In this document: positions 1 through 64,000 of the stretch, piece by piece
How positions within the stretch are numbered: the first letter of the stretch is position 1
How the letters are laid out: every line of letters begins with the position of its first letter
DNA from: an uncultured Chloroflexia bacterium
Lineage (GTDB): Bacteria > Chloroflexota > Anaerolineae > Anaerolineales > UBA4823
NCBI GenBank assembly: GCA_963809805.1
Contig: CAWELB010000008.1
Span: forward strand, 568,216-632,215
Reading direction: 5' to 3'
DNA length: 64,000 nt
Notes under the pieces: generated by a model
Told to the model about the DNA's origin: nothing
Databases searched by the model: none
What the model saw: only the letters and a program-made list of their open reading frames with translations
Made by a program: the position numbers and the translations under genes

Positions 1-849
1 GAGCAACCCAAGAAAACCATAACCATTCGAGATGGTTGGTAGCAAGCGATGATATACTGCAGTAACTTGCAATGCGCCGGTCAACCCAGCAAATAAGCCA
101 CAAACAATGAACGAAAGTAACATGTATTGCCAGGTCGGAACTCCGTGGATGTATGCCGCGCGTATATTTTTACCTATCGCTTTTAGCTTCAAGCCGATAT
201 AAGTACCTCTCAATAGGAAATAAATAATGACCATACTGAGCACAGCGAATAATAATGACCATGGACTGATCTGCAAATTTGGCAGCGTCGGTAGGGATAG
301 CCGACTTGGAAAAGCCTCCGTGCCACTTAATGAAGCGACTCCAGGTCGTCTCCATGGGCCATAGATAAGCCAAAGGACGATTGCATTGGCAATAAAATTT
401 AAACCTAACCCACCAAATATTTCATTCACACCGCCAAAAGTCTTAAGGACACCAACCAGAAAAGCCCACAATATACCTCCAAATATACCTGCCATAATTG
501 ATAGAAATAAAATGATGCCGACCGGTATTGAACTGTGCTGAAATACCCGTAAAACCCCGGTCGTAAATATGGCTCCCATAATGATCTGTCCCTCGATACC
601 GATATTCCAGAGGCCTGCTGCAAAGGTTACCAATAGACCAGCAGTTGTGATTAGCAAGGGAACCCACGACACAAGGACATTGGAGATGTTACTAACAGAA
701 CCCACAATGCCAAAAATCAATTGATTATAGGCTTGCAGAGGAGGTGCACCAGTTAAAACCAGGATGATGGTTGTAAAACCAAGTGCTGCGATAATTCCTA
801 TTAATTGGAACCCAATATTAATCCAACGAGAATGTCCTTTTATCTCCAT
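1..849 (-). CDS. Nucleoside/purine ABC transporter permease (runs off the window edge)
   Basis: Not in the ORF track. ATG at 849 overlaps the ATPase stop (TAATG) and the frame is open to base 1: MEIKGHSRW...AGLWNIGIEGQ...GVNEIFGGLGLNF...GLKLKAIGKN, motifs typical of BMP-associated permeases. Confidence 0.88.
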   Translation of the reverse strand, partial: MEIKGHSRWINIGFQLIGIIAALGFTTIILVLTGAPPLQAYNQLIFGIVGSVSNISNVLVSWVPLLITTAGLLVTFAAGLWNIGIEGQIIMGAIFTTGVLRVFQHSSIPVGIILFLSIMAGIFGGILWAFLVGVLKTFGGVNEIFGGLGLNFIANAIVLWLIYGPWRRPGVASLSGTEAFPSRLSLPTLPNLQISPWSLLFAVLSMVIIYFLLRGTYIGLKLKAIGKNIRAAYIHGVPTWQYMLLSFIVCGLFAGLTGALQVTAVYHRLLPTISNGYGFLGLL

Positions 850-2339
850 TAGCTAATCCTGGATACCTGGTTTGATCCCCAGTTATTCCCACCGATTAAT
901 TCGCCAAGCTCTTCGACTGTTGTTTTGGTTGCATCCAATGGTTTTGATATCTGACCGCTAAAGAAAACCAAAATACGGTCGCTGTAATTCAATACTTCTT
1001 CCAAATCAGATGATATAAAGATAATTGCAGTACCTTCAGCGCAACGCGCTTTCAGCTTACTCCATATATCAATACCCGATTCAACATCCAGCCCCCGGGT
1101 GGGATGTTCCAGCAGCATAAGTAACAAAGAGTCCTTTAGCAACGCCAACAAGGCACGTTGTTGGTTGCCACCTGAAAGCATCTCTACATGGGTCGAATCA
1201 CGTCCCCGAATGTTATATTCCAGGATACGCTGGTTACAAACTTTTTGTGCTTGCTTTTGGTCGATAAATAAAGCTCGATTATCGTCTAAAAGTGAAAAGT
1301 GCTCACTCAAGGATAATCCAGGAATTAAACCTTCCTCCATTCTTGCTGCTGGTAAATATGCTACACCTTTCTGCAAGAAAGCGCGATAAGGGTTCCCCAG
1401 CATGGATTCATCTCTGATATAGAGTTCCCCACCCACGGGGCGCACCAGGCCAGCACATGCCCGTAAAAAAAGAGTCTGTCCACTTCCTTCCATACCTGCC
1501 AAACCAACAACTTCTCCTTCGCAAATCTCAACACTAATATCTTTCATTTTTAGCCGATAATCTTCCAAGCTTAAATTTTTGACCTTGAGCACTGGTTGTC
1601 CGGGTGGTATCTTCTGACGTTCATCTTTAAGGACCAACTTTCCAAACATTAGCGAGATCAGTTCCTCGGGATTTAAAGGGGCATCCATTTCCCCCACCAG
1701 CTCCCCCACGCGTAAGACGGCTACCCGATCACAAAGATCTCCAACATCCTCAAGTTTGTGAGAAACAAATATGATAGTTTTCCCGTCAGAGGCTAGCTTC
1801 CTTAGCGTGGAAAATAGCTTCTTCTTTTGGGGTGCGCTAATTCCTGTGGTGGGTTCGTCCATGATAAAAACTTCAGCTCCCAACCATAGCAAGCGCAAGA
1901 TTTCTAGCTGTTGGCGTTCACCTACCGTCAGTGCATCTACATAATTATCAGGATCAATATCAAAATCAAATTCACGGCAGCTATTCAAGAATTCTTTTTT
2001 TACTTGTTTCCGGTCTGGGAATATTTTCCCCGGAGCACCCATCAGGAAATTATTCAAAACCTGCATGGGTGGAAAATCTAAGGGATCCTGATGCAGCATA
2101 CCAATTCCGTGGATAATGGCATCTGCAGGAGAGAGGATTACCGCCTCTTTCCCATCCAGGAAAATCTCTCCCCGGTCTGCTTGATAAAATCCGGAGAGGA
2201 TTTTCATTAGAGTGCTCTTACCAGCACCATTTTCTCCAAGAATTCCTTGGATTTTTCCCGAACGAAAAGTAAGATTTAGTCCCTTATTCGCGTAAACTGG
2301 ACCGAAGCTTTTATGGATTTCGCGTAGCTCAACATTCAT
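849..2339 (-). CDS. ABC transporter ATP-binding protein, two ATPase domains (nucleoside/CUT2 type)
   Basis: GENGAGKST Walker A, MDEPT, second-domain LSGGNQQ. Start moved to ATG 2339 (MNVELREIHK) because the upstream extension is a hairpin. Confidence 0.92.
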   Translation of the reverse strand: MNVELREIHKSFGPVYANKGLNLTFRSGKIQGILGENGAGKSTLMKILSGFYQADRGEIFLDGKEAVILSPADAIIHGIGMLHQDPLDFPPMQVLNNFLMGAPGKIFPDRKQVKKEFLNSCREFDFDIDPDNYVDALTVGERQQLEILRLLWLGAEVFIMDEPTTGISAPQKKKLFSTLRKLASDGKTIIFVSHKLEDVGDLCDRVAVLRVGELVGEMDAPLNPEELISLMFGKLVLKDERQKIPPGQPVLKVKNLSLEDYRLKMKDISVEICEGEVVGLAGMEGSGQTLFLRACAGLVRPVGGELYIRDESMLGNPYRAFLQKGVAYLPAARMEEGLIPGLSLSEHFSLLDDNRALFIDQKQAQKVCNQRILEYNIRGRDSTHVEMLSGGNQQRALLALLKDSLLLMLLEHPTRGLDVESGIDIWSKLKARCAEGTAIIFISSDLEEVLNYSDRILVFFSGQISKPLDATKTTVEELGELIGGNNWGSNQVSRIS

Positions 2340-2354
2340 TGGATGATTTCGAAA

Positions 2355-2380
2355 TGGGGGAAGCCATCCGGCTTCCCCCA
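2355..2380 (-). terminator. Intergenic stem-loop after the BMP gene (mRNA stabiliser or partial terminator)
   Basis: TGGGGGAAGCC-atcc-GGCTTCCCCCA, perfect 11-bp stem, no clear U-tract. Confidence 0.6.
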
Positions 2381-2393
2381 AGTATCAGTGGGA

Positions 2394-3635
2394 TTATTTA
2401 CTGTTACCGAGCATACCTTCAAGTAGTTGGGGAGCATACCAAACTTGCTGGTCGGTGGCAACCTCGCCATCTTTTAGAAATACCGATCCATCCTGCAAGT
2501 TAAGTGGACCTGTCCAAAGATTCAAGCCACCACCTAAATCAGTTATAAATTTTTGAAGCGTGGTTGTGTTTTCGGCGCTTAGTGCCTCGCCGATATTAAA
2601 ACCAACGGCACCGCTATCAGGGTTATTGAAGTTTGCCCAATCTGGTGCGTTCCATTCAAAATGAGGTTTCCAGGTGCCAGCTGCAATTTCCTGGGCGTTC
2701 TTTAGCATCGCTGGACCCCAATTAAAATACGGCACTCCCAAACATACTGATGGAGCCTGGGAGCACGCGTTATTATAATCATACGGAATGGCAAATACTG
2801 TCTTACCTGCATCTGTCATTTTCTTAGCTTCTACCAGTGCTTCAGTAGTGTCAATACCCGAAATCACTACATCGAAATCATTGTTAAAGAAATCGTCTGC
2901 AACCTGGGTTGGGTCGAGGGTTTGTCCAGGGATGTTAAACCAGTTCCCGATCCAGGTTACGCTGAAGGTCAGGTCGCTGGCATTTTTATTCAACACCTTG
3001 GTCCAACAATATTTCGCTCCAAGAAATGCCGAATCTGCGAGACGACGGGTCTCTGAGTTGATCAGTGGGCCTAAGAAGCCGATCTTGCCGGTCTTGGTGG
3101 TCAGGGCAGCTGCGCAACCAGCAACTTCCTTCATATATTCCATACGACCCATGATATTGATCATATTGGGAATATTCTTGTAATTTTCACCATCTGTCCA
3201 ATTTTGATCACCTGAAAGCATGATCGTTGGGATAGTTGGATTTGCTGCGGCAAATGTATTCGAATCATCCATAAAACTATCTGAGTTAAAGATGATTACG
3301 TTCGCGCCCTGAGTCAGCAATTGTTCAGCCTGTTGGGCTGGAGTGGTTTTTTGAGTGAAAGCATTGTCGATATAAACTAACTTCGTGCCAGGTATCTTGT
3401 TCACAACATACTGGGCACCATCATAAGTTGCCTGGCTCCAACCACTATCGTTATAGGGACCTACAAGGATCATCCCTAAGGTCAACGCGGTTTGAGCCTG
3501 GGTTGGGCTGGGTGCTTCGGTTGATGGGGCTGTCGTGGGTGGGGTTGTAGTTGTTGTAGCTGTCTGGCAAGCCGATATGATCATGACAAACACAAGCATA
3601 AATGTGGTGATTAGTGTTACTTTATTTCTGGACAT
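2394..3635 (-). CDS. BMP-family ABC substrate-binding lipoprotein (purine nucleoside type)
   Basis: Lipobox IISAC, Thr/Pro linker, GPYNDSGWSQA, TGKIGFLG, WIGNWF; SD GGAGGAG. Confidence 0.88.
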   Translation of the reverse strand: MSRNKVTLITTFMLVFVMIISACQTATTTTTPPTTAPSTEAPSPTQAQTALTLGMILVGPYNDSGWSQATYDGAQYVVNKIPGTKLVYIDNAFTQKTTPAQQAEQLLTQGANVIIFNSDSFMDDSNTFAAANPTIPTIMLSGDQNWTDGENYKNIPNMINIMGRMEYMKEVAGCAAALTTKTGKIGFLGPLINSETRRLADSAFLGAKYCWTKVLNKNASDLTFSVTWIGNWFNIPGQTLDPTQVADDFFNNDFDVVISGIDTTEALVEAKKMTDAGKTVFAIPYDYNNACSQAPSVCLGVPYFNWGPAMLKNAQEIAAGTWKPHFEWNAPDWANFNNPDSGAVGFNIGEALSAENTTTLQKFITDLGGGLNLWTGPLNLQDGSVFLKDGEVATDQQVWYAPQLLEGMLGNSK

Positions 3636-3716
3636 AAAGAACTCCTCCTGTAAAATTATGATTGATTATCGCGCAATTTGATCTGTATTCAAACGGATGC
3701 AAATCTGGCAGTGTAC

Positions 3717-3724
3717 CACCTCCT
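3717..3724 (-). promoter_or_regulatory. Orphan Shine-Dalgarno AGGAGGTG about 80 nt upstream of the BMP start (STAB-SD-like)
   Basis: Perfect SD with no ATG/GTG/TTG at the usual spacing; the gene has its own SD. Confidence 0.4.
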
Positions 3725-3799
3725 GATTGTGGGATTATTTATAGAGATAAATAATGTTTCTCGCCAATATACTGCCTAATTTTACACTACATCAATTAA

Positions 3800-4768
3800 T
3801 TAATGCACAATCCAGGTGCCAGTTTCTCCACGTAATGCACGACCAATATTTTCAGGGCTGGTGATCAAGGCTTGCTTGCCACCTGCTTCTAGATACCAGA
3901 TGATCGCTTGAATCTTAGGAGCCATCGAACCTTTGGCAAAGTGGATCCCCTCAGCCAGGTATTGTTTTGCTTCAAGCAGCGTCATTCGATCCAGCCATTG
4001 CTCATTCGGCTTACCAAAATTGATCGCAACTTTTTCCACTGCAGTAGAGATCAGGAATAAATCCGCATTGATCGCTCTTGCCAGCAAGCTGCTGGCAAAA
4101 TCCTTATCAATGACTGCAGCTACACCCTTATACGTTCCATCTCCTGTATCGATGACCGGTATACCACCACCTCCGACAGTGATTACCACCACTCCAGCGT
4201 CCAATAGCGCTTTCACAGTGTCCAGCTCTACTACTTCCTCTGGTTGTGGCGATGCAACCACTCTGCGCCAACCCCGTCCTGCATCCTCTGTGACTGTCCA
4301 ACCCATGTCTGTTGCTCGGCGTTTGGCTTCTGATTCATCCATGAATCCACCGATTGGCTTGGAAGGATTTTGGAAAGCATTATCATTTCTATTCACCAAA
4401 ACCTGGGTAATAACCGTTGCGACATTTTTCTTAATGTTTCGTTTAAAAAGCTCATTCTGCAGGGTTTGCTGTAGAGCATAGCCGATCGCACCCTGGCTAT
4501 CTGCTCCGCACACATCCAAAGGAATTTCATGCATACCTTCCACCCGCGCAGCAATTTCCGAACGGCGTAGAATAAATCCCACCTGGGGTCCATTCCCATG
4601 ACCGATGGCAACATCCCAACCAGCTTCGATCATATCTGCGATGTGAAAGGTGGTTTCTTTGGAAGCCTGATATTGATCTTCGACCGTTTTATGTTTCTCG
4701 TCTTTGATCAGGGAATTACCACCAATCGCTACTACTGCTATTTTTCGTTGTTTGTCATTCATATCCAT
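3800..4768 (-). CDS. arcC: Carbamate kinase
   Basis: VAIGGNSL, HGNGPQVG, EDAGRGWRRVVASP, GGGGIPV, AVIDKD, GSMAPK. Confidence 0.96.
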   Translation of the reverse strand: MDMNDKQRKIAVVAIGGNSLIKDEKHKTVEDQYQASKETTFHIADMIEAGWDVAIGHGNGPQVGFILRRSEIAARVEGMHEIPLDVCGADSQGAIGYALQQTLQNELFKRNIKKNVATVITQVLVNRNDNAFQNPSKPIGGFMDESEAKRRATDMGWTVTEDAGRGWRRVVASPQPEEVVELDTVKALLDAGVVVITVGGGGIPVIDTGDGTYKGVAAVIDKDFASSLLARAINADLFLISTAVEKVAINFGKPNEQWLDRMTLLEAKQYLAEGIHFAKGSMAPKIQAIIWYLEAGGKQALITSPENIGRALRGETGTWIVH

Positions 4769-4773
4769 CCCCT

Positions 4774-5754
4774 TTATTTCATGGTCAATGCCATTACCGC
4801 TTTTTGTGCATGCATACGGTTTTCGGCTTCATCATAAACAACGGATTGTTGGCCATCGATGACACCATCAGTAACTTCGATATTCCGATCTGCAGGCAAC
4901 GGGTGCATGTAGATCGCATCCCGCTTGGCTAAAGCCATTTTTCTCTCATCAGTGATCCAATTTTGGTATTTGCTGATGATCTTTGCACCCTCATTGGGAT
5001 CTGGTGTATGCACCATCGCACCCCAAGACTTGGCATAAATAATGTCGGCATCTTTGAATGCGGCTTCCATATCATCCATGATCTCAAAATTGGTCCCATA
5101 TTTTTTAGCTTGTTCTTGAGCTTGATCCATAATCTCAGGCATAAGCCGAAATTCTGGAGGATGGGCAAGGACGACGTCTAACCCGAACCTTGGCATTTGT
5201 AGCACTAAAGACTGGGGCACTGACATTGGTTTTTGGTAGGAAGCTGCATAAGCCCAACTGACCACCATCTTCTTCTTGTGTAAATCAGGCCCTTTCTTTT
5301 CAACAATCGTCATGAGGTCTGCCAGGCATTGAAACGGATGGAAAATATCGCATTGCATATTGAGGACGGGCACTCGTGAAGCTTTTGCTACTGCGTTGAG
5401 ATATTTATTCCCGATCTCCCAATCCACATGCCGGATCGCAATTCCGTCAAAATACCGCCCAAATATTTCACCGATTTCCTTGGGGGTATCGCCATGCGCA
5501 ATTTGTGTAGATTTACTTTCGATAAACGCCGCATGCCCACCTAGCTGAGCCATTCCTGCTTCGAAAGATCCCCGGGTACGTGTGCTGGAGAAGAAGAACA
5601 ACATCGCCAACACTTTATCCCGTAAATATGCATGGGGTTCGCCAAGCGCTCGTTTTCGTTTAAGGTCAAAAGCTACTTCTAATACGGTTTCAACTTCTTC
5701 TTTCGAGAAATCCAGATCACTAATTAAGTCTCTATTTCGTAGATCTGTTTGCAT
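4774..5754 (-). CDS. YgeW-like (knotted-type) catabolic carbamoyltransferase
   Basis: SSTRT, HPFQ, MHPLPAD. SWAYAASYQKPMSVPQ resembles the YgeW WAYSPSYGKPLSVPQ loop; KSWG is present and the OTCase DxxxSMG motif is absent. Confidence 0.8.
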   Translation of the reverse strand: MQTDLRNRDLISDLDFSKEEVETVLEVAFDLKRKRALGEPHAYLRDKVLAMLFFFSSTRTRGSFEAGMAQLGGHAAFIESKSTQIAHGDTPKEIGEIFGRYFDGIAIRHVDWEIGNKYLNAVAKASRVPVLNMQCDIFHPFQCLADLMTIVEKKGPDLHKKKMVVSWAYAASYQKPMSVPQSLVLQMPRFGLDVVLAHPPEFRLMPEIMDQAQEQAKKYGTNFEIMDDMEAAFKDADIIYAKSWGAMVHTPDPNEGAKIISKYQNWITDERKMALAKRDAIYMHPLPADRNIEVTDGVIDGQQSVVYDEAENRMHAQKAVMALTMK

Positions 5755-5819
5755 CGCTAACTCCTTAACTCAATTATTCTATAACCAGCTTTATCGATAT
5801 ATAGAATGCCTGATGAAAC

Positions 5820-6770
5820 TTACTCCATCGCCCCGAGTACAAGCGCTAATAAGGCCATACGGACAACCACTCCATTAAATGCCTCTACCCAATATCTCTG
5901 ATGGCGAGTATCATCAACTTCAACAGAAAGCTCGTCCATGCGCGGGAGAGAGTGCAGGATAATCGAGTCCTGAGGTGCCTTGCGCATCAGATCCCGGGTA
6001 ACTTTATAATTATCAGGTGTCATGCCAACCGAGGCTCCCCGTTCGTCACGCGCTTTGGTATAGTCAGGTTGGACTACCGGTTCCATGTAGATGACATCAG
6101 CTTCTGCAATTGCCTGATCGACGTGCTCAATTTCCTTGAAATTCAGATTCAAGTCGATTAATTCCTTCTTGAAATCCTCAGTTAAACTCATCTCCGGAGG
6201 AGACACAAAGAATGCGTTGATATCAAATTGTGACATTGCATACGAGATGCTATGCATCGTCCGCATACGCATGTCCCCGATGAGCAGGAAGTTAAGCCCG
6301 TCGAGAGTCCCTTTTTCATTCAGTATTGTGTATAGATCAGTTAAAACCTGGGTCGGGTGTTCACCCCAGCCATCACCGGCATTGATTACAGGTATGCTCG
6401 CCCATTTCGCCGCCTCGTGCGGAGCACCTTGCTGAAAATGGCGCATCACCAGAACATCCCCGTAGAACTCCAGCATCCGGACAGTATCCTTGATCGATTC
6501 CTGATAAAAATCGCCGGCACGCGTGTTTTTCACGTCTGAAAAACCTAAGACATGCCCACCCAACCGGTGCATGGCGGCTTCGTGAGCTAAACGCGTACGT
6601 GTACTGGGTTGATAAAATGCTGTAACCAGTGTTTTATCTTTTAGTAAGTCGGTATTGCGACGATCTCGAGCAATTGGAAGTAATTCATCTGCTACTTCGA
6701 ATACCCGGAAAAATTCCTCCCTGCCAAAATTCTTAAGTGACAGGATATCCCTTCCCATAAAACTACGCAT
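5820..6770 (-). CDS. Pseudo-aspartate carbamoyltransferase (ATCase-like, altered substrate site)
   Basis: PSTRTR, NAGDG, HPTQ and GDMRMRTMHS retained, but YMEPVVQ replaces YMTRxQxER and HSLPR replaces HPLPR. Confidence 0.82.
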   Translation of the reverse strand: MRSFMGRDILSLKNFGREEFFRVFEVADELLPIARDRRNTDLLKDKTLVTAFYQPSTRTRLAHEAAMHRLGGHVLGFSDVKNTRAGDFYQESIKDTVRMLEFYGDVLVMRHFQQGAPHEAAKWASIPVINAGDGWGEHPTQVLTDLYTILNEKGTLDGLNFLLIGDMRMRTMHSISYAMSQFDINAFFVSPPEMSLTEDFKKELIDLNLNFKEIEHVDQAIAEADVIYMEPVVQPDYTKARDERGASVGMTPDNYKVTRDLMRKAPQDSIILHSLPRMDELSVEVDDTRHQRYWVEAFNGVVVRMALLALVLGAME

Positions 6771-6843
6771 TTTTATTTCTCCTTTTTCCCATTATGTGGT
6801 TTATATTATTGATGACTATACGCAAATTGCTATATTAATTACT

Positions 6844-7569
6844 TCATCCAATTCTTCGAATCACATGAAAATTAAAATATCCGGGTAGAAAATAACTGTA
6901 TGAATAATCCACCACTCGTCCATCTGTGCTGTATAGATAGGCGATAAATCGTAACAGCACATCCCCACGTTGAATTCGCAATGCTTTAGCAACCTCAGAT
7001 TGCGCTTGAACTGCATTGATCTCACATCGCGATGACACTAATCCAGGAATCCCTCGCTTCAAGAGAAAATCCAGTATCGAGCCTGTAAAACCTTGGTTTA
7101 ATTCTTCGGTTGGAAGCTCATCTTCCGGTATGATGTCAATCAAATAGGCAACCGGCCTTCCCTCTGCCTGGATAACCCTGGAAACATTAACCACTCCATC
7201 ATGCAGATTAATTGATAAGGCTTTGGCAAATTCCTCACTCGCCGGTTGATGGCTAATCTTGATCTCCCCAGTAGTCACTTCCAAACCGATCCGCTTGGAT
7301 AGAGTCTCAATGCTTTCCAGAACTTCCAGGCCAGAATCGATTATTTGCGAAGGATGTATCACGAATGTCCCCGATCCCTGGTGCCGATATATCAATCCTT
7401 GGGTCTCAAATGTGCGCATCGCTTCCCGTAAAGTCGCTCTTGAAACGCTCAGCTGCTTTGCCAGGGCTGGCTCAGTCAACAAACGCTCACCTGGAGCTGT
7501 TTCAGCAATTATCCTGCCTAATTCCTCGTGTAATCGTTGCGATGTTGAAATTCCATTCTTGTTTATCAT
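6844..7569 (-). CDS. GntR-family regulator, HutC/UTRA subfamily
   Basis: EPALAKQLSVSRATLREA...QGSGTFV winged HTH; UTRA-like C-terminus. Confidence 0.92.
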   Translation of the reverse strand: MINKNGISTSQRLHEELGRIIAETAPGERLLTEPALAKQLSVSRATLREAMRTFETQGLIYRHQGSGTFVIHPSQIIDSGLEVLESIETLSKRIGLEVTTGEIKISHQPASEEFAKALSINLHDGVVNVSRVIQAEGRPVAYLIDIIPEDELPTEELNQGFTGSILDFLLKRGIPGLVSSRCEINAVQAQSEVAKALRIQRGDVLLRFIAYLYSTDGRVVDYSYSYFLPGYFNFHVIRRIG

Positions 7570-7580
7570 GATCAGCCTCG

Positions 7581-9365
7581 TTATTCTAGAACCGGGATAA
7601 ATTCAAACCGATTGACATCTACCAATCCAAGATCCGATATACGTAGCTCAGGAATGACTACCAGGGCCAGTAAGCTCAATTGCATATTCGGATTGTTCAG
7701 CTGGCAGCCACATGCCTTAAACCCATCCAGGACAGTCTTCGCTTTCTTTGCTACGATCTCAGCGCATTCATTCGACATTAACCCCGCTATGGGGAGCTCT
7801 ACTTGCCCCACGATTTCCCCATTTCGAACTACAATCTGCCCTCCTCCCAATTTAGCCAGCTCATTGGCTGCTTTGGTCATATCCGCATCATTCGTTCCAA
7901 CCACGATCATATGGTGGCTATCGTGTGCAACGGTTGTAGCGATTGCACAGGGGGTGTTGAACCCAAAACCTGTGACCAGACCTACTTGTACACCACCAGT
8001 TGCTTTATGCCGTTCCACTACTGCGATTTTGGCAAGGTCACGCCCCATATTCGCTTGAATTTCACCTGCTTTTGTTTGTACTGATAATCGTAAATGCCGC
8101 GTCGGAGCCTGGTTTTCAATAATTCCAATTACATTAGCAGTGTAACTTCCTTCGTCTGGAGCAATCAACCGAAAATCATTCACAGTTAATGGATGCCCTA
8201 TATGCACCGAATCGACCGACCAGTCAGGATATGGATAGTTTGGCAGCTCAATGGATATGCTTCCCTTTTCGCTGATCATCTTACCTTTAGCAATCACAAT
8301 TTCAGCTTTGAGAGTGGATAAATCACTCGTAATCAGAATATCACCATATCTGTCCGGAGCGATCATGCCAACATCGTGAGCCACCCCAAAATGTTCGGCA
8401 GGATTAATAGTTACCATCTGAATCGCAGTCAAAGGTTCCAACCCATGAGAAATTGCTTCCTTGACGGCTCTATTCACATGCCCTTCATCCACCAAGGTTT
8501 CACAATGTGAATCGTCTGTGCACAGGATAAAATGCCTGGGATCCATCCCTTGCTCGGTGACTGCCTTTACCTGAGATGCCACATCATGCCAAGCTGAACC
8601 AAAACGCAGCATAGCTTTCATCCCCTGGCGCACCCTCATTACTGCATCTTCCAGGCGCGTTCCTTCGTGATCGTCTTCAGGTCCGCCGGCTACATACCCA
8701 TGGAAAGGTAATCCCAAATCTGGAGAAGCATAATGCCCACCTATCACCTTGCCAGATTTACGGGCTTCAGCCATTTCTGCATGCATCTTTTCGTCTCCCA
8801 GGAATACCCCAGGGAAATTCATCACCTCTCCCAAACCGATCACCCCATCCCAGCTCATTGCCTCCGCCACTTCGGCTGGTCCTAGCGTTACTCCAGGTGT
8901 CTCAAGCCCAGGTGCAGACGGTACGCAGGACGGCATCTGGACCCACACATGGATAGGCTGGACAGACGCTTCCTCGACCATTAATCGCACACCTTTGAGA
9001 CCAAAGACATTCGCAATTTCATGCGGGTCGACGAACATGGCCGTAGTACCATAGGGGATCACCGCTCGGACAAATTCAGTAACTGTTAACATACCTGACT
9101 CAATATGCATATGCCCATCAAGCAACCCCGGTACCAGGAAACGATCATTAGCATCAATTATTTTTGTCTGGTCGCCAATTGTGTGGTCAGCATTTTCTCC
9201 CACGTATGCAATTCTTTCGCCAATAATGGCGATATCCGTTCCTGGGATGATTTCGCCTGACTGAACACATACCCAACGCCCGTTCCTGATAACCAGATCA
9301 GCGGATTTTCTACCCATCGCTACATCCACGAGAGACCTGCTGATTGAAGCGTCAATTGCTCCCAT
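7581..9365 (-). CDS. ade: Adenine deaminase
   Basis: DGHMHIES, DPHEIANV, LGEVMNFPG, DHEG, CTDD, AHDSHH, LPIAGLMS. Confidence 0.93.
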   Translation of the reverse strand: MGAIDASISRSLVDVAMGRKSADLVIRNGRWVCVQSGEIIPGTDIAIIGERIAYVGENADHTIGDQTKIIDANDRFLVPGLLDGHMHIESGMLTVTEFVRAVIPYGTTAMFVDPHEIANVFGLKGVRLMVEEASVQPIHVWVQMPSCVPSAPGLETPGVTLGPAEVAEAMSWDGVIGLGEVMNFPGVFLGDEKMHAEMAEARKSGKVIGGHYASPDLGLPFHGYVAGGPEDDHEGTRLEDAVMRVRQGMKAMLRFGSAWHDVASQVKAVTEQGMDPRHFILCTDDSHCETLVDEGHVNRAVKEAISHGLEPLTAIQMVTINPAEHFGVAHDVGMIAPDRYGDILITSDLSTLKAEIVIAKGKMISEKGSISIELPNYPYPDWSVDSVHIGHPLTVNDFRLIAPDEGSYTANVIGIIENQAPTRHLRLSVQTKAGEIQANMGRDLAKIAVVERHKATGGVQVGLVTGFGFNTPCAIATTVAHDSHHMIVVGTNDADMTKAANELAKLGGGQIVVRNGEIVGQVELPIAGLMSNECAEIVAKKAKTVLDGFKACGCQLNNPNMQLSLLALVVIPELRISDLGLVDVNRFEFIPVLE

Positions 9366-10743
9366 TGACTAACCTCCTGGCAGCGAGATTATGTTTTTCC
9401 ACCAATTTATAAATATCTAAAGTCAAAAGCTTTCCTTCTTTTACGATGTACTTCCCAGCAACAACCGTGTAATCAACTTTCACTGGACCGCAGAAAACCA
9501 CTGCTGCGACTGGATCATGCAGCCCACCCGCATATTCGATCTTGTTTAATTTAATCGCAAAAAAATCACCGCATTTACCCGCTTCAAGTGATCCCAAATC
9601 AGTGCGCCCAAGTACCGCAGCACCTCCTCGTGTTGCGATTTCTAATGCCTGCCTAGCTGTCATAATTGGCAGTGATTCTCCGCCTGATTTTGATGCGCCC
9701 ATGAGTCCAGCCCGAACACGTGCTGCCATCAATGTTTGGCGAGTTTCTTCGAGCAGGTTAGAACCATCATTGCTAGCTGAGCCGTCCACACCCAGGCCTA
9801 CTTTTACACCCGCTTGTAGCATATCCATGGTTGGAGCAATACCAGAGGCCAGGCGCATATTCGAGGTAGGGCAATGCGCCACTCCACTACCTGATTTAGC
9901 ATATTGACCGATCTCATCCAGGTTTACATGCACCGAATGTGCAAACCAAACATCATGACCAAGCCAATCCATCTCACCCATCAAGGCTACTGGGCGCAGA
10001 CCAAATTTCTCTGTGCAAAATACCTCTTCATCCTGAGTTTCAGCCAGATGCGTATGCAAGCGGACGCCATATTGGCGCGCCAACGAGGCACTTGCGCGCA
10101 TTAATTCGGGGGTCACACTGAAAGGTGAACAAGGTGCCAGCACAATCTGAACCATCGCTCCAGGCTTCGGATCGTGATACTCTTCAATCAGCCGCTGAGA
10201 ATCCTTCAATATGAACGATTCGTCTTCAACTACGTGGTCAGGAGGAAGACCACCTTGGCTTTCCCCCAGGCTCATGGAGCCGCGTGATGCATGCAGGCGT
10301 AATCCGATTTCTTTGGCTGCAAATATCTCATCATCCAGGTGAGAACCATTGGGAAAAATGTATAGGTGATCTGAAGCTGTAGTGCACCCTGACAATGCCA
10401 GTTCTGCTAATGCAGTTTGAGTGGATAAAAAAATATCATCTGGTGTCATTCGACCCCAGATCGGGTACAAGGTTTTTAACCAATTGAATAAATTAGCATT
10501 TTGTGCTGCTGGTACAGCACGGGTCAGGGTTTGATAAAAATGATGATGGGTGTTAATTAATCCCGGTAGCACAATATGCCCGGTCAGGTCCAATACTTCG
10601 TCTGCAGTACCTGGTAACTCGTCGGTAATGCCAACCTGTTCAATGAATCCATCTCGAATAAAAAGACCACCTGCAGGAATCTCCCTTCGATGGTCATCCA
10701 TGGTCACTAATATGTGTGCATTTCTAACTAATAGCGTGCCCAT
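9352..10743 (-). CDS. 8-oxoguanine deaminase-like amidohydrolase
   Basis: NTHHHFYQTLTRA, PCSPFSV, HTHLAET, GVDGSASND. Confidence 0.82.
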   Translation of the reverse strand: MGTLLVRNAHILVTMDDHRREIPAGGLFIRDGFIEQVGITDELPGTADEVLDLTGHIVLPGLINTHHHFYQTLTRAVPAAQNANLFNWLKTLYPIWGRMTPDDIFLSTQTALAELALSGCTTASDHLYIFPNGSHLDDEIFAAKEIGLRLHASRGSMSLGESQGGLPPDHVVEDESFILKDSQRLIEEYHDPKPGAMVQIVLAPCSPFSVTPELMRASASLARQYGVRLHTHLAETQDEEVFCTEKFGLRPVALMGEMDWLGHDVWFAHSVHVNLDEIGQYAKSGSGVAHCPTSNMRLASGIAPTMDMLQAGVKVGLGVDGSASNDGSNLLEETRQTLMAARVRAGLMGASKSGGESLPIMTARQALEIATRGGAAVLGRTDLGSLEAGKCGDFFAIKLNKIEYAGGLHDPVAAVVFCGPVKVDYTVVAGKYIVKEGKLLTLDIYKLVEKHNLAARRLVNGSN

Positions 10744-10769
10744 ATCATCCGATTTATCAAAATGTTAGT

Positions 10770-10827
10770 TACTTGTCAGACAAGTATAGTTTAACTTAGA
10801 ACTCCGTAAATGTCAATTGTCAGACAA
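10770..10827 (-). promoter_or_regulatory. Sigma70 promoter of the purine operon flanked by two palindromic operators
   Basis: Minus strand TTGACA (10816-10811), 17 bp, TAAACT (10793-10788). Perfect palindrome TACTTGTC-A-GACAAGTA at 10770-10786 and a second TTGTCAGACAA at 10817-10827. Confidence 0.8.
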
Positions 10828-10833
10828 CTTATT

Positions 10834-10872
10834 AAAAGAGAAACCGACTGCTGACTTGTATCAGCAGTCGGT
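10834..10872 (-). terminator. Intrinsic terminator of folD
   Basis: ACCGACTGCTGA-cttgta-TCAGCAGTCGGT 12-bp stem, followed on the minus strand by TTCTCTTTT. Confidence 0.85.
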
Positions 10873-10883
10873 AAATGATCGGT

Positions 10884-11768
10884 TTAGAGTACTCCAGCTT
10901 GAATTTTAGCTGCCCTGACGGTATTTCTCATTAACATGGTAATCGTCATTGGTCCCACCCCACCCGGATATGGTGAAATCCAACCAGCCACTTCTTTTGC
11001 TTCATTGAATGCCACATCTCCCGCCAACCGGTACCCTTTTTCACTTGTGGGATCATCCACACGATTGGTGCCCACGTCAATGACTACTGCACCAGGCTTG
11101 ATCCAGTCCCCCTTCACCATTTCTGGTCTTCCGACGGCTGCGATCAATACATCTGCGCTTCGACAAATACCTGGCAGATCCTTGGAGCGAGAATGGCAGA
11201 TCGTTACAGTGGCATCGCGTTTCACCAATAAGAGTGCGACAGGCATACCGACAATGTTTGATCGTCCGAGAACGACTGCATTTGCGCCTTTCAAGTCAAA
11301 CCCAGTTTGATCGATCAAATAAATGCATCCATCCGGCGTGCAAGGTACGAATAATGGCTCGCGTCCTTTTTGTGCCAGTCGGCCAATATTGATCGGGTGG
11401 AATCCGTCTATATCCTTTTCGATGCTGATCGAGTTCAGAATCTTTTCATCGTTAAGATGATCTGGTAGAGGCAGCTGCACTAAAATGCCGTTGACCTTTG
11501 GGTCAGCATTCAGTTGTTTGACCAGTCCTTCCACTTCAGCTTGTGAGGCCATTTTGGGGAGCTCAAAACCATAAGAAGCAAGCCCATTTTTCTCGCAGGT
11601 TTTCCTCTTCATCTTGACATATTGTTGAGACGCAGGGTTCTCTCCCACCAGGACAGCTGCCAAACCGGGACGAGGTAATCCGTGATTCACCATGTCTTCG
11701 ACATCAGCGGCTATCTCACATAACAGCTTCTCAGAAATTGCTTTCCCATCGATGATCTGCGCAGTCAT
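10884..11768 (-). CDS. folD: Methylenetetrahydrofolate dehydrogenase/cyclohydrolase
   Basis: IIDGK, YVKMK, GILVQLPLP, KDIDGFHP, PCTP, GRSNIVG, PGGVGPMT. Confidence 0.97.
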   Translation of the reverse strand: MTAQIIDGKAISEKLLCEIAADVEDMVNHGLPRPGLAAVLVGENPASQQYVKMKRKTCEKNGLASYGFELPKMASQAEVEGLVKQLNADPKVNGILVQLPLPDHLNDEKILNSISIEKDIDGFHPINIGRLAQKGREPLFVPCTPDGCIYLIDQTGFDLKGANAVVLGRSNIVGMPVALLLVKRDATVTICHSRSKDLPGICRSADVLIAAVGRPEMVKGDWIKPGAVVIDVGTNRVDDPTSEKGYRLAGDVAFNEAKEVAGWISPYPGGVGPMTITMLMRNTVRAAKIQAGVL

Positions 11769-11936
11769 AATCTCTCCTTTTCGTGAAATAGGATCTCAGC
11801 GAATTTACCCACCATGTTGTATGTGATTTTTAGGAATGCCGTTTTTGATTATCCATGAAAATTGGCAATATTACAAGTAACATTAATCCTGAATTCCGGT
11901 AAAATAGCAAATACTGAAGTTAACCAGGAGAATGCC

Positions 11937-12335
11937 TTGAAAAATTATATCCATCGATTAGGTACTGTAGTATTAATTCTTATAATAATATTCCTACTTT
12001 CCGGTTGTAAAAGTGAACAGAATGGCGCGACGAAAGCCGTCGAAGCTTATATTCAAGCTTTGAGTAACAAGGATTCAATCAAGATCAGTAGTCTCTCATG
12101 TGCCGATTGGGAACAAAACGCAATCCTCGAAGTCGATTCGCTGACTGGGGTTGGATCAAAAGTAGCGAACTTGAAATGTGATCAGACCGGGCAGACTGGT
12201 AGTGATACCTATGTTTCCTGCACCGGCACACTTGATCTTGATTACAATGGAGAAGGCCAACAGATCGATTTATCCACCCGCACATATATTGCCCGGCAGG
12301 AAGACGGAGAATGGCGTGTGTGCGGTTACCGCTAA
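11937..12335 (+). CDS. Hypothetical Cys-rich lipoprotein
   Basis: AGGAG precedes TTG 11937; hydrophobic signal with LLSGC lipobox. Confidence 0.7.
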   Translation: MKNYIHRLGTVVLILIIIFLLSGCKSEQNGATKAVEAYIQALSNKDSIKISSLSCADWEQNAILEVDSLTGVGSKVANLKCDQTGQTGSDTYVSCTGTLDLDYNGEGQQIDLSTRTYIARQEDGEWRVCGYR

Positions 12336-12352
12336 CCCATTCGGAAACAGAT

Positions 12353-12472
12353 ATGCTGCGTAGATTATTTACCCGAGAGAATTTATATGCCCTGTTATTG
12401 TGCCTGATCCTGATTGCCATTTTCATTCTGACCGCGGACCAGGCTCCATTGTGGATTTATCAAGGTTTTTAA
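12353..12472 (+). CDS. DltX-like acyl-shuttle small membrane peptide (39 aa)
   Basis: Below the ORF-track cutoff. MLRRLFTRENLYALLLCLILIAIFILTADQAPLWIYQGF*: one TM helix and a C-terminal W-I-Y-Q-G-F like DltX FIYNEF, directly upstream of an MBOAT. Confidence 0.85.
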   Translation: MLRRLFTRENLYALLLCLILIAIFILTADQAPLWIYQGF

Positions 12473-12516
12473 CCCGTCAATGCAGGGTGTGAATTCCTGC
12501 TAACTCCCATAATACT

Positions 12517-13944
12517 GTGTCCTTCTTCACATTAATAATTGTAGTTTGCGCTGCCCTACTAATTGGCTTAGTTGCCAAAGGTACCTGGCGTAGTTGGTGC
12601 TTGATGGTGGCCAGTATCCTGGCAATATATTGGCTACAGCCGGCGACCCCCATTCGTCATCTTGATTTTTGGCTGCCTACTGCTTGTATCATCATCACTA
12701 TCCTGACCTGGCTGATATCACGGCCTAAGGATGTGCTAAATACACGCGTTGATATGCTGACTGGGATGGTCATTACTTCTGTAATCCTTCTAATTAGCTT
12801 GACCCGCTATCTTGGACCGGTTTGCTGTCTGACACCAACCCGCCCACCCACAATATTACAGGTTTGCATTGTCCTTTTAACTGTTTCCATCCTTGCAATT
12901 TTATTGCGGCGCTATGCCACAGGTCGGGTTTTTTGGATCTATGCGAGTATCACCTTGATCATCGGTTTGTTTGTCATCCTAAAATCGGAGACCCTGGCCA
13001 ATTTGATTAGCATTGGTCTTCGATCATTAAATTCTCAATCGGTGGAGCTCGCCTCTGCAGCTGACATTAAATGGCTCGGTTTTTCGTACGTTACTTTTCG
13101 TTTGCTCCACACCTTGCGCGATCGGTTGAGCGGGAGATTACCCGACCTCACATTGAACGAATATGTGACCTATATTATATTTTTCCCAGCCTATACAGCC
13201 GGCCCGATAGATCGCGTCCAGCGCTTCGTTCAAGATCTCCGCCAACCCTTTCGCCCTACCATAAATTCGACACTCAATGGTGGAAAAAGGATATTGTTGG
13301 GAATTTTTAGTAAATTTGTCCTGGCAGATGGTCTGGCCCTCATCGCATTGAGTAACATCAATTCAAGCCAGGTAAAATCTGTAGGTTGGTTATGGGTATT
13401 GCTATATGCGTACGCTTTCCGTATTTTTTTTGATTTTTCCGGTTATACGGATATCGCCATAGGCATGGGCCAGCTCCTAGGGATCCAGCTGCCTGAAAAT
13501 TTTGAGCGTCCGTATCTCAAACAAAACCTGACTTTGTTTTGGAATAGCTGGCACATCACCCTGGCACAGTGGTTCAGAGCATACTTTTTCAATCCACTTA
13601 CCCGATCATTACGCACTAACCCCCGCAATATACCTTTACCTCTGATAATTTTCATTGGTCAGTTAAGCACATTCATACTGATTGGTCTATGGCACGGGAT
13701 CAGCTGGAATTTTGCGATTTGGGGAGCCTGGCATGGTTTGGGGCTCTTCATACACAATCGTTGGTCAAATATAACGAAATCGAGCTCATCAAAATTAGAT
13801 AACCACCTTCGTTTGAAGAAAATGCTTGACCTTAGCGGTGTATTGATTACCTTTAACTATGTTAGTTTAGGATGGGTATGGTTTGCTTTATCCACTCCAG
13901 CGCAATCTTGGAATACTTTTCTAAAATTATTTGGGCTGGTATAG
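12517..13944 (+). CDS. MBOAT-family O-acyltransferase (DltB/AlgI-like)
   Basis: LGFSYVTFR, FFPAYTAGPIDR, FDFSGYTDIAIG, PENFERPY, FWNSWHITL, GLWHG with the catalytic His. Confidence 0.95.
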   Translation: MSFFTLIIVVCAALLIGLVAKGTWRSWCLMVASILAIYWLQPATPIRHLDFWLPTACIIITILTWLISRPKDVLNTRVDMLTGMVITSVILLISLTRYLGPVCCLTPTRPPTILQVCIVLLTVSILAILLRRYATGRVFWIYASITLIIGLFVILKSETLANLISIGLRSLNSQSVELASAADIKWLGFSYVTFRLLHTLRDRLSGRLPDLTLNEYVTYIIFFPAYTAGPIDRVQRFVQDLRQPFRPTINSTLNGGKRILLGIFSKFVLADGLALIALSNINSSQVKSVGWLWVLLYAYAFRIFFDFSGYTDIAIGMGQLLGIQLPENFERPYLKQNLTLFWNSWHITLAQWFRAYFFNPLTRSLRTNPRNIPLPLIIFIGQLSTFILIGLWHGISWNFAIWGAWHGLGLFIHNRWSNITKSSSSKLDNHLRLKKMLDLSGVLITFNYVSLGWVWFALSTPAQSWNTFLKLFGLV

Positions 13945-13953
13945 CTGGTAAAA

Positions 13954-15087
13954 ATGTCTGAAGTATCAACTACGAAGAATTTTTCATTACTGCGGGTAAT
14001 GGTCAAAGGCATTTTACTCTTCTTGCTGATCAACCTTATTTTTGCTCCATTGGCGCCACTTTCAGCTCTCGGTAAAATATCAGCCTATAACCTCTTCTTT
14101 CCTGGGCGCGTCCGTTTACCCTATGGTGAGAACCCCGAACAAGCCTACAACCTGAGTTTATATAACCTCGAAGCCATGTTTGCCTCCCATGAATTGACAG
14201 CAGGACATAAACCCGCCAATGAATTTCGGGTGCTTCTCATCGGCGATTCCTCAGTATGGGGCTATCTCTTGAAACCTGAAGATACATTATCAGCTTATAT
14301 AAACACAGCTGATCTGACAACCAAAGACGGAAGGTTGGTTCGGGCATACAACTTGGGTTATCCGACCCTCTCGCTCACCAAAGATCTGTTGATTCTCGAT
14401 GTTGCAATGCAGTACCAACCGGACTTAATTATTTGGTTAATCACCCTTGAATCACTGCCACATACCAAACAGCTGGATTCACCTCTCGTGCAAAATAACC
14501 CGACCAGGGTTCGTGATCTAATCACTCGTTTTGACATTAACCTCGACCTCCATGATTCCAACTTTGTGACTCCAAATTTCCTTGAATCCACCCTGGTGGG
14601 AGAACGCCGAGCGTTGGCTGACCTCCTTCGCTTGCAAATCTATGGCATCATGTGGGCCGCTACCGGAATTGATCAATACTACCCGGCATCCTATGAGCCT
14701 CCCCAATCAGACCTGGCCTTGGATGAATCTTTCCACGGTTTGCTTCCTCCGATATTGCGTTCTGAAGATTTATCGATGGAGATTTTGATTGCTGGGCAGA
14801 GAATGTCTGGAGAAATACCCATCCTTTATGTAAATGAGCCCATTTATATCAGCCACGGGGAAAACTCCGATATCCGGTATAATTTCTTCTACCCAAAATG
14901 GGCCTATGACCAGTATCGTTCACTCTTGGAAAATACTTGTCAGGAGCAAAGCTGGCAGTGTTTGGATGAATGGAACCTTGTGCCATCCGCAGAATTCACC
15001 AATAGTGCCATTCATATGAGCCCAATCGGGACGAAACTTTTAGCCACCGAGCTCGGACGGTCAATAATTTCCTTATCCAACCCCTGA
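13954..15087 (+). CDS. Membrane-anchored SGNH-fold protein (DltD/AlgJ-like acyltransferase)
   Basis: N-terminal TM, LLIGDSS block I, AYNLG block II, C-terminal FTNSAIHM. Confidence 0.7.
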   Translation: MSEVSTTKNFSLLRVMVKGILLFLLINLIFAPLAPLSALGKISAYNLFFPGRVRLPYGENPEQAYNLSLYNLEAMFASHELTAGHKPANEFRVLLIGDSSVWGYLLKPEDTLSAYINTADLTTKDGRLVRAYNLGYPTLSLTKDLLILDVAMQYQPDLIIWLITLESLPHTKQLDSPLVQNNPTRVRDLITRFDINLDLHDSNFVTPNFLESTLVGERRALADLLRLQIYGIMWAATGIDQYYPASYEPPQSDLALDESFHGLLPPILRSEDLSMEILIAGQRMSGEIPILYVNEPIYISHGENSDIRYNFFYPKWAYDQYRSLLENTCQEQSWQCLDEWNLVPSAEFTNSAIHMSPIGTKLLATELGRSIISLSNP

Positions 15088-15090
15088 TTT

Positions 15091-16164
15091 ATGATCCTAC
15101 CTACGAAATCAAAATTTTTTCTCTACTCTACAGTTCTTTTTTTCTACTCGATATCAGTCGTATTGGTAGCTTGCTTAAATGATCAATCCACACCAGGAAG
15201 CATTTCTAAAAATCCAATTCCCTCTTCCAGTGAACCTACCGGCGCTTTAATCCTATCCACGGTTGATCCTACCCAAGACAATCCGGGATCTCCGATACCT
15301 ACTCAGATTATTACCCAACCACCTACAATTACAGGGGAAACATTCACTCCTCAAGCATTCTCTACACCTCTGGCGATCACTCCCACTGCGTTATCGCCTG
15401 GTGATTGGATGTCTTTGCCTGTCATACCAGTAGTGAGTCAAAATTCACGAGAAATCTACCTGCGTGGGATTGAATTGGGAAATAATCCGCATGCCTTCTC
15501 CAAAATTGGAGATTGTCAAAGTATAACCACTTATTTCCTGAGTTATTTTGACAAGCCTGGTTTATATAATTTGGGAGATTATTCTTCATTGCAACAGACG
15601 ATCGATTGGTATGAAGGGTCATTTTCTCGTGACAGCCTGGCAGTGAAAGGTGGCTTTAATGCTGCTGCCATTCTCTCACCTTTGCGCGCTGACCCGAAAC
15701 AATGCAATTCTAGCGAAAACCCGATTGAATGTGAATTCCGCCTTAATCGTCCTAGCCTAGCCATCATCAGCCTGGAAGAATGGTGGGCAGGCCACCCGGA
15801 AAATTACGAAACATATATGCGCAGGATAATCGAGTATGCTATCAAACAGGGAGTAGTACCAATCATCACTACTAAGGCTGATAATCTTGAAGGAAATAAT
15901 CTGATCAACCAGACGATTGCCAACCTCGCACAGGAATACGACATACCCCTATGGAATTTCTGGGCAGCTGTACAACCCCTCCCGAACCATGGGCTGATCG
16001 CGATTAATTCTTCAGGTGAGGTAGATATGTTCCACCTTACCCATAGTGAAGGATATTACTATTATAATGATCCGTCCGCAATTCAATCAGGTTGGTCAAT
16101 GCGCAACTTTACGGCACTCCAGGCTTTGGATGCAGTCAGGCAGGGTTTGTTGGAACAACCATGA
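15091..16164 (+). CDS. SGNH-like lipoprotein with GDC in place of GDS
   Basis: VLVAC lipobox, Pro/Thr linker, KIGDCQS, C-terminal DMFH (DxxH). Confidence 0.65.
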   Translation: MILPTKSKFFLYSTVLFFYSISVVLVACLNDQSTPGSISKNPIPSSSEPTGALILSTVDPTQDNPGSPIPTQIITQPPTITGETFTPQAFSTPLAITPTALSPGDWMSLPVIPVVSQNSREIYLRGIELGNNPHAFSKIGDCQSITTYFLSYFDKPGLYNLGDYSSLQQTIDWYEGSFSRDSLAVKGGFNAAAILSPLRADPKQCNSSENPIECEFRLNRPSLAIISLEEWWAGHPENYETYMRRIIEYAIKQGVVPIITTKADNLEGNNLINQTIANLAQEYDIPLWNFWAAVQPLPNHGLIAINSSGEVDMFHLTHSEGYYYYNDPSAIQSGWSMRNFTALQALDAVRQGLLEQP

Positions 16165-16195
16165 AGATAATCTACATCTGAAATAAGAGGAAATT

Positions 16196-16441
16196 ATGAC
16201 AGCTGAGATCATGCAAACCCTTTCCACTTACATTGCAACCCAAATCCTCAAACAACCAAAGCGAGTGCTAAAAATTGATGAGCCATTACTATCCAATGGT
16301 TTGGTTGATTCATTCAGCCTGGTAGATTTATCCCTGTTTATTGAAAAAACATTTAATGTTTATATTGATAACACTGAATTAAATCGTCAAACATTTGACA
16401 CACTTGGTCAGCTCGCGGATCTCATCAAGTCTCGGATGTAA
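16196..16441 (+). CDS. Acyl carrier protein (DltC-like)
   Basis: 81 aa; GLVDSFSLVDL phosphopantetheine site; SD AAGAGG. Confidence 0.9.
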   Translation: MTAEIMQTLSTYIATQILKQPKRVLKIDEPLLSNGLVDSFSLVDLSLFIEKTFNVYIDNTELNRQTFDTLGQLADLIKSRM

Positions 16442-16451
16442 TCATCGCAAT

Positions 16452-18175
16452 ATGCTCACCGTTATGCAAAAGCTACTCCAGCTCAATGATATTGCTCCTC
16501 AGTCTATAGCTGTTCGTCTCCTTTTTAATCAGGAACCGGATCAGGTTATTTCGTATTCCAGATTGATTCACGGTTCAGTTGGTTATACAATGGCTTTGGA
16601 TAATGCGGGCATCCAACCTGGTGAAGTAGTGATTATTATTCTTCAGCATGGAGAAGACCTTCTGTATGCCTTCTTTGGAGCCATCCTGCACGGTTCCATC
16701 CCCGCAATTATGCCCTTTCTCACTGAAAAACTATCGCCTGAGCAGTATCGCCGATCATTAATATCCCTTTTTGAGATCACCTCTCCTGCAGCGGTGGTGA
16801 CATACCCAGAGTTTCTTGAAGAGGTTCAGCTTGCGGTAAAATCAAGCAGCTCGATCAGATCCGTTCTCTCATCCAACCAGATTATTCCTAATTCAGAACT
16901 TAGTTCATTAGAAAAAATATTGGGAATTAATCGGACACCTGAAGACATCGTGCTGCTGCAGCATTCTTCGGGTACAACCGGTTTACAAAAAGGAGTTGCT
17001 TTATCCAATCAGGCAGTATTTAACCAGCTCGAAAGCTATTCCCAAGCTCTCAAACTTAGTCCTTCTGATGTGATCGTAAGCTGGCTTCCCCTTTATCATG
17101 ACATGGGACTGATTGCCGGGTTTCTCTTGCCAATCCTGTTGAATGTACCCCTGATCCTACTTTCTCCATTCGATTGGGTCCGTGCGCCATATAAATTGAT
17201 GCATGCCGTGACTGAATACCATGGCACGCTTTCCTGGTTGCCCAACTTCGCCTATAATTTTTGCGCTCAAAAGATCCGCCCACGCGATCTTGATGGGATC
17301 GATCTATCCACCTGGCGGGCAGTCAGTAACTGTTCTGAGCCAATGTATTGGAAAAGCCACCAGATGTTCCTGGATCGCTTTCAGCCCTATGGGCTACATT
17401 CTTCTGCAATGACCACCTGTTACGCCATGGCAGAGAATGTTTTCGCAGTATCCCAGGGGGTATTAACCAAGCAGTGACAGTTGATCAGATCAGCCAGCGG
17501 AATTTATTAGTCAATCGAATCGCCATTCCATCTACATCAGGTGATGACTCGATCAAAATGCTGTCGGCTGGGCATCCGATAAAGAACACTCTGGTTAGAA
17601 TCCTGGATCAACATCATGCTCACCTACCCGACCGCCAGCTGGGGGAAATAGCTATTTCGAGTGACTGTATGTTGTCTGGTTATTACAATCGCCCGGATCT
17701 GACAACCAAGGCTTTTCATTCAGGATGGTACCTGACTGGTGACCTGGGTTATATCGCGGATGGTGAAATATATATTACGGGTAGAAAAAAGGACATGATC
17801 ATTGTCGGAGGCAAGAATATCTACCCCCAAGACCTGGAGAACCTGGCAAGTGAGGTTAAAGGTGTACATCCAGGGCGTGTGGTTGCATTTGGTGTACCGA
17901 ATGAGCTCACCGGAACTGAAGATGTGGTCATCATTGCTGAAGTGGATACGACTGAAAAAGATTTGATCAATGGAGAAATCGAAAATGATTTGGAAAGCTC
18001 TCCCACGATCGATCAGATTTCGGATGAAATCCGCTCACGTGTCACACGCGGCTCAGATATTGCTTTGCGTAGGGTGAAGCTCGTAAAAAGGGGCTGGCTG
18101 ATTAAGACCAGTAGTGGAAAAATCGCCCGAAATTCAAATCGCGAACGCTACATTACTGAGTTTATGGAAGATTGA
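16452..18175 (+). pseudogene. Fatty acyl-AMP ligase (FAAL), frameshifted at G5 run 17456-17460
   Basis: 5' frame has LQHSSGTTG, SWLPLYHDMGLI, PNFAY and CYAMAE; 3' frame has YLTGDLG, GRKKDMII and KTSSGK. One extra G joins them as AVSQGGINQAV. Confidence 0.85.
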
Positions 18176-20345
18176 TTGACTTCGGTCGCCAAACTGGATC
18201 GAAATCGTAGGCAGGATTTACCACAATCGGATGTCGTTCTACACCGTTTGTTCGCATCACATAGATATCATGATTCCCAGAAAACCAGCTTGTAAATAAC
18301 AACCAGTAACCGTCGAACGAGTAGTTTAAGTCCAGTACCAGCTGAGAGTTAGCCACCTCGACAGGCACCGTGCCCTCTTCTGAATAGGTGACGGCCATTA
18401 AATTGGTGGCACCGGTTGTATCGGATAATACCTGTCTTGTGTATATCACCACAGTACCGTCAGGTGACCATGCCGGTCCTTTGATGATATAGTCCCCTGT
18501 CCCCGAAATGAGACTTCGCCGGTTTTTTCCATCCGGATCCATTACCCAGATCCTGTTATCACTATTAACATAAGCAATCTCTGTTCCATTTGGAGACCAG
18601 GCAGGTTGTGAGATTGCCCTGGTCTCATCATCAACCAGAGACTTGACCGTGTAATCCAGTAAATTCAGTATGAAAATCCCAGGCACCCCCTCCTTGCGTA
18701 ATGACGTAAAAGCAATTTGATTTCCATCTGGAGACCAGCTTGGATCGTAATCACCACCTGGGGCACTCGGCAATGGGATCATTCCGGTGCCATCCGCGTT
18801 AATTATATAAAGACTTGCTCCTGGGTAAGAGCTCAAATGCCTGATGCAAGGTGATATGAATACGATCCTGATCCCATCCGGATCCCATTTTGGCTGACAC
18901 GCTCCCTCGGGGATTTCTGTGATCTGCCTTGGTTCTCTGGTCCCATCGAGATTCATAAGCCAAATTTCCACTACACCAGAGCGATTGGAAGCGAACGCTA
19001 TTTGACCCGCTCCACCCAAAGGCGTTGGAAGTGGGGTTCTTGTTATTGTGGGGGAAGGGGTTAGCGTAGGTGTTAGTGTTTGAAAAGGAGTAACTGTGAT
19101 TGTTGGTGTTGGTGAGTTGAACGTTGTAGGAGTTTGAGATAGGATGCCGATGATAGGCAGTTGAGTGGTAGTTGCTAAGGGCAAAGTAGGGGTCAGGGTG
19201 GGCATTACTCCCGGAGCGATGTACCCGATCATTCGTTTTACCAGGTCAGGTCTGAATGCATAAGTCGCAAATCCACTCAATACCAGCAAAGGTAAAAGGA
19301 TGAATAATAACCAGTCTGCTGATCGTCTTTGATTTTTTAGTGGGACTGGTAATAACTCTAAATCATCGATATCTGGATCAAGCGGGCGAGTAGATCCTTT
19401 TTTCTCCTTACCTGACCCATGACCTTTTTTTGCTCTATCCTTTCTTACTGAACTACTTACCACACCAGGTAATTGATCATGCAATGTGATCGGAGGCGGC
19501 TGCAACACCAATTCCAAAGGTACCTTTCGTCGCGAGATACTCCGGGCTTCCATCAAATCGTATCTCAGTTCATCAGCAGTTTGGTAGCGATCCTTTGGTT
19601 GAATTGCCAGACATTTTTCAATGATCTTTACCACATGATCCGATACTCTGGGGTTGAGTTTTTGGATAGCTGTCAGTTCAACCCGGTTCATAGCCCGATC
19701 AAGTCCATCTTCTGGAACCGCATTGGTCAGAGCACAAAACAGTGTTGCTCCTAGCGAGTATATATCCGATCGGCCATCGGTGCGTGCACTCCCATATTGT
19801 TCGGGTGGCGAATATCCAGGTGTCATCGCCCTCGCACCTGTATGTGTAGCTTCACGCCCCTCCACAACTTTAGCCAGACCAAAATCGACCAGATATATAT
19901 GACCGTGGGGAGTGATTCTCACATTACCGGGTTTAATATCGCGATGCAGGATGACTGGTGTCCGTGTATGCATATACGAAATTGCATCACAAATCGCTAC
20001 TCCAATAATGATCACTTCCTGTTCAGGTAATGGGCCCAACCGATCCAGCCGTTGTCTCAGATCTTCTCCCTCGATGAAATCCATGACCAGATATTGGCCA
20101 AGTGGTTCGATCACAAAATGGTCTGATACACGTGGTAAATTTTGTTGGCGTAGGCTGGCTAGAATTGTTGCTTCCAGGCGGAATTGACGTGCATATTCAT
20201 CGGTGGTGAAAAGATTTTCCTTGAGAGCCACCTCTACGCCCAGGTTCTCATCTATGGCTTTGTACACTGCCGCCATTCCGCCTTGTCCGAGGACCTCGAC
20301 AATGCGGTAGCGATTGTTCAGCAGTGAGCCAGATTCCAATGTCAT
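18162..20345 (-). CDS. Membrane Ser/Thr protein kinase with an extracellular TolB-like (PD40) beta-propeller
   Basis: LGQGGMAAVY, HRDIKPGN, DFG, TPGYSPPEQ; TM helix; Thr/Pro linker; repeated PxWSPDG. Confidence 0.92.
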   Translation of the reverse strand: MTLESGSLLNNRYRIVEVLGQGGMAAVYKAIDENLGVEVALKENLFTTDEYARQFRLEATILASLRQQNLPRVSDHFVIEPLGQYLVMDFIEGEDLRQRLDRLGPLPEQEVIIIGVAICDAISYMHTRTPVILHRDIKPGNVRITPHGHIYLVDFGLAKVVEGREATHTGARAMTPGYSPPEQYGSARTDGRSDIYSLGATLFCALTNAVPEDGLDRAMNRVELTAIQKLNPRVSDHVVKIIEKCLAIQPKDRYQTADELRYDLMEARSISRRKVPLELVLQPPPITLHDQLPGVVSSSVRKDRAKKGHGSGKEKKGSTRPLDPDIDDLELLPVPLKNQRRSADWLLFILLPLLVLSGFATYAFRPDLVKRMIGYIAPGVMPTLTPTLPLATTTQLPIIGILSQTPTTFNSPTPTITVTPFQTLTPTLTPSPTITRTPLPTPLGGAGQIAFASNRSGVVEIWLMNLDGTREPRQITEIPEGACQPKWDPDGIRIVFISPCIRHLSSYPGASLYIINADGTGMIPLPSAPGGDYDPSWSPDGNQIAFTSLRKEGVPGIFILNLLDYTVKSLVDDETRAISQPAWSPNGTEIAYVNSDNRIWVMDPDGKNRRSLISGTGDYIIKGPAWSPDGTVVIYTRQVLSDTTGATNLMAVTYSEEGTVPVEVANSQLVLDLNYSFDGYWLLFTSWFSGNHDIYVMRTNGVERHPIVVNPAYDFDPVWRPKSINLP

Positions 20346-20589
20346 TATCTAGGTATTATACGTGAGTGGAGGCGTTCTGTAATAGTCATATTGAGTATAT
20401 TCCATTCATCCCTTTGCGAGCTGAATGGTATCTATCCTTGGTGAATTCTACTGAACCTCATGTGGAGCATGGAGTCAATCAGGGTGGGCTAAGAGAAATG
20501 TCAGGTACCGGAAGTACTTCGACAATAATTTAGCACTTATTATTCAATGGAGACCTTGAAATATCCCAATATCATATATACCACTGGGA

Positions 20590-22527
<1,938 letters not shown>

Positions 22528-23541
22528 TTACCCGCCTGATATGATCGCATCGCTCCGCGATTTGAGCGACTTGAGCGTTTCTTGCGCCCATTTGTCTGCA
22601 TCACGATAATAGATAAAGCTCGCTGCCAGCAGTGCGCTCGTAATAAATGCATGCCCTCCTACTCCAACCAAAGTCAACCATGAGTTTTCAGGCGGCACCC
22701 GCCACAACAAATCCAGCCCTTCGCTGATGGCTAAAACCGTTAGGAAGAATAACGATGTAGTAGGTAATGTCATCCTGGTCAGGACCATACTTCTCTGAAC
22801 CGATGTCAGGGCATTAATGTGGTTCATGAATATGCCATGTGCAGAGAATAGCAATGGAAAAGCCAGCCAAAGAATCACTCCTAAATAAATAAACAAAGCA
22901 AATTGCCCCAGTGGTATACCAAGCAAAGCAATTGCAGATATTACACAACTAGAAGGGATGCTTATGATTACAAATATGATCAACAATGCCAAGGTCAAGC
23001 TAAGGATCTGAATCGATGACCATACCCAATTCCTGATCACTTTTCGTAATTCAAGCCTGCCATTGAGCGAAACCTGGACGACAAGATTATAGTAGAAACA
23101 TCCGGCGATCAGACCCACCATCAATAAACCAATTGCCAGGCAAACCACAATGATTGGATTGGAAAGATCGATAAATATCGGAGAGCCTCCCGGGGTCGTC
23201 ACGGGTAATCTGGAGGCCATTAAGCTGGGAATTCCTACTGGAATAGTCCTCAGCAGGCTGACCAGGTTAAACTGTGTCGCAAGTGTGCGCACCATTTCGA
23301 TACTGGTGGATATTATGTCTCCAGTTTGTGTTGAGGTGACTGGTGTGGAAGTAAGCATGCGGTCAAGATAATTATTTACCAGTGTTTTTACCTGCAGGTG
23401 CGGGCCCAGCCATAACAGCAGATCAATCCCTATTGGAATTAGAATGATCACGAACTGGTTCGCAATCGCATCAAAACCCGCCCGCAATGAAGCAATCATA
23501 TTGGGTGGTGCAGGCATAACTTGAGATTCTATTTTATCCAT
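22528..23541 (-). CDS. Hypothetical polytopic membrane protein
   Basis: Several hydrophobic helices; ATG 23541 lies 10 nt after a TGgTAAAAT element. Confidence 0.75.
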   Translation of the reverse strand: MDKIESQVMPAPPNMIASLRAGFDAIANQFVIILIPIGIDLLLWLGPHLQVKTLVNNYLDRMLTSTPVTSTQTGDIISTSIEMVRTLATQFNLVSLLRTIPVGIPSLMASRLPVTTPGGSPIFIDLSNPIIVVCLAIGLLMVGLIAGCFYYNLVVQVSLNGRLELRKVIRNWVWSSIQILSLTLALLIIFVIISIPSSCVISAIALLGIPLGQFALFIYLGVILWLAFPLLFSAHGIFMNHINALTSVQRSMVLTRMTLPTTSLFFLTVLAISEGLDLLWRVPPENSWLTLVGVGGHAFITSALLAASFIYYRDADKWAQETLKSLKSRSDAIISGG

Positions 23542-23639
23542 ACGGCATTCCATTTTACCATAGAGGCTACTGTATCGTATTCGGGATATCAATGCCGAAA
23601 TTATTTGCAATATTTATTACTATACAATAAAATACTCCA

Positions 23640-25100
23640 ATGCACATTATCGGTAGAAAATCGATAAACTTGTTTTCTGGTGTAACAATCGTTCTTTTTT
23701 TGCTCGCTCTTTTTTCAATACCAGTTCTTGCCAGCACGCCTCGAGAAACCCTCCCCCGAGGGAATCAGTCGGTTACTCCGACAATATTCCCTTCGCTAAA
23801 TCAGCAAGGAGATTTATCCGCAACTCCCAGTATCTCAATTACTTATACGATTATCATTACGGATACTCCAACTCCAGAATTCACACCAACCCCAACCTCA
23901 ACTCCTACATCTCTTCCTACTCCAACGAACACGCCACTTCCTACTCAATTTTCATTCCTGCCCCATCTTTACCGGGATTTCTTTGTTCCTACCTACACTC
24001 CCACTCCCACTCCCCCGCCTCCCGAAACTGTGCTTTTTTGCGATAGTATTAGTGATCCCATAGCTATACCAGACAATAATGCAAATGGTATCAATAATGA
24101 TATTTCCATCTCAGATGGCCGAGTACTGGTGAATGTACGCCTGTACCTTGATATAAGTCATTCCTACGTGGGTGATTTGGTGGTCACACTCAGCAATTTG
24201 AATATCAATCAAACCAGCACGGCCATTCATCGTCCGGGTCCTCCACCCTATGGGTGCGCTAATTCGGATATCGTCTCCATCCTTGATAGTAGTGCTATCC
24301 GGCCAGCAAATGATATATGTGCTGCTTATCCACATGCGATTTCTGGTATTTATCTGCCCAATGATAACTTGAATGTTTTTACCGGACAAAGTGCAGCAGG
24401 CACATGGAGGCTCAATGTCTCGGACCGTTATATCAATGATACAGGCCGTCTCAACCATTGGTGCCTGGAAACTCAACTATCCGATTCGCTTCCTGCTCCC
24501 ACCCCCACACCACCGCCTATATCCATACCGCCCAGCGCATATATCGATGGAATGTGGGGCCAGGACCAACAATTTAAATTGGATTGCGAGTCCCGTTCAG
24601 CAGTGGATTGGGCCAGGCATTTTAATGCAAATATTGATGAGCTCGATTTTCTAAACCATCTTCCAAGATCGGATGATCCTGAAGCCGGATTTGTCGGTAA
24701 TCCAAATGGCATCTGGGGCAATATACCACCCAATGATTATGGTGTTCACGCATCTCCTGTCGCAGACTTATTAGGAAGCTATGGTCTGACGGCGAAGTCT
24801 TACAAATCTCTCAGCTGGGATGACCTGCGTACAGAAATTGCTTCCGGTAACCCTGTCATCGTTTGGATCATCGGTGATAACTTTAGAAATCTGGTCAATG
24901 GGACTCCTCACTATTACACGGCAGCTTCAACTGGAAATACAACCATCGTGTCTCCATATGAACACACGGTGATTCTGGTTGGTTATAATTCGTCAAGTGT
25001 TAGAGTCTTGAATGGTGCTAGATTTATGGATATTGATCTATCCCAGTTTCTGGATTCATGGTCGGCATTGGATTTCATGGCAGTTCTGGCTCGTCCGTAA
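23640..25100 (+). CDS. Secreted protein with a proprotein-convertase P-like domain and a C39-like peptidase domain
   Basis: Signal peptide, TP repeats, ISHSYVGDLVVTL and AGTWRLNVSD (P-domain), LDCESRS (Cys) and EHTVILVGY (His). Confidence 0.75.
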   Translation: MHIIGRKSINLFSGVTIVLFLLALFSIPVLASTPRETLPRGNQSVTPTIFPSLNQQGDLSATPSISITYTIIITDTPTPEFTPTPTSTPTSLPTPTNTPLPTQFSFLPHLYRDFFVPTYTPTPTPPPPETVLFCDSISDPIAIPDNNANGINNDISISDGRVLVNVRLYLDISHSYVGDLVVTLSNLNINQTSTAIHRPGPPPYGCANSDIVSILDSSAIRPANDICAAYPHAISGIYLPNDNLNVFTGQSAAGTWRLNVSDRYINDTGRLNHWCLETQLSDSLPAPTPTPPPISIPPSAYIDGMWGQDQQFKLDCESRSAVDWARHFNANIDELDFLNHLPRSDDPEAGFVGNPNGIWGNIPPNDYGVHASPVADLLGSYGLTAKSYKSLSWDDLRTEIASGNPVIVWIIGDNFRNLVNGTPHYYTAASTGNTTIVSPYEHTVILVGYNSSSVRVLNGARFMDIDLSQFLDSWSALDFMAVLARP

Positions 25101-25248
25101 AGGTAAACTCTGATTGAATTGTGCATCGAACAATAAATAGTAGGTCATTGTTTCTTCCTACTACCCATTGCTAATTAACTTTGTATCATCAATATTAATC
25201 AAGGGGTAATAACCGTGTAAACCAGAACTGATATAATGATTAATATTC

Positions 25249-25277
25249 TTGACATTAGTGACAAATGTCATTAGAAT
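25249..25277 (+). promoter_or_regulatory. Sigma70 promoter of the liv operon with an overlapping inverted repeat
   Basis: TTGACA (25249), 17 bp, TAGAAT (25272); TGACATT-N7-AATGTCA at 25250-25270. Confidence 0.7.
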
Positions 25278-25381
25278 TCGTCAAATTTTGCTGTATGGGG
25301 TTACAATAACAGTCAGGATGGTCCATCTGCTGTTATTGGATTTGAGTGTGCTGGTACCTGAGATATCCTTCAGGAGATGTA

Positions 25382-25391
25382 TAAGGAGGTG
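25382..25391 (+). promoter_or_regulatory. Orphan Shine-Dalgarno TAAGGAGGTG about 85 nt upstream of livK (STAB-SD-like)
   Basis: 10-nt perfect SD with no start codon at the usual spacing. Confidence 0.45.
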
Positions 25392-25476
25392 CGGGTAATC
25401 CATATCATAAAGTAGATCGCTCACATTGCAGAATAAATTCTATAGACTTAAAACTATCTCTTGGAGGAGACAGAAT

Positions 25477-26688
25477 ATGAGTAAACGTTTGTTCGTGATA
25501 TTGTCTATTGTAATGATCGCCAGTATGGTTTTATCGGCTTGCGCATCTGCAGGGTCTGGTAAACCAGCTGTCTGCGGCACCGATGCATTTGGCTGCGCGA
25601 CCATCACGCCAGGTCAGACCATTAAAATCGGTATGGGTTCTCCTTTGACCGGGGATAATGCTTCATTTGGCATCGATATATCCAATGCTGGTAAGCTGGC
25701 GATTACGGATGCCGGCCAATTCCAGGGCTTCTCTTTTGAGCTTGACAGCCAGGATGACGGTGGCACCGCTGAAGGCGGGGCATCAGTTGCCAACAAGCTG
25801 GTATCCGACCCCACTATCGTAGCAATTGCAGGCCACATTTTCTCTGGGGCTACCGCGGCTGCCATCCCCATCTATGAAAAGCTGGGTATTCCCATGATGT
25901 CGCCTTCTGCCACTAACCCTCCCCTGACCCAGAGTGGCTCAAAAGTCTTTAACCGCCTGGTCTTCACCGATGCAGACCAGGGTAAATTTGCCTCTCAATA
26001 CATCTTCAATGTCTTGAAAAAGAAGAACATTGCCATCATGCATGATGGACAGGCATACGGTCAAGGATTGGCAACTGTCGTTCAGGAACAATTTACTAAG
26101 CTAGGCGGTACGGTTGTCGCTTTTCAGGCGATTACCCCCGGCTTATCTGACTATAGCGCTCCGCTGGCAGACATCGCCTCGAAGAATCCTGAACTGCTTT
26201 ACTACGGTGGCTACGTCGCTGAGGCAGTGGTCATCATCAACCAGATGAAAACTGCTGGTCTTACCAACACACTCTTTTTTGGTGATGATGGAACGTTCGG
26301 CCAGGACTTCCTGGATCGCACCGCAGCCAATGGCGAAGGTGCATATGCAACTGCTCTGATCCCGGCGGCATCGCCTGCCAAAGATAAATTCGATGCTGCA
26401 TACCTGGCTGCCTATGGCCAACCGGCTGGTAAGCTCTCACCATATAGCTGGACTGGTTACGACTCGGTAGCAGTCTTGATCAAGACCATCGAATCTGTCG
26501 CCGTCAAAGGCAGTGATGGCAACCTGTATATACCACGCGGCGCATTAGTCACCGCTGTCCGCAACATTAAGGATTACCAGGGACTGTCTGGGGTGGTCAC
26601 GTGCTCAAGCGTAGGTGAATGTGCTGGATCCGGTCCAACCTTCTACATCGATCAGGGTGGTAAGTGGGTCGAAGCACCCAAATCATAA
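25477..26688 (+). CDS. livK: Branched-chain amino acid ABC substrate-binding lipoprotein
   Basis: GGAGGA SD, VLSAC lipobox, IKIGMGSPLTG, GHIFSG, SPSATNP. Confidence 0.88.
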   Translation: MSKRLFVILSIVMIASMVLSACASAGSGKPAVCGTDAFGCATITPGQTIKIGMGSPLTGDNASFGIDISNAGKLAITDAGQFQGFSFELDSQDDGGTAEGGASVANKLVSDPTIVAIAGHIFSGATAAAIPIYEKLGIPMMSPSATNPPLTQSGSKVFNRLVFTDADQGKFASQYIFNVLKKKNIAIMHDGQAYGQGLATVVQEQFTKLGGTVVAFQAITPGLSDYSAPLADIASKNPELLYYGGYVAEAVVIINQMKTAGLTNTLFFGDDGTFGQDFLDRTAANGEGAYATALIPAASPAKDKFDAAYLAAYGQPAGKLSPYSWTGYDSVAVLIKTIESVAVKGSDGNLYIPRGALVTAVRNIKDYQGLSGVVTCSSVGECAGSGPTFYIDQGGKWVEAPKS

Positions 26689-26708
26689 ATCTGGCTAGAA
26701 TAAATTAT

Positions 26709-26737
26709 GCGGGGCAAGCGTTCCTTGCTTGCCCCGC
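26709..26737 (+). terminator. Intergenic stem-loop after livK
   Basis: GCGGGGCAAGC-N7-GCTTGCCCCGC, 11-bp stem, no U-tract. Confidence 0.6.
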
Positions 26738-26757
26738 CATGCTATAATTTAACCAAC

Positions 26758-27861
26758 ATGGAAACCACCACTGAACGGATTCGCACCCCTTTCAATACCT
26801 ATAGACTCATACAAATTATCCTTGCTGTCCTATTCAGCCTTTACCTGGTTTGGCGTCTCTACGATGTATCCATAGGTCATCCTCCCTATGGTTTAGATAC
26901 CTGGGTGAGGCTGGCGCTATCCGGTGTCATCTTGGGCAGCGTGTATGCCCTTATCGCGATTGGCTATACCCTGGTATATGGCATTTTATTCATGATTAAT
27001 TTCGCCCATGGCGATATCATGATGCTTGGTGCGTTTGGTGGTTTTTTTGTGTTCGAAGCTGCCAGGAACATCTCTGGTGGCACCGTAGGTGGAATCCAAA
27101 TATCCTTTGCAAATGCTCACCCGGTGATCACAATCATCCTTGCTTTCATTGTAGGGATGACTGTGGCTTCGTTGAGTGGTTTCTTCCTCGAGCGCATCGC
27201 CTATCGTCCGTTGCGCAACGCGCCACGTTTGGTGCCGCTCATCAGTGCCATAGGTGCATCCATTTTCCTTGAGAACGCAGCCCAATTACTCTTCGGTGCT
27301 CAGCGGCGCGATTTCGCTAATCCTGCCATCCTATCTAGAGACCTGGGGTGGAATATCACGGTGGGTCAAAGTAATGTGGTCGTCAGCTATACCGGGGTTT
27401 TTACGATTGTTCTATCAATCATCATCATGATTGGTTTGTACCTGTTGGTGCAGCGTACGCGTTTTGGTCGTGCCATGCGCGCTGTGGCTGAAAACAAACA
27501 AACTGCGGCTTTGATGGGTATCGATGTGGACGCGATCATCAGCCGTACTTTCATTGTTTCAGGTGCGCTGGCCGGGGCAGCCGGTGTGATGTGGGGCATC
27601 CATCTAGGGTTGGTGTATTACCTGGTCGGCTTCACCCCTGGTATCAAAGCTTTTACCGCCGCAGTCTTGGGCGGTATCGGCAACGTACCGGGAGCTATGT
27701 TGGGGGGGATGTTCTTGGGGATCGTTGAAGCGATTGGACCAGCTGTCTTGGGTATCGGCTTCCAGCTAAAAGACGTGATTGCCTTTGCCATCCTGGTGCT
27801 AATATTGATATTTCGTCCAACAGGCATCTTGGGTGAAGTACTTACCGAGGATAAAGTCTGA
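26758..27861 (+). CDS. livH: BCAA ABC permease
   Basis: YALIAIGYTLVYG, INFAHG, GRAMRAVA, KAFTAAVLGGIG. Confidence 0.92.
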   Translation: METTTERIRTPFNTYRLIQIILAVLFSLYLVWRLYDVSIGHPPYGLDTWVRLALSGVILGSVYALIAIGYTLVYGILFMINFAHGDIMMLGAFGGFFVFEAARNISGGTVGGIQISFANAHPVITIILAFIVGMTVASLSGFFLERIAYRPLRNAPRLVPLISAIGASIFLENAAQLLFGAQRRDFANPAILSRDLGWNITVGQSNVVVSYTGVFTIVLSIIIMIGLYLLVQRTRFGRAMRAVAENKQTAALMGIDVDAIISRTFIVSGALAGAAGVMWGIHLGLVYYLVGFTPGIKAFTAAVLGGIGNVPGAMLGGMFLGIVEAIGPAVLGIGFQLKDVIAFAILVLILIFRPTGILGEVLTEDKV

Positions 27862-29456
27862 TGAAGACCCATCTGAGAACTGGTTCACGCACAGGGATCA
27901 TATTTGGCATATTCCTTATTTTCTTAATCCTGATCGGATTCCAGGCAACCGCTGCAGATCTTATCGGTAGTCTCCTGGGAAATAATAATGCCGGACAGGT
28001 GTTTGGCTTGGCACCAGTCGCGCTCAATATGATGATTTTCTTCGGCTTAATCGGTTTTTGGGCAGGGTCCAGCGGTGCCAGGCCTACCCGATCAACCAGG
28101 ATACTTTTTTCTCTTGCGGGTGCAATGGTTGCTGGTGTAATAGTGGGCTTGATGCTGGGTGTCATGGCATTCATCCTCGGTACATTGAATGCAGCCGGCG
28201 TTAACATGTCCTTTTATCTGGCTGAATTACTGCCCGCCACAGTTCAGCAATTTACTCTTGATTTAAGTCCATTGCCAGCTGGGATCATTTATCTGGTGTT
28301 TTTAACCATTGCCAGTGGATTGGGCGGCCTTTTAGCAATTGGCCTTGGCTCAGACTTCTGGCAACGCAGTGTATCCAAACGCTGGTCACAATCCCGCCAG
28401 AATTTTATGGAGCGACCTGGATTACAAAGAATCCGAACCAACAAGCTCACAAGATTCATCGTATATGGGATCCTTCTGCTCATCGTATTTTTGCTGCCTA
28501 CTCAGCTCGGTCAATATTGGAATTACACGCTGGGTACAGTCGGCATTTACGTGCTGTTAGGCTTGGGTTTGAACATTGTTGTTGGTCTCGCCGGTTTGCT
28601 GGACCTGGGATACGTAGCCTTCTTTGCGATTGGGGCTTATACCATGGCATTATTGACTGCACCAGTTCCCCATCACCTGTTGTGGAACTTCTGGTATGTG
28701 ATCCCGATTGGTATTGTCCTGGCGGCGTGTGCGGGGATCCTGCTTGGTGTCCCTGTTTTGCGCATGCGTGGCGACTATCTTGCCATCGTGACTTTGGGTT
28801 TTGGTGAAATCATCCGCATCTTGGTCGGTAGTGATTTGCTCTCAAGCTTTTCGGGAGGCCCGCGCGGGGTACCGAGCATTGGACAACCCTCTTTGTTTGG
28901 TAAATCTTTTAATAGCAATTTGGATTTTCTATATTTGATTATCCTGGCGGTAATTCTTATCATATTTGTCACAAACCGCCTGAAAGCATCGCATGTGGGT
29001 CGAGCATGGGAATCTATGCGTGAGGATGAGACGGTCGCCCGAGCCATGGGAATTAACACCCTCAAGTATAAATTGCTTGCCTTTGCCATCGGCGCAGCGT
29101 TTGCCGGGCTGGGAGGAGCGCTTTTTGCCTCACGAAACCAGTTCACCGGACCAGACGATCATACATTAATGGTCTCAATCAACGTTCTTTGCATGGTGAT
29201 CGTAGGCGGTATGGGTAGTATCCCCGGTGTTATTGCTGGAGCGTTCGTGTTGAAAGGTCTGCCGGAAGTCTTGCGCCAGCTGCAAGATTACCGTATTGTG
29301 ACATTCGGGGCCCTGTTGGTTGTAATGATGATCATGCGCCCGGAAGGCTTGATACCTTCCACGCGCAGGCGTATGGAATTGCACGAAGCTGTCGACACAC
29401 ATCCACCTGAAGCAGTTGATATCGGGACCAAAGACAAAGAAATGATAACGAAATGA
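27861..29456 (+). CDS. livM: BCAA ABC permease with an extra N-terminal membrane domain
   Basis: LGLNIVVGLAGLLDLGY, LRMRGDYLAIVTLGFGEI, RPEGL; about 190-aa N-terminal extension. Confidence 0.9.
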   Translation: MKTHLRTGSRTGIIFGIFLIFLILIGFQATAADLIGSLLGNNNAGQVFGLAPVALNMMIFFGLIGFWAGSSGARPTRSTRILFSLAGAMVAGVIVGLMLGVMAFILGTLNAAGVNMSFYLAELLPATVQQFTLDLSPLPAGIIYLVFLTIASGLGGLLAIGLGSDFWQRSVSKRWSQSRQNFMERPGLQRIRTNKLTRFIVYGILLLIVFLLPTQLGQYWNYTLGTVGIYVLLGLGLNIVVGLAGLLDLGYVAFFAIGAYTMALLTAPVPHHLLWNFWYVIPIGIVLAACAGILLGVPVLRMRGDYLAIVTLGFGEIIRILVGSDLLSSFSGGPRGVPSIGQPSLFGKSFNSNLDFLYLIILAVILIIFVTNRLKASHVGRAWESMREDETVARAMGINTLKYKLLAFAIGAAFAGLGGALFASRNQFTGPDDHTLMVSINVLCMVIVGGMGSIPGVIAGAFVLKGLPEVLRQLQDYRIVTFGALLVVMMIMRPEGLIPSTRRRMELHEAVDTHPPEAVDIGTKDKEMITK

Positions 29457-30280
29457 ACGCTCTCGAAACCCATAAGCTGACCAAAGTTTTTGGTGGTCTG
29501 ACAGCTGTAAACAATCTCGACCTCGTCGTGCCTGAGCTGACCATCGCAAGCGTGATTGGTCCTAATGGTGCTGGAAAAACCACTTTTTTTAATTGCATTA
29601 CCGGTTTTTATACCAAATATTCTGGTCAATCTTTATTCTTTGACCGGTCTATCGTTGGATTAAGCCCGGATCGGATTGCTTCACTAGGCATCGCCCGCAC
29701 TTATCAAAATATTCGTCTGTTTGCAAATATGACTGCGATCGAAAATATCCTGGTTGGAGAACATACCAGGTTGAAATCCTCCTGGATGGAAGCTATTATC
29801 CGTACCCCTCATATCAATAAAGAGGAAAAGGAAGCTTTAGAGGAAGCAAGCCATTTGCTACGTTTTGTAGGTCTGTCCGGTATGGGCGATCTGCTTGCAC
29901 GTAATCTACCGTATGGTGCTCAACGCCGCCTCGAGATCGCCCGTGCGCTTGCCAGCAAACCTCGTATGCTTTTGCTGGATGAACCTACTGCCGGTATGAA
30001 CCCGCACGAGACAGGCGATATGATGCGCTTCATCCGGCGGTTGCGTGATGAGGTTGGTATCACCATTCTAATGATTGAACACGATATGCGCGTGGTTATG
30101 GGCGTCAGCGAGAAAATTACGGTATTGGATTACGGGCAGAAGATAGCTGAAGGTGATCCCATGGAGATCCAGGGTAATCCACTCGTTATTGAAGCTTACC
30201 TGGGTCGCGGCGCTGCTTCTGGTCTAGGCAATTCTGGAACTTTCAATCCTATTACTGAGCCCACCCCACCTGCTGGCTGA
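29453..30280 (+). CDS. livG: BCAA ABC ATP-binding protein
   Basis: GPNGAGKTT, LPYGAQRRLEIARA, LLDEP, VIEAYLG. Confidence 0.94.
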   Translation: MNALETHKLTKVFGGLTAVNNLDLVVPELTIASVIGPNGAGKTTFFNCITGFYTKYSGQSLFFDRSIVGLSPDRIASLGIARTYQNIRLFANMTAIENILVGEHTRLKSSWMEAIIRTPHINKEEKEALEEASHLLRFVGLSGMGDLLARNLPYGAQRRLEIARALASKPRMLLLDEPTAGMNPHETGDMMRFIRRLRDEVGITILMIEHDMRVVMGVSEKITVLDYGQKIAEGDPMEIQGNPLVIEAYLGRGAASGLGNSGTFNPITEPTPPAG

Positions 30281-30304
30281 TCTATACGGGATAAGGATAT
30301 TTCA

Positions 30305-31018
30305 ATGCCAATGCTGGAAGTATCTGGGATACACACATATTATGGGAATATCCACGCCCTGAAGGGGATCTCGCTGGTTGTAGAGAAAGGCGAGATAGTT
30401 TCCCTGATCGGAGGCAATGGTGCTGGTAAGACTACCACTTTACGCACCATCATCGGTCTGCTCAAACCTCGCCAGGGTGATGTCTTTTTGGATGGAGAAG
30501 ACCTCGCTTCATATAAAGCCCATCAGGTAGTTTATAAAGGGGTAGCGATGGTTCCGGAAGGACGTGGTATCTTTGCCCGCTTGACCGTTGCTGAAAACCT
30601 GGATTTAGGTGCTTACAGTCTCAAGGATAAATCCACCATCCAGGCAGACCTTGACCGTGTTTTCTCCGTGTTTCCACGTCTGAAAGAACGTATCAAACAA
30701 GTAGCTGGTACCCTATCGGGAGGCGAGCAACAGATGCTGGCAATTGGTAGAGCACTTATGGCTCATCCTCGCTTGCTCTTGCTCGATGAACCCTCGATGG
30801 GACTCGCACCTATCCTGGTGGAAAGTATCTTTCAGACCATACAAGCGATTAATCAAGAAGGCACCACCATTCTCTTAGTCGAACAAAATGCTTTAATGGC
30901 CCTTTCCATCGCTAGCCGCGGCTACGTCTTGCAGACCGGACAAATTGTGCTGCATGATACGGCGCTAAACCTTCAGCAGAATGAAATGGTTAGGAAAGCA
31001 TATTTGGGGGTTGAATAA
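30305..31018 (+). CDS. livF: BCAA ABC ATP-binding protein
   Basis: GGNGAGKTT, PEGRGIF, LSGGEQQMLA, DEPSMGLAP. Confidence 0.95.
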   Translation: MPMLEVSGIHTYYGNIHALKGISLVVEKGEIVSLIGGNGAGKTTTLRTIIGLLKPRQGDVFLDGEDLASYKAHQVVYKGVAMVPEGRGIFARLTVAENLDLGAYSLKDKSTIQADLDRVFSVFPRLKERIKQVAGTLSGGEQQMLAIGRALMAHPRLLLLDEPSMGLAPILVESIFQTIQAINQEGTTILLVEQNALMALSIASRGYVLQTGQIVLHDTALNLQQNEMVRKAYLGVE

Positions 31019-31104
31019 ATGCCGTCATGCTCGAATTGACCTGATATGGAATTTGGCGTCATGCCATGTTCCCTTTGTTATAATTACAACTTATAGACCT
31101 CCTT

Positions 31105-32259
31105 ATGCCATCCGCTGAAATCATCACCATCGGTACTGAATTATTATTGGGTGAAATCGTTGATACGAATGCACCCTTTCTTGCTCGTAATCTTCGGGAT
31201 GTCGGCATTGATTTATTCAGAAAAACCACCGTAGGCGATAATGTCAAGCGGATAGCTGAGGCAATTCAGCTGTCTCTGGAAAGATGTGATATTGTCATCA
31301 CTACCGGTGGACTGGGACCTACTGTCGATGATCCTACCCGCGACGCAGTCGCCCTTGCCGTGGGTGTAAATTCTGAATTTCGACCCGAGCTGTGGGAGCA
31401 AATTCAAACGCGTTTTAAACGCTTGGGTCGTCTGCCGACAGAAAATAACCGGCGCCAGGCATACATCCCCGCAGGAGCAATTGCCATTGAAAATCCCGTC
31501 GGCACTGCACCAATCTTCATTTTGGAATATCGCTCCCATTTAATCATCTCGTTGCCAGGGGTTCCGAGCGAGATGGAATACCTGGTGCAGCAACATATCA
31601 TCCCTTACCTTTGCCAGTACTATAACCTTCACGCGGTCATTAAAATTCGGGTTTTACATACCGTGGGAATGGGCGAATCTCAGATCGACGACTTGATCAG
31701 TGATTTGGAAGAGTTAACCAATCCCACGGTAGGTCTCGCCGCACATACTGGTCAGGTGGATGTGCGTATCACTGTTAAAGCTGAATCTGCAGAGGCAGCA
31801 GCTGCGATGATTGCACCGCTCGAAAAAACTCTCCGCGATCGTCTTGGTGATAGCATATACGGAGTCGATCAGGAGACGTTGGAAGAAATCGCAATGCAAT
31901 CCATAGAACAACATAAGTGGACCCTGACAATTATCGAAGCTGGATTGAATGGTTATTTGGTCCAACGTCTTGCACGTGCGAATGGTCCATTTCTGAGTGG
32001 TCAGGTGCTGAAACAGCCACCGACCAAAGAAGACTTCTTGAACCTGACTGATGATTATCGTCAGACTCAAGGGGCAAATGTCGGTTTGGGAGTTTCGATT
32101 CAAGTCAACTCAGATACCTATGAAATCGATCTGGTGTTGATTTCCCCGGTAGATAAGCAGCAAATTCACCGCCGATATGCTGGTCCACCTCAATATGCTC
32201 CCATTTGGGCATTCAACCAAAGCCTGGATATGATTCGAAGGATCCCCCATGACTCTTAA
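31105..32259 (+). CDS. cinA: CinA-like protein (intact molybdopterin-binding-like domain, degenerate PncC domain)
   Basis: IGTELLLGEIVDTN, TGGLGPTVDD, LPGVPSEM; C-terminal IEAGLNG in place of AESCTGG. Confidence 0.8.
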   Translation: MPSAEIITIGTELLLGEIVDTNAPFLARNLRDVGIDLFRKTTVGDNVKRIAEAIQLSLERCDIVITTGGLGPTVDDPTRDAVALAVGVNSEFRPELWEQIQTRFKRLGRLPTENNRRQAYIPAGAIAIENPVGTAPIFILEYRSHLIISLPGVPSEMEYLVQQHIIPYLCQYYNLHAVIKIRVLHTVGMGESQIDDLISDLEELTNPTVGLAAHTGQVDVRITVKAESAEAAAAMIAPLEKTLRDRLGDSIYGVDQETLEEIAMQSIEQHKWTLTIIEAGLNGYLVQRLARANGPFLSGQVLKQPPTKEDFLNLTDDYRQTQGANVGLGVSIQVNSDTYEIDLVLISPVDKQQIHRRYAGPPQYAPIWAFNQSLDMIRRIPHDS

Positions 32260-34237
32260 TGCCGACGTAATCCTTAAAAATGCAATATTACTGACCATGG
32301 ATGTAAGCCTGTCAATTTACGAGCCCGGGGCCATTGCCATCAAGGGTGATCAGATCCTGGCCGTAGGTAATGAGCAGGATATCTGCCAGCAATACCTTTC
32401 CGAACAAACGATCGATTGCAAAGGGAAAGTCCTCATGCCTGGGCTCATTAATGCCCACACCCATGCTGCCATGACATTGTTGCGTGGTCTGGCAGATGAT
32501 TTACGACTGGATGTGTGGTTGATGGGCTACATGATGCCTGTTGAACGGCAATTCGTTTCACCAGCTTTTGTTCGCTTGGGTACGATGCTCGCTTGTGCCG
32601 AGATGATTCGTTCGGGTGTGACTTGTTTTGCTGATATGTATTACTTCGAGGATGATGCTGCCCAGGCCACCGCAGAAGCAGGCTTAAGGGCAGTATGCGC
32701 TCAAACTGTACTTAAATTCCCTGGACCAGATGCCCGCGATTATGAGGAAGCATTCGAAAAGACCCGTACATTTTTAAGGAAATGGCAGGGTCATCCACTG
32801 ATCGTGCCAGCAGTCGGTCCGCATGCTCCCTATACTTGCACCCAAGAAATCCTGCAATCAGCTGCTGCTCTTGCGCGTGAGTTTGATGTCCCGTTGTTGA
32901 TTCACCTGTCCGAAACGCATCAGGAGGTAGAAAACAGTCGTAAGGAACATGGCATGCCCGTGATCCCTTATGTAAAAAAACAGGATGTGTTCGAAGCAAA
33001 GGTTTTAGCCGCCCATTGTGTCCACGTGGATGATGGAGAGATAAAAACACTTTTGCATCATCAGGCAGGGGTATCTCATAATCCATCTTCAAATCTAAAA
33101 TTAGCTTCCGGCTTTGCTCCTGTGAGTAAAATGCTTGAAGCCGGATTGAATGTGGGTATTGGTACAGATGGCGCTGCCTCAAATAATGACCTGGATATGT
33201 TCGAGGAAATCCGTCTGGCTGCTTTTATTTCCAAAAGCACTAGTGGTGATCCAACGATCCTGCCTGCACCGATGGCATTATCGATGGCGACCTGCATGGG
33301 CGCTGAAGCCTTGCAGCTAGGCGGGATCACTGGTTCACTTGAACCAGGCAAACGGGCAGATTTGATCTTGGTGGACATTTCGCGCACACACAATTCACCT
33401 CGCTTTAAAAGAGAACCAGATGCTATTTACGCCCAATTGGTATATTCGACGCACGCATCTGATGTAACCGATGTCATGGTGAATGGAAAATGGCTGATGC
33501 GCGATCAGCAGTTATTGACCCTTGATGAGCCGCAGCTGCTCGTAAATGCAGCTGAATACGCCCGCGACATTGATGCATTTTTGCTTGAACGTGAGCATTC
33601 TGTGCTCTCCAAGTTGGTTGCAATCGGGGGAGCCTCAGAGGAAGAAAGCTATGAAGTACAAGTAAAAGTACCTCTACCTGATTCGCAGGTGGTAATAGAT
33701 AATATATCGCATTCCGGTATCGAAGTGTTACACCAGCGACATTACCATGAATATGATACGTATTTCTCATTCGCCGATCCAAATCAGGGCTACCTGCGTT
33801 ATCGTGAAGATGAAGCGATCGGGGCAAACGACCAGATCACGAATGTACGTTATCGCCTCACCCTGCTTGGGCCAACCCGTGAAGGGAACTTGCCTCGCGA
33901 TGTATTATTATCCCGCAGCCGATTTATAGCGCCTGCCATCCACAGCCTCCGGTTTTATAGGGAATACTTTAAACCATCTCAAGAAACAGTGATAGAGAAA
34001 CATCGTTTACGCTGGCGCATCCTTTACCATGGACTCGAATTTTTTATAAATTTGGATCGCATGGATAACCCTCCCTTGGGTCATTTTCTTGAAGTCAAGA
34101 GCCGCACCTGGAGTCGTCGGGATGCGGAACACAAAGCCCTTGTGGCACGCGATTTAATCCAATCCCTGGGGATTACCCCCGAAGTATCAGTCGCACAGGA
34201 TTATATCGAGATCGTCAATACGCGTGCTTCCAAGTAA
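32249..34237 (+). CDS. MtaD-like (MTA/SAH deaminase family) amidohydrolase fused to a C-terminal CYTH-like domain
   Basis: NAHTH, HAPYT, HLSET, GTDGAASNN; then YEVQVK, YDTYF, LRYRE and FLEVK. Confidence 0.8.
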   Translation: MTLNADVILKNAILLTMDVSLSIYEPGAIAIKGDQILAVGNEQDICQQYLSEQTIDCKGKVLMPGLINAHTHAAMTLLRGLADDLRLDVWLMGYMMPVERQFVSPAFVRLGTMLACAEMIRSGVTCFADMYYFEDDAAQATAEAGLRAVCAQTVLKFPGPDARDYEEAFEKTRTFLRKWQGHPLIVPAVGPHAPYTCTQEILQSAAALAREFDVPLLIHLSETHQEVENSRKEHGMPVIPYVKKQDVFEAKVLAAHCVHVDDGEIKTLLHHQAGVSHNPSSNLKLASGFAPVSKMLEAGLNVGIGTDGAASNNDLDMFEEIRLAAFISKSTSGDPTILPAPMALSMATCMGAEALQLGGITGSLEPGKRADLILVDISRTHNSPRFKREPDAIYAQLVYSTHASDVTDVMVNGKWLMRDQQLLTLDEPQLLVNAAEYARDIDAFLLEREHSVLSKLVAIGGASEEESYEVQVKVPLPDSQVVIDNISHSGIEVLHQRHYHEYDTYFSFADPNQGYLRYREDEAIGANDQITNVRYRLTLLGPTREGNLPRDVLLSRSRFIAPAIHSLRFYREYFKPSQETVIEKHRLRWRILYHGLEFFINLDRMDNPPLGHFLEVKSRTWSRRDAEHKALVARDLIQSLGITPEVSVAQDYIEIVNTRASK

Positions 34238-35458
34238 ATGGCTGGTATAGCTCCGCCTTCGCCATTGGATATTCAAAAAGGATCGAGGGTCAGGTTCCAA
34301 TTAGATCGGGTACTGACCATTATCAGTGCCCATTTTATTCATGACACATACTCCGCCTTCCTTGCCCCATTGCTCCCCAATCTGATTGAGAAGTTGTCTC
34401 TTACTTACACCCAGGCAGGGTCACTCTCAACTATCACTCAATTACCCTCGATACTAAATCCGATCATCGGTTACCTGGATGATAAAGTCAATTTACGCAT
34501 TTTTGTGATCCTTGCACCCGCTGTTTCTGCAACGACCATGAGCTGTCTGGGTATTGTCCCAAACTATCTCAGCCTTGTGATCCTGCTCTTTATCACTGGT
34601 CTGAGTATTTCTGCTTTCCATGCTCCTTCACCCGCCATGATCGCCCGCGCAGCCGGCCTGCATGTAGGGACGGGAATGAGCTTGTACATGGCTATGGGCG
34701 AGCTCGGACGCACTGTCGGTCCATTGCTGGCTTCCTGGGCATTGCTCACCTTCACTTTGAATGGGATGTTTCCCGTTGCTATCCCTGGCTGGATCGCATC
34801 AGTAGCAATTTTCATCCGCTTTAAAGGTATTCCTGTCCATGTTGAGAAGCAAACCGGGTTTCGTGAAGTGCTGCCCGTCGCTCGCCGGCTTTTCCTGCCA
34901 TTAATTGCATTGACTTTCTTTAGAAGTTTCTTGATCACTGGTTTGGGTGTTTATCTCCCCACACTGATGGAAGGTGAAGGTGCAAGTATATGGAAAGCAG
35001 GTACCACTCTGGCGATTTATCAATTTGCAGGTGTGATTGGGGCACTTCTCGGTGGCACAGTCAGCGATCGCCTGGGTCGTAAGCCGGTTCTATTCTCGGT
35101 TTCATTACTTGCTCCCATCATGGTGTTCCTATTTCTCAGAACCAGTGGTTGGTTGATCATCCCTGTTTTGATCCTCTCCGGGTTATTTAGTTTGTCTTCA
35201 CAACCGATCATCCTTGCAATCGTCCAGGATCAGCTTCCTGCCCACCGCTCAATCGGCAACGGCTTATTTATGGCTATTAGTTTCATCTGTTTAGCATTGG
35301 CTGCCACCGGGATCGGTATGCTTGCGGACCGATTTGGCTTGCGCCAGGCATTCATGTGGACGGTTATATCTGGTTTTGTGGCAGCGCCTCTGGTTTTCCT
35401 ATTGCCGCGTGCACAGAAAAACGACCCGCACCCACATCCTACGATCATAGAGGAATAA
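34238..35458 (+). CDS. MFS transporter (Fsr-like)
   Basis: About 12 TM; SAFHAP, GELG, SDRLGRK. Confidence 0.88.
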   Translation: MAGIAPPSPLDIQKGSRVRFQLDRVLTIISAHFIHDTYSAFLAPLLPNLIEKLSLTYTQAGSLSTITQLPSILNPIIGYLDDKVNLRIFVILAPAVSATTMSCLGIVPNYLSLVILLFITGLSISAFHAPSPAMIARAAGLHVGTGMSLYMAMGELGRTVGPLLASWALLTFTLNGMFPVAIPGWIASVAIFIRFKGIPVHVEKQTGFREVLPVARRLFLPLIALTFFRSFLITGLGVYLPTLMEGEGASIWKAGTTLAIYQFAGVIGALLGGTVSDRLGRKPVLFSVSLLAPIMVFLFLRTSGWLIIPVLILSGLFSLSSQPIILAIVQDQLPAHRSIGNGLFMAISFICLALAATGIGMLADRFGLRQAFMWTVISGFVAAPLVFLLPRAQKNDPHPHPTIIEE

Positions 35459-35466
35459 TTGATTAT

Positions 35467-36246
35467 ATGAATGACGTATTGGAATTTGCCGTCGACCTGG
35501 CAATGCAAACTGGGGATATTTTGCAAAAATACTATTCACCGACCGGGATTCATTCGACGCCAAAAGCAGATAATACCGTGGTCACCGAAGCTGATCTGGC
35601 TGCTGATGGATTTATTACACAACAAATTAAACAATATTTTCCTCGCGATGGTATCTTGAGTGAAGAATCCTCCCATTTACTTCAAGATCCACAAATACCA
35701 ATCTGGGTCATCGATCCATTGGATGGAACCACCAATTTCAGTCTGGGTCTCGCAATTTGGGGAGTATCCATCGCACGCCTGGTAAACGGATATCCAGAGC
35801 TGGGAGTGCTATATTTTCCCCGCCTTAATGAGTTGTATTCAACCACAAAAGGAGCTGGCGCACAATTAAATAATAAGTCGATAATCGCCAGGGCACCCGA
35901 CCCGACCCAACCGAATTCCTTTTTCGCTTGTTGCTCACGTAGTTTTCGCACATTTGATATCACCATCCCTTATAAACCTCGCATTTTGGGGTCAAGCACA
36001 TATACGATATCCATGGTAGCACGCGGACTTGCTCTTCTTGCGTTGGATGTCACCCCAAAAATCTGGGATCTGGCTGCTGCTTGGCTTTTGGTAGAGGAAG
36101 CGGGTGGCATAATGAGTGTATTTGAGGGAGCTCAGCCATTCCCATTGTTTTCCAATATTGATTACAGTACCGCCAGTTACCCCATATTAGCAGCCGCTAC
36201 TCCGAAATTACTTGAGATGGGTCGTAGCAAGATTCAGAGGAAATAA
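35467..36246 (+). CDS. Inositol monophosphatase-family phosphatase
   Basis: VTEADL, LSEE, WVIDPLDGTTNF, WDLAA. Confidence 0.92.
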   Translation: MNDVLEFAVDLAMQTGDILQKYYSPTGIHSTPKADNTVVTEADLAADGFITQQIKQYFPRDGILSEESSHLLQDPQIPIWVIDPLDGTTNFSLGLAIWGVSIARLVNGYPELGVLYFPRLNELYSTTKGAGAQLNNKSIIARAPDPTQPNSFFACCSRSFRTFDITIPYKPRILGSSTYTISMVARGLALLALDVTPKIWDLAAAWLLVEEAGGIMSVFEGAQPFPLFSNIDYSTASYPILAAATPKLLEMGRSKIQRK

Positions 36247-36335
36247 TTATCATCGCTTAAAATTAATACCCGGTGTCATTTTCTAATCGGGTACTCAATA
36301 TCAAATATTATCTATTTAAAGGACAGGTAATTATC

Positions 36336-37328
36336 ATGGAATATCGACATCTCGGGAATTCAGGTCTGGAGATTTCAGCCCTCTCGCTCGGTGCTTGGGT
36401 GACTATGGGGGGCCAGATTGGGGAAGATACTTCATATGAATGTATGAAGTTGGCATATGATGCCGGGGTAAACTTCTTTGATAATGCAGAATCATATTCT
36501 CGTGGGAATGCCGAGACTGTCATGGGGAAAGCAATAAAAAAGGCTGGCTGGAAACGGTCCGATCTCGTGATCTCAACCAAACTTTTCTGGGGAGGGAACA
36601 AACCCAATCAGACTGGGCTATCCCGAAAACATATCATCGAAGGAGCCAGGGCTTCGCTCGAAAGACTTCAGCTTGACTATGTCGACTTGATATTTTGCCA
36701 CAGACCCGATATTTATACTCCGATCGAGGAAACCGTTCGTGCCATGAATTTCTTGATCGATCAGGGATTGGTATTTTATTGGGGCACCAGTGAATGGACG
36801 GCTGACCAGATCATGCAAGCATATTCAATCGCCAGGCAGTTCGATCTCATTCCACCTACAATGGAACAACCCCAATACAACATGTTTACCCGCAAAAAAG
36901 TCGAGCGCGAATATGTTCGCTTATACGGTGAAATCGGGTTAGGTACCACGATCTGGAGCCCTCTCGCCAGTGGGATGCTAACCGGTAAATATAATCAGGG
37001 CATTCCAGAGAATACGCGATTAAGTCTTAAAGGATATGAGTGGTTACGTGAAGATTTTGAGAATGAAATCGCCAGACAAAGAATTACAAAAGTAAAATTA
37101 CTGGCACCGATTGCTGAAAACAATGGAATGACAATCGCCCAGCTGGCAATTGCCTGGTGCCTAAAAAATTTGCATGTCAGCAGTGTGATTACAGGTGCCT
37201 CAAAGCCCCAACAAGTCAGCGAGAATATGCAATCCATGGACCATCTGGGTAAGCTAACAGTTGAAGTGATGGAACAGATTGAGTCAATACTGGATAATAA
37301 ACCAGAACCTTTATCGGATTATCGGTAG
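36336..37328 (+). CDS. Aldo/keto reductase (Kv-beta-like)
   Basis: YRHLGNSGL, FFDNAESY, STKLFWGG, YWGTSEW, WSPLASG. Confidence 0.93.
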   Translation: MEYRHLGNSGLEISALSLGAWVTMGGQIGEDTSYECMKLAYDAGVNFFDNAESYSRGNAETVMGKAIKKAGWKRSDLVISTKLFWGGNKPNQTGLSRKHIIEGARASLERLQLDYVDLIFCHRPDIYTPIEETVRAMNFLIDQGLVFYWGTSEWTADQIMQAYSIARQFDLIPPTMEQPQYNMFTRKKVEREYVRLYGEIGLGTTIWSPLASGMLTGKYNQGIPENTRLSLKGYEWLREDFENEIARQRITKVKLLAPIAENNGMTIAQLAIAWCLKNLHVSSVITGASKPQQVSENMQSMDHLGKLTVEVMEQIESILDNKPEPLSDYR

Positions 37329-37408
37329 AATTATCAAAAATATTCCGGAATATATGGCTAGTAGTATAGCAATTGCTCCATATTATTGATGAATGTCTGA
37401 GATACTGC

Positions 37409-38020
37409 TCATGCGTTTCTGACTGGCTGGCGGAGAATCGTCTTTAACCTGTCTGGAGAGCTCTTTCGTGGGTTGCCAAGGTATATTTCATGGTGTTTTC
37501 CGTTTGTTTGATAGCCCTTGGTTTTTATTAATTTATGCAGTTCTGCAATCGTTGGTGCTTCATCTATGTATGCGCCTGTATAAAGCGTTTGCATACTCAG
37601 CCCTTCTTCATAAGTTTCATATCTTATTTTGACGAGCAAAGGATTATCTTTCTTCTTGATGGACATACCGCGTACTTTTTCCATCCATTCATTCGTAACC
37701 CATTCCGGCTGCATGATCAACATGGTCCATTCCCATCTTGGTTTATTTGCCAGGGTGAACTCCTCCATATTTTCCATCCACCATAAACCTTCTAATGGTG
37801 GCACAATATGATCGTAACCATGAGATTTCAGTGCGAATTTGATCCCATACGATATTGTGTAAAGCGCCTCAACTGCTTGTTGATACTCCAATGATGTATT
37901 TGGATCACCAGTTCCATCGATCATGAGGAAACTTAGCGGTGGCACTTCCACGATATGGAAACTTTTTATCGCTGGATTGTATAGCGGACCGAGGGTTTTC
38001 TTAAAATCCACTTTATTCAT
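37409..38020 (-). CDS. GyrI-like small-molecule-binding protein
   Basis: IDGTGDPN, PPLEGLWW, WTMLIMQP, GKHHEIYL, LKTILRQP. Confidence 0.85.
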   Translation of the reverse strand: MNKVDFKKTLGPLYNPAIKSFHIVEVPPLSFLMIDGTGDPNTSLEYQQAVEALYTISYGIKFALKSHGYDHIVPPLEGLWWMENMEEFTLANKPRWEWTMLIMQPEWVTNEWMEKVRGMSIKKKDNPLLVKIRYETYEEGLSMQTLYTGAYIDEAPTIAELHKLIKTKGYQTNGKHHEIYLGNPRKSSPDRLKTILRQPVRNA

Positions 38021-38207
38021 CAGTCGAGATTCCTTTCTGCCATTTTCTTGGGTTATTTAGGTCTATAACTGATTATATAATTAATCTATATGACTTAATT
38101 TTCGATTTAGTGTTGACTGGACAATAGCTAAGTGTCTTCTTTTCTATTTCCATTTTTAGATAATGATAGCTATAATTGACTTAAGTTAATACGCTGGAGG
38201 AACTACC

Positions 38208-40100
38208 CTGAATAATCAACGCTCAACTCATAGTCTGGCTGATTCAGAGAAACCTAGGAAACCATCCGATCATCTGCAATCGGGTGTGGTTCTAATTAAT
38301 CGATATTCTATTCAAAGTGTGGTCGGAGTTGGCGGAATGGGTGCGGTCTACTCAGCTCGAGATTTACATTTTCCCAATGTTGTAAAACGGGTCGCGGTCA
38401 AGGAAATGATCAATATGGTCCGAGACCCGGTGATTCGCGATACCATCGTGCGTAACTTTGAACGCGAAGCCAATATCCTGGCAACCCTTAATCACCCTTC
38501 CATTCCACGCATTTATGATTACTTTACCCAGGATGATCGCTCTTATCTGATCATTGAATTCATCGAAGGGAAAGATCTGGAAGCAATTCTCACTGAATCG
38601 GAAGATTTCCTTCCGGAAGTCGAGGTTTTAAATTGGGCCATCGAGCTTTGCGACGTAATTAGTTACTTGCATAATTACAAACCTGAACCGATCATTTTCA
38701 GGGATATAAAACCCTCGAATATCATGATAAATACGATTGGCCATGTTTTATTGGTTGATTTCGGTATTGCCAAGACCTTCCAGCCTGGGCAAAAAGGCAC
38801 TATGATCGGCACAGAGGGATATTCGCCTCCTGAGCAGTATAAAGGTGAAAGTAGCCAGCGTGGGGATATATATGCATTGGGAGCAACACTGCATCATTTG
38901 CTCACAAAACGGGATCCACGTTTAGAACCACCTTTCTCCTTTGAAGAAAGGAAAATCCACTCGATTAATCCAGCAGTTTCAGGTGAACTTGAATCAGTGA
39001 TTTATACTGCTTTATCATATGACCTTGAAAAACGCTTTTCAAGTGTGGAAGTCATGAAAGCGGCATTGCTGGCGTCCGCGAAAAAAACCGGATTACTTAA
39101 TAAACTACCTGCAGCAGTTAAACCATTATCGCGTGATACAGCCGAAGTCACTGCAGCGTGGAAATTTGAATGTGAAGATGAGATACGTGGAACGCCCACC
39201 TGTTCAGGAGCATCCGTATTCATCGGTGCGTATGATAATAATCTGTACTCATTAAACGCCGCCAGTGGAGAATTTAATTGGAAATTCGCCACAGAAGGTG
39301 GGATTGTAAGTCGACCTGCCATTTATGAAGGTAATATTTATGTGGGTTCTGAAGACCAGCGTTTGTATTGCATCAATATGCGTTCTGGGCAGGAAATTTG
39401 GTCTTATTATTCAAACGGTCCAATTCGATCCTCCCCATATTTTGCTGAGGGACATATATTTATCGGATCAGATGATGCCTTCCTGCATGCCGTGAATGCA
39501 TTAAGTGGTCGGCGGGCCTGGCGCGCTGATGCTGGGTCGCCTGTCCGCTCAACGCCCATCCTGGTCGGAGAATTTGTATATTTCGGCACCGAAGATGGTG
39601 ATTTGTTTTGTGTCGACTTGCGGGGTAATGTTAAATGGCGTTTTAAAGCCAAGCGTGCTCTAACCTCATCGCCAGTTCATGTTAATGGGATCATCTACGT
39701 CGGCTCTGTGGATACACTTCTCTACGCCCTTGATGCAAAATCTGGTTACATAATATGGCGTTTCCGCATGTCAAAGGCATCGATCTCCACCCCCTTTATT
39801 GTGGATAACTTTCTATTCACCGGTTCAGTTGATTCTCACATATACTGTGTCGATATTCACTCTGCCAGGGAGGTCTGGAATTTTGCCACCGACAACCAGG
39901 TAACGAGTTCGCCCATCGCATTTCAGGATTCTATCTATTGTGGATCTGTTGATGGTGCGATGTATTGCCTGGAATTTCGTACAGGCCGTCTGCGTTGGAA
40001 ATACCAAACGGGGGGTCCCATTACTGGATCATCCATCATTGCAAATGATGTGCTCTATTTTGGCTCTAATGATCATAAAATGTATGCCATCGTCCTGTAA
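38208..40100 (+). CDS. Cytoplasmic Ser/Thr kinase with a PQQ-like beta-propeller (AfsK-like); probable CTG start
   Basis: GVGGMGAVY, FRDIKPSN, DFG, GTEGYSPPEQ; repeated GSxDxxLYxL...W. GGAGG lies 7 nt before an in-frame CTG at 38208. Confidence 0.9.
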   Translation: MNNQRSTHSLADSEKPRKPSDHLQSGVVLINRYSIQSVVGVGGMGAVYSARDLHFPNVVKRVAVKEMINMVRDPVIRDTIVRNFEREANILATLNHPSIPRIYDYFTQDDRSYLIIEFIEGKDLEAILTESEDFLPEVEVLNWAIELCDVISYLHNYKPEPIIFRDIKPSNIMINTIGHVLLVDFGIAKTFQPGQKGTMIGTEGYSPPEQYKGESSQRGDIYALGATLHHLLTKRDPRLEPPFSFEERKIHSINPAVSGELESVIYTALSYDLEKRFSSVEVMKAALLASAKKTGLLNKLPAAVKPLSRDTAEVTAAWKFECEDEIRGTPTCSGASVFIGAYDNNLYSLNAASGEFNWKFATEGGIVSRPAIYEGNIYVGSEDQRLYCINMRSGQEIWSYYSNGPIRSSPYFAEGHIFIGSDDAFLHAVNALSGRRAWRADAGSPVRSTPILVGEFVYFGTEDGDLFCVDLRGNVKWRFKAKRALTSSPVHVNGIIYVGSVDTLLYALDAKSGYIIWRFRMSKASISTPFIVDNFLFTGSVDSHIYCVDIHSAREVWNFATDNQVTSSPIAFQDSIYCGSVDGAMYCLEFRTGRLRWKYQTGGPITGSSIIANDVLYFGSNDHKMYAIVL

Positions 40101-40129
40101 TGATAGTCTAAATCATCAAAGGAGCCCTC

Positions 40130-41071
40130 GTGCAATCATTCTTCAACAATCTGTTTCGTAAAAAGAATACCCTGAATCCTACACCAACAGAAGGTGAAAT
40201 CGAGGCAGATCTTTCCCAAACCATCGATCACGAAACAGAAGAAAACAAGCAGTCGGAAGAAACGCGAATAGCTTTACCAATAAGCTCTCACTTGGAAACA
40301 GCTCAAATCATCGTTGGAGTTGCGCAATCAGTAGGTATCCAACGTGATAAAAATGAAGACTCGCTATTCACTCTTACCACAAACCTGTTGTCAAATGAGA
40401 ACACCGTCAATTTCGGACTTTATATCGTTGCTGATGGTATGGGTGGTCATGAAAATGGAGAGCTAGCCAGCAGCATGGCAGTTGAAAAGCTAGCTACGTA
40501 TGTGATCAATTCATTCTACCTGCAATCGATTTCGAAGAAACGAGATTTGATAAATACATCAATCCAGGAGGTAATGCAAACGGGTGTCATGGATGCTCAC
40601 CAGGCTATCAGGGAAAAAGCGCTGGGCAGTGGCACTACACTGACAGCTGCGCTCATCCTGGGAGAACAGATGACCATTGCCCATGTCGGAGATAGCCGCG
40701 CTTATTCAATCAATCCTCAAGGTGTCATGCAGCTTCTTACTCACGACCATTCCTTGGTGAAACGTCTGGAAGAAATAGGTCAGCTTTCACCTGCTGAAGC
40801 CTCGATACATCCAAAACGAAACCTGTTGTATCGGGCTCTAGGTCAAGGTGAGCTATTTGAGCCGGATATCACCAGTCTGCAGGTTTGCCAGGGATGCAAA
40901 TTATTGATCTGCTCAGATGGACTTTGGGGTGTGGTGCCAGAGGATAATATTACAAGCATTATCAGCTCATCATCCACGCCTCAGGATGCTTGCCAATCCT
41001 TGATTCAGGCTGCCAATAATGCTGGTGGACCGGATAATATCTCTGCGATCCTGGTGTGTTTCCCAGAATAA
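40130..41071 (+). CDS. PP2C/PPM-family protein phosphatase
   Basis: RDKNED, VADGMGGH, GTTL, HVGDSRAY, CSDGL, GGPDNIS. Confidence 0.95.
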   Translation: MQSFFNNLFRKKNTLNPTPTEGEIEADLSQTIDHETEENKQSEETRIALPISSHLETAQIIVGVAQSVGIQRDKNEDSLFTLTTNLLSNENTVNFGLYIVADGMGGHENGELASSMAVEKLATYVINSFYLQSISKKRDLINTSIQEVMQTGVMDAHQAIREKALGSGTTLTAALILGEQMTIAHVGDSRAYSINPQGVMQLLTHDHSLVKRLEEIGQLSPAEASIHPKRNLLYRALGQGELFEPDITSLQVCQGCKLLICSDGLWGVVPEDNITSIISSSSTPQDACQSLIQAANNAGGPDNISAILVCFPE

Positions 41072-41077
41072 TTTTCA

Positions 41078-42556
41078 ATGGACAAACTCACTCTTTATGA
41101 TTATTTAGGTCTTCCACGGGATGCATCCCAGGATGAAATCCGGCGTGCATATCGCCAGCTAGTTCTCCATCTTCACCCTGATAAAAACGTGAATCGCGGG
41201 GATACCGAATTATTTTTTGATATTCAGCAAGCATATGAACGTCTTTCTGATCCACACAAAAAAGCCGATTATGACCGACAATTACCACCTGAACCGAGTT
41301 TAGAGACCCCACTTTCAATTAATTTATCTTATAGCCAACCTCTGATTGCCAGGATATCGGAACCACAATTATTCTATACATTATTGGATTTAAACCTTCA
41401 TCCGGATACAAATATTTGGGTGGCTTCTACTCCGTTGAATATCTCATTGGTAGTCGATTGTTCAACCTCGATGCAGGGAGTTAGGTTGGATACGGTAAAG
41501 CTGACGGCAATTGAACTGATCAGGCAGCTGCAACCAAATGATATATTTTCTATGATCAAGTTTAACGATTTCGCTGAAGTCTTGATCAGTTCAGGCAGTC
41601 TCGATGATCTGAAATCTACTGAAATGAAGATCCAGCTTCTTCAAGCTGGTGGTGGAACTGAAATATATAAGGGATTGGAAGCTGGTTTTTCGCAGATCAA
41701 AAAGTATCAGTCCGGCCAGCGAATCAACCATATCATTTTAATCACAGATGGGCGGACCTATGGGGATGAGATAAATTGTGAGCTGCTTGCCGATCAAGCA
41801 TCTGCGCTTGGGGTAGGTATTAGCGCCCTTGGTATAGGCAGCGAGTGGAATGATAAATTCCTTGATCACATTACCTCAAAAACCGGAGGAATCTGCAAAT
41901 TCATTGCGAATAACAATGATATTCGGACCTCTATCCTGGAAGAGATCAGCCGTCTCGGATCGAGCTTGACCGAACAAATCAGTTTTAGCTTCCAGCTGCC
42001 TCAAAATATCGAGCTGGCTTCCGTGTATCGACTTCAACCTGATGCATCACCATTGGATCCCATTTCTCCGTTATCCATCGGATATATGCCCCGTCAAGGA
42101 ACCATGAGTGTGTTATTCGAGTACGTGATCAAGGATGTTCCTCTGGATGCAGCCCAGATAACGATGGCAAAAGGGTTTATTAAGTATGAGATTCCTCGCC
42201 ATACCATTAAGACGAAATATGTGGATCGACTAATATTTGAGAGACCAGTCACGCATGAGCCGGTAAAAACATCTCCACCAACTGCCATTCTTAATGCAAT
42301 CACTTTGCTCTCTCTTTACCATATGCAGGAGCGTGCCAGGGAGGAAATGGGGAAAGGGGATTTAAATTCTGCCACGCGCCATATGGAATATCTGGCAACT
42401 CACTTATTACAAAAGGGGGAGCGCGAACTGGCACAATCGGTGCTGAATGAAGTGACCCATATGCGAATTAATCAAACATTCAGCGAAGAAGGCGAAAAAA
42501 GGATAAAATATGGTACTCGCTCCCTCCTTTTACCAGCCAGGGTCGAGCACAAATAA
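41078..42556 (+). CDS. J-domain + vWA fusion protein
   Basis: LYDYLGL...IRRAYR...HPDK J-domain; DCSTS MIDAS, GGTE, LITDG. Confidence 0.88.
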   Translation: MDKLTLYDYLGLPRDASQDEIRRAYRQLVLHLHPDKNVNRGDTELFFDIQQAYERLSDPHKKADYDRQLPPEPSLETPLSINLSYSQPLIARISEPQLFYTLLDLNLHPDTNIWVASTPLNISLVVDCSTSMQGVRLDTVKLTAIELIRQLQPNDIFSMIKFNDFAEVLISSGSLDDLKSTEMKIQLLQAGGGTEIYKGLEAGFSQIKKYQSGQRINHIILITDGRTYGDEINCELLADQASALGVGISALGIGSEWNDKFLDHITSKTGGICKFIANNNDIRTSILEEISRLGSSLTEQISFSFQLPQNIELASVYRLQPDASPLDPISPLSIGYMPRQGTMSVLFEYVIKDVPLDAAQITMAKGFIKYEIPRHTIKTKYVDRLIFERPVTHEPVKTSPPTAILNAITLLSLYHMQERAREEMGKGDLNSATRHMEYLATHLLQKGERELAQSVLNEVTHMRINQTFSEEGEKRIKYGTRSLLLPARVEHK

Positions 42557-42558
42557 TT

Positions 42559-43068
42559 ATGATTAACTGTCCAAATTGTGGGAATAAGGAAATGACCGGA
42601 GCTCTTTTTTGCAAGGAGTGTGGGACTCAGTTTGCGAATCTCCGCGACCCAACAGTGATCATTCCCGCTACCCTGGGCGATCATTTACACCCCACAAACG
42701 CAGAGGACAATGAACATAATGTGCCTCCTACTCCAAATGATGCCAGGCTTTCATTGTATCTTGTCGAAACCGGTGATGTGATCCCACTCGAAGGACTTAC
42801 AGAGTTCACTATCGGGAGATCATCTGAGGATCAACCCATCCTACCGGATGTAGACCTGGCTCCTTATCATGCATATGATTACGGGGTATCACGGTTGCAT
42901 GCGTCCATTAAGATAGATCAACCTTTTGCCCTGCTGACCGATTTTGGTTCAGCCAATGGTACACAGCTAAATGGACAAAAATTGTCACCCGACAAACCTT
43001 ACCCGATCACTCATGGTGATATTTTCACTTTAGGTAAAATGAAAATCCAACTACTTGTGAATCGATGA
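42559..43068 (+). CDS. Zinc-ribbon + FHA domain protein
   Basis: CPNCG...FCKECG; IGR, GVSRLHA, GSANGT. Confidence 0.92.
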   Translation: MINCPNCGNKEMTGALFCKECGTQFANLRDPTVIIPATLGDHLHPTNAEDNEHNVPPTPNDARLSLYLVETGDVIPLEGLTEFTIGRSSEDQPILPDVDLAPYHAYDYGVSRLHASIKIDQPFALLTDFGSANGTQLNGQKLSPDKPYPITHGDIFTLGKMKIQLLVNR

Positions 43069-43083
43069 GAAAGCTGAGTTAAA

Positions 43084-43326
43084 ATGCCCTATACCATTAT
43101 TCTTCACCCAACCGGAGAAGAACCAATTATTGGTGAGGTGGAAGAACTGCCATTACCAACCGATATGACGATTACCATAAATAGCCCACGTCGAATCGAT
43201 GGAAAAGAGCTTCACTATCTTTCGGAAAGTGTGCTCACTGTGATCTGGCCAATCCATCGCCTAAATTTCATTGAGGTCTTGCCCACCAAGGCTGAGGAAG
43301 AGATTATCGGGTTCGTTCGAGAGTAA
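43084..43326 (+). CDS. Small hypothetical protein (80 aa)
   Basis: Tightly packed in the operon; no recognised motif. Confidence 0.7.
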   Translation: MPYTIILHPTGEEPIIGEVEELPLPTDMTITINSPRRIDGKELHYLSESVLTVIWPIHRLNFIEVLPTKAEEEIIGFVRE

Positions 43327-43331
43327 ACAAT

Positions 43332-44108
43332 ATGTTGGCAGATACTCACTTTAAAAATTATCGCATACTGGTGGTCGATGATGAACAAAGAATGGCGAAA
43401 TTCATTCGCTTGAACCTGGAGCATGATGGATTTCGTGTGGTTGAAGCATTTACAGGTACCCAGGCAATGGATCGCTTACGCACTTCCCTGCCCGATCTGG
43501 TTCTCTTAGATGTGATGTTGCCAGATTTGGATGGTTTTGAAGTGTTGAAAATGATGCGTGCCATCAGCCCTGTTCCGGTGATCATGGTAACGGCGAAGGG
43601 TGAAGAAGAAGAACGTATCCATGGGCTGGAATTGGGTGCAGATGATTACGTTACCAAACCATTCAGTCCACGCGAGCTGGTTAGCCGTGTACGGGCAGTA
43701 TTACGCCGTACCGAGCTGACCTCCGACAGCACGCATGGATTGATCGAGGTCAATGGGCGTCTTAAAATCGATTTTGATCGTCATGAAGTATGGGTGGATC
43801 AAAAGCTGGTAAATTTGCGCCCTACTGAATATCGACTCTTATATTATTTGGTTCAGAATGCCGGGTGGGTGGTTTCCCACGATCAAATTCTTACCAATGT
43901 ATGGGGCTACGAATATAGAGATCAACCCCATTATGTGAGGTTGTATATTAATTATTTACGCCAAAAGATCGAGAAAGATCCCGCCAATCCGGTATACATC
44001 CTTACCGAACGTGGCCTGGGCTATCGCTTTGTAGACTTTCGTCGTGATCATATCGACACGACAGAAAACAATCCCGGGCAATTAATGAATGATATCCCTC
44101 AGCAGTAG
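43332..44108 (+). CDS. OmpR-family response regulator
   Basis: LVVDDE, LLDVMLP, GADDYVTKPF, ILTERGLGY. Confidence 0.95.
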   Translation: MLADTHFKNYRILVVDDEQRMAKFIRLNLEHDGFRVVEAFTGTQAMDRLRTSLPDLVLLDVMLPDLDGFEVLKMMRAISPVPVIMVTAKGEEEERIHGLELGADDYVTKPFSPRELVSRVRAVLRRTELTSDSTHGLIEVNGRLKIDFDRHEVWVDQKLVNLRPTEYRLLYYLVQNAGWVVSHDQILTNVWGYEYRDQPHYVRLYINYLRQKIEKDPANPVYILTERGLGYRFVDFRRDHIDTTENNPGQLMNDIPQQ

Positions 44109-44126
44109 ATAGATAAAGGTTAAGGT

Positions 44127-44783
44127 ATGACAAATAAGCAAAGGATTTTATTGGTGGATGATCACGAAGTCGTCCGACTTGGTTTAAAAGCCCTTTTGGA
44201 ACGGCATCCAAATTTTGAAGTCGTTTCCGAAGCGAGTACGGCACGTGAAGCCGTTGAACGCGTGGCAGCATTTTCACCGGATGTTGTCGTGATGGATATT
44301 CGTTTGCCGGGTGGATCAGGTATTGAAGCTTGTCAGGAGATAGTCGACAAATACCCTGACACCAAGGTGATTATGCTCACCTCGTATGCGGAAGATGAAA
44401 TGCTCTTCTCCGCAATTCGTGCCGGTGCTGCCGGGTATGTTTTGAAACAAATCGGTGGTGAAGATCTCGTACGAGCCATCGAAGCTGTTGCCAGGGGTGA
44501 AGCATTGCTCGATCCTGCAGTTACCCAACGAATATTCCAGGAGGTCCGTAAGGCTGCTCGTGAAGAAGAGGCGTCCGCATTTTCTGCTCTCACCCAACAG
44601 GAACGCCATGTGCTGATGTTGGTATCAGAGGGGAGAACCAACCGTGAGATTGCTAAAGCCCTATTTTTGGGTGAGGGGACTGTGCGCAATTACGTCAGCA
44701 GTATACTCTCAAAGCTAGGGGTCAGCAATCGAGCTGAAGCAGCTGCCTACGCGGTTGAGCATAATTTGAAAGATTATTTATAA
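44127..44783 (+). CDS. NarL/LuxR-family response regulator
   Basis: [25 protein letters not shown]...TVRNYVS. Confidence 0.95.
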
Positions 44784-44949
44784 ATTTACCTCAATAAAGT
44801 AAAAAAAGTTTCGATCACGCTGAGTGTTCTCTCATATATCTCTATCTTTATGGCGAGAATGATATGATATATTATTAATATTAATGAGACAATGTGGGAT
44901 AATCAGAAATTGTCTTGAATATTCAACACATACTCGGAGGAAAATTACA

Positions 44950-45285
44950 ATGAACAACCAACCCGGTAATCCAGATGTAACCAGTGATGATAAGCTTTGG
45001 GCATTGCTTGCATATGTACTGTCACCGATCGTACCCATTATTATCCTGTTGATGGAAGATAAAAAGAACCGGCCTTTCCTTAAGGCGCATACTATCCAGG
45101 CCCTTGTCGGTGGGATAGTTATAGTGATTGTTTCTGCAGTAATAGGATGGATTCCTTTTATTGGCTGGATTCCATCATTCGTTCTGTGGCTGGCCATGAT
45201 TTACTTCGGTTATCAAGCTTATCTAGGAAAATATGTCACCATGCCAGTGATAACAGATTTTTGCAAGCGGCAGGGTTGGGCATAA
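44950..45285 (+). CDS. DUF4870/Tic20-like small membrane protein
   Basis: GGAGG SD; DKLWALLAY, FLKAHTIQA, YQAYLGK...MPVI. Confidence 0.75.
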   Translation: MNNQPGNPDVTSDDKLWALLAYVLSPIVPIIILLMEDKKNRPFLKAHTIQALVGGIVIVIVSAVIGWIPFIGWIPSFVLWLAMIYFGYQAYLGKYVTMPVITDFCKRQGWA

Positions 45286-45350
45286 TCAACAATTAAGCTG
45301 ATCAAGCCGTTTATTCGACAACCGGTTTATTAATCTACTGGAGAAAAAGC

Positions 45351-45815
45351 ATGGACCAAAATAATTCTCAAAATATCTCACCCTCTCCGATACCCAGTAG
45401 TACCAATCAACCCCTCTCTGTTTCCGATGAACATACCTGGGCAATGCTGGCACATTTAAGTGTTCTCCTGAATCTAATTACCGGATTCCTTGGAATTGTT
45501 GCCGCCTTACTAATTTACCTGGTGTATAAAAACCGTTCCAAATATGTCGCCTATCAATCCATGCAAGCTTTTATATTCCAGCTCATCTGGTGGCTTGGGG
45601 GAGGTATCCTCACAGGGATTGCCTGGGCGATCACTGGACCACTAATTCTGGTCCTGGTAGGGCTGGTATTGATCCCCTTGGCATGTGCGATTTCATTATT
45701 ACCTATCGCTTCACTCGTATATGGCGTGGTTGGAGCAGTCCAATGTAATAATGGTCAGGATTTCAAGTACTGGTTAATTGGTGACTGGGTGCGCGGAGAG
45801 TTGACCCGCTCTTGA
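45351..45815 (+). CDS. DUF4870-like membrane protein
   Basis: WAMLAHLS, SKYVAYQSMQA, GQDFKYWLIG. Confidence 0.8.
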   Translation: MDQNNSQNISPSPIPSSTNQPLSVSDEHTWAMLAHLSVLLNLITGFLGIVAALLIYLVYKNRSKYVAYQSMQAFIFQLIWWLGGGILTGIAWAITGPLILVLVGLVLIPLACAISLLPIASLVYGVVGAVQCNNGQDFKYWLIGDWVRGELTRS

Positions 45816-45840
45816 CATTAATTTGTCTCGAATATAGAAT
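45812..45840 (+). promoter_or_regulatory. Sigma70 promoter of the gcv operon
   Basis: TTGACA (45812), 17 bp, TAGAAT (45835). Confidence 0.75.
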
Positions 45841-45857
45841 AAACGCGCAAAATATCT

Positions 45858-46063
45858 GGAACAAAGAAGAGACCTGGGCCTAGCCAGGCACCGAAGGGGC
45901 AAACCCAGAACTTTATGTACTGGGTGAAACTCTCAGGTAAAAGGACTTTGTTTCTTATAAACTCTGAAAAGTCAGCGAATGTTTTTTCGCTGCCACCGTT
46001 GGGGCAAACGCATTGGATTTATACTTAAATCCAATCGCCAATCTCTCAGGTAAATGACAGAGG
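45858..46063 (+). ncRNA. Tandem glycine riboswitch
   Basis: Aptamer 1: GGAACAAAG..GAGA..CACCGAAGGGGCAA..CTCTCAGGTAAAAGGACTTTGTTTC. Aptamer 2: CTCTG..CACCGTTGGGGCAA..CTCTCAGGTAAATGACAGAG. Located upstream of gcvH. Confidence 0.93.
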
Positions 46064-46095
46064 CACACGATGTGGACGTGTGCCTTTGCGATTTT
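46061..46095 (+). terminator. Riboswitch expression-platform terminator
   Basis: AGGCACACG-N7-CGTGTGCCT then TTGCGATTTT; overlaps the 3' strand of aptamer-2 P1. Confidence 0.7.
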
Positions 46096-46170
46096 AAAGC
46101 CGCATGTTCGCCTTGTAATAATTTGAGTTCGTATTAAAATCTATCTACATCCTTTCTATGGAGGCTTTAC

Positions 46171-46560
46171 ATGAATATTCCCGGAAATCTTAAATACACT
46201 GAAAGTAATGAATGGTTGAATCTGGAAGGAAAAACTGGCACAATCGGTGTCTCTGATTATGCTCAAGACCAGCTTTCAGATATCGTGTTCGCAGAAGTCA
46301 TCGTCAATGAGGGTGATCAGATCAAGAAGGGCGATACGATTGCGACTGTAGAATCAGTCAAAGCAGCAGCTGATGTATATTCACCCGTAAGTGGAAAGGT
46401 TATCCATATCAATGATGCCCTGGGTGCTTCTCCAGAAGTGATCAATACTGATCCATATGGAGCTGCCTGGATCGTCAAAATCGAGCTGGATAATCCTATT
46501 GAAGTTAATGACCTATTGGATGCATCTGCTTACGAAAAAGTAATTCAATCACAAAAATAG
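46171..46560 (+). CDS. gcvH: Glycine cleavage H protein
   Basis: VESVKAA lipoyl-Lys motif, DYAQDQL, INTDPYG. Confidence 0.96.
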   Translation: MNIPGNLKYTESNEWLNLEGKTGTIGVSDYAQDQLSDIVFAEVIVNEGDQIKKGDTIATVESVKAAADVYSPVSGKVIHINDALGASPEVINTDPYGAAWIVKIELDNPIEVNDLLDASAYEKVIQSQK

Positions 46561-46568
46561 GAGTAGTT

Positions 46569-47918
46569 ATGTTCATTCCCCATACTGATGCAGACAGGGC
46601 TGCCATGTTGCGCACTGTCGGCATTAACCAGCTGGAAGATCTTTTTAAAGATGTACCGGCCAAGTATCGCTTTCCAGAGTTAAACCTGCCTCCTGCTCTT
46701 ACAGAAATGGAAGTCGCAGCCGAGCTGCAAGAAATTGCTCAGGCAAATGAGAGTACCCAAGAACTGTCTTGTTTCCTCGGTGCTGGAGTCTATAACCACT
46801 ATGTCCCTGCTGCGGTAGATGCAATTATTCGACGTGGGGAATTCCTGACCGCTTATACTCCGTATCAGCCCGAGTTATCTCAGGGAACGCTTCAGGCGAT
46901 ATTTGAGTATCAAAGTAATGTGGCGGCATTGACGGGCATGGAAGTATGCAACGCATCCCATTACGATGGTGCCACAGCTGTCGCGGAAGCGGTGAACATG
47001 GCATACGCTAATTTTCGCGGAAAGCGCACCAAAATCATACTGTCACCCGCACTAAACCCTCAATATCGCCAAACAGTGCGCACATATACTGAGGGTAATC
47101 CTATGCAGTTCATTGGGGATGAGCCTCAAAGCGACTTGTCAGCTGATCCAGCTAATTTAATCCCATTAATCGATACGGATACTGCTCTGGTGGTCGTACA
47201 ATACCCGGATTTTTTCGGCCGTATTTATGACTACACGAAATTAGCTGAAGCAGCTCACGCAATGGGTGCCTTGTTGGCGATCTCTGCCAATCCGGTTGCC
47301 TTGGGTTTGCTCAAAGCCCCCGGCTTTATGAATGCAGATATTGTCACGGGTGAAGGTCAACCCCTGGGTATCCCACTTTCTTATGGGGGACCATACCTTG
47401 GGTTATTCGCTACCCGTAAGGAATATGTCCGTAAGATGGCAGGTCGGTTAGCCGGTGAGACCGTCGACAATCGGGGTCAGAGAGCATATGTCCTCACCCT
47501 GACCGCCCGCGAGCAGCATATCCGGCGCGAAAAAGCCACCTCCAATATCTGCACCAATCAAGGTTTAATGGCCCTGGCTTCAACGGTCTATATGAGCCTG
47601 TTAGGTAAAAATGGCCTCCGCCAGGTGGCAGAGCTTTGCTATCATAAGGCGCATTATGCAGCCAGCAGCATCGCTAAATTACCCGGCTACGAATTGTGGT
47701 CTGGATCACCATTCTTCAATGAGTTCGTAATCGAAACTCCCGTTCCTGTCTTAGAAATAAATGACCATTTGCTTGATCATGACATCTTGGGTGGGTATGA
47801 TCTCAGCCAGGATTACCCCACTCTCCAGCGGCACATGCTCATCGCAGTAACTGAATTGAATACGCGCGAAAGCATCGATGAGTTGGTTGGTGTGCTTTCG
47901 GAGGTGTCAAATGGGTGA
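46569..47918 (+). CDS. gcvPA: Glycine dehydrogenase subunit 1
   Basis: FLTAYTPYQPELSQG, YGGP, REQHIRREKATSNICTN. Confidence 0.96.
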   Translation: MFIPHTDADRAAMLRTVGINQLEDLFKDVPAKYRFPELNLPPALTEMEVAAELQEIAQANESTQELSCFLGAGVYNHYVPAAVDAIIRRGEFLTAYTPYQPELSQGTLQAIFEYQSNVAALTGMEVCNASHYDGATAVAEAVNMAYANFRGKRTKIILSPALNPQYRQTVRTYTEGNPMQFIGDEPQSDLSADPANLIPLIDTDTALVVVQYPDFFGRIYDYTKLAEAAHAMGALLAISANPVALGLLKAPGFMNADIVTGEGQPLGIPLSYGGPYLGLFATRKEYVRKMAGRLAGETVDNRGQRAYVLTLTAREQHIRREKATSNICTNQGLMALASTVYMSLLGKNGLRQVAELCYHKAHYAASSIAKLPGYELWSGSPFFNEFVIETPVPVLEINDHLLDHDILGGYDLSQDYPTLQRHMLIAVTELNTRESIDELVGVLSEVSNG

Positions 47919-49377
47919 AGCTCAATTATGTGAAATTTCTGTGAGTGGCCGCCAGGGAATTAATTTCCCCAAGCCCGATGTACCCCTTACCCCCCTGCCG
48001 GATGGATTTATCCGTGAAGATCTGCCCATGCCTGAGCTATCCGAGTTGGATGTCATCCGTCACTACACGCGACTTTCTCAGCTCAATTACAGCATCGATA
48101 CCGGATATTACCCTCTGGGTTCCTGTACGATGAAGTACAACCCAAAGATCAATGAGGATATTGCCCGTTATCCAGGTTTTGCTTTCACGCATCCCCTCCA
48201 GCCAATTGAAACTGTACAGGGAAACCTGGCGCTGATGTATAACTTACAAGAATGGCTGATGGAAATCGGAGGTTTTGCCGGGATCACGCTTCAGCCAGCG
48301 GCAGGTGCCCACGGCGAGCTGACCGGTGTGCTCATCATTCGCGCCTACCACCGTTCTCGTAATGATACGAAACGCGATAAAATCCTGATTCCCGACTCAG
48401 CGCATGGTACGAATCCCGCCACTTCAGCCATGAGTGGATTACGGGTTGTAGAGTTAAAATCCGATGCGCGTGGAAACGTGGACCTGGAAGCATTGCGCCT
48501 GGAATGCGACGATACTTTGGCGGGTTTGATGCTGACCAACCCCAATACCCTCGGTCTCTTCGATGAGCATGTAGAGGAAGTCGTTCGCCTGGTGCATACA
48601 GCGGGTGGCCTGGTCTATGGAGACGGAGCGAATTTAAATGCCTTGCTGGGTATTATTCGCCCCGGTGATGTGGGGTTCGATGTAATGCACTTTAACCTGC
48701 ATAAAACATTCTCTACCCCACACGGCGGAGGTGGACCGGGATCCGGTCCGGTTGGTGTGGCTGCACATTTGGTTGATTTTCTGCCAGCACCGGTCGTTGG
48801 AATACTCGAAGAGGGCGATCAAGAAATGCCCCCTCTCTATGGCCTCATCACACCAACCAAATCTATCGGGAGGATGAAGTCTTTTCACGGTCATTTCGGC
48901 ATGCTTGTGCGTGCATACACCTATATTAGCATGTATGGTGGTGAAGGCTTGCGAGAGATTTCTAAGTATGCGGTTCTAAATGCCAATTATCTCTCGGCGC
49001 TTATCAAGGATACATATCATCTACCCTATGATCGCCTGTGCATGCACGAATTTGTTGTAGAAGGTCAATGGTCTGATGCGCCAGAAATACACGCATTGGA
49101 TATTGCCAAACGCTTGATGGACTATAAATTCCACCCCCCCACTAATTATTTCCCGCTCATCGTCCATGAGGCTCTGATGATTGAACCAACGGAAACTGAG
49201 AGCAAGGAAACCCTGGATGCATTCGCAGAAGCATTGATAAAAATCGCAGGTGAAGCGCATCATGATCCCGCCTTGCTTACGGAAGCCCCACACGACACTC
49301 CTGTTGGCAGGTGTGATGAAGTAAAAGCTGCTAAAGAGCTGGTTCTTTGCTGTGGAGTTGGAACCTTAGAGGAGTAA
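47911..49377 (+). CDS. gcvPB: Glycine dehydrogenase subunit 2
   Basis: YPLGSCTMKYNP, SAHGTNPA, NLHKTFSTPHGGGGPG; GGAGGTG SD before ATG 47911. Confidence 0.96.
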   Translation: MGEAQLCEISVSGRQGINFPKPDVPLTPLPDGFIREDLPMPELSELDVIRHYTRLSQLNYSIDTGYYPLGSCTMKYNPKINEDIARYPGFAFTHPLQPIETVQGNLALMYNLQEWLMEIGGFAGITLQPAAGAHGELTGVLIIRAYHRSRNDTKRDKILIPDSAHGTNPATSAMSGLRVVELKSDARGNVDLEALRLECDDTLAGLMLTNPNTLGLFDEHVEEVVRLVHTAGGLVYGDGANLNALLGIIRPGDVGFDVMHFNLHKTFSTPHGGGGPGSGPVGVAAHLVDFLPAPVVGILEEGDQEMPPLYGLITPTKSIGRMKSFHGHFGMLVRAYTYISMYGGEGLREISKYAVLNANYLSALIKDTYHLPYDRLCMHEFVVEGQWSDAPEIHALDIAKRLMDYKFHPPTNYFPLIVHEALMIEPTETESKETLDAFAEALIKIAGEAHHDPALLTEAPHDTPVGRCDEVKAAKELVLCCGVGTLEE

Positions 49378-49388
49378 CTCAGTAATTA

Positions 49389-49419
49389 GCAGCCCGGTTT
49401 TATCGATAAGCCGGGCTGC
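49389..49419 (+). terminator. Stem-loop after gcvPB
   Basis: GCAGCCCGG...CCGGGCTGC stem; weak U-tract. Confidence 0.6.
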
Positions 49420-49547
49420 ATCCTTCTCATGCGGTACCATCCTATGTCATATCTGCGATCACTTCCATACCTTGCAAACTCCTAATCTCTCTTACCTGGA
49501 CTTAATGTTACAATTGCCATCTGATACCTTTACTGGTTTCTGGTTTC

Positions 49548-51290
49548 ATGGATAAAGCAGACCCTAACGAATTCGAATTTGTGACCCCCCGCCCAACCGT
49601 AGAAATTCACTTACCCGATGGGCGGGTTATTTGTGGTAAACGAGGTGCGCCGATAGGGAAGTTCTTATCCTTGCTTGATACGCCGAATTCCCCTCCCACG
49701 GTCGGATCAATCATTAATGGCGAGCTTCGTGAGCTTACCTTTCCCGTCCATATGGATTCCAAGGTAACCCCAATCTCGATGGATGATCCGGATGGGATGC
49801 TGATCTATCGCCGTTCACTTACCTTCCTCCTAGAATCTGCTTTTGAAGAAAAATATCCTGATGCTACGCTCACCATAGACCATTCGGTCTCTTCTGGCGG
49901 TTATTATTGCTCAGTCAGCGATCATGAACCTCTCACAGAGGATGAGCTGGTAAGTCTCACCGCCCACATGCGCTCGATTGTCGAAGAGAATTTACCCTTT
50001 TCCAAGCGTGAAGTGCCCCTGGTTGAGGCGGTTGCCTATTTCGACGCCAAGGGTTATACCGATAAAGTGCGTTTATTAGCTCACCGGCAAAAGGATTATC
50101 TGACCCTCTACCGCTTGGGAGATCACCAGGATTACCACCACGGCTATATGGTTCCATCCACGGGTTATTTGAAATGGTTTAACCTGATCCCAACCAATGG
50201 TGGTTTTACCATCAATTTTCCTCGCCGAAATCTCCCTACCCAGCTGCAGCCCATGCCGAGCTATCCCAAGCTGCTGGCAACATTCCGGCGCTATGGTCAA
50301 TGGCTGGATCGGCTCGGTATCTCAAGTGTTGGGGCTTTAAATGATTCCATCCTGGCGGGTCGGATCCATGAAATTATTTTGGTTTCCGAAGCGCTACACG
50401 AAGAGCATGTAGCCGATATCGCTGAGCAGATCACTACTCGGACGAATTCATCCGATCCTGATAAAAAGGTTCGGATCATTCTTATAGCCGGACCCTCCTC
50501 AAGTGGAAAAACCACCCTTTCCAAACGTCTGACTATTCAATTACTCTCCCAAGGTATCTCACCCTATCCACTGGAAATGGATAACTACTTCGTAAATCGT
50601 GAAGATACCCCTAAGGATGAAGATGGTCAGCCTGACTTTGAAGCTTTGCATGCGGTCGACACTCATCATCTCGCCCAGGATTTACGCCGCCTGGTGGTCG
50701 GGGAAGTGGTCCGTATGCCACATTATGACTTTAAATCCGGCAGGCAAGAACCGGGAGATCTGGTTCAGCTTCAACCGGACCAATTAGTCATCCTGGAAGG
50801 TATCCATGGATTGAACCCGGAACTGCTTCCCGAATTTCCAATCGAGCAGACTTTTCGCATCTATGCATCGGCTCTCACTCAGCTCAATCTCGACCGCCAC
50901 AATCGTATCTCCACCACTGATACTCGCCTGGTACGCCGTATCGTTCGGGACGCCCGTGAGAGAGGCTATACGGCCCGCGAGACGATCCAAAGGTGGGAAT
51001 CAGTCCAACGCGGTGAAAAACGTTATATATTCCCTTATCAAGAAAATGCAGACATCATGTTCAACTCTGCCTTGGCTTATGAGTTATCTGCATTAAAACC
51101 ATTGGCTGAACCCTTGCTTCGTCAGGTGCCGTTTGGAACGCGCGAATATATCGAAGCCAAACGCATGCTGGCTCTACTGGAATGGTTTCAACCCGTTTCA
51201 TCCGACCTTATCCCTGATAACTCCATTTTGCGTGAATTCATTGGAGGCTCCATTCTGAAAGATTTCAAATTGTGGAACCCGATCAATTAA
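49548..51290 (+). CDS. Uridine/nucleoside kinase with a ThrRS-like N-terminal region
   Basis: AGPSSSGKTT, LEGIHGLNP, TTDTRLVRRIVRD; N-terminus resembles the ThrRS TGS/editing region. Confidence 0.85.
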   Translation: MDKADPNEFEFVTPRPTVEIHLPDGRVICGKRGAPIGKFLSLLDTPNSPPTVGSIINGELRELTFPVHMDSKVTPISMDDPDGMLIYRRSLTFLLESAFEEKYPDATLTIDHSVSSGGYYCSVSDHEPLTEDELVSLTAHMRSIVEENLPFSKREVPLVEAVAYFDAKGYTDKVRLLAHRQKDYLTLYRLGDHQDYHHGYMVPSTGYLKWFNLIPTNGGFTINFPRRNLPTQLQPMPSYPKLLATFRRYGQWLDRLGISSVGALNDSILAGRIHEIILVSEALHEEHVADIAEQITTRTNSSDPDKKVRIILIAGPSSSGKTTLSKRLTIQLLSQGISPYPLEMDNYFVNREDTPKDEDGQPDFEALHAVDTHHLAQDLRRLVVGEVVRMPHYDFKSGRQEPGDLVQLQPDQLVILEGIHGLNPELLPEFPIEQTFRIYASALTQLNLDRHNRISTTDTRLVRRIVRDARERGYTARETIQRWESVQRGEKRYIFPYQENADIMFNSALAYELSALKPLAEPLLRQVPFGTREYIEAKRMLALLEWFQPVSSDLIPDNSILREFIGGSILKDFKLWNPIN

Positions 51291-51312
51291 TGGTGTCCTC
51301 AGGTAAATATTG

Positions 51313-52662
51313 ATGGAATCAACAGAAAAATTTATGCGTACCATTCGGGTGCGCAATGAACAGCAATTGGGTACTTTGGGTCGCCTTCTGGTGGCAGTTG
51401 CAGACGCAGGTGGAGATACTGGAGAAGTCCGCATGCTTCAGGAGACCTCCCGTTATACATTACGTGATATCACCATCTCCACCCCCGATGAAGCCCACAT
51501 GGACCGGGTTCTCATGGCTATCGAAGCAAATCCTGGCACGCGCATCCTTGCTGTTAGAGACGAAGTGTTGGAGCTGCACCAGAAAGGCAAGATTGCCATA
51601 CGGAGCCGATATTCTGTGGATACCCTTTCCATCTTGCGCCGGGTATACACGCCTGGGGTGGCAGAGGTTTGCCTGAAAATTGCCCGGGACCCATCCCTGG
51701 CACGCCAATATACTGCCATAAGCCACTTTGTGGCAATTGTTACCGATGGCACTGCCGTGCTTGGTCTGGGAGACATCGGTGCCGTTGCAGGAATGCCGGT
51801 CATGGAAGGCAAGGCCATGTTGATGGAAACCCTGGTTGGCTTGTCTGGTATACCTATCCTGCTTAACAGCAAGGATCCTGATCAGATTATCCAGACCGTC
51901 GAGACCATCGCTCCCACTTTTTCCGCGATCCAATTGGAAGATATCTCCGCACCTCGCTGTTTTGAGATCGAGGCGCGCCTTCAAGCTAATTTGGATATCC
52001 CGGTGATGCATGATGATCAGCATGGGACAGCCGTTGTAACTACAGCCGCTTTGATCAACGCCAGCCGGATCACGGGTATCAATCTTGAAAAAGTGCGCAT
52101 CGGACAAATTGGATTGGGTGCAGCCGGGAATGCCATCGCCCGTATGTTGATGACCTTTACAGGAAATCCTGTATCGGGTGCCGACTTATCGGAGTTTGCT
52201 CTGACATACTTTGAGCAGGTTGGAGGCAGACGGTCTGACCTGAATGAAATTATGCAGGAATGTGATGTGGTCGTGGCGACCACGGGTGCTGGGGATCTGA
52301 TCAAGCCGGAGATGGTCCGCAAAGGTCAAATCATCCTGGCACTGTCGAACCCAAATCCAGAAATAGATCCAGATGTGGCAATAGAAGCAGGCGCAGCTTT
52401 TGCGGCGGATGGAAAATCGGTCAATAATGTGCTCGGGTTCCCAGGCATCCTGCGTGGAGCGGTTGATTCCTATGCAACACGGATAAGCTATGAGATGTAC
52501 CTGGCTGCAGCGCATGCGATCGCTGACCAAACGCCCCCTGATGAGCTGGTTCCAAACCCGTTGGATAAAAACGTTCATCGTGCAGTTGCCCGTGCTGTGG
52601 CACAAAAAGCTATCCAGCAAGGGCTGGCACGCACAGACTTCGTACCCTATGTGGAGGAATAA
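51313..52662 (+). CDS. NAD(P)-dependent malic enzyme with an N-terminal ACT domain
   Basis: VYTPGVA, TDGTAVLGLG, PVMEGKA, LEDISAP, HDDQHGTA, ALSNP. Confidence 0.93.
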   Translation: MESTEKFMRTIRVRNEQQLGTLGRLLVAVADAGGDTGEVRMLQETSRYTLRDITISTPDEAHMDRVLMAIEANPGTRILAVRDEVLELHQKGKIAIRSRYSVDTLSILRRVYTPGVAEVCLKIARDPSLARQYTAISHFVAIVTDGTAVLGLGDIGAVAGMPVMEGKAMLMETLVGLSGIPILLNSKDPDQIIQTVETIAPTFSAIQLEDISAPRCFEIEARLQANLDIPVMHDDQHGTAVVTTAALINASRITGINLEKVRIGQIGLGAAGNAIARMLMTFTGNPVSGADLSEFALTYFEQVGGRRSDLNEIMQECDVVVATTGAGDLIKPEMVRKGQIILALSNPNPEIDPDVAIEAGAAFAADGKSVNNVLGFPGILRGAVDSYATRISYEMYLAAAHAIADQTPPDELVPNPLDKNVHRAVARAVAQKAIQQGLARTDFVPYVEE

Positions 52663-52723
52663 CTAAATCGTGTAATCTCGGATCATTCAAGCTCAATAAA
52701 TACACAAAAAGGAGAATGCTCGG

Positions 52724-55495
52724 ATGAAATGTAGACCTCGGTTCATACTTCTAACCCTCACTATCGTTTCAATCTTCCTGGTCGGCGGTTTTCTTCTCGA
52801 TAAAAACCAGACGACAACTGCATCTGACCAACCAACCACAGATGTTTCATTGGGAGTGGAACAATCACAAGAAGTGGTGATAAGATTTTATTACGACACC
52901 CAGGAACAGCTAAATGCAGTCGCTGGCCAGCTGGATGTCTGGGAAGTTCACCCTTCTGACACAGAACCGAGCTCTGGTTATGCCTTGGCAGCCGTGTATC
53001 CTGCCCAACAAGCCTGGTTGGATGTCCTTGGTTACCGCGTTGAAATTGACCAGGAAAAAACGGCTGAGTTTCAGTCACCAGCGGCTGCACTCGACCCCCG
53101 TTACTATTATTTTGATAATTTCAATAATAACTCCTTTAACCGCTATATGGTCGATTTCATGGTGGAGATGAGTTCTACTTACCCTGCCCTGACGGAACTC
53201 TTCGATATTGGGGATGCTTGGCTCGGTACACAGGGGGGCTACAATCGCGATATCTGGGTACTGCGCATCACCAACGAAGACCCCCAATACGGCGAAATTG
53301 CTTCCAAACCTCCCTTCATCATGATGGCGAATATCCATGCCCGCGAAGTTACCACTCCAGAGATGGCCATCCGCTATATCAAATATCTCACCGCTGGCTA
53401 TTTGGGTCAGGGTGGTTTTGGGATTGATCCGGATGTCACCTGGTTGGTGAACCACCATGTGGTCTATGTTGTGGTTTCTATAAACCCTGATGGACACGTA
53501 GTCAATGAAATCGATTGGGGTGCATACTGGCGTAAAAACGTGGATAATAATGACGGTTGCAGTGACTCGAGCAGCTGGGGCACAGATATCAATCGCAACA
53601 GCAGTTTTAAATGGGGCTGTTGTGGCGGCTCATCAGGCCAACCTTGTGGTGAAACCTATCGCGGCATATCTCGTGCTTCGGAACCGGAAACTGCTGCTAT
53701 CCAAACTTTTGCAACCCAAATATTCGGTGATTGGAACGGCCCGAATGGGGATGATGAATTTCCGCCTGCTGCTCCAGATAACACACCCGGAATTTTCATT
53801 TCCTTGCATTCCTACCAGGATGAGATTCTATGGGCTTATGAATGTGCTCCAAATTGTGGGCAACCACCCAATAGCGCCCAGCTGAGCACTATTGGGCATA
53901 AACTTGCCGAAGAGACCGGGGAAATTATGAACCCTACCGGTTTTCTATATACCGTGGATGGGGGCACGATTGATTTTATGTACGGCAAATTGGGAATCCC
54001 CGCTTACACGTTCGAGATTGGTCCAACTTATGGCAGCTGTGGTGATTTCTTCCCCTCCTACGACTGCCAGGATGGCACCAATGGCGCGCCCCGGAACTTC
54101 TGGGCTGAGATGAGCCCCTCCTGGGTTTATGCGAATAAGATTGCCGGCTCGCCCTACAAAACCGCATATGGACCGGATGCACAAAATTTGGCTGTTGATC
54201 CAACAACCATTCCAGGCGGTTTGCCCGTAGACTTGACTGCCACCATTCTCGATCAACGCTATCCTGGTGAGCCCGTTACCAACATTGCCGCGGCTGAATA
54301 CTTCATCGATGCTCCAGGTCTTGATGGTACTGGCGTTGCCATGTCACCAGTCGATGGCAGTTGGAATTCAAGCAGTGAAGATGCAGTCGTCGTCGTCGAC
54401 ACCGCCGGTCTGCTCGAGGGACAGCATTACATCCTCGTTCACGGAAAGAACGCCAATGGTTATTGGGGTCCCTTCACCGCCATATTCCTCAACGTAACTA
54501 CCCCATCTTATGGAGTGATGCTCTCACCAGAGGTTGCTGCTCTCCAGGCTGATCCTGGAACGACGGTCATCTACCATCTGCAGATCACCAATATCGGTCA
54601 GAACAGCGATACATACGATATTTCCGTGGCGAGTGCCTGGGCATATGATGCTCCTCTCACCATAGGACCCATCGCTCCCGCTGGGACGATGCTATTTGAC
54701 GTGCAGGTCACCATCCCTGCGGATGCCAACAATGGAGAATCTGATATTGCTACAGTAACCGCTGAATCTCAAGCCAGCCCTGGAGTTCTAGCCTCATCAG
54801 AATTAACCACGACAGCTAATTTCTATGCGCTCAACCTTACCCCATCGACGGATGCAGATTCTGGTAATCCGGGTGAGCAAGTTAGCTACACACTCGTACT
54901 CAAGAACCTTGGCAATACAACTGACACATTCGATCTGGAAGCAGCCAGCATATGGACGGTCACGATGCAGAGCTCGGTGGGTCCTTTGCCACCTGGGGCT
55001 ACCGCGAGTATTAATGTCCTCGTGGATGTGCCAGTAGGGGCGACTCCAGGCGAATTCGATGTTGCTACTATTACTGCAACCTCGCAAGGGAATACCGCAA
55101 TTGCCACGACCTCAACTCTGACCACCAGTGTAACTGCCCTGTATAGTTTTCAAGTAGCTCCACTGCAGGACACCCTGGTGGGTCATGGGAAAGGCACAAC
55201 CGTCGAATTCACCATCCTGGTTACCAATACCGGTAATATCACCGATACTTATGACATAATCATCACACCTGGTGGTTGGATTGTGGATGCACCGCCCGAC
55301 GTTGGCCCAATCGCTCATGGAGAAAGTACGTCCGTTACCATAACGGTGCATGTCCCGTTCGATATCGCCATGGGAGATTCCAATGATTCAGTCCTGATGT
55401 TTATTTCCCAGGGTGGGTCAGCTGGGCACCAGGTCACCTTGCATACGGATACATCTTGGTATAGTAGTTTTCTGCCGCTATCCCAGAGACATTAA
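52724..55495 (+). CDS. Secreted M14 zinc carboxypeptidase with three Ig-like repeats
   Basis: Signal peptide, NIHARE, NPDG, WRKN, DINRN, SLHSY, FEIG; repeats xNxGxxxDTYD; ends FLPLSQRH. Confidence 0.88.
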   Translation: MKCRPRFILLTLTIVSIFLVGGFLLDKNQTTTASDQPTTDVSLGVEQSQEVVIRFYYDTQEQLNAVAGQLDVWEVHPSDTEPSSGYALAAVYPAQQAWLDVLGYRVEIDQEKTAEFQSPAAALDPRYYYFDNFNNNSFNRYMVDFMVEMSSTYPALTELFDIGDAWLGTQGGYNRDIWVLRITNEDPQYGEIASKPPFIMMANIHAREVTTPEMAIRYIKYLTAGYLGQGGFGIDPDVTWLVNHHVVYVVVSINPDGHVVNEIDWGAYWRKNVDNNDGCSDSSSWGTDINRNSSFKWGCCGGSSGQPCGETYRGISRASEPETAAIQTFATQIFGDWNGPNGDDEFPPAAPDNTPGIFISLHSYQDEILWAYECAPNCGQPPNSAQLSTIGHKLAEETGEIMNPTGFLYTVDGGTIDFMYGKLGIPAYTFEIGPTYGSCGDFFPSYDCQDGTNGAPRNFWAEMSPSWVYANKIAGSPYKTAYGPDAQNLAVDPTTIPGGLPVDLTATILDQRYPGEPVTNIAAAEYFIDAPGLDGTGVAMSPVDGSWNSSSEDAVVVVDTAGLLEGQHYILVHGKNANGYWGPFTAIFLNVTTPSYGVMLSPEVAALQADPGTTVIYHLQITNIGQNSDTYDISVASAWAYDAPLTIGPIAPAGTMLFDVQVTIPADANNGESDIATVTAESQASPGVLASSELTTTANFYALNLTPSTDADSGNPGEQVSYTLVLKNLGNTTDTFDLEAASIWTVTMQSSVGPLPPGATASINVLVDVPVGATPGEFDVATITATSQGNTAIATTSTLTTSVTALYSFQVAPLQDTLVGHGKGTTVEFTILVTNTGNITDTYDIIITPGGWIVDAPPDVGPIAHGESTSVTITVHVPFDIAMGDSNDSVLMFISQGGSAGHQVTLHTDTSWYSSFLPLSQRH

Positions 55496-55513
55496 TTACA
55501 AATCTAAACCATC

Positions 55514-55548
55514 CCCAGCCTTTCAGCAGCAGATGTTGAAAGGCTGGG
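55514..55548 (+). terminator. Intergenic stem-loop between the M14 genes
   Basis: CCCAGCCTTTCAGCA-gcaga-TGTTGAAAGGCTGGG. Confidence 0.6.
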
Positions 55549-55563
55549 ATAAAAGAGGAGAAT

Positions 55564-58500
55564 ATGAAAAGGAACCTTTTATCATTGCTCGTGCTCATTT
55601 CCATGTTATTGGGTATGGTAGCAAGTGCCAGCGCCATGACTATGCCCCAATCACAAATTCAACAACAAACTCAGTCCACTACGGCTCAAGGCATCGTCGT
55701 CAGGCTATATTTCACCAGTAAAGAAGACCTGAACATGCTTGCAGCAAAGTATGACATCCTTAGTGTCGATCAAGCAAACGGGTACGCCCTCGCATTATTA
55801 TCTCCGCAGGAGTTAGCAGCATTGCAGCAAGCTGGTTATCGCCTGGTGGTAGATGAAGCCAAAACCAAGTTGCTGAATCAACCGCATGTGGCGTTGCCCG
55901 GGCAGGGCACCGATTCTATCCCCGGCTATCCCTGCTACAGGACTGTGGAAGAAACTAACTTGACCCTCGAGAACATCGCTCTCAATCACTCGGATATGGC
56001 TCAGTTATTTGATATTGGCGATAGTTGGGATAAACTCATGCCTGGCGGACTGCCTGGTTACGATATTCTTGCCCTTCGCCTCACCAGCGAGAACTTTGGG
56101 GTGATCGATGAAAAACCCACCTTCTTCCTTATGGCAGAGATCCACGCCCGCGAATACGCCACCGCTGAGCTCGCTACCCGTTACGCCGAGTACTTGATCA
56201 ACAATTACGGAATCGACCCTGACGTTACCTGGTTGCTGGATTATTTCCGTGTGTACATCGTCAGTATGACCAATCCCGACGGGCGTAAACTCGCTGAAGC
56301 GGGAAATTATTGGCGTAAGAACGTGGACAGTGATGATGGCTGCTCAGACCCGGGTAGTTGGGGCACTGACCTCAATCGTAACAGCAGCTTCAAATGGAAT
56401 CACGGTGGTTCCAGCCCATATGCCTGCGATGAAACCTATATGGGTCCGGCTGCAGGCTCTGAGCCGGAGGTCCAGGCGATTGAAAACTTTGTCCTTACCT
56501 TATTCCCAGATCAGCGTGGACCTGGAGATACCGATCCAGCACCGGTTGATTCGACCGGGGTATTCGTCACCCTGCACAGTGCTGCTGCTCTCGTCCTCTG
56601 GCCGTGGGGGTGGACGTCCGCTCCTGCACCCAACAGCACACAACTGCAAACCCTGGGACGACACCTGGCTTATTTCAACGGTTATACCCCTCAGCAGAGC
56701 GTTCAGCTTTATCCGACCAGTGGTACCACGGATGAGTTTATTTATGGGAATTTAGGCGTCCCCGGCTTTACCTTTGAGATGGCAGGTGAGTTTTTCCAAA
56801 GCTGCAGCGCCTTCGAGAATACAGATTTTCCGGATAACCGCAACGCGCTTCTGTATGCCTTCAAAACCGCTCGCAGACCCTATATGAACCCTGCTGGACC
56901 GGATACCCTGAATGTGGTTGCCTCCCCCGCGGCAGCTAATCCAGGTGATAGTGTAGCCTTAACCGCAACTGCGAACGATACGCGCTATGCTTCCAGCGAG
57001 CCGACTCAAAATATCGCTGAAGCCCGTTACAGTATCGATAACCCGTCCTGGATCGTAGGCACTACCGTCTACGGGATGTCAGCCAGCGATGGCAGTTTTG
57101 ACAGCAAGATCGAGAACGTGGTTGGTACAATCGATACAACCGGCTTATCGTCCGGTAGACATACGATTTTTGTTGAGAGTAAAGACGTGGGTGGCAATTG
57201 GGGCGTACCTAGCGCAACCTTCTTATATATTGTCGAGCCTGGTGTGTCTCCAGTTATCGAAGGTTATGTCCTCGAAGCTGGCACTAATCTCCCGATCGAA
57301 GCCAATGTGAATGCTGGCCTCTTCAATTCAACCAGCGACCCCTCCACTGGATATTACAGCATGACTGTGATTGCCGGTACATACAATATGGTGGTTTCAG
57401 CAGATAATTTTGCTCCCGCCTATGCCAATGATGTGATCGCTGAGGATTATCACACCATCCAACAGGATTTCGTGCTCTATCCGGTTTGTACCATCTTCAC
57501 CGACGATGTTGAAAATGGCAATACAGGCTGGACCGCTGAAACTCCATGGGCGATCACAACCGAAGCATCCCACAGTCCGACCCATTCCTGGACGGATAGT
57601 CCGGGAGGAAACTACAACGATTATCGTAATATCTCCCTCACCTCACCCGTTTATGACCTGAGTGATGCCACCGGAGTCACGCTCAATTTCTGGCATACCT
57701 ATGCCACTGAAGCAGGTTATGATTTTGGTTCTGTGGAGTATAACTCTGGCAGTGGCTGGAATGTTGTCACCAGTTACGATGGCAATCAGACCTGGACACA
57801 GGCTGCAGTACCCATACCAGGGCTCGATGGTCAGGCGAATGCCCGCTTCCGCTTTCACTTTACCAGCGATAGCTATATCAACTATGATGGCTGGCATATC
57901 GATGACATCTCCATCACGGCCGGAGGTCCCGGCTGTATGCCGCCTATGGCACCCGAAGCTGGCTTTACCAGCAATAGCCCCGTCCCCTTGGGCTCGCCAG
58001 TATACTTCATTAATCAAACGACTGGTTCTGAACCGATGACATATCTATGGGATTTCGGAGATGGGATTGGTACTTCGACAGATAGTAATCCGTCATACAC
58101 CTACGCTGCCCTCGGAACCTACACGGTAACTCTCGAAGCAACCAACGACCTGGGTTCGGATAGCTTTAGTGATGCAGTGACTGTTGAGCCCGCTGCTATC
58201 ACCAGTGTGAACCTCACGTTGGTTGATCCAGGCACAATCTACCCTGGTGATACGGTCGGATTCAACGCAGACCTTACGCCAAATACAGCTGCCAAGCCTT
58301 ATGACTACACGATTGACTATGGAGACGGCACGATTATCTCCGGCAGCTCTGACCTTGACCCACTGTTGTTGGAACATGTATACGCCCTGCCCGGCGATTA
58401 TACGCTTGAAGTGAGTGTGCAGAACGCGGTTATGCCCGAACCCGTGTCAGATCTATTGGATATCACCGTGGCGATGACCCCGACTGCACCCCTGGCTGAC

Positions 58501-58767
58501 TTTTCCAGTAACAGTCCGGTTCAAATTGGACAGGCGGTACAATTCACCAATTTATCCACCGGCAGCTTACCCATGACCTATCTTTGGGATTTTGGCGATG
58601 GCATCGGTACCTCAACAGAGATCACTCCTTCATATACCTATGCAACCACTGGAACCTACACAGTGACCCTCACTGCCACCAACGATGCTGGTGAAGATGT
58701 CATGACCAAAACTGTGACAGTATTACCAACCATCATCAAGATCTTCCTGCCTCTTGCATCCAAATAA
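55564..58767 (+). CDS. Secreted M14 zinc carboxypeptidase with beta-sandwich and PKD domains
   Basis: EIHARE, NPDGR, DLNRN, TLHS, FEM; GWHIDDI; two WDFGDG and one DYGDG PKD repeats; ends FLPLASK. Confidence 0.9.
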   Translation: MKRNLLSLLVLISMLLGMVASASAMTMPQSQIQQQTQSTTAQGIVVRLYFTSKEDLNMLAAKYDILSVDQANGYALALLSPQELAALQQAGYRLVVDEAKTKLLNQPHVALPGQGTDSIPGYPCYRTVEETNLTLENIALNHSDMAQLFDIGDSWDKLMPGGLPGYDILALRLTSENFGVIDEKPTFFLMAEIHAREYATAELATRYAEYLINNYGIDPDVTWLLDYFRVYIVSMTNPDGRKLAEAGNYWRKNVDSDDGCSDPGSWGTDLNRNSSFKWNHGGSSPYACDETYMGPAAGSEPEVQAIENFVLTLFPDQRGPGDTDPAPVDSTGVFVTLHSAAALVLWPWGWTSAPAPNSTQLQTLGRHLAYFNGYTPQQSVQLYPTSGTTDEFIYGNLGVPGFTFEMAGEFFQSCSAFENTDFPDNRNALLYAFKTARRPYMNPAGPDTLNVVASPAAANPGDSVALTATANDTRYASSEPTQNIAEARYSIDNPSWIVGTTVYGMSASDGSFDSKIENVVGTIDTTGLSSGRHTIFVESKDVGGNWGVPSATFLYIVEPGVSPVIEGYVLEAGTNLPIEANVNAGLFNSTSDPSTGYYSMTVIAGTYNMVVSADNFAPAYANDVIAEDYHTIQQDFVLYPVCTIFTDDVENGNTGWTAETPWAITTEASHSPTHSWTDSPGGNYNDYRNISLTSPVYDLSDATGVTLNFWHTYATEAGYDFGSVEYNSGSGWNVVTSYDGNQTWTQAAVPIPGLDGQANARFRFHFTSDSYINYDGWHIDDISITAGGPGCMPPMAPEAGFTSNSPVPLGSPVYFINQTTGSEPMTYLWDFGDGIGTSTDSNPSYTYAALGTYTVTLEATNDLGSDSFSDAVTVEPAAITSVNLTLVDPGTIYPGDTVGFNADLTPNTAAKPYDYTIDYGDGTIISGSSDLDPLLLEHVYALPGDYTLEVSVQNAVMPEPVSDLLDITVAMTPTAPLADFSSNSPVQIGQAVQFTNLSTGSLPMTYLWDFGDGIGTSTEITPSYTYATTGTYTVTLTATNDAGEDVMTKTVTVLPTIIKIFLPLASK

Positions 58768-58772
58768 CCCTA

Positions 58773-58825
58773 TTGAGTGCTGCAAATTTCGGGTACAATT
58801 TGCAGCACTCAACATCACTTTTTTT
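58773..58825 (+). terminator. Long hairpin / terminator
   Basis: TTGAGTGCTGCAAATT-N8-AATTTGCAGCACTCAA (16-bp stem), then a T-run a few nt downstream. Confidence 0.65.
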
Positions 58826-58836
58826 CGGAGGAATCA

Positions 58837-59409
58837 ATGACCAAAGCTGCTTTACGGGAACAACGCCGTTCCCAACGAATCGCTAGACGCAATCGTCAAC
58901 GCATGATTATCGGTGCAATCGCCCTTGTGGTGGTTATCTTGATCGCTTTTCTTGTCTATCGAGATTATCAAACTAAGCTGCAGGCAGCGGTAACACCCAC
59001 ACCGTCGAGCGTTGCAAGTGGAAAGTACCCGATTGGTACGCTGGATACTACCCCACCTTCACCGTCTGCGAATGCGGTCACCACTGCCTCCGGGCTTGTA
59101 TATGAAGATCTGCAGGTTGGAGATGGAGCAACGGTCAAATCTGGTGATACCGTCACGGTAAACTATACCGGCTGGTTAACCGATGGCACTCAATTCGACT
59201 CTTCGATTACTAGTGGAAAGACTTTCGACTTTACCATCGGTGTACGCCAGGTTATCGCAGGCTGGGATGAAGGGGTTGTGGGCATGAAAATTAATGGTAC
59301 ACGCCTGCTGGTAGTTCCTCCAGCCTTAGGGTATGGTGCCAATGCGAATGGCTCAATCCCGGCCAATTCCACCCTGATATTTGAAGTACAGGTCTTAGCT
59401 ATTAAGTAA
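58837..59409 (+). CDS. Membrane-anchored FKBP-type peptidyl-prolyl isomerase
   Basis: GGAGG SD; Arg-rich N-terminus and TM; VNYTGWL, FDSS, VIAGWDEG, LGYG, IPANSTLIFEV. Confidence 0.93.
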   Translation: MTKAALREQRRSQRIARRNRQRMIIGAIALVVVILIAFLVYRDYQTKLQAAVTPTPSSVASGKYPIGTLDTTPPSPSANAVTTASGLVYEDLQVGDGATVKSGDTVTVNYTGWLTDGTQFDSSITSGKTFDFTIGVRQVIAGWDEGVVGMKINGTRLLVVPPALGYGANANGSIPANSTLIFEVQVLAIK

Positions 59410-59413
59410 TAAC

Positions 59414-59447
59414 ACGGGCGTGTGTGAACCACACGCCCGTTTCTTTT
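59414..59447. terminator. Terminator between convergent genes
   Basis: ACGGGCGTGTG-tgaac-CACACGCCCGT followed by TTCTTTT. Confidence 0.8.
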
Positions 59448-60675
59448 ACTTTCCTGCGAGTATCGTTTCTTTCAATACTTCCGCCAGGCGTTCTATTCCA
59501 ATCTTTATCTTCTCAGGATTGGCGTAGGAGAAGTTTAGCCGCATGGTGTTTTCACCACCCCCCAGGGCAAAAAATGAAGTTCCCGGAACGAACGCAACGT
59601 TGCGTTGAACTGCCACCTTGAAAATCTCGGCGGTATCCATTCCTTTCGGTAGCATTCCCCATAGGAATAATCCACCTTTAGGCTTGGTCCATTGCACTCC
59701 TGGAGGGAATAACTCTTCCATCGCGTCCAGCATGATATTCCGTCTCTCCCCATATACCCGCCGAATCAACCAGATGTGCCTGTCCAAGAATCCGCCCCGT
59801 GCCACTTCATATGCCACGATTTGGTTGAACGTCGCCGTGTGCAGATCTGCCCCTTGCTTTGCCAGGACCAGCTTACGGATCACTTGGGTTGGGGCAATGA
59901 CCCAGGCAAGTCTTAGCCCGGGTGCCAGCGTCTTGGAGAATGTGCTCAGATAAATAACGTTACCGGCATATTCTTTTGTGCCATTTTGGCGAAATTCATT
60001 ATCCAGATTAACGATTGAAGGTAAGTTCTCCCCTTCATAACGTAATTGCCCGTATGGATCATCTTCGATGATCGGCACGCCATAATGGTCCGCTATTTCT
60101 ATCAGCGTCTTTCGCCGCTCGAGAGAAAGCGTGACCCCCGTCGGATTTTGAAAATTAGGCAGCACGTAAATAAATTTCACGCCACTACGCAGCGCACCTT
60201 CCAAAGCGTCTGTGACCATCCCATTCTCGTCCATCGGAACCGTGACGTATTCTGCCCCATATGCATTCCAGGCTTGAAGTGCTCCCATATAGGTAGGTTC
60301 TTCAACCAGGATGCGATCACCCCGGTTGATAAATACCTTGCCGATTAAATCCAATGCTTGCTGGCTGCCACTGGTGATCAGGATGTTCTCCGCGCTTACA
60401 CTGATCCCATATCGTTCCGTATGTCTCGCAATCATCTCCCGTAATGGGCGATAACCCTCTGTAGCACCATACTGCAGTGCCTCAGCGCTCCAATCTTTTA
60501 ATACCGTATCACAGGCTGCTTTAAATTCATCTACTGGGAACACATCTGGAGCAGGCATTCCGCCAGCAAAAGATATGACTTCTGGGTTTTCAGTTAGCTT
60601 AAGTAACTCACGAATGGCAGAACCTTTCATACGTTGAGTTCGTTGAGCGTAACGATGATCCCAAGGTGTTTCCAT
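59446..60675 (-). CDS. Class I PLP-dependent aminotransferase (LysN/aromatic type)
   Basis: ISFAGGMP, LQYG, PNFQNPTG, EDDPY, STFSKTLAPGLRLAW, MRLNFS. Confidence 0.92.
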   Translation of the reverse strand: METPWDHRYAQRTQRMKGSAIRELLKLTENPEVISFAGGMPAPDVFPVDEFKAACDTVLKDWSAEALQYGATEGYRPLREMIARHTERYGISVSAENILITSGSQQALDLIGKVFINRGDRILVEEPTYMGALQAWNAYGAEYVTVPMDENGMVTDALEGALRSGVKFIYVLPNFQNPTGVTLSLERRKTLIEIADHYGVPIIEDDPYGQLRYEGENLPSIVNLDNEFRQNGTKEYAGNVIYLSTFSKTLAPGLRLAWVIAPTQVIRKLVLAKQGADLHTATFNQIVAYEVARGGFLDRHIWLIRRVYGERRNIMLDAMEELFPPGVQWTKPKGGLFLWGMLPKGMDTAEIFKVAVQRNVAFVPGTSFFALGGGENTMRLNFSYANPEKIKIGIERLAEVLKETILAGK

Positions 60676-60749
60676 TAATTCACTCTCCTAAATTTTGATA
60701 TTTTGTTTTAGAACCCAGCATAATCTTCCCGATCATGCCGGGTTTATGT

Positions 60750-63700
60750 TTATAATTTTGGAAAGCGGCGAAGGATATGGGCCGGAGATGGCAAGATCAC
60801 TCGCTCGCCCACTTTGAGTGTACCCAAGACCTTGCTGGTATCCTTAGGAGCACCCTGGTAGATATAGATGATCGTTCCCTTCTCTGCAGACTTTGCATCA
60901 ATATATACCTGTCCGGTCAAATATCCATTCATATCTACCGCACAACTGGATACGTAGCCGAGTACCTTGCCACGCCAATCCACCACCGGGTCTCCCAGGT
61001 GCGCCATCCTTACACCTTTTTCATCGAAGCGGAATCGAACCAGCTCACCTTTGCGCTCTTTTTCTTTCTCAATGAATGCATCTCGGCCGATGAACCAGGG
61101 TTTGTAGGTCTTCACAAATTGACCAAAGCCTGCTTCTGCAGGACCCAGATTTAGTTCACCGCCCATCTCGTGACCGTATAGAGGTAAGCCAGCTTCTGTG
61201 CGTAGAGAGTCACGCGCTCCTAATCCGCAAGGTTTGATGCCAAAATCCTTTCCAACTTCGAGTAGGGCATTGAATAATTCCTCCGCCCGATCTGGGTGAA
61301 CGAATATTTCATAGGAGAATTTTTCCCCTGTATACCCGGTTCGTGAAATGATAAGGTCAAACCCACCCAACTTGACTTCGCATATGTGGGTGCGCTTTAG
61401 GTACCGCACGCAACAGCGTGTTGCTTCATCACAACCCAGCTTCAGCAGGATTTGTCTGGCACGCGGTCCCTGCAGCGCGATGTCTACACGCATATCGCTT
61501 CCTTCTTTTGGATCTTTTAAGTTCCGTAGGATCGCATGATGGCCAAATACCCGCGCCCACGGTCTTTGGTTATCCACCAGCACCCGTCCATCTTTCACCG
61601 CATTCAGCCAGGCCCAATCTTTATCGAAATTAGCTGCGTTCACAACGATTAGCATTTTTTCTGTCCCCCGGCGGTAAACTATCAGGTCATCGATCACATT
61701 GGCGTCAGGATCCAGTAAATGGGTATAGCACGATTCACCCACCGACAGGTAGCTGACGTCATTTGCCACCACGCTATCCAGGAATGCTGCTCCATCCGGG
61801 CCTTCCACCTGTAATACACCCATATGGGCTACATCGAATAACCCGGCATTTTGCCTCACTGCCAAATGTTCTTCCATCACTGAGCTGTACCATACCGGCA
61901 TCTCCCATCCAGCATATGTAATGATTTTAGCTCCCAGTCTCTTATGGGTATTGTAAATGGGAGTCCGTTTCAGTGCATCTTCTTTTTCTTCCCAATTGAA
62001 TCTCGGCAAGGCATCCCCGCTGCCCTTCTCCATACCGATGAAATAGGGTTTGGGAGCAATCCTTTCACCATCCGCTGCCGTGACGGGTTTAGCACTGGAG
62101 ACTTCGACCACTGTCAGGCCGGGTAATTTCTTCAAAACGTCGGGATCAAAAGCCACGTAACCGTCTGAGAGATCACGCAGCCAGGCAGTCACCACCCCCT
62201 GCTTTGCACTGGGGATGGTTAATTGGAATTGGTAAACCCCAACGCAGCTCAGTGTCCCATCGACAATCCCATCGGGAGTATAAAGACGAGTTGGCTGGCT
62301 CTCCCCTGCTTTTAGCACTTCAACATCATTAGATAGTGTTTCGCTGAGGAATAATCGCACCCGCTCACCCGAAAGCTCTAATACTGACCATTCTCCATCC
62401 TTGGCTTTATCATCGATGTAATAAAAATGGGGATAGCCATGTTGGCTTGCCTTGAAGTCAATACCTGCACTCAAAGCAAGGTCCCGAACCTTTAGCTTTG
62501 AATTCTCCAGGACATTAAAATCCACCTTTGCACGGCGCAGGGGCTTATTTGCACCCATCCTGGCATGTGGCTTCGTTGAAAGCAGGATATCGGCAATGAT
62601 ATCTGCTAGCTGCTTCATCTCAGTTTCCTTGAATCCGCGTTGAGTTACCCAGGGAGTCCCCATGCGAATTCCGGATGGATCAGATGCATCCTCATCTCCA
62701 GGAATGGTATTGCGGTTGACCACGATCCCTGCAATGTCTAGGATGCGGGAGGCCATATCTCCGGAGAGACCTGTGCCATCTGAGCCCACTACCGTGGTAC
62801 AGGCCAGGTTCATCATGTGGGTGTTGGTGCCACCATAAGCAATTCGAAAGCCGCGTTGGCGCAGTTCCTCAGTAAATACAGCACAATTTTTTACCACCTG
62901 ATGTTGTAATTGATGGAACTGCTCTGTCTTTGCAACTTTGAATGCCACCGCCATACCTGCATAAGAATTGACATGCGGTCCACCCTGCTCACCAGGGAAC
63001 ACCGCCCGGTCGATATCTCTCGACAGTTTTTCATCAAACGTCAGGATGCATGCTCCCCGCGGACCACATAAGGATTTATGGGTGGTAAATGTTATTACGT
63101 CTGCATACCCAACCGGTGATGGGTAGGCACCAGCTACGACCAGCCCGGCAATGTGGGCGATATCAGCAAACAGGTACGCCCCAACCAAGTCGGCAATCTT
63201 ACGAAAGCGTGCCCAATCGGCAGCCCATGGGTATGAAGAATACCCGGCAATAATAAAGCGCGGCTTGTGTTTGAGCGCCAGCTCTTCCACTTCATCATAA
63301 TTGATCTGTTCGGTTTGCGGGTCAACCGAATAATGGACTGCATTATAATATTTTCCGGAGCGGTTGACGGGCGAGCCATGTGTAAGGTGACCGCCATGTA
63401 AAAGGTCCATACCCATGATGGTAGCGCCTGGCTCAACCAGTGCATGGTAGACCGCATTATTGGCAGGAGCACCAGAGAGAGGTTGTACATTCACATAGAT
63501 ATCATCCGGACCAATCTTTTCATTGGCGAAGATTTCTGCGCACCTGCGCCGTGCAAGTTCTTCGATCGTATCCGCATATTCGACACCCTTGTAGTAGCGT
63601 TTATCGGCATATCGGCGAAAATTCACTAAACGCGCCGGGAAATCCATGATCTCAGCTTCATCCATCGTGCGGGTCTCTTCACGCGGATATCCTTCAGCAT

Positions 63701-63869
63701 AGATATTCTGGAATGCTGAAGAGAGCGCTTCACGCACAGCCATGGGAGCCTGGCTTTCACTCGGGATAAGGATCAGTTTTCGGTATTGTCTTTCGGCTTC
63801 CAATTGGGTTAATTCATAAATTGCGGGATCCAGCTCGGCTAGAGCACCGCGAAATAGAAAATCATTCAT
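60750..63869 (-). CDS. glyA: Serine hydroxymethyltransferase - GcvT aminomethyltransferase fusion (GlyA-GcvT)
   Basis: N-terminal YAEGYP, GGHLTHG, DIAHIAGL, TTHKSLCGPRG, FPGEQGGP; C-terminal AGWEMPV, FDVAHMG, SRTGYTGE, GLGARDSLRTEAG; single 1039-aa frame. Confidence 0.93.
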   Translation of the reverse strand: MNDFLFRGALAELDPAIYELTQLEAERQYRKLILIPSESQAPMAVREALSSAFQNIYAEGYPREETRTMDEAEIMDFPARLVNFRRYADKRYYKGVEYADTIEELARRRCAEIFANEKIGPDDIYVNVQPLSGAPANNAVYHALVEPGATIMGMDLLHGGHLTHGSPVNRSGKYYNAVHYSVDPQTEQINYDEVEELALKHKPRFIIAGYSSYPWAADWARFRKIADLVGAYLFADIAHIAGLVVAGAYPSPVGYADVITFTTHKSLCGPRGACILTFDEKLSRDIDRAVFPGEQGGPHVNSYAGMAVAFKVAKTEQFHQLQHQVVKNCAVFTEELRQRGFRIAYGGTNTHMMNLACTTVVGSDGTGLSGDMASRILDIAGIVVNRNTIPGDEDASDPSGIRMGTPWVTQRGFKETEMKQLADIIADILLSTKPHARMGANKPLRRAKVDFNVLENSKLKVRDLALSAGIDFKASQHGYPHFYYIDDKAKDGEWSVLELSGERVRLFLSETLSNDVEVLKAGESQPTRLYTPDGIVDGTLSCVGVYQFQLTIPSAKQGVVTAWLRDLSDGYVAFDPDVLKKLPGLTVVEVSSAKPVTAADGERIAPKPYFIGMEKGSGDALPRFNWEEKEDALKRTPIYNTHKRLGAKIITYAGWEMPVWYSSVMEEHLAVRQNAGLFDVAHMGVLQVEGPDGAAFLDSVVANDVSYLSVGESCYTHLLDPDANVIDDLIVYRRGTEKMLIVVNAANFDKDWAWLNAVKDGRVLVDNQRPWARVFGHHAILRNLKDPKEGSDMRVDIALQGPRARQILLKLGCDEATRCCVRYLKRTHICEVKLGGFDLIISRTGYTGEKFSYEIFVHPDRAEELFNALLEVGKDFGIKPCGLGARDSLRTEAGLPLYGHEMGGELNLGPAEAGFGQFVKTYKPWFIGRDAFIEKEKERKGELVRFRFDEKGVRMAHLGDPVVDWRGKVLGYVSSCAVDMNGYLTGQVYIDAKSAEKGTIIYIYQGAPKDTSKVLGTLKVGERVILPSPAHILRRFPKL

Positions 63870-63898
63870 GACTATCTCCTGAGGGCATATTGAGTTTG

Positions 63899-63942
63899 AT
63901 GTCTGACAAATGAATTGTAGTCGTTCGATGAGCTTGGGTCAA
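63899..63942 (-). promoter_or_regulatory. Sigma70 promoter of glyA-gcvT with a TTGTCAGACAT operator
   Basis: Minus strand TTGACC (63942-63937), 17 bp, TACAAT (63919-63914); TTGTCAGACAT at 63909-63899. Confidence 0.75.
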
Positions 63943-64000
63943 GTGTTCACCGAGTTTTAACGATTTAAGCTGATATCAGCCTGGCAAAACTGGATCAAGC

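Follow-up and report, generated by a model that had tools for sequence, protein, structure and literature searches.

The closest described system to the locus reported here is the Dlt pathway, in which teichoic acid is D-alanylated by a mechanism set out in two papers (PMC12148441; PMC11035591). According to the first paper, DltB passes a small D-alanyl group in a pathway that uses a carrier protein and the Tyr of DltX within an FXYXXF motif, and in other MBOAT pathways the motif lies on the MBOAT itself and acyl-CoA is used (PMC12148441). The acids accepted by FAAL-clade enzymes, in turn, range from C4 to C18 and include some that are not fatty; in the FAAL review concerned, which reaches to 2024, the words MBOAT and O-acyltransferase are absent (PMC11837247). 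Our literature searches found no description of a FAAL-containing Dlt-like MBOAT-SGNH operon, in line with an earlier sequence-only reading of this DNA, which knew of no characterised example. We think that the operon described here, on balance, probably encodes a Dlt-type MBOAT-SGNH relay that depends on a carrier protein and serves acylation in the cell envelope of Anaerolineae, a view that rests on gene content, folds, conserved residues and co-occurrence, with all chemical steps inferred. If it is correct, an acyl group other than D-alanine would be sent across the membrane to a surface target in Anaerolineae.

The window that we analysed is a stretch of 64,000 nucleotides from an organism placed in class Anaerolineae, which agrees with the Chloroflexota host suggested by the sequence-only reading. 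Positions 11937-18175 of its forward strand hold seven co-oriented, tightly spaced genes; that reading had described such a run, and all seven are present. The gene set is far beyond chance, because it recurs in 28 further sample genomes and the tail of its peptide is invariant while the codons vary. The first gene (11937..12335, +) encodes a lipoprotein of about 132 aa as counted from TTG 11937, within an ORF open from 11862. This TTG is preceded by AGGAGA and is the likely start; the product begins MKNYIHRLGTVVLILIIIFLLSGC and contains the lipobox LLSGC. Its family matches are weak and below cut-off (NF051431 Rv0361_Cterm, 3.3e-6; DUF4440, 0.013), and its nearest clusters in Atlas bear the name NTF2 family (score 0.95). 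Of the orthologous loci, 28 were fetched and 19 have the lipoprotein gene; it directly precedes the peptide in 48 of the 72 loci that match the tail pattern described below and have enough upstream sequence.

The second gene (12353..12472, +) encodes a microprotein of 39 aa with a basic N-terminus, one TM helix and an extracytoplasmic tail, WIYQGF, whose Tyr sits at position -4, and we regard it as a candidate DltX-like acyl shuttle. Pfam DltX gives no match to it even at E<=10, and its motif opens with W where that of DltX opens with F. All 25 aligned copies agree in residues E8, A12 and L17 and in the entire W-I-Y-Q-G-F. A further set of 28 copies was located with the MBOAT or the FAAL as anchor, a procedure that makes no use of the motif; all 28 keep WIYQGF, while each of its degenerate codons varies synonymously among them. 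The DNA pattern PxWIYQGF-stop returns at least 120 matching stretches; nearly all titles of the 80 listed loci name Chloroflexota/Anaerolineae, and of the 70 pattern loci that extend far enough downstream, 61 have the MBOAT as their next gene. The invariant tail with its synonymous codon variation, the recurrence of the DNA pattern and the MBOAT as next gene together indicate, at the level of sequence, that the microprotein is a real, selected gene. The three genomes without the peptide beside the MBOAT (G330, G085 and G103) encode it at a second locus, where it immediately precedes ACP-FAAL, and at two further loci (L143 and L146) it lies directly 3' of the FAAL gene.

The MBOAT itself (475 aa; 12517..13944, +) matches PF03062 with an E-value of 7.4e-22 and is the only protein of the genome to do so. 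Its match to the DltB model TIGR04091 is strong (9.1e-64, 216 bits) but falls short of the cut-off of 375 bits. Among solved structures DltB is the only sequence relative (8jem, 2.8e-44; 6bug, 3.6e-44), and the alignment with both structures runs across the WH and WHG motifs. Two His residues, H346 and H393, are invariant in 27 MBOAT sequences, and the protein ends in FLKLFGLV; it thus shares with DltB a conserved catalytic His and the lack of a C-terminal shuttle motif of its own. A PatA/AlgI-type identity was rejected on the last point, as this MBOAT and 26 aligned orthologues are without the C-terminal tail.

Paralogous MBOATs of the same phylum provide an internal control for this comparison. 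Of the 14 that were fetched, 12 end, after extra helices, in a fused shuttle motif (the other two are cut by contig ends), as do two more in locus L058; the motifs read FIYFQF, FLYFQF, FIYYQF, FVYMAF, FIYARF and PFIYQGF. Near the 16 fused-type MBOATs examined we found no ACP, FAAL or peptide. The fused paralogues also match TIGR04091, with 159-171 bits against 216 for the MBOAT of the cluster, and DltB sequence likeness alone therefore does not distinguish the latter. Judged from motifs and neighbouring genes, the split and fused MBOATs of the phylum match the published divide between DltB-type and PatA/AlgI-type enzymes.

The sequence-only reading had asked whether the peptide docks in the MBOAT, and co-folding answers with a weak yes. 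The pair gives an ipSAE of 0.40 (runs 0.35, 0.40 and 0.40), against 0.01 for the best control, and the runs share at least 83% of contacts with a partner pLDDT of at least 64. Of 80 solved complexes, 58 attain the co-fold mark, as do 2 of 110 mismatched pairs; just 7 of these solved complexes and both of the mismatches do so at an ipSAE of 0.60 or less. The co-fold model may, in addition, already know DltB-DltX-like complexes.

Two SGNH proteins follow. The first, P4 (13954..15087, +), has by alignment and predicted fold an N-terminally membrane-anchored, DltD-like architecture, with an N-terminal helix at residues 12-33 and an invariant GDS (97-99) and H354. The second, P5 (15091..16164, +), is by the same two measures an SGNH lipoprotein with Cys at the nucleophile position: a lipoprotein-type signal and a Pro/Thr-rich linker lead into a domain with GDC (Cys142) and DxxH (D312, H315). 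Neither has a Pfam or NCBIfam match, so that P4 also has none to Pfam DltD. The P4 model (pLDDT 85.8) has only SGNH/GDSL proteins as its best Foldseek matches. Compared as a predicted model, P4 aligns with TesA at Z 15.4 over 170 residues and with DltD 3bma at Z 13.6 (rmsd 4.7, 275 residues aligned); DltD structures as a group give Z 13.3-13.6 over 258-275 residues, with TesA-like and generic SGNH cores slightly higher. The P5 model exceeds pLDDT 90 across most of residues 100-357, its Foldseek matches are SGNH proteins (4iyj, 6.5e-4; TesA, 9.4e-4), and Atlas places it with Chloroflexota SGNH/GDSL clusters (score 0.97). The nucleophile position of P5 varies among 65 motif instances: Cys in 42, Ser in 19, Asp in 3 and Phe in 1. 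The predicted folds, the GDS and His of P4 and the DxxH of P5 place both proteins in the SGNH/GDSL superfamily, in keeping with the two extracellular SGNH-fold proteins proposed from sequence.

The last two genes encode a carrier protein and its putative ligase. The ACP (81 aa; 16196..16441, +) matches PF00550 at 2.1e-4 (21.9 bits, cut-off 20.8), and its orthologues conserve GL(I/V)DSF(S/H)L, including the DS motif. All its NCBIfam matches are below cut-off, among them the DltC models NF003464 (4.1e-7; 29.9 bits, cut-off 68) and TIGR01688 (24 bits, cut-off 52), and in the PDB it finds 6cxt (7.4e-5) and DltC 4bpg (2.3e-4). Matches to FAAL models suggest a FAAL-type adenylating enzyme as the product of the final gene (16452..18175, +), which the assembly splits into two frames (16452-17477 and 17348-18175). 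Each half matches PRK09192 FAAL (2.7e-50 and 2.2e-41, in that order), and on the FAAL models, with their 567 positions, the first half reaches position 342 and the second sets in at 347. An intact orthologue aligns end to end with the FAAL structures 7r7g, 3kxw and 3pbk, including the stretch between its YAMAEN and SCGHP motifs, where we presume the FAAL-specific insertion to lie. A DltA identity was rejected: the best models are of FAAL or FACL types, the nearest structures are FAALs, and the DltA model is absent among the 25 best families listed in each search. Sequence comparison thus supports membership of the ligase in the FAAL clade rather than DltA, as the sequence-only reading had it.

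The broken frame raises the question of whether the pathway still operates in this organism. The break falls in a run of five G (17456..17460, +), and this is the only FAAL orthologue found in a genome that is 95.5% complete; were the frameshift real, the ligase would be a pseudogene and the pathway disabled. No run from the study of the best holder spans the G5 site, which leaves this explanation some room. Against it, the break sits in a homopolymer, the two halves show no other damage and share 53-64% identity with orthologues (single ORFs of 571-606 aa), and the remaining six genes are intact. Furthermore, the sole public contig that bridges the break (run X5; 151 nt, 98% alike, with 2 other letters and a depth of 3) carries an extra G that restores a frame of 574 aa, the length of the orthologues. 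We find an assembly error or a strain variant more likely than an ancestral broken state, and a disabled pathway unlikely, though it deserves to be taken seriously.

The cargo is the next point at issue. The acyl group moved by the proposed relay is, from the sequence comparisons, probably something other than D-alanine and possibly fatty, 'fatty' being the weakest word of the description. It could instead be a short or some other non-fatty carboxylic acid (hydroxy, keto, aromatic or amino) that decorates a surface polymer, as in Dlt, with the architecture otherwise as we describe it. The intact orthologue of the ligase matches PRK09192 at 2.4e-101 (340 bits), under its 600-bit cut-off, and lies below every curated FAAL cut-off; the nearest structures include McyG (4.2e-57) and 6ulx/6ulw (3.5e-48 and 4.8e-47), deposited as amino acid adenylation domain proteins; FAAL substrates reach down to C4:0 in the review cited (PMC11837247); and DltB, the closest solved relative of the MBOAT, passes a small acyl group. 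Yet the models and structures that score best belong to fatty-acid enzymes (PRK09192, EcFAAL, LpFAAL and the olefin-synthase FAAL 7r7e-g), TIGR01733, the model for amino-acid adenylation, matches the intact orthologue far less well (6.1e-34, against 2.4e-101 for FAAL), and the cluster has no linked genes for substrate synthesis. A non-fatty cargo thus strikes us as rather improbable.

Finally, we ask whether the parts belong together. In a sample of 401 genomes of the phylum, MBOAT orthologues (E<=1e-85) occur in 29 and FAAL orthologues (at least 47% identity) in 28: both are present in 27, the MBOAT without a detectable FAAL in 2 (G157 and G394), the FAAL alone in 1 (G282, which has ACP-FAAL and in which neither an MBOAT orthologue nor P4 was found) and neither in 371, a co-occurrence that is confounded by descent, as all carriers belong to one class. 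This co-conservation is what the sequence-only reading had predicted for a synteny search. ACP and FAAL share the fetched locus with the MBOAT at 16 of 28 loci and are absent at 12, but the ACP-FAAL pair lies elsewhere in the genome in 8 of 10 checked genomes that are without it at the MBOAT locus; likewise, P4 is found elsewhere in all four genomes whose cluster is without it. No further gene family recurs with the cluster, save the housekeeping neighbours RF2 and FtsY, and no PKS, NRPS or lipid genes recur beside the ACP-FAAL pair. That ACP-FAAL is a separate pathway and a mere frequent neighbour, with an MBOAT that uses acyl-CoA, such as acetyl-CoA, like PatA/AlgI and a microprotein that is a split-off tail, would fit the 12 loci, the three unpaired genomes and the DltB likeness of the fused paralogues, but we hold it to be very unlikely given the 27 genomes with both, the peptide encoded directly beside ACP-FAAL at five loci, the absence of ACP and FAAL near the fused-type MBOATs and the lack of recurring PKS, NRPS or lipid genes beside the pair.

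Co-conservation, the SGNH folds and the FAAL-clade ligase thus lend support, from sequences and models, to a Dlt-like relay with a non-alanine acyl group, as originally proposed, and suggest how it may run. In the cytoplasm, the FAAL-type ligase would adenylate a carboxylic acid, most likely a fatty acid from the general pool since the cluster is accompanied by no genes devoted to making a substrate, and would charge the phosphopantetheine arm of the adjacent ACP with it in thioester linkage. At its conserved His, the DltB-like MBOAT would receive the acyl group that acyl-ACP delivers and pass it through the membrane to the invariant Tyr of the WIYQGF tail, as DltB does with DltX. The acyl-Tyr tail could then swing to the Ser of the membrane-anchored, DltD-like P4, which would acylate a surface acceptor either directly or via P5, much as AlgJ and AlgX act in series; alternatively, P5 may edit or remove the acyl group. 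For the NTF2-like lipoprotein, a possible role is to bind either the acceptor or a hydrophobic ligand.

Compared with known systems, the cluster is most like DltXABCD of Firmicutes, with which it shares five putative roles (adenylating enzyme, carrier, motif-less MBOAT, one-helix microprotein and anchored SGNH protein), a microprotein C-terminus of the form aromatic-x-Tyr-x-x-Phe, an MBOAT whose sole solved sequence relative is DltB and a P4 that aligns to DltD over 258-275 residues. It differs in that its ligase groups by sequence with FAALs instead of DltA, its tail reads WIYQGF against the FLYFGF of DltX (and escapes Pfam DltX), it adds a second SGNH lipoprotein (Cys or Ser) and an NTF2-like lipoprotein, every model score is below the Dlt equivalog cut-offs, and its host belongs to Chloroflexota. 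With PatA/PatB, AlgI/AlgJ/AlgX and WssH/WssI, to which the fused-type paralogues of the phylum correspond, it has in common an MBOAT, one or more extracytoplasmic SGNH transferases and a Tyr hexapeptide shuttle; AlgJ and AlgX are, moreover, two SGNH-type proteins in series. Those systems, as one paper describes them, place the motif on two extra MBOAT helices and use acyl-CoA with no carrier protein (PMC12148441). The cluster, by contrast, encodes the motif on a microprotein of its own and has linked genes for an ACP and a ligase. Stand-alone FAAL and ACP pairs (JamA/JamB, CylA and FadD32-type) resemble it in that a FAAL-clade gene adjoins a small ACP, and the ligase aligns over its full length with EcFAAL, LpFAAL and the olefin-synthase FAAL; but the known pairs feed PKS, NRPS or mycolate machinery, whereas the putative downstream partner here is a membrane MBOAT relay. 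The eukaryotic MBOATs HHAT, PORCN and GOAT use acyl-CoA and transfer directly to protein, to our knowledge with no carrier protein, Tyr shuttle or SGNH partner. Should the cargo be a fatty acid, the cluster would nonetheless share with them an MBOAT that carries a fatty acyl group through the membrane and onto an extracytoplasmic acceptor.

The genes considered here form a single run on the plus strand (open reading frames 11862-18175), with gaps of 3 to 45 bases between them. The run opens with an NTF2-like lipoprotein, whose frame is open from 11862 and whose likely start is the TTG at 11937, which follows AGGAGA and gives MKNYIHRLGTVVLILIIIFLLSGC. Then come a 39-aa peptide (12353-12472), whose basic N-terminus and single hydrophobic helix are followed by an APLWIYQGF tail; a 475-aa MBOAT (12517-13944); two proteins that we call P4 (377 aa, 13954-15087) and P5 (357 aa, 15091-16164); an 81-aa carrier protein, ACP (16196-16441); and an adenylating enzyme read in two frames (16452-17477 and 17348-18175). 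Pfam and NCBIfam recognise three of these products, the MBOAT, the carrier protein and the ligase, and return no family match for the peptide, P4 or P5. The MBOAT is the genome's sole match to PF03062 (7.4e-22) and matches the DltB model TIGR04091 at 9.1e-64 and 216 bits, the cut-off being 375 bits. The carrier protein matches PF00550 (2.1e-4), with DltC and several ACP models all below cut-off; it is about equally close to DltC (4bpg, 2.3e-4) and to other carriers, and its orthologues keep a GL(I/V)DSF motif. Scans of the window for promoters (18 found, 14.3 +/- 3.9 expected) and terminators (5 found, 6.0 +/- 2.5 expected) are at chance level and uninformative on operon limits. On the minus strand, the translation of a 727-aa ORF (18162-20345) shows the Ser/Thr kinase motifs HRDIKPGN and DFGLA, a membrane segment and a C-terminal part rich in repeats; the ORF and the ligase gene overlap at their 3' ends by 14 bases, and a 727-aa ORF likewise follows the ligase in one other genome (G362, locus L059 11808-13991).

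The sequence-only reading took the adenylating enzyme to be a fatty acyl-AMP ligase (FAAL) rather than a DltA-type enzyme, and the comparisons agree. The FAAL model PRK09192 recognises both of its halves (2.7e-50 and 2.2e-41), and for an intact orthologue (600-aa ORF, L059:10002-11804) PRK09192 is again the best model, at 2.4e-101 and 340 bits (cut-off 600). This orthologue aligns end to end, with E near 1e-60, with 7r7e-g, 3kxw and 3pbk, which are the FAAL domain of a Picosynechococcus olefin-synthase PKS, a L. pneumophila FAAL and an E. coli FAAL, respectively (PMC11837247). Because FAAL models and structures match best and the amino-acid adenylation model is far weaker on the same protein (6.1e-34), we place the ligase in the FAAL clade rather than with DltA; judged from sequence, it would not be an equivalog of any named FAAL.

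The halves of the window's ligase abut at positions 342 and 347 of the 567 in PRK09192, the reading frame shifts within five consecutive G (17456-17460), and the orthologues are all single ORFs of 571-606 aa. No second copy was found in the same genome, which is 95.5% complete. The best-matching public sequencing run holds only 0.33 of the sampled words, with short contigs covering most of the stretch patchily. The sole public contig that bridges the frameshift (151 nt, run X5, depth 3, from a study other than that of the best-matching run) differs in 2 other letters and has one extra G, which would give a 574-aa ligase frame. Judging from this one bridging contig, the break is probably an assembly error or a strain variant.

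The peptide's ending W-I-Y-Q-G-F-stop is invariant in all 28 copies found independently of the motif, while the codons behind it vary (three for Ile, two for Tyr, two for Gln, four for Gly, two for Phe and three for stop), and invariant residues with varying codons indicate selection on the peptide's protein sequence. The invariant tail also makes the family easy to search for. A scan of a species-level genome collection with the DNA pattern P-x-WIYQGF-stop returned at least 120 stretches, and the titles of 80 contigs among the matches listed are nearly all Chloroflexota, Anaerolineae, Anaerolineales, Aggregatilineales, Caldilineae, Thermoflexales, Ardenticatenaceae or Promineifilaceae. All 80 of these listed loci have a short one-helix ORF with the P-x-WIYQGF end, a set chosen by the motif, whose invariance there is circular and carries no weight as evidence. 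Among the matches listed, 70 loci extend at least 600 bases downstream, and the gene after the peptide is the MBOAT in 61, P5 in three, P4 in one and a non-cluster gene in five, in two of which the peptide lies directly after a FAAL; a FAAL is present in six of the eight listed loci with at least 6 kb downstream. Two loci titled Anaerovoracaceae bacterium (L095) and uncultured Pleurocapsa sp. (L141) keep the order lipoprotein-peptide-MBOAT-P4 at 43-56% identity; the likely cause is mis-binning of Chloroflexota DNA, with gene transfer as the alternative.

Co-folding of the MBOAT and the peptide, with their own alignments (27 and 25 rows), gave an ipSAE of 0.40 (runs at 0.35, 0.40 and 0.40; best control 0.01), with at least 83% of contacts shared between runs and a partner pLDDT of at least 64. 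Of 80 solved complexes, 58 reach the co-fold mark, as do 2 of 110 mismatched pairs; at 0.60 or under, only seven of the solved complexes reach it, together with both mismatches. The earlier proposal that the peptide docks on the MBOAT is thus weakly supported at this ipSAE; the co-fold adds little, and memory of Dlt complexes may contribute to it.

Because Pfam and NCBIfam matched neither P4 nor P5, both were placed by their predicted folds; sequences from orthologous loci were also aligned (22 for P4 and 24 for P5). P4 has an N-terminal membrane helix, and G97-D98-S99, N294 and H354 are invariant in its alignment. The best Foldseek matches of its predicted model (mean pLDDT 85.8) are SGNH/GDSL enzymes throughout. 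Structure comparison aligns it with E. coli TesA over 170 residues (Z 15.4) and with four DltD structures over 258-275 residues (Z 13.3-13.6), and since the DltD alignments are the longest in the list, we infer that P4 and DltD have the SGNH core in common, and with it extra elements and an anchor at the N-terminus. In P5 a lipoprotein-type signal and a Pro/Thr-rich linker precede a domain with pLDDT above 90 in the predicted model that matches SGNH enzymes (Foldseek) and Chloroflexota SGNH clusters (Atlas score 0.97). With both predicted folds matching SGNH enzymes, the claim of two extracellular SGNH-fold proteins holds.

In the window's P5, block I is GDC. A survey of 67 P5-like ORFs gave 65 instances of the motif, with Cys at the block I position in 42, Ser in 19, Asp in three and Phe in one (regex-based counts, in which at least two of the odd residues look spurious), and the alternation of Cys and Ser is consistent with a catalytic nucleophile. 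A DxxH motif (D312, H315) and the Cys pair C205/C214 are conserved across the 24 sequences as well. When the P4 and P5 profiles were compared, the sole match was a weak one in block V (probability 1.2), and we treat the two as separate SGNH families. Two genomes, G085 and G103, encode a 575-581-aa protein composed of two fused P5-type SGNH domains (L046 5171-6898 and L047 6483-8228), the second of which reads GDD, with Asp at the nucleophile position. In G370, a 585-aa membrane-anchored ORF (L050 5614-7371) stands between MBOAT and ACP, the place of P4 in other genomes; it has no Pfam match, and comparison ruled it out as a relative of P4.

We searched a sample of 401 Chloroflexota genomes for the MBOAT, counting full-length matches with E<=1e-85 as orthologues, and found them in 28 other genomes, at 40-60% identity and all in the window's own class; weaker paralogues, at about 35% identity, occur elsewhere in the sample. 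All 28 loci were fetched and the window's proteins mapped onto them. The peptide immediately precedes the MBOAT in 24, and the other members are present less uniformly (P4 in 21, the lipoprotein in 19, P5 in 16, ACP and FAAL in 16). For ten genomes without a FAAL at the MBOAT locus, whole-genome searches found an orthologue elsewhere in eight (56-60% identity), in every case with an ACP directly upstream, and none anywhere in G157 and G394. Three complete loci have no MBOAT-adjacent peptide (G330, G085 and G103); in these the peptide gene stands immediately before the ACP of the displaced ACP-FAAL pair, and the peptide therefore travels with either the MBOAT or ACP-FAAL. P4 is encoded elsewhere in all four genomes whose clusters lack it.

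The reciprocal search for the FAAL in the same 401 genomes (orthologues at 47% identity or more, leaving out a borderline 38% match in G015 and matches of 27-35% inside megasynthases) also yielded 28 genomes. The co-conservation proposed earlier is upheld within one class: 27 genomes have both genes, two the MBOAT only, one the FAAL only and 371 neither, counts that are confounded by descent because all carriers belong to that class. One unpublished genome, G145, enters only as one of the 401 in the MBOAT and FAAL tallies. The FAAL-only genome, G282, reads RF2-ACP-FAAL at the place of RF2-peptide-MBOAT-ACP-FAAL in its relatives, and the peptide, an MBOAT orthologue and P4 were not found in that genome. 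Its locus (L210, G282:C3:158253-176914) reads FtsY-RF2-ACP-FAAL, a lone ACP-FAAL pair. The split loci and the exceptions behave as expected for one functional unit.

As a conserved system the cluster is well supported, and by analogy we propose that its chemistry is most likely that of a Dlt-type relay. The FAAL would load an acid on the ACP, the MBOAT would move the acyl group to the Tyr of the peptide, and Ser99 of P4 would accept it and hand it on. P5 may be a second transferase or an editing esterase, and the NTF2-like lipoprotein may hold a ligand or the acceptor. The only gene families that recur with the cluster are RF2 (23 loci) and FtsY (15 loci), and dedicated substrate genes were rejected on this ground; because no further family recurs, the activated acid is probably a common metabolite. 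Within this relay the relatives of the ligase point to a fatty acid as the best guess, one that may as easily fail as hold; substrates of the FAAL clade run from C4 to C18 and include non-fatty acids (PMC11837247). DltB-like tunnels, too, are known for small cargo. If the cargo is a fatty acid, the cluster would be a new bacterial surface-lipidation route.

It is conceivable, if rather doubtful, that this is the first bacterial MBOAT pathway in which a long-chain fatty acyl group passes from ACP over the cytoplasmic membrane, through an acyl-Tyr microprotein and SGNH Ser/Cys acyl-enzymes, to surface lipidation. As acceptor of such a long-chain relay one can think of a glycolipid or a polymer anchor, but also of a secreted protein or a lipoprotein: the cluster itself encodes two lipoproteins, and in the genome (95.5% complete) there is no match to the apolipoprotein N-acyltransferase (Lnt) model TIGR00546, a missing match that is a lead only, since the control fell below cut-off in several genomes. 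If true, the long-chain relay would parallel, in a prokaryote, the acylation of Hedgehog, Wnt and ghrelin, and would be a new ATP-paid route to a hydrophobic envelope layer or sheath in Anaerolineae. Anaerolineae are abundant in sludge, sediments and soils, and the cluster is a handle on their poorly known envelope.

For the Dlt-type relay, the weaker Chloroflexota MBOAT paralogues provide an internal control, and 14 of their loci were fetched. Twelve of these, plus two further paralogues in G043, have additional hydrophobic segments and then one of the endings FIYFQF, FLYFQF, FIYYQF, FVYMAF, FIYARF or PFIYQGF, the shuttle motif being thus fused to the MBOAT itself; the remaining two are cut by contig ends. 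No ACP, FAAL or peptide match lies near these fused-type loci. DltB likeness alone was rejected as the mark of a Dlt-type MBOAT: it is not decisive because the fused paralogues, too, match only the DltB model (159-171 bits, versus 216 for the window's MBOAT). In G043 two fused-type MBOATs, each ending FIYFQF, stand directly upstream of the cluster (L058 3719-8591), each followed by a protein of 338 or 359 aa with no Pfam or NCBIfam match; three MBOAT systems here lie in a row. Another fused-type ORF, ending at 7347 in L204 (G226:C34), has the C-terminus ...LTDTGAPFIYQGF (PFIYQGF), almost the microprotein's own tail, which hints that the split form may have arisen from the fused form, or the reverse, within Chloroflexota.

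Literature searches found no paper that joins an MBOAT, a fatty acyl-AMP ligase and an acyl carrier protein, and none that joins a membrane-bound O-acyltransferase and an acyl-AMP ligase; supplements, which may list such systems, lay outside the search. FAAL is absent from the DltB/DltD papers among the matches listed, DltB with Chloroflexi returned nothing relevant, and a FAAL review up to 2024 mentions neither MBOAT nor O-acyltransferase (PMC11837247). Within the literature so covered, the earlier claim that no characterised example exists still stands.

To our knowledge, Dlt is the sole known bacterial MBOAT system with a carrier protein and a separate Tyr-shuttle microprotein. There, DltB passes D-Ala from the carrier DltC to DltX, a microprotein whose FXYXXF tail accepts it on Tyr, and then on to the Ser of DltD (PMC12148441); the DltX motif is FLYFGF (PMC11035591). 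In PatA, AlgI and others the motif is part of the MBOAT's own C-terminus and the donor is acyl-CoA, and the 2025 mechanistic paper describes other MBOAT/SGNH pathways as having neither a carrier protein nor a DltX-like microprotein (PMC12148441). The contrast between the fused paralogues and the cluster is this same dichotomy of the characterised DltB and PatA/AlgI systems, and its architecture puts the window's system on the Dlt side. The cluster is thus a Dlt-like split architecture in a distant phylum with a different class of activating enzyme, so that the shuttle appears to be a general, modular device for ATP-paid acyl export, and the Tyr shuttle appears not to be peculiar to D-alanylation.

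Follow-up and report, generated by a model that had tools for sequence, protein, structure and literature searches.

The closest described counterparts of the locus reported here are the Dlt pathway of Bacillota, which D-alanylates teichoic acids, and MBOATs that carry a related motif fused to their own C-terminus. [quoted passage not shown] In MBOAT acylation pathways other than Dlt, according to PMC12148441, neither a DltX-like microprotein nor a carrier protein is present.

Here, we analyse a locus in a 64,000-nt stretch of DNA (hereafter the window) from a member of the Anaerolineae (Chloroflexota), in which a 39-aa microprotein is encoded directly ahead of a DltB-type MBOAT. We consider it likely that this microprotein represents a new family of DltX-like acyl-tyrosine shuttles and acts in an apparently undescribed Dlt-like pathway. 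Our full-text literature search found no paper on such a cassette of MBOAT, FAAL, carrier protein and microprotein; Schultz et al. (2023), the primary paper on DltX, may mention DltX-like proteins outside Bacillota.

Results

The microprotein gene and its start codon

The ORF extends on the forward strand from the ATG at 12353 to the TAA at 12470-12472, and its translation yields the 39 residues MLRRLFTRENLYALLLCLILIAIFILTADQAPLWIYQGF, in agreement with a preliminary description of this DNA. The features announced in that description were also recovered. The N-terminus is basic, with three arginines among the first eight residues and a net charge of +2 over residues 1-10; there is one hydrophobic stretch only, whose best 17-residue Kyte-Doolittle window starts at residue 11 with a mean of 3.03; and the C-terminal end, WIYQGF, is of the aromatic-x-Tyr-x-x-Phe type. 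The tail after the helix comprises 12 residues. The net charge, +2 before the hydrophobic stretch and -1 after it, agrees with a predicted N-in/C-out orientation under the positive-inside rule. The adjacent MBOAT, as had been stated, has no aromatic-x-Tyr-x-x-Phe tail of its own and ends in ...FLKLFGLV. The label 'unannotated' held only in part, since one gene caller did call the ORF in the window and thousands of its homologues have been called as hypothetical proteins. The coordinates of the ORF and its neighbours are collected in Table 1.

Table 1. Features of the microprotein locus, in window coordinates.
Feature	Position	Strand	Length	Remarks
Upstream gene	11862..12335	+	157 aa counted from a TTG; start codon uncertain	Membrane-anchored; probably first gene of the operon
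Microprotein	12353..12472	+	39 aa	Basic N-terminus; one predicted TM helix at about residues 11-27; tail ADQAPLWIYQGF with invariant Y36
DltB-type MBOAT	12517..13944	+	475 aa	No acyl-shuttle tail; PF03062, E 7.4e-22
DltD-like SGNH protein (predicted fold)	13954..15087	+	377 aa	N-terminal helix anchor; GDSS block I
Second SGNH-fold protein (predicted fold)	15091..16164	+	357 aa	Lipoprotein-type signal (..LVAC); Pro/Thr-rich linker
Carrier protein	16196..16441	+	81 aa	Phosphopantetheine site S39 (..LVDSFS..); PP-binding, 2.1e-4
FAAL-like adenylating enzyme	16395..18175	+		Two frames (16395-17477, 17348-18175); true start may follow the carrier gene

The whole 4.2-Mb genome contains 79,491 stop-to-stop frames that are 30 aa or longer, and [FWY]xYxxF stands at the end of 9 of them. 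The microprotein ORF is the only one of these nine in which a hydrophobic helix precedes the motif, and it stands directly upstream of the single MBOAT match of the genome.

The reading frame is open further back, to an ATG at 12311 that would give a protein of 53 aa, and the product of the window is recorded in this longer form (P0055). The ATG at 12311 falls within the upstream gene, which ends at 12335. In 15 orthologues, the start lies at the position of the 39-aa form or a few codons off; a stop codon immediately precedes the ATG in three of them, and several have GGAGG-type sites 6-9 nt ahead of the start. On account of these sites and stops in the orthologues, we favour the 39-aa start over the ATG at 12311. 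The Shine-Dalgarno match of the window's own ORF is weak. A short-read contig (X1) that spans 11976-12557 differs from the window at two letters, both outside the ORF, and a promoter scan stayed at the level of shuffled sequence (17 versus 13.7 +/- 3.3).

Conservation and purifying selection

An MBOAT match was present in 18 of the 41 genomes searched (G000 included). In relatives, each of the 14 orthologous loci showed the peptide in tblastn, immediately ahead of the MBOAT and at 59-92% identity, and every one of these peptides ends in P[LQ]WIYQGF. Scanning species-representative genomes with an alignment of the MBOAT gave 80 loci, nearly all from records titled as Chloroflexota or Anaerolineae MAGs, and the peptide was detected in 79 of them. 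Two loci were left out of the following counts, one at a contig end without upstream sequence (L100) and one with a run of N (L089). In all 78 assessable loci the ORF is intact; it measures 33-57 aa (38 or 39 aa in 60 cases) and stops immediately after PxW[IV]Y[QL]G[FY]. The tyrosine is found in 78 of 78, as is tryptophan at motif position 1, and the last residue is phenylalanine in 77 and tyrosine in one.

Nei-Gojobori estimates over the 15 orthologues gave a mean pN of 0.217 against a mean pS of 0.816 in the frame of the microprotein, with pN/pS values of 0.99 and 2.7 in the other two frames. Third codon positions vary in 38 of the 39 columns and second positions in 16. Residues E9, N10, A13, P32, W34, I35, Y36, Q37, G38 and F39 are invariant in all 15 sequences. 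The preliminary description had proposed a tBLASTn search upstream of orthologous MBOATs and a codon-conservation test as checks on the ORF; the first recovered a conserved ORF with a terminal YxxF in 14 of 14 loci, and the second a coding pattern in the frame expected. Judged by these comparisons, the microprotein is a real gene under purifying selection, with synonymous sites saturated.

These data bear on two other readings of the ORF. It could be a chance frame, or an untranslated spacer misread as a gene, as its shortness and the weak Shine-Dalgarno match in the window might suggest. Against this stand its conservation in every assessable locus, the frame-specific substitutions of coding type and the 190 representative clusters described below; the comparative data refute a chance ORF so far as computation reaches, and we regard that reading as extremely improbable. 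The ORF could also be a regulatory leader, that is, an upstream ORF that tunes the expression of the MBOAT while the peptide itself has no function. Its placement would suit such a role: the stop codon lies 44 nt ahead of the MBOAT start on the same strand, and in relatives the stop of the peptide is separated by -1 to 135 nt from the point where the MBOAT match begins. However, a full TM helix and an invariant C-terminal hexapeptide, both under strong purifying selection throughout the class, would be unexpected of a leader peptide. Rfam yielded no RNA element between 11500 and 13000 at E<=1, and terminator-like sites showed no excess over shuffled sequence (5 versus 5.5 +/- 2.2). We therefore hold a leader peptide to be very unlikely.

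Comparison with DltX

The microprotein has no match to the Pfam family of DltX (PF12459, cut-off 25 bits) at E<=10, a six-frame search of the genome gave none at its place, and none of 15 members of the microprotein family matches PF12459 either. The positive control, the 48-aa DltX encoded by the plasmid dltXABCD operon of B. thuringiensis and ending in ...NPFIYNEF, matched at 60.9 bits (E 8e-17). When the microprotein family was compared with this DltX by hhalign, only the two residues 'IY' were aligned, with a probability of 0.5%, and BLASTP between the two proteins gave no match. A PDB profile search with the microprotein alignment returned chance TM matches only (E 1-4) and no DltX chain. 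Since PF12459, hhalign and BLASTP all fail to connect them, the microprotein is not a DltX by sequence, and membership in the Pfam family was rejected on these grounds.

The likeness between the two lies in their architecture and setting. Like DltX, the microprotein is the product of a separate gene, falls in the range of about 40-50 aa, and combines a basic N-terminus and one predicted TM helix with a short Pro-containing tail that ends in aromatic-I-Y-x-x-F at the very C-terminus. The tyrosine at the fourth-last position and the terminal phenylalanine of the DltX hexapeptide have their equivalents in Y36 and F39, invariant in 15 of 15 sequences. The partner is in both cases a DltB-type MBOAT without the motif, and the operon, like dltXABCD, also encodes a carrier protein, an adenylating enzyme and a DltD-like SGNH protein.

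In contrast, sequence similarity beyond the tail is undetectable. The hexapeptide of the microprotein has tryptophan at position 1 and Q-G ahead of the last residue, where DltX has phenylalanine and N-E; the phenylalanine that opens the published FXYXXF is thus absent, being replaced by tryptophan in 78 of 78 loci. The microprotein gene directly precedes that of the MBOAT, whereas dltX precedes the ligase gene, and the ligase of the operon is FAAL-like whereas that of the Dlt system is DltA. The operon also goes beyond dltXABCD in encoding an SGNH-fold lipoprotein with a cysteine in block I and in having a conserved upstream gene. Finally, the microprotein is hosted by Anaerolineae and DltX by Bacillota.

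The partner MBOAT

The best curated (NCBIfam) match of the MBOAT is TIGR04091 (DltB), at 216.1 bits. This is below the equivalog cut-off of 375, and the protein was not assigned as a DltB equivalog. The alignment reaches profile position 376 of 380, which leaves no room for the two extra helices of the fused forms. At E<=1e-3, the only solved relatives are DltB structures, the best being 8jem and 6bug (E ~3e-44). The catalytic-type histidine, H393, is invariant in all 41 MBOATs compared, including N. gonorrhoeae PatA and B. thuringiensis DltB.

A complex prediction for the MBOAT with the microprotein scored 0.54 (0.54, 0.30 and 0.63 in the individual runs) against 0.00 for the best of three controls, with at least 84% of the contacts common to the runs and a pLDDT of at least 65 for the partner. 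Of 80 solved complexes, 58 attained the mark used for this score, as did 2 of 110 mismatched pairs, and at 0.60 or under there were only 7 of those 80 together with both passing mismatches, counts that hold only roughly here because the alignments were supplied by the analysis itself. The model may, moreover, remember solved DltB complexes. The prediction lends weak support to binding of the microprotein to the MBOAT.

The motif occurs in cis or in trans

The distribution of the motif was followed in a sample of 41 MBOATs, made up of 15 long-tailed proteins, 25 short-tailed proteins from Chloroflexota and B. thuringiensis DltB. The 15 proteins that run 73-139 residues past the end of the window's MBOAT all terminate in [FL/T][IVL]YxxF, and no ORF with the motif is found upstream of any of them. 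The 25 Chloroflexota MBOATs without the extension all lack a C-terminal motif of their own, and a separate microprotein was seen for 24 of these (23 by script and L004 by tblastn; L100, as noted, lacks upstream sequence). B. thuringiensis DltB is also short-tailed and motif-less, and DltX is encoded upstream of dltA.

In a quick maximum-likelihood tree of the 41 proteins, which is unrooted, has the single DltB on a long branch and leaves three split groups unresolved among themselves, all 15 fused forms fall to the same side of a branch supported at 99% SH-aLRT. Because they are set apart by that single branch, one fission or fusion event would be enough to produce the pattern, and such an event may link the microprotein family, DltX and the fused tails.

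The same relationship emerges from profile comparison. A fused-tail profile was built from the last 45 residues of 15 motif-carrying MBOATs, namely paralogues in related Chloroflexota, N. gonorrhoeae PatA (ending GFIYANF) and five others. hhalign aligned the microprotein profile to it with a probability of 89.5% (E 2e-6, score 27.6) over 23 columns that run to the very C-terminus and place W34/I35/Y36/F39 on F/I/Y/F. No shuffle came up to this score, either among 120 in which all columns were shuffled (maximum 13.3) or among 120 restricted to the last eight columns (maximum 24.8). B. thuringiensis DltX, set against the same profile, gave 77.7% (E 1.9e-5, score 23.4). Given the higher score of the microprotein family and the outcome of the 240 shuffles, its sequence profile is at least as similar to the fused tail as that of DltX.

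In both the microprotein and the fused tails of the PatA and AlgI type (FXYXXF), the tyrosine and the terminal phenylalanine are invariant, and it is the last TM helix together with the hexapeptide that can be aligned. They differ in their connection and in their supply. According to PMC12148441, the fused tail belongs to the MBOAT and sits on two extra helices. The donor of the fused forms is acyl-CoA; the microprotein, in contrast, is encoded by a gene of its own, in an operon that provides a carrier protein and a ligase.

The microprotein might instead be a structural or assembly subunit of the MBOAT or of its SGNH partner, in which Tyr36 is never acylated and the MBOAT hands the acyl group straight to the SGNH protein or the acceptor. 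Conservation, synteny and the weakly supportive complex prediction would suit any obligate small subunit, and tryptophan at motif position 1 departs from the published motif. Three observations argue against such a role. The six-residue tail is the most conserved part of the protein, and the distance from its tyrosine to the C-terminus is the same as in DltX and in fused MBOATs; the motif occurs once per system, in cis or in trans, as expected of an indispensable chemical group; and it is that tyrosine which carries the acyl group in both systems tested biochemically, as reported in PMC12148441. We consider a purely structural role unlikely, and continue below with the microprotein as a probable shuttle.

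The operon

The genes follow each other in the order conserved membrane protein, microprotein, MBOAT, 377-aa protein, 357-aa protein, 81-aa carrier protein and adenylating enzyme. The product of the upstream gene has a weak match to the C-terminal domain of the Rv0361-family membrane proteins of NCBIfam (27.3 bits versus a cut-off of 37). A homologue of this gene is present in 74 of the 80 loci, and in 72 of the 80 it is co-directional with the MBOAT and no more than 700 nt upstream of it.

The 377-aa protein has invariant G97, D98 and H354, with S99 conserved in at least 90% of sequences. Its AF2 model (pLDDT 82.8) has GDSL/SGNH matches in Foldseek (E 3.5e-5). VIA-align superposed it on the DltD chain 3bma_B with Z 14.2 and an rmsd of 4.8 (277 aligned), and on 6o93, also DltD, with Z 13.9 and an rmsd of 5.0 (273 aligned). 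The DltD alignments are the longest in the list; generic GDSL enzymes, with alignments of about 170-190 residues, are tied with them in Z. None of the 80 loci lacks the DltD-like gene. The 357-aa protein, whose gene was found in 68 of the 80 loci, has G-D-C as its block I, with C142 and D312 invariant and H315 conserved in at least 90% of sequences; its model (pLDDT 81.3) has structural matches to GDSL enzymes and TesA (E 1e-4 to 1e-3). For both proteins Pfam gave nothing at E<=10 and phmmer against PDB sequences nothing useful, and their SGNH folds are those of predicted models only.

The carrier protein has weak NCBIfam matches to DltC and ACP models, all under the cut-off, and its S39 is invariant in 27 of 27 sequences. 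The adenylating enzyme matches AMP-binding at 1.9e-30; its best NCBIfam matches are of the FAAL, FadD32 and PRK09192 types, all under the cut-off, and no DltA model is among the NCBIfam matches listed for it. The N- and C-terminal parts of this enzyme, which fall in two frames in the window, are in one frame in 45 of 47 related loci, and one short-read contig has an extra G behind 17455, in the G-run at 17454-17458, that would join both frames. The two-frame reading is probably an assembly error, the alternative being a broken gene.

Carrier genes were detected in 56 and ligase genes in 49 of the 80 loci. For 54 loci the sequence extends 7 kb or more downstream, and 43 of these have both the carrier and the FAAL gene there; in the other 11 of the 54 they were not found beside the cassette, so that the acyl donor may differ there. 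With a DltB-like MBOAT, a DltD-like SGNH protein, a carrier protein and an adenylating enzyme, the context of the microprotein is that of a Dlt set.

Family members and their distribution

A profile search against 1.84 billion representatives returned 190 proteins at E<=1e-3, 116 of them at E<=1e-10. The 150 listed of these 190 are 32-165 aa long, and the match reaches the C-terminus of the protein in 148; the search had no length restriction, and no member of MBOAT size, that is, no fused form, is among the 150. Two distant representatives carry phenylalanine at motif position 1 (...FLYEGF and ...FIYEGF). In a word-indexed search 8,000 proteins were scored, of which at least 5,056 fall at E<=0.01, none of them with a Pfam domain. 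Where homologues bear a name it is 'hypothetical protein', as for the orthologue in the complete genome of Leptolinea sp. HRD-7 (BCY19582.1).

Of 401 Chloroflexota genomes that sample the phylum evenly, 29 yielded the microprotein, and all 29 belong to the class Anaerolineae; the search of these 401 genomes did not find it outside that class. Within one family of the window's order, 22 of 24 genomes carry it.

The nearest clusters in the ESM Atlas consist of unnamed proteins of 41-42 aa (0.92-0.94). The first cluster containing DltX, in 15% of its members, appears there at rank 11 with a score of 0.85, which we record as a lead only.

A comparable arrangement was seen at two loci in a genome of the same order (L026 and L027), where a 44-aa ORF ending in ...IVYQGF or ...VLYQGF stands directly upstream of a 386-388-aa MBOAT without the motif. 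Like the microprotein, these peptides are separate ORFs next to a motif-less MBOAT; they differ from it in family and sequence, in the clade of their MBOAT and in their neighbours.

Discussion

The preliminary description had suggested that the ORF encodes a separate, DltX-like shuttle for an MBOAT without a motif of its own. Conservation, purifying selection, the complementarity of cis and trans forms, the similarity to fused tails and the Dlt-like genes alongside all support this proposal. The mechanism that we outline for it is drawn by analogy with the published Dlt and PatAB systems (PMC12148441; PMC13653941). The microprotein would span the membrane once, keeping its N-terminus on the cytoplasmic side and exposing its 12-residue tail on the other, and would act for the neighbouring DltB-type MBOAT, to which it is presumed to bind, as a detachable arm that shuttles the acyl group. 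The FAAL-like enzyme would adenylate its carboxylic acid substrate, which is most likely a fatty acid, and load it onto the 81-aa carrier. The MBOAT, through His393, would then move the acyl group across the membrane onto Tyr36 of W-I-Y-Q-G-F, giving a putative acyl-tyrosine. The tail would next swing to the membrane-anchored DltD-like SGNH protein, whose Ser99 could take up the acyl group and pass it to an extracytoplasmic acceptor. The second SGNH-fold lipoprotein, with its Cys142, may join in the last step or edit the product.

A more specific version of this scheme concerns the cargo. It is conceivable, though we think it rather less probable than otherwise, that the Dlt-like machine of Anaerolineae carries a long-chain fatty acyl group, and neither D-alanine nor acetate, across the membrane on a tyrosine, and that this group is then esterified to an extracytoplasmic polymer or protein of the envelope. 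The machine would in that case consist of the FAAL, the carrier, the short MBOAT, the Trp-Ile-Tyr microprotein, the DltD-like SGNH protein and the Cys-type SGNH lipoprotein.

The locus runs counter to the generalisation about non-Dlt pathways made in PMC12148441, in that it would represent a second family of stand-alone shuttles, unrecognised by Pfam and tied to a carrier and a FAAL-like ligase. Since tryptophan is tolerated at position 1, the family also offers a natural test of which parts of FXYXXF are essential. The proposed role would give a functional name to thousands of 'hypothetical' proteins of 38-40 aa, and it predicts that a widespread and poorly studied class of bacteria modifies its envelope in an undescribed way. 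If the fatty-acyl version were true, this would be a bacterial counterpart of the MBOAT-dependent lipidation of eukaryotes and a new kind of cell-envelope modification.

The operon and its neighbours

The microprotein is preceded in the window by a gene for a conserved membrane-anchored protein (see table), whose product matches the Rv0361-family C-terminal model with 27 bits, under the cut-off. In 72 of the 80 Chloroflexota loci, a homologue of this gene has the same orientation as the MBOAT gene and is no more than 700 nt away from it; the gene is probably part of the microprotein/MBOAT operon. Further downstream, the SGNH-fold lipoprotein carries a cysteine where SGNH enzymes have the serine of their G-D-S. 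An SGNH fold with cysteine as the nucleophile would be unusual. In the lipoprotein, G140-D141-C142 and D312 are invariant and H315 is conserved to at least 90%.

The FAAL-like gene is split between two frames in the window. In 45 of 47 related loci, a single frame spans both parts. One short-read contig of sequencing run X3 (depth 4.3) has an additional G after position 17455, which would join the two frames. The split is probably a homopolymer assembly error at the G-run 17454-17458, rather than the mark of a pseudogene. A kinase/TolB-like gene on the opposite strand runs towards the operon's end.

Coordinates of the features discussed; L-numbers denote the MBOAT loci compared.
Feature	Location	Positions	Strand	Remark
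Conserved membrane-anchored protein	window	11862-12335		precedes microprotein; weak Rv0361-family C-terminal match
SGNH-fold lipoprotein	window	15091-16164		G140-D141-C142 in place of G-D-S
FAAL-like gene	window	16395-17477 and 17348-18175		two frames, overlap 17348-17477
Fusion of a Ser/Thr protein kinase with TolB-like beta-propeller repeats	window	18162-20345	-	
Microprotein + MBOAT cassette	L110, Leptolinea sp. HRD-7 plasmid AP024711.1	6748-9792		
Stand-alone peptide, 44 aa	L026, genome G036	2528-2662	-	
Stand-alone peptide, 44 aa	L027, genome G036	about 1230-1336	+	
AMP-binding protein gene + fused-motif MBOAT	L114, Metabacillus sp. B2-18 plasmid pB218	1-2586		

Stand-alone and fused motifs in other loci

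In the cultured relative Leptolinea sp. HRD-7, the cassette is carried by a 212-kb plasmid, in the order microprotein (annotated as hypothetical), then MBOAT. The annotation of this locus lists no gene at 8348-9792 and no carrier or ligase gene within 7 kb downstream of the cassette.

A second stand-alone peptide family, unrelated to the window's microprotein, is encoded at two loci of G036, a genome of the same order. These peptides, which have no Pfam match, end in IVYQGF or VLYQGF, and their genes lie directly 5' of genes for MBOATs of 386-388 aa that lack a motif of their own. Genes for a HAD-like hydrolase and a methyltransferase adjoin the peptide/MBOAT pairs.

On the Metabacillus plasmid, the motif is fused to an MBOAT of 503 aa (C-terminus GFIYGGF), directly preceded by an AMP-binding protein gene. 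This arrangement suggests that some fused MBOATs, too, may be fed by an adenylating enzyme and not by acyl-CoA.
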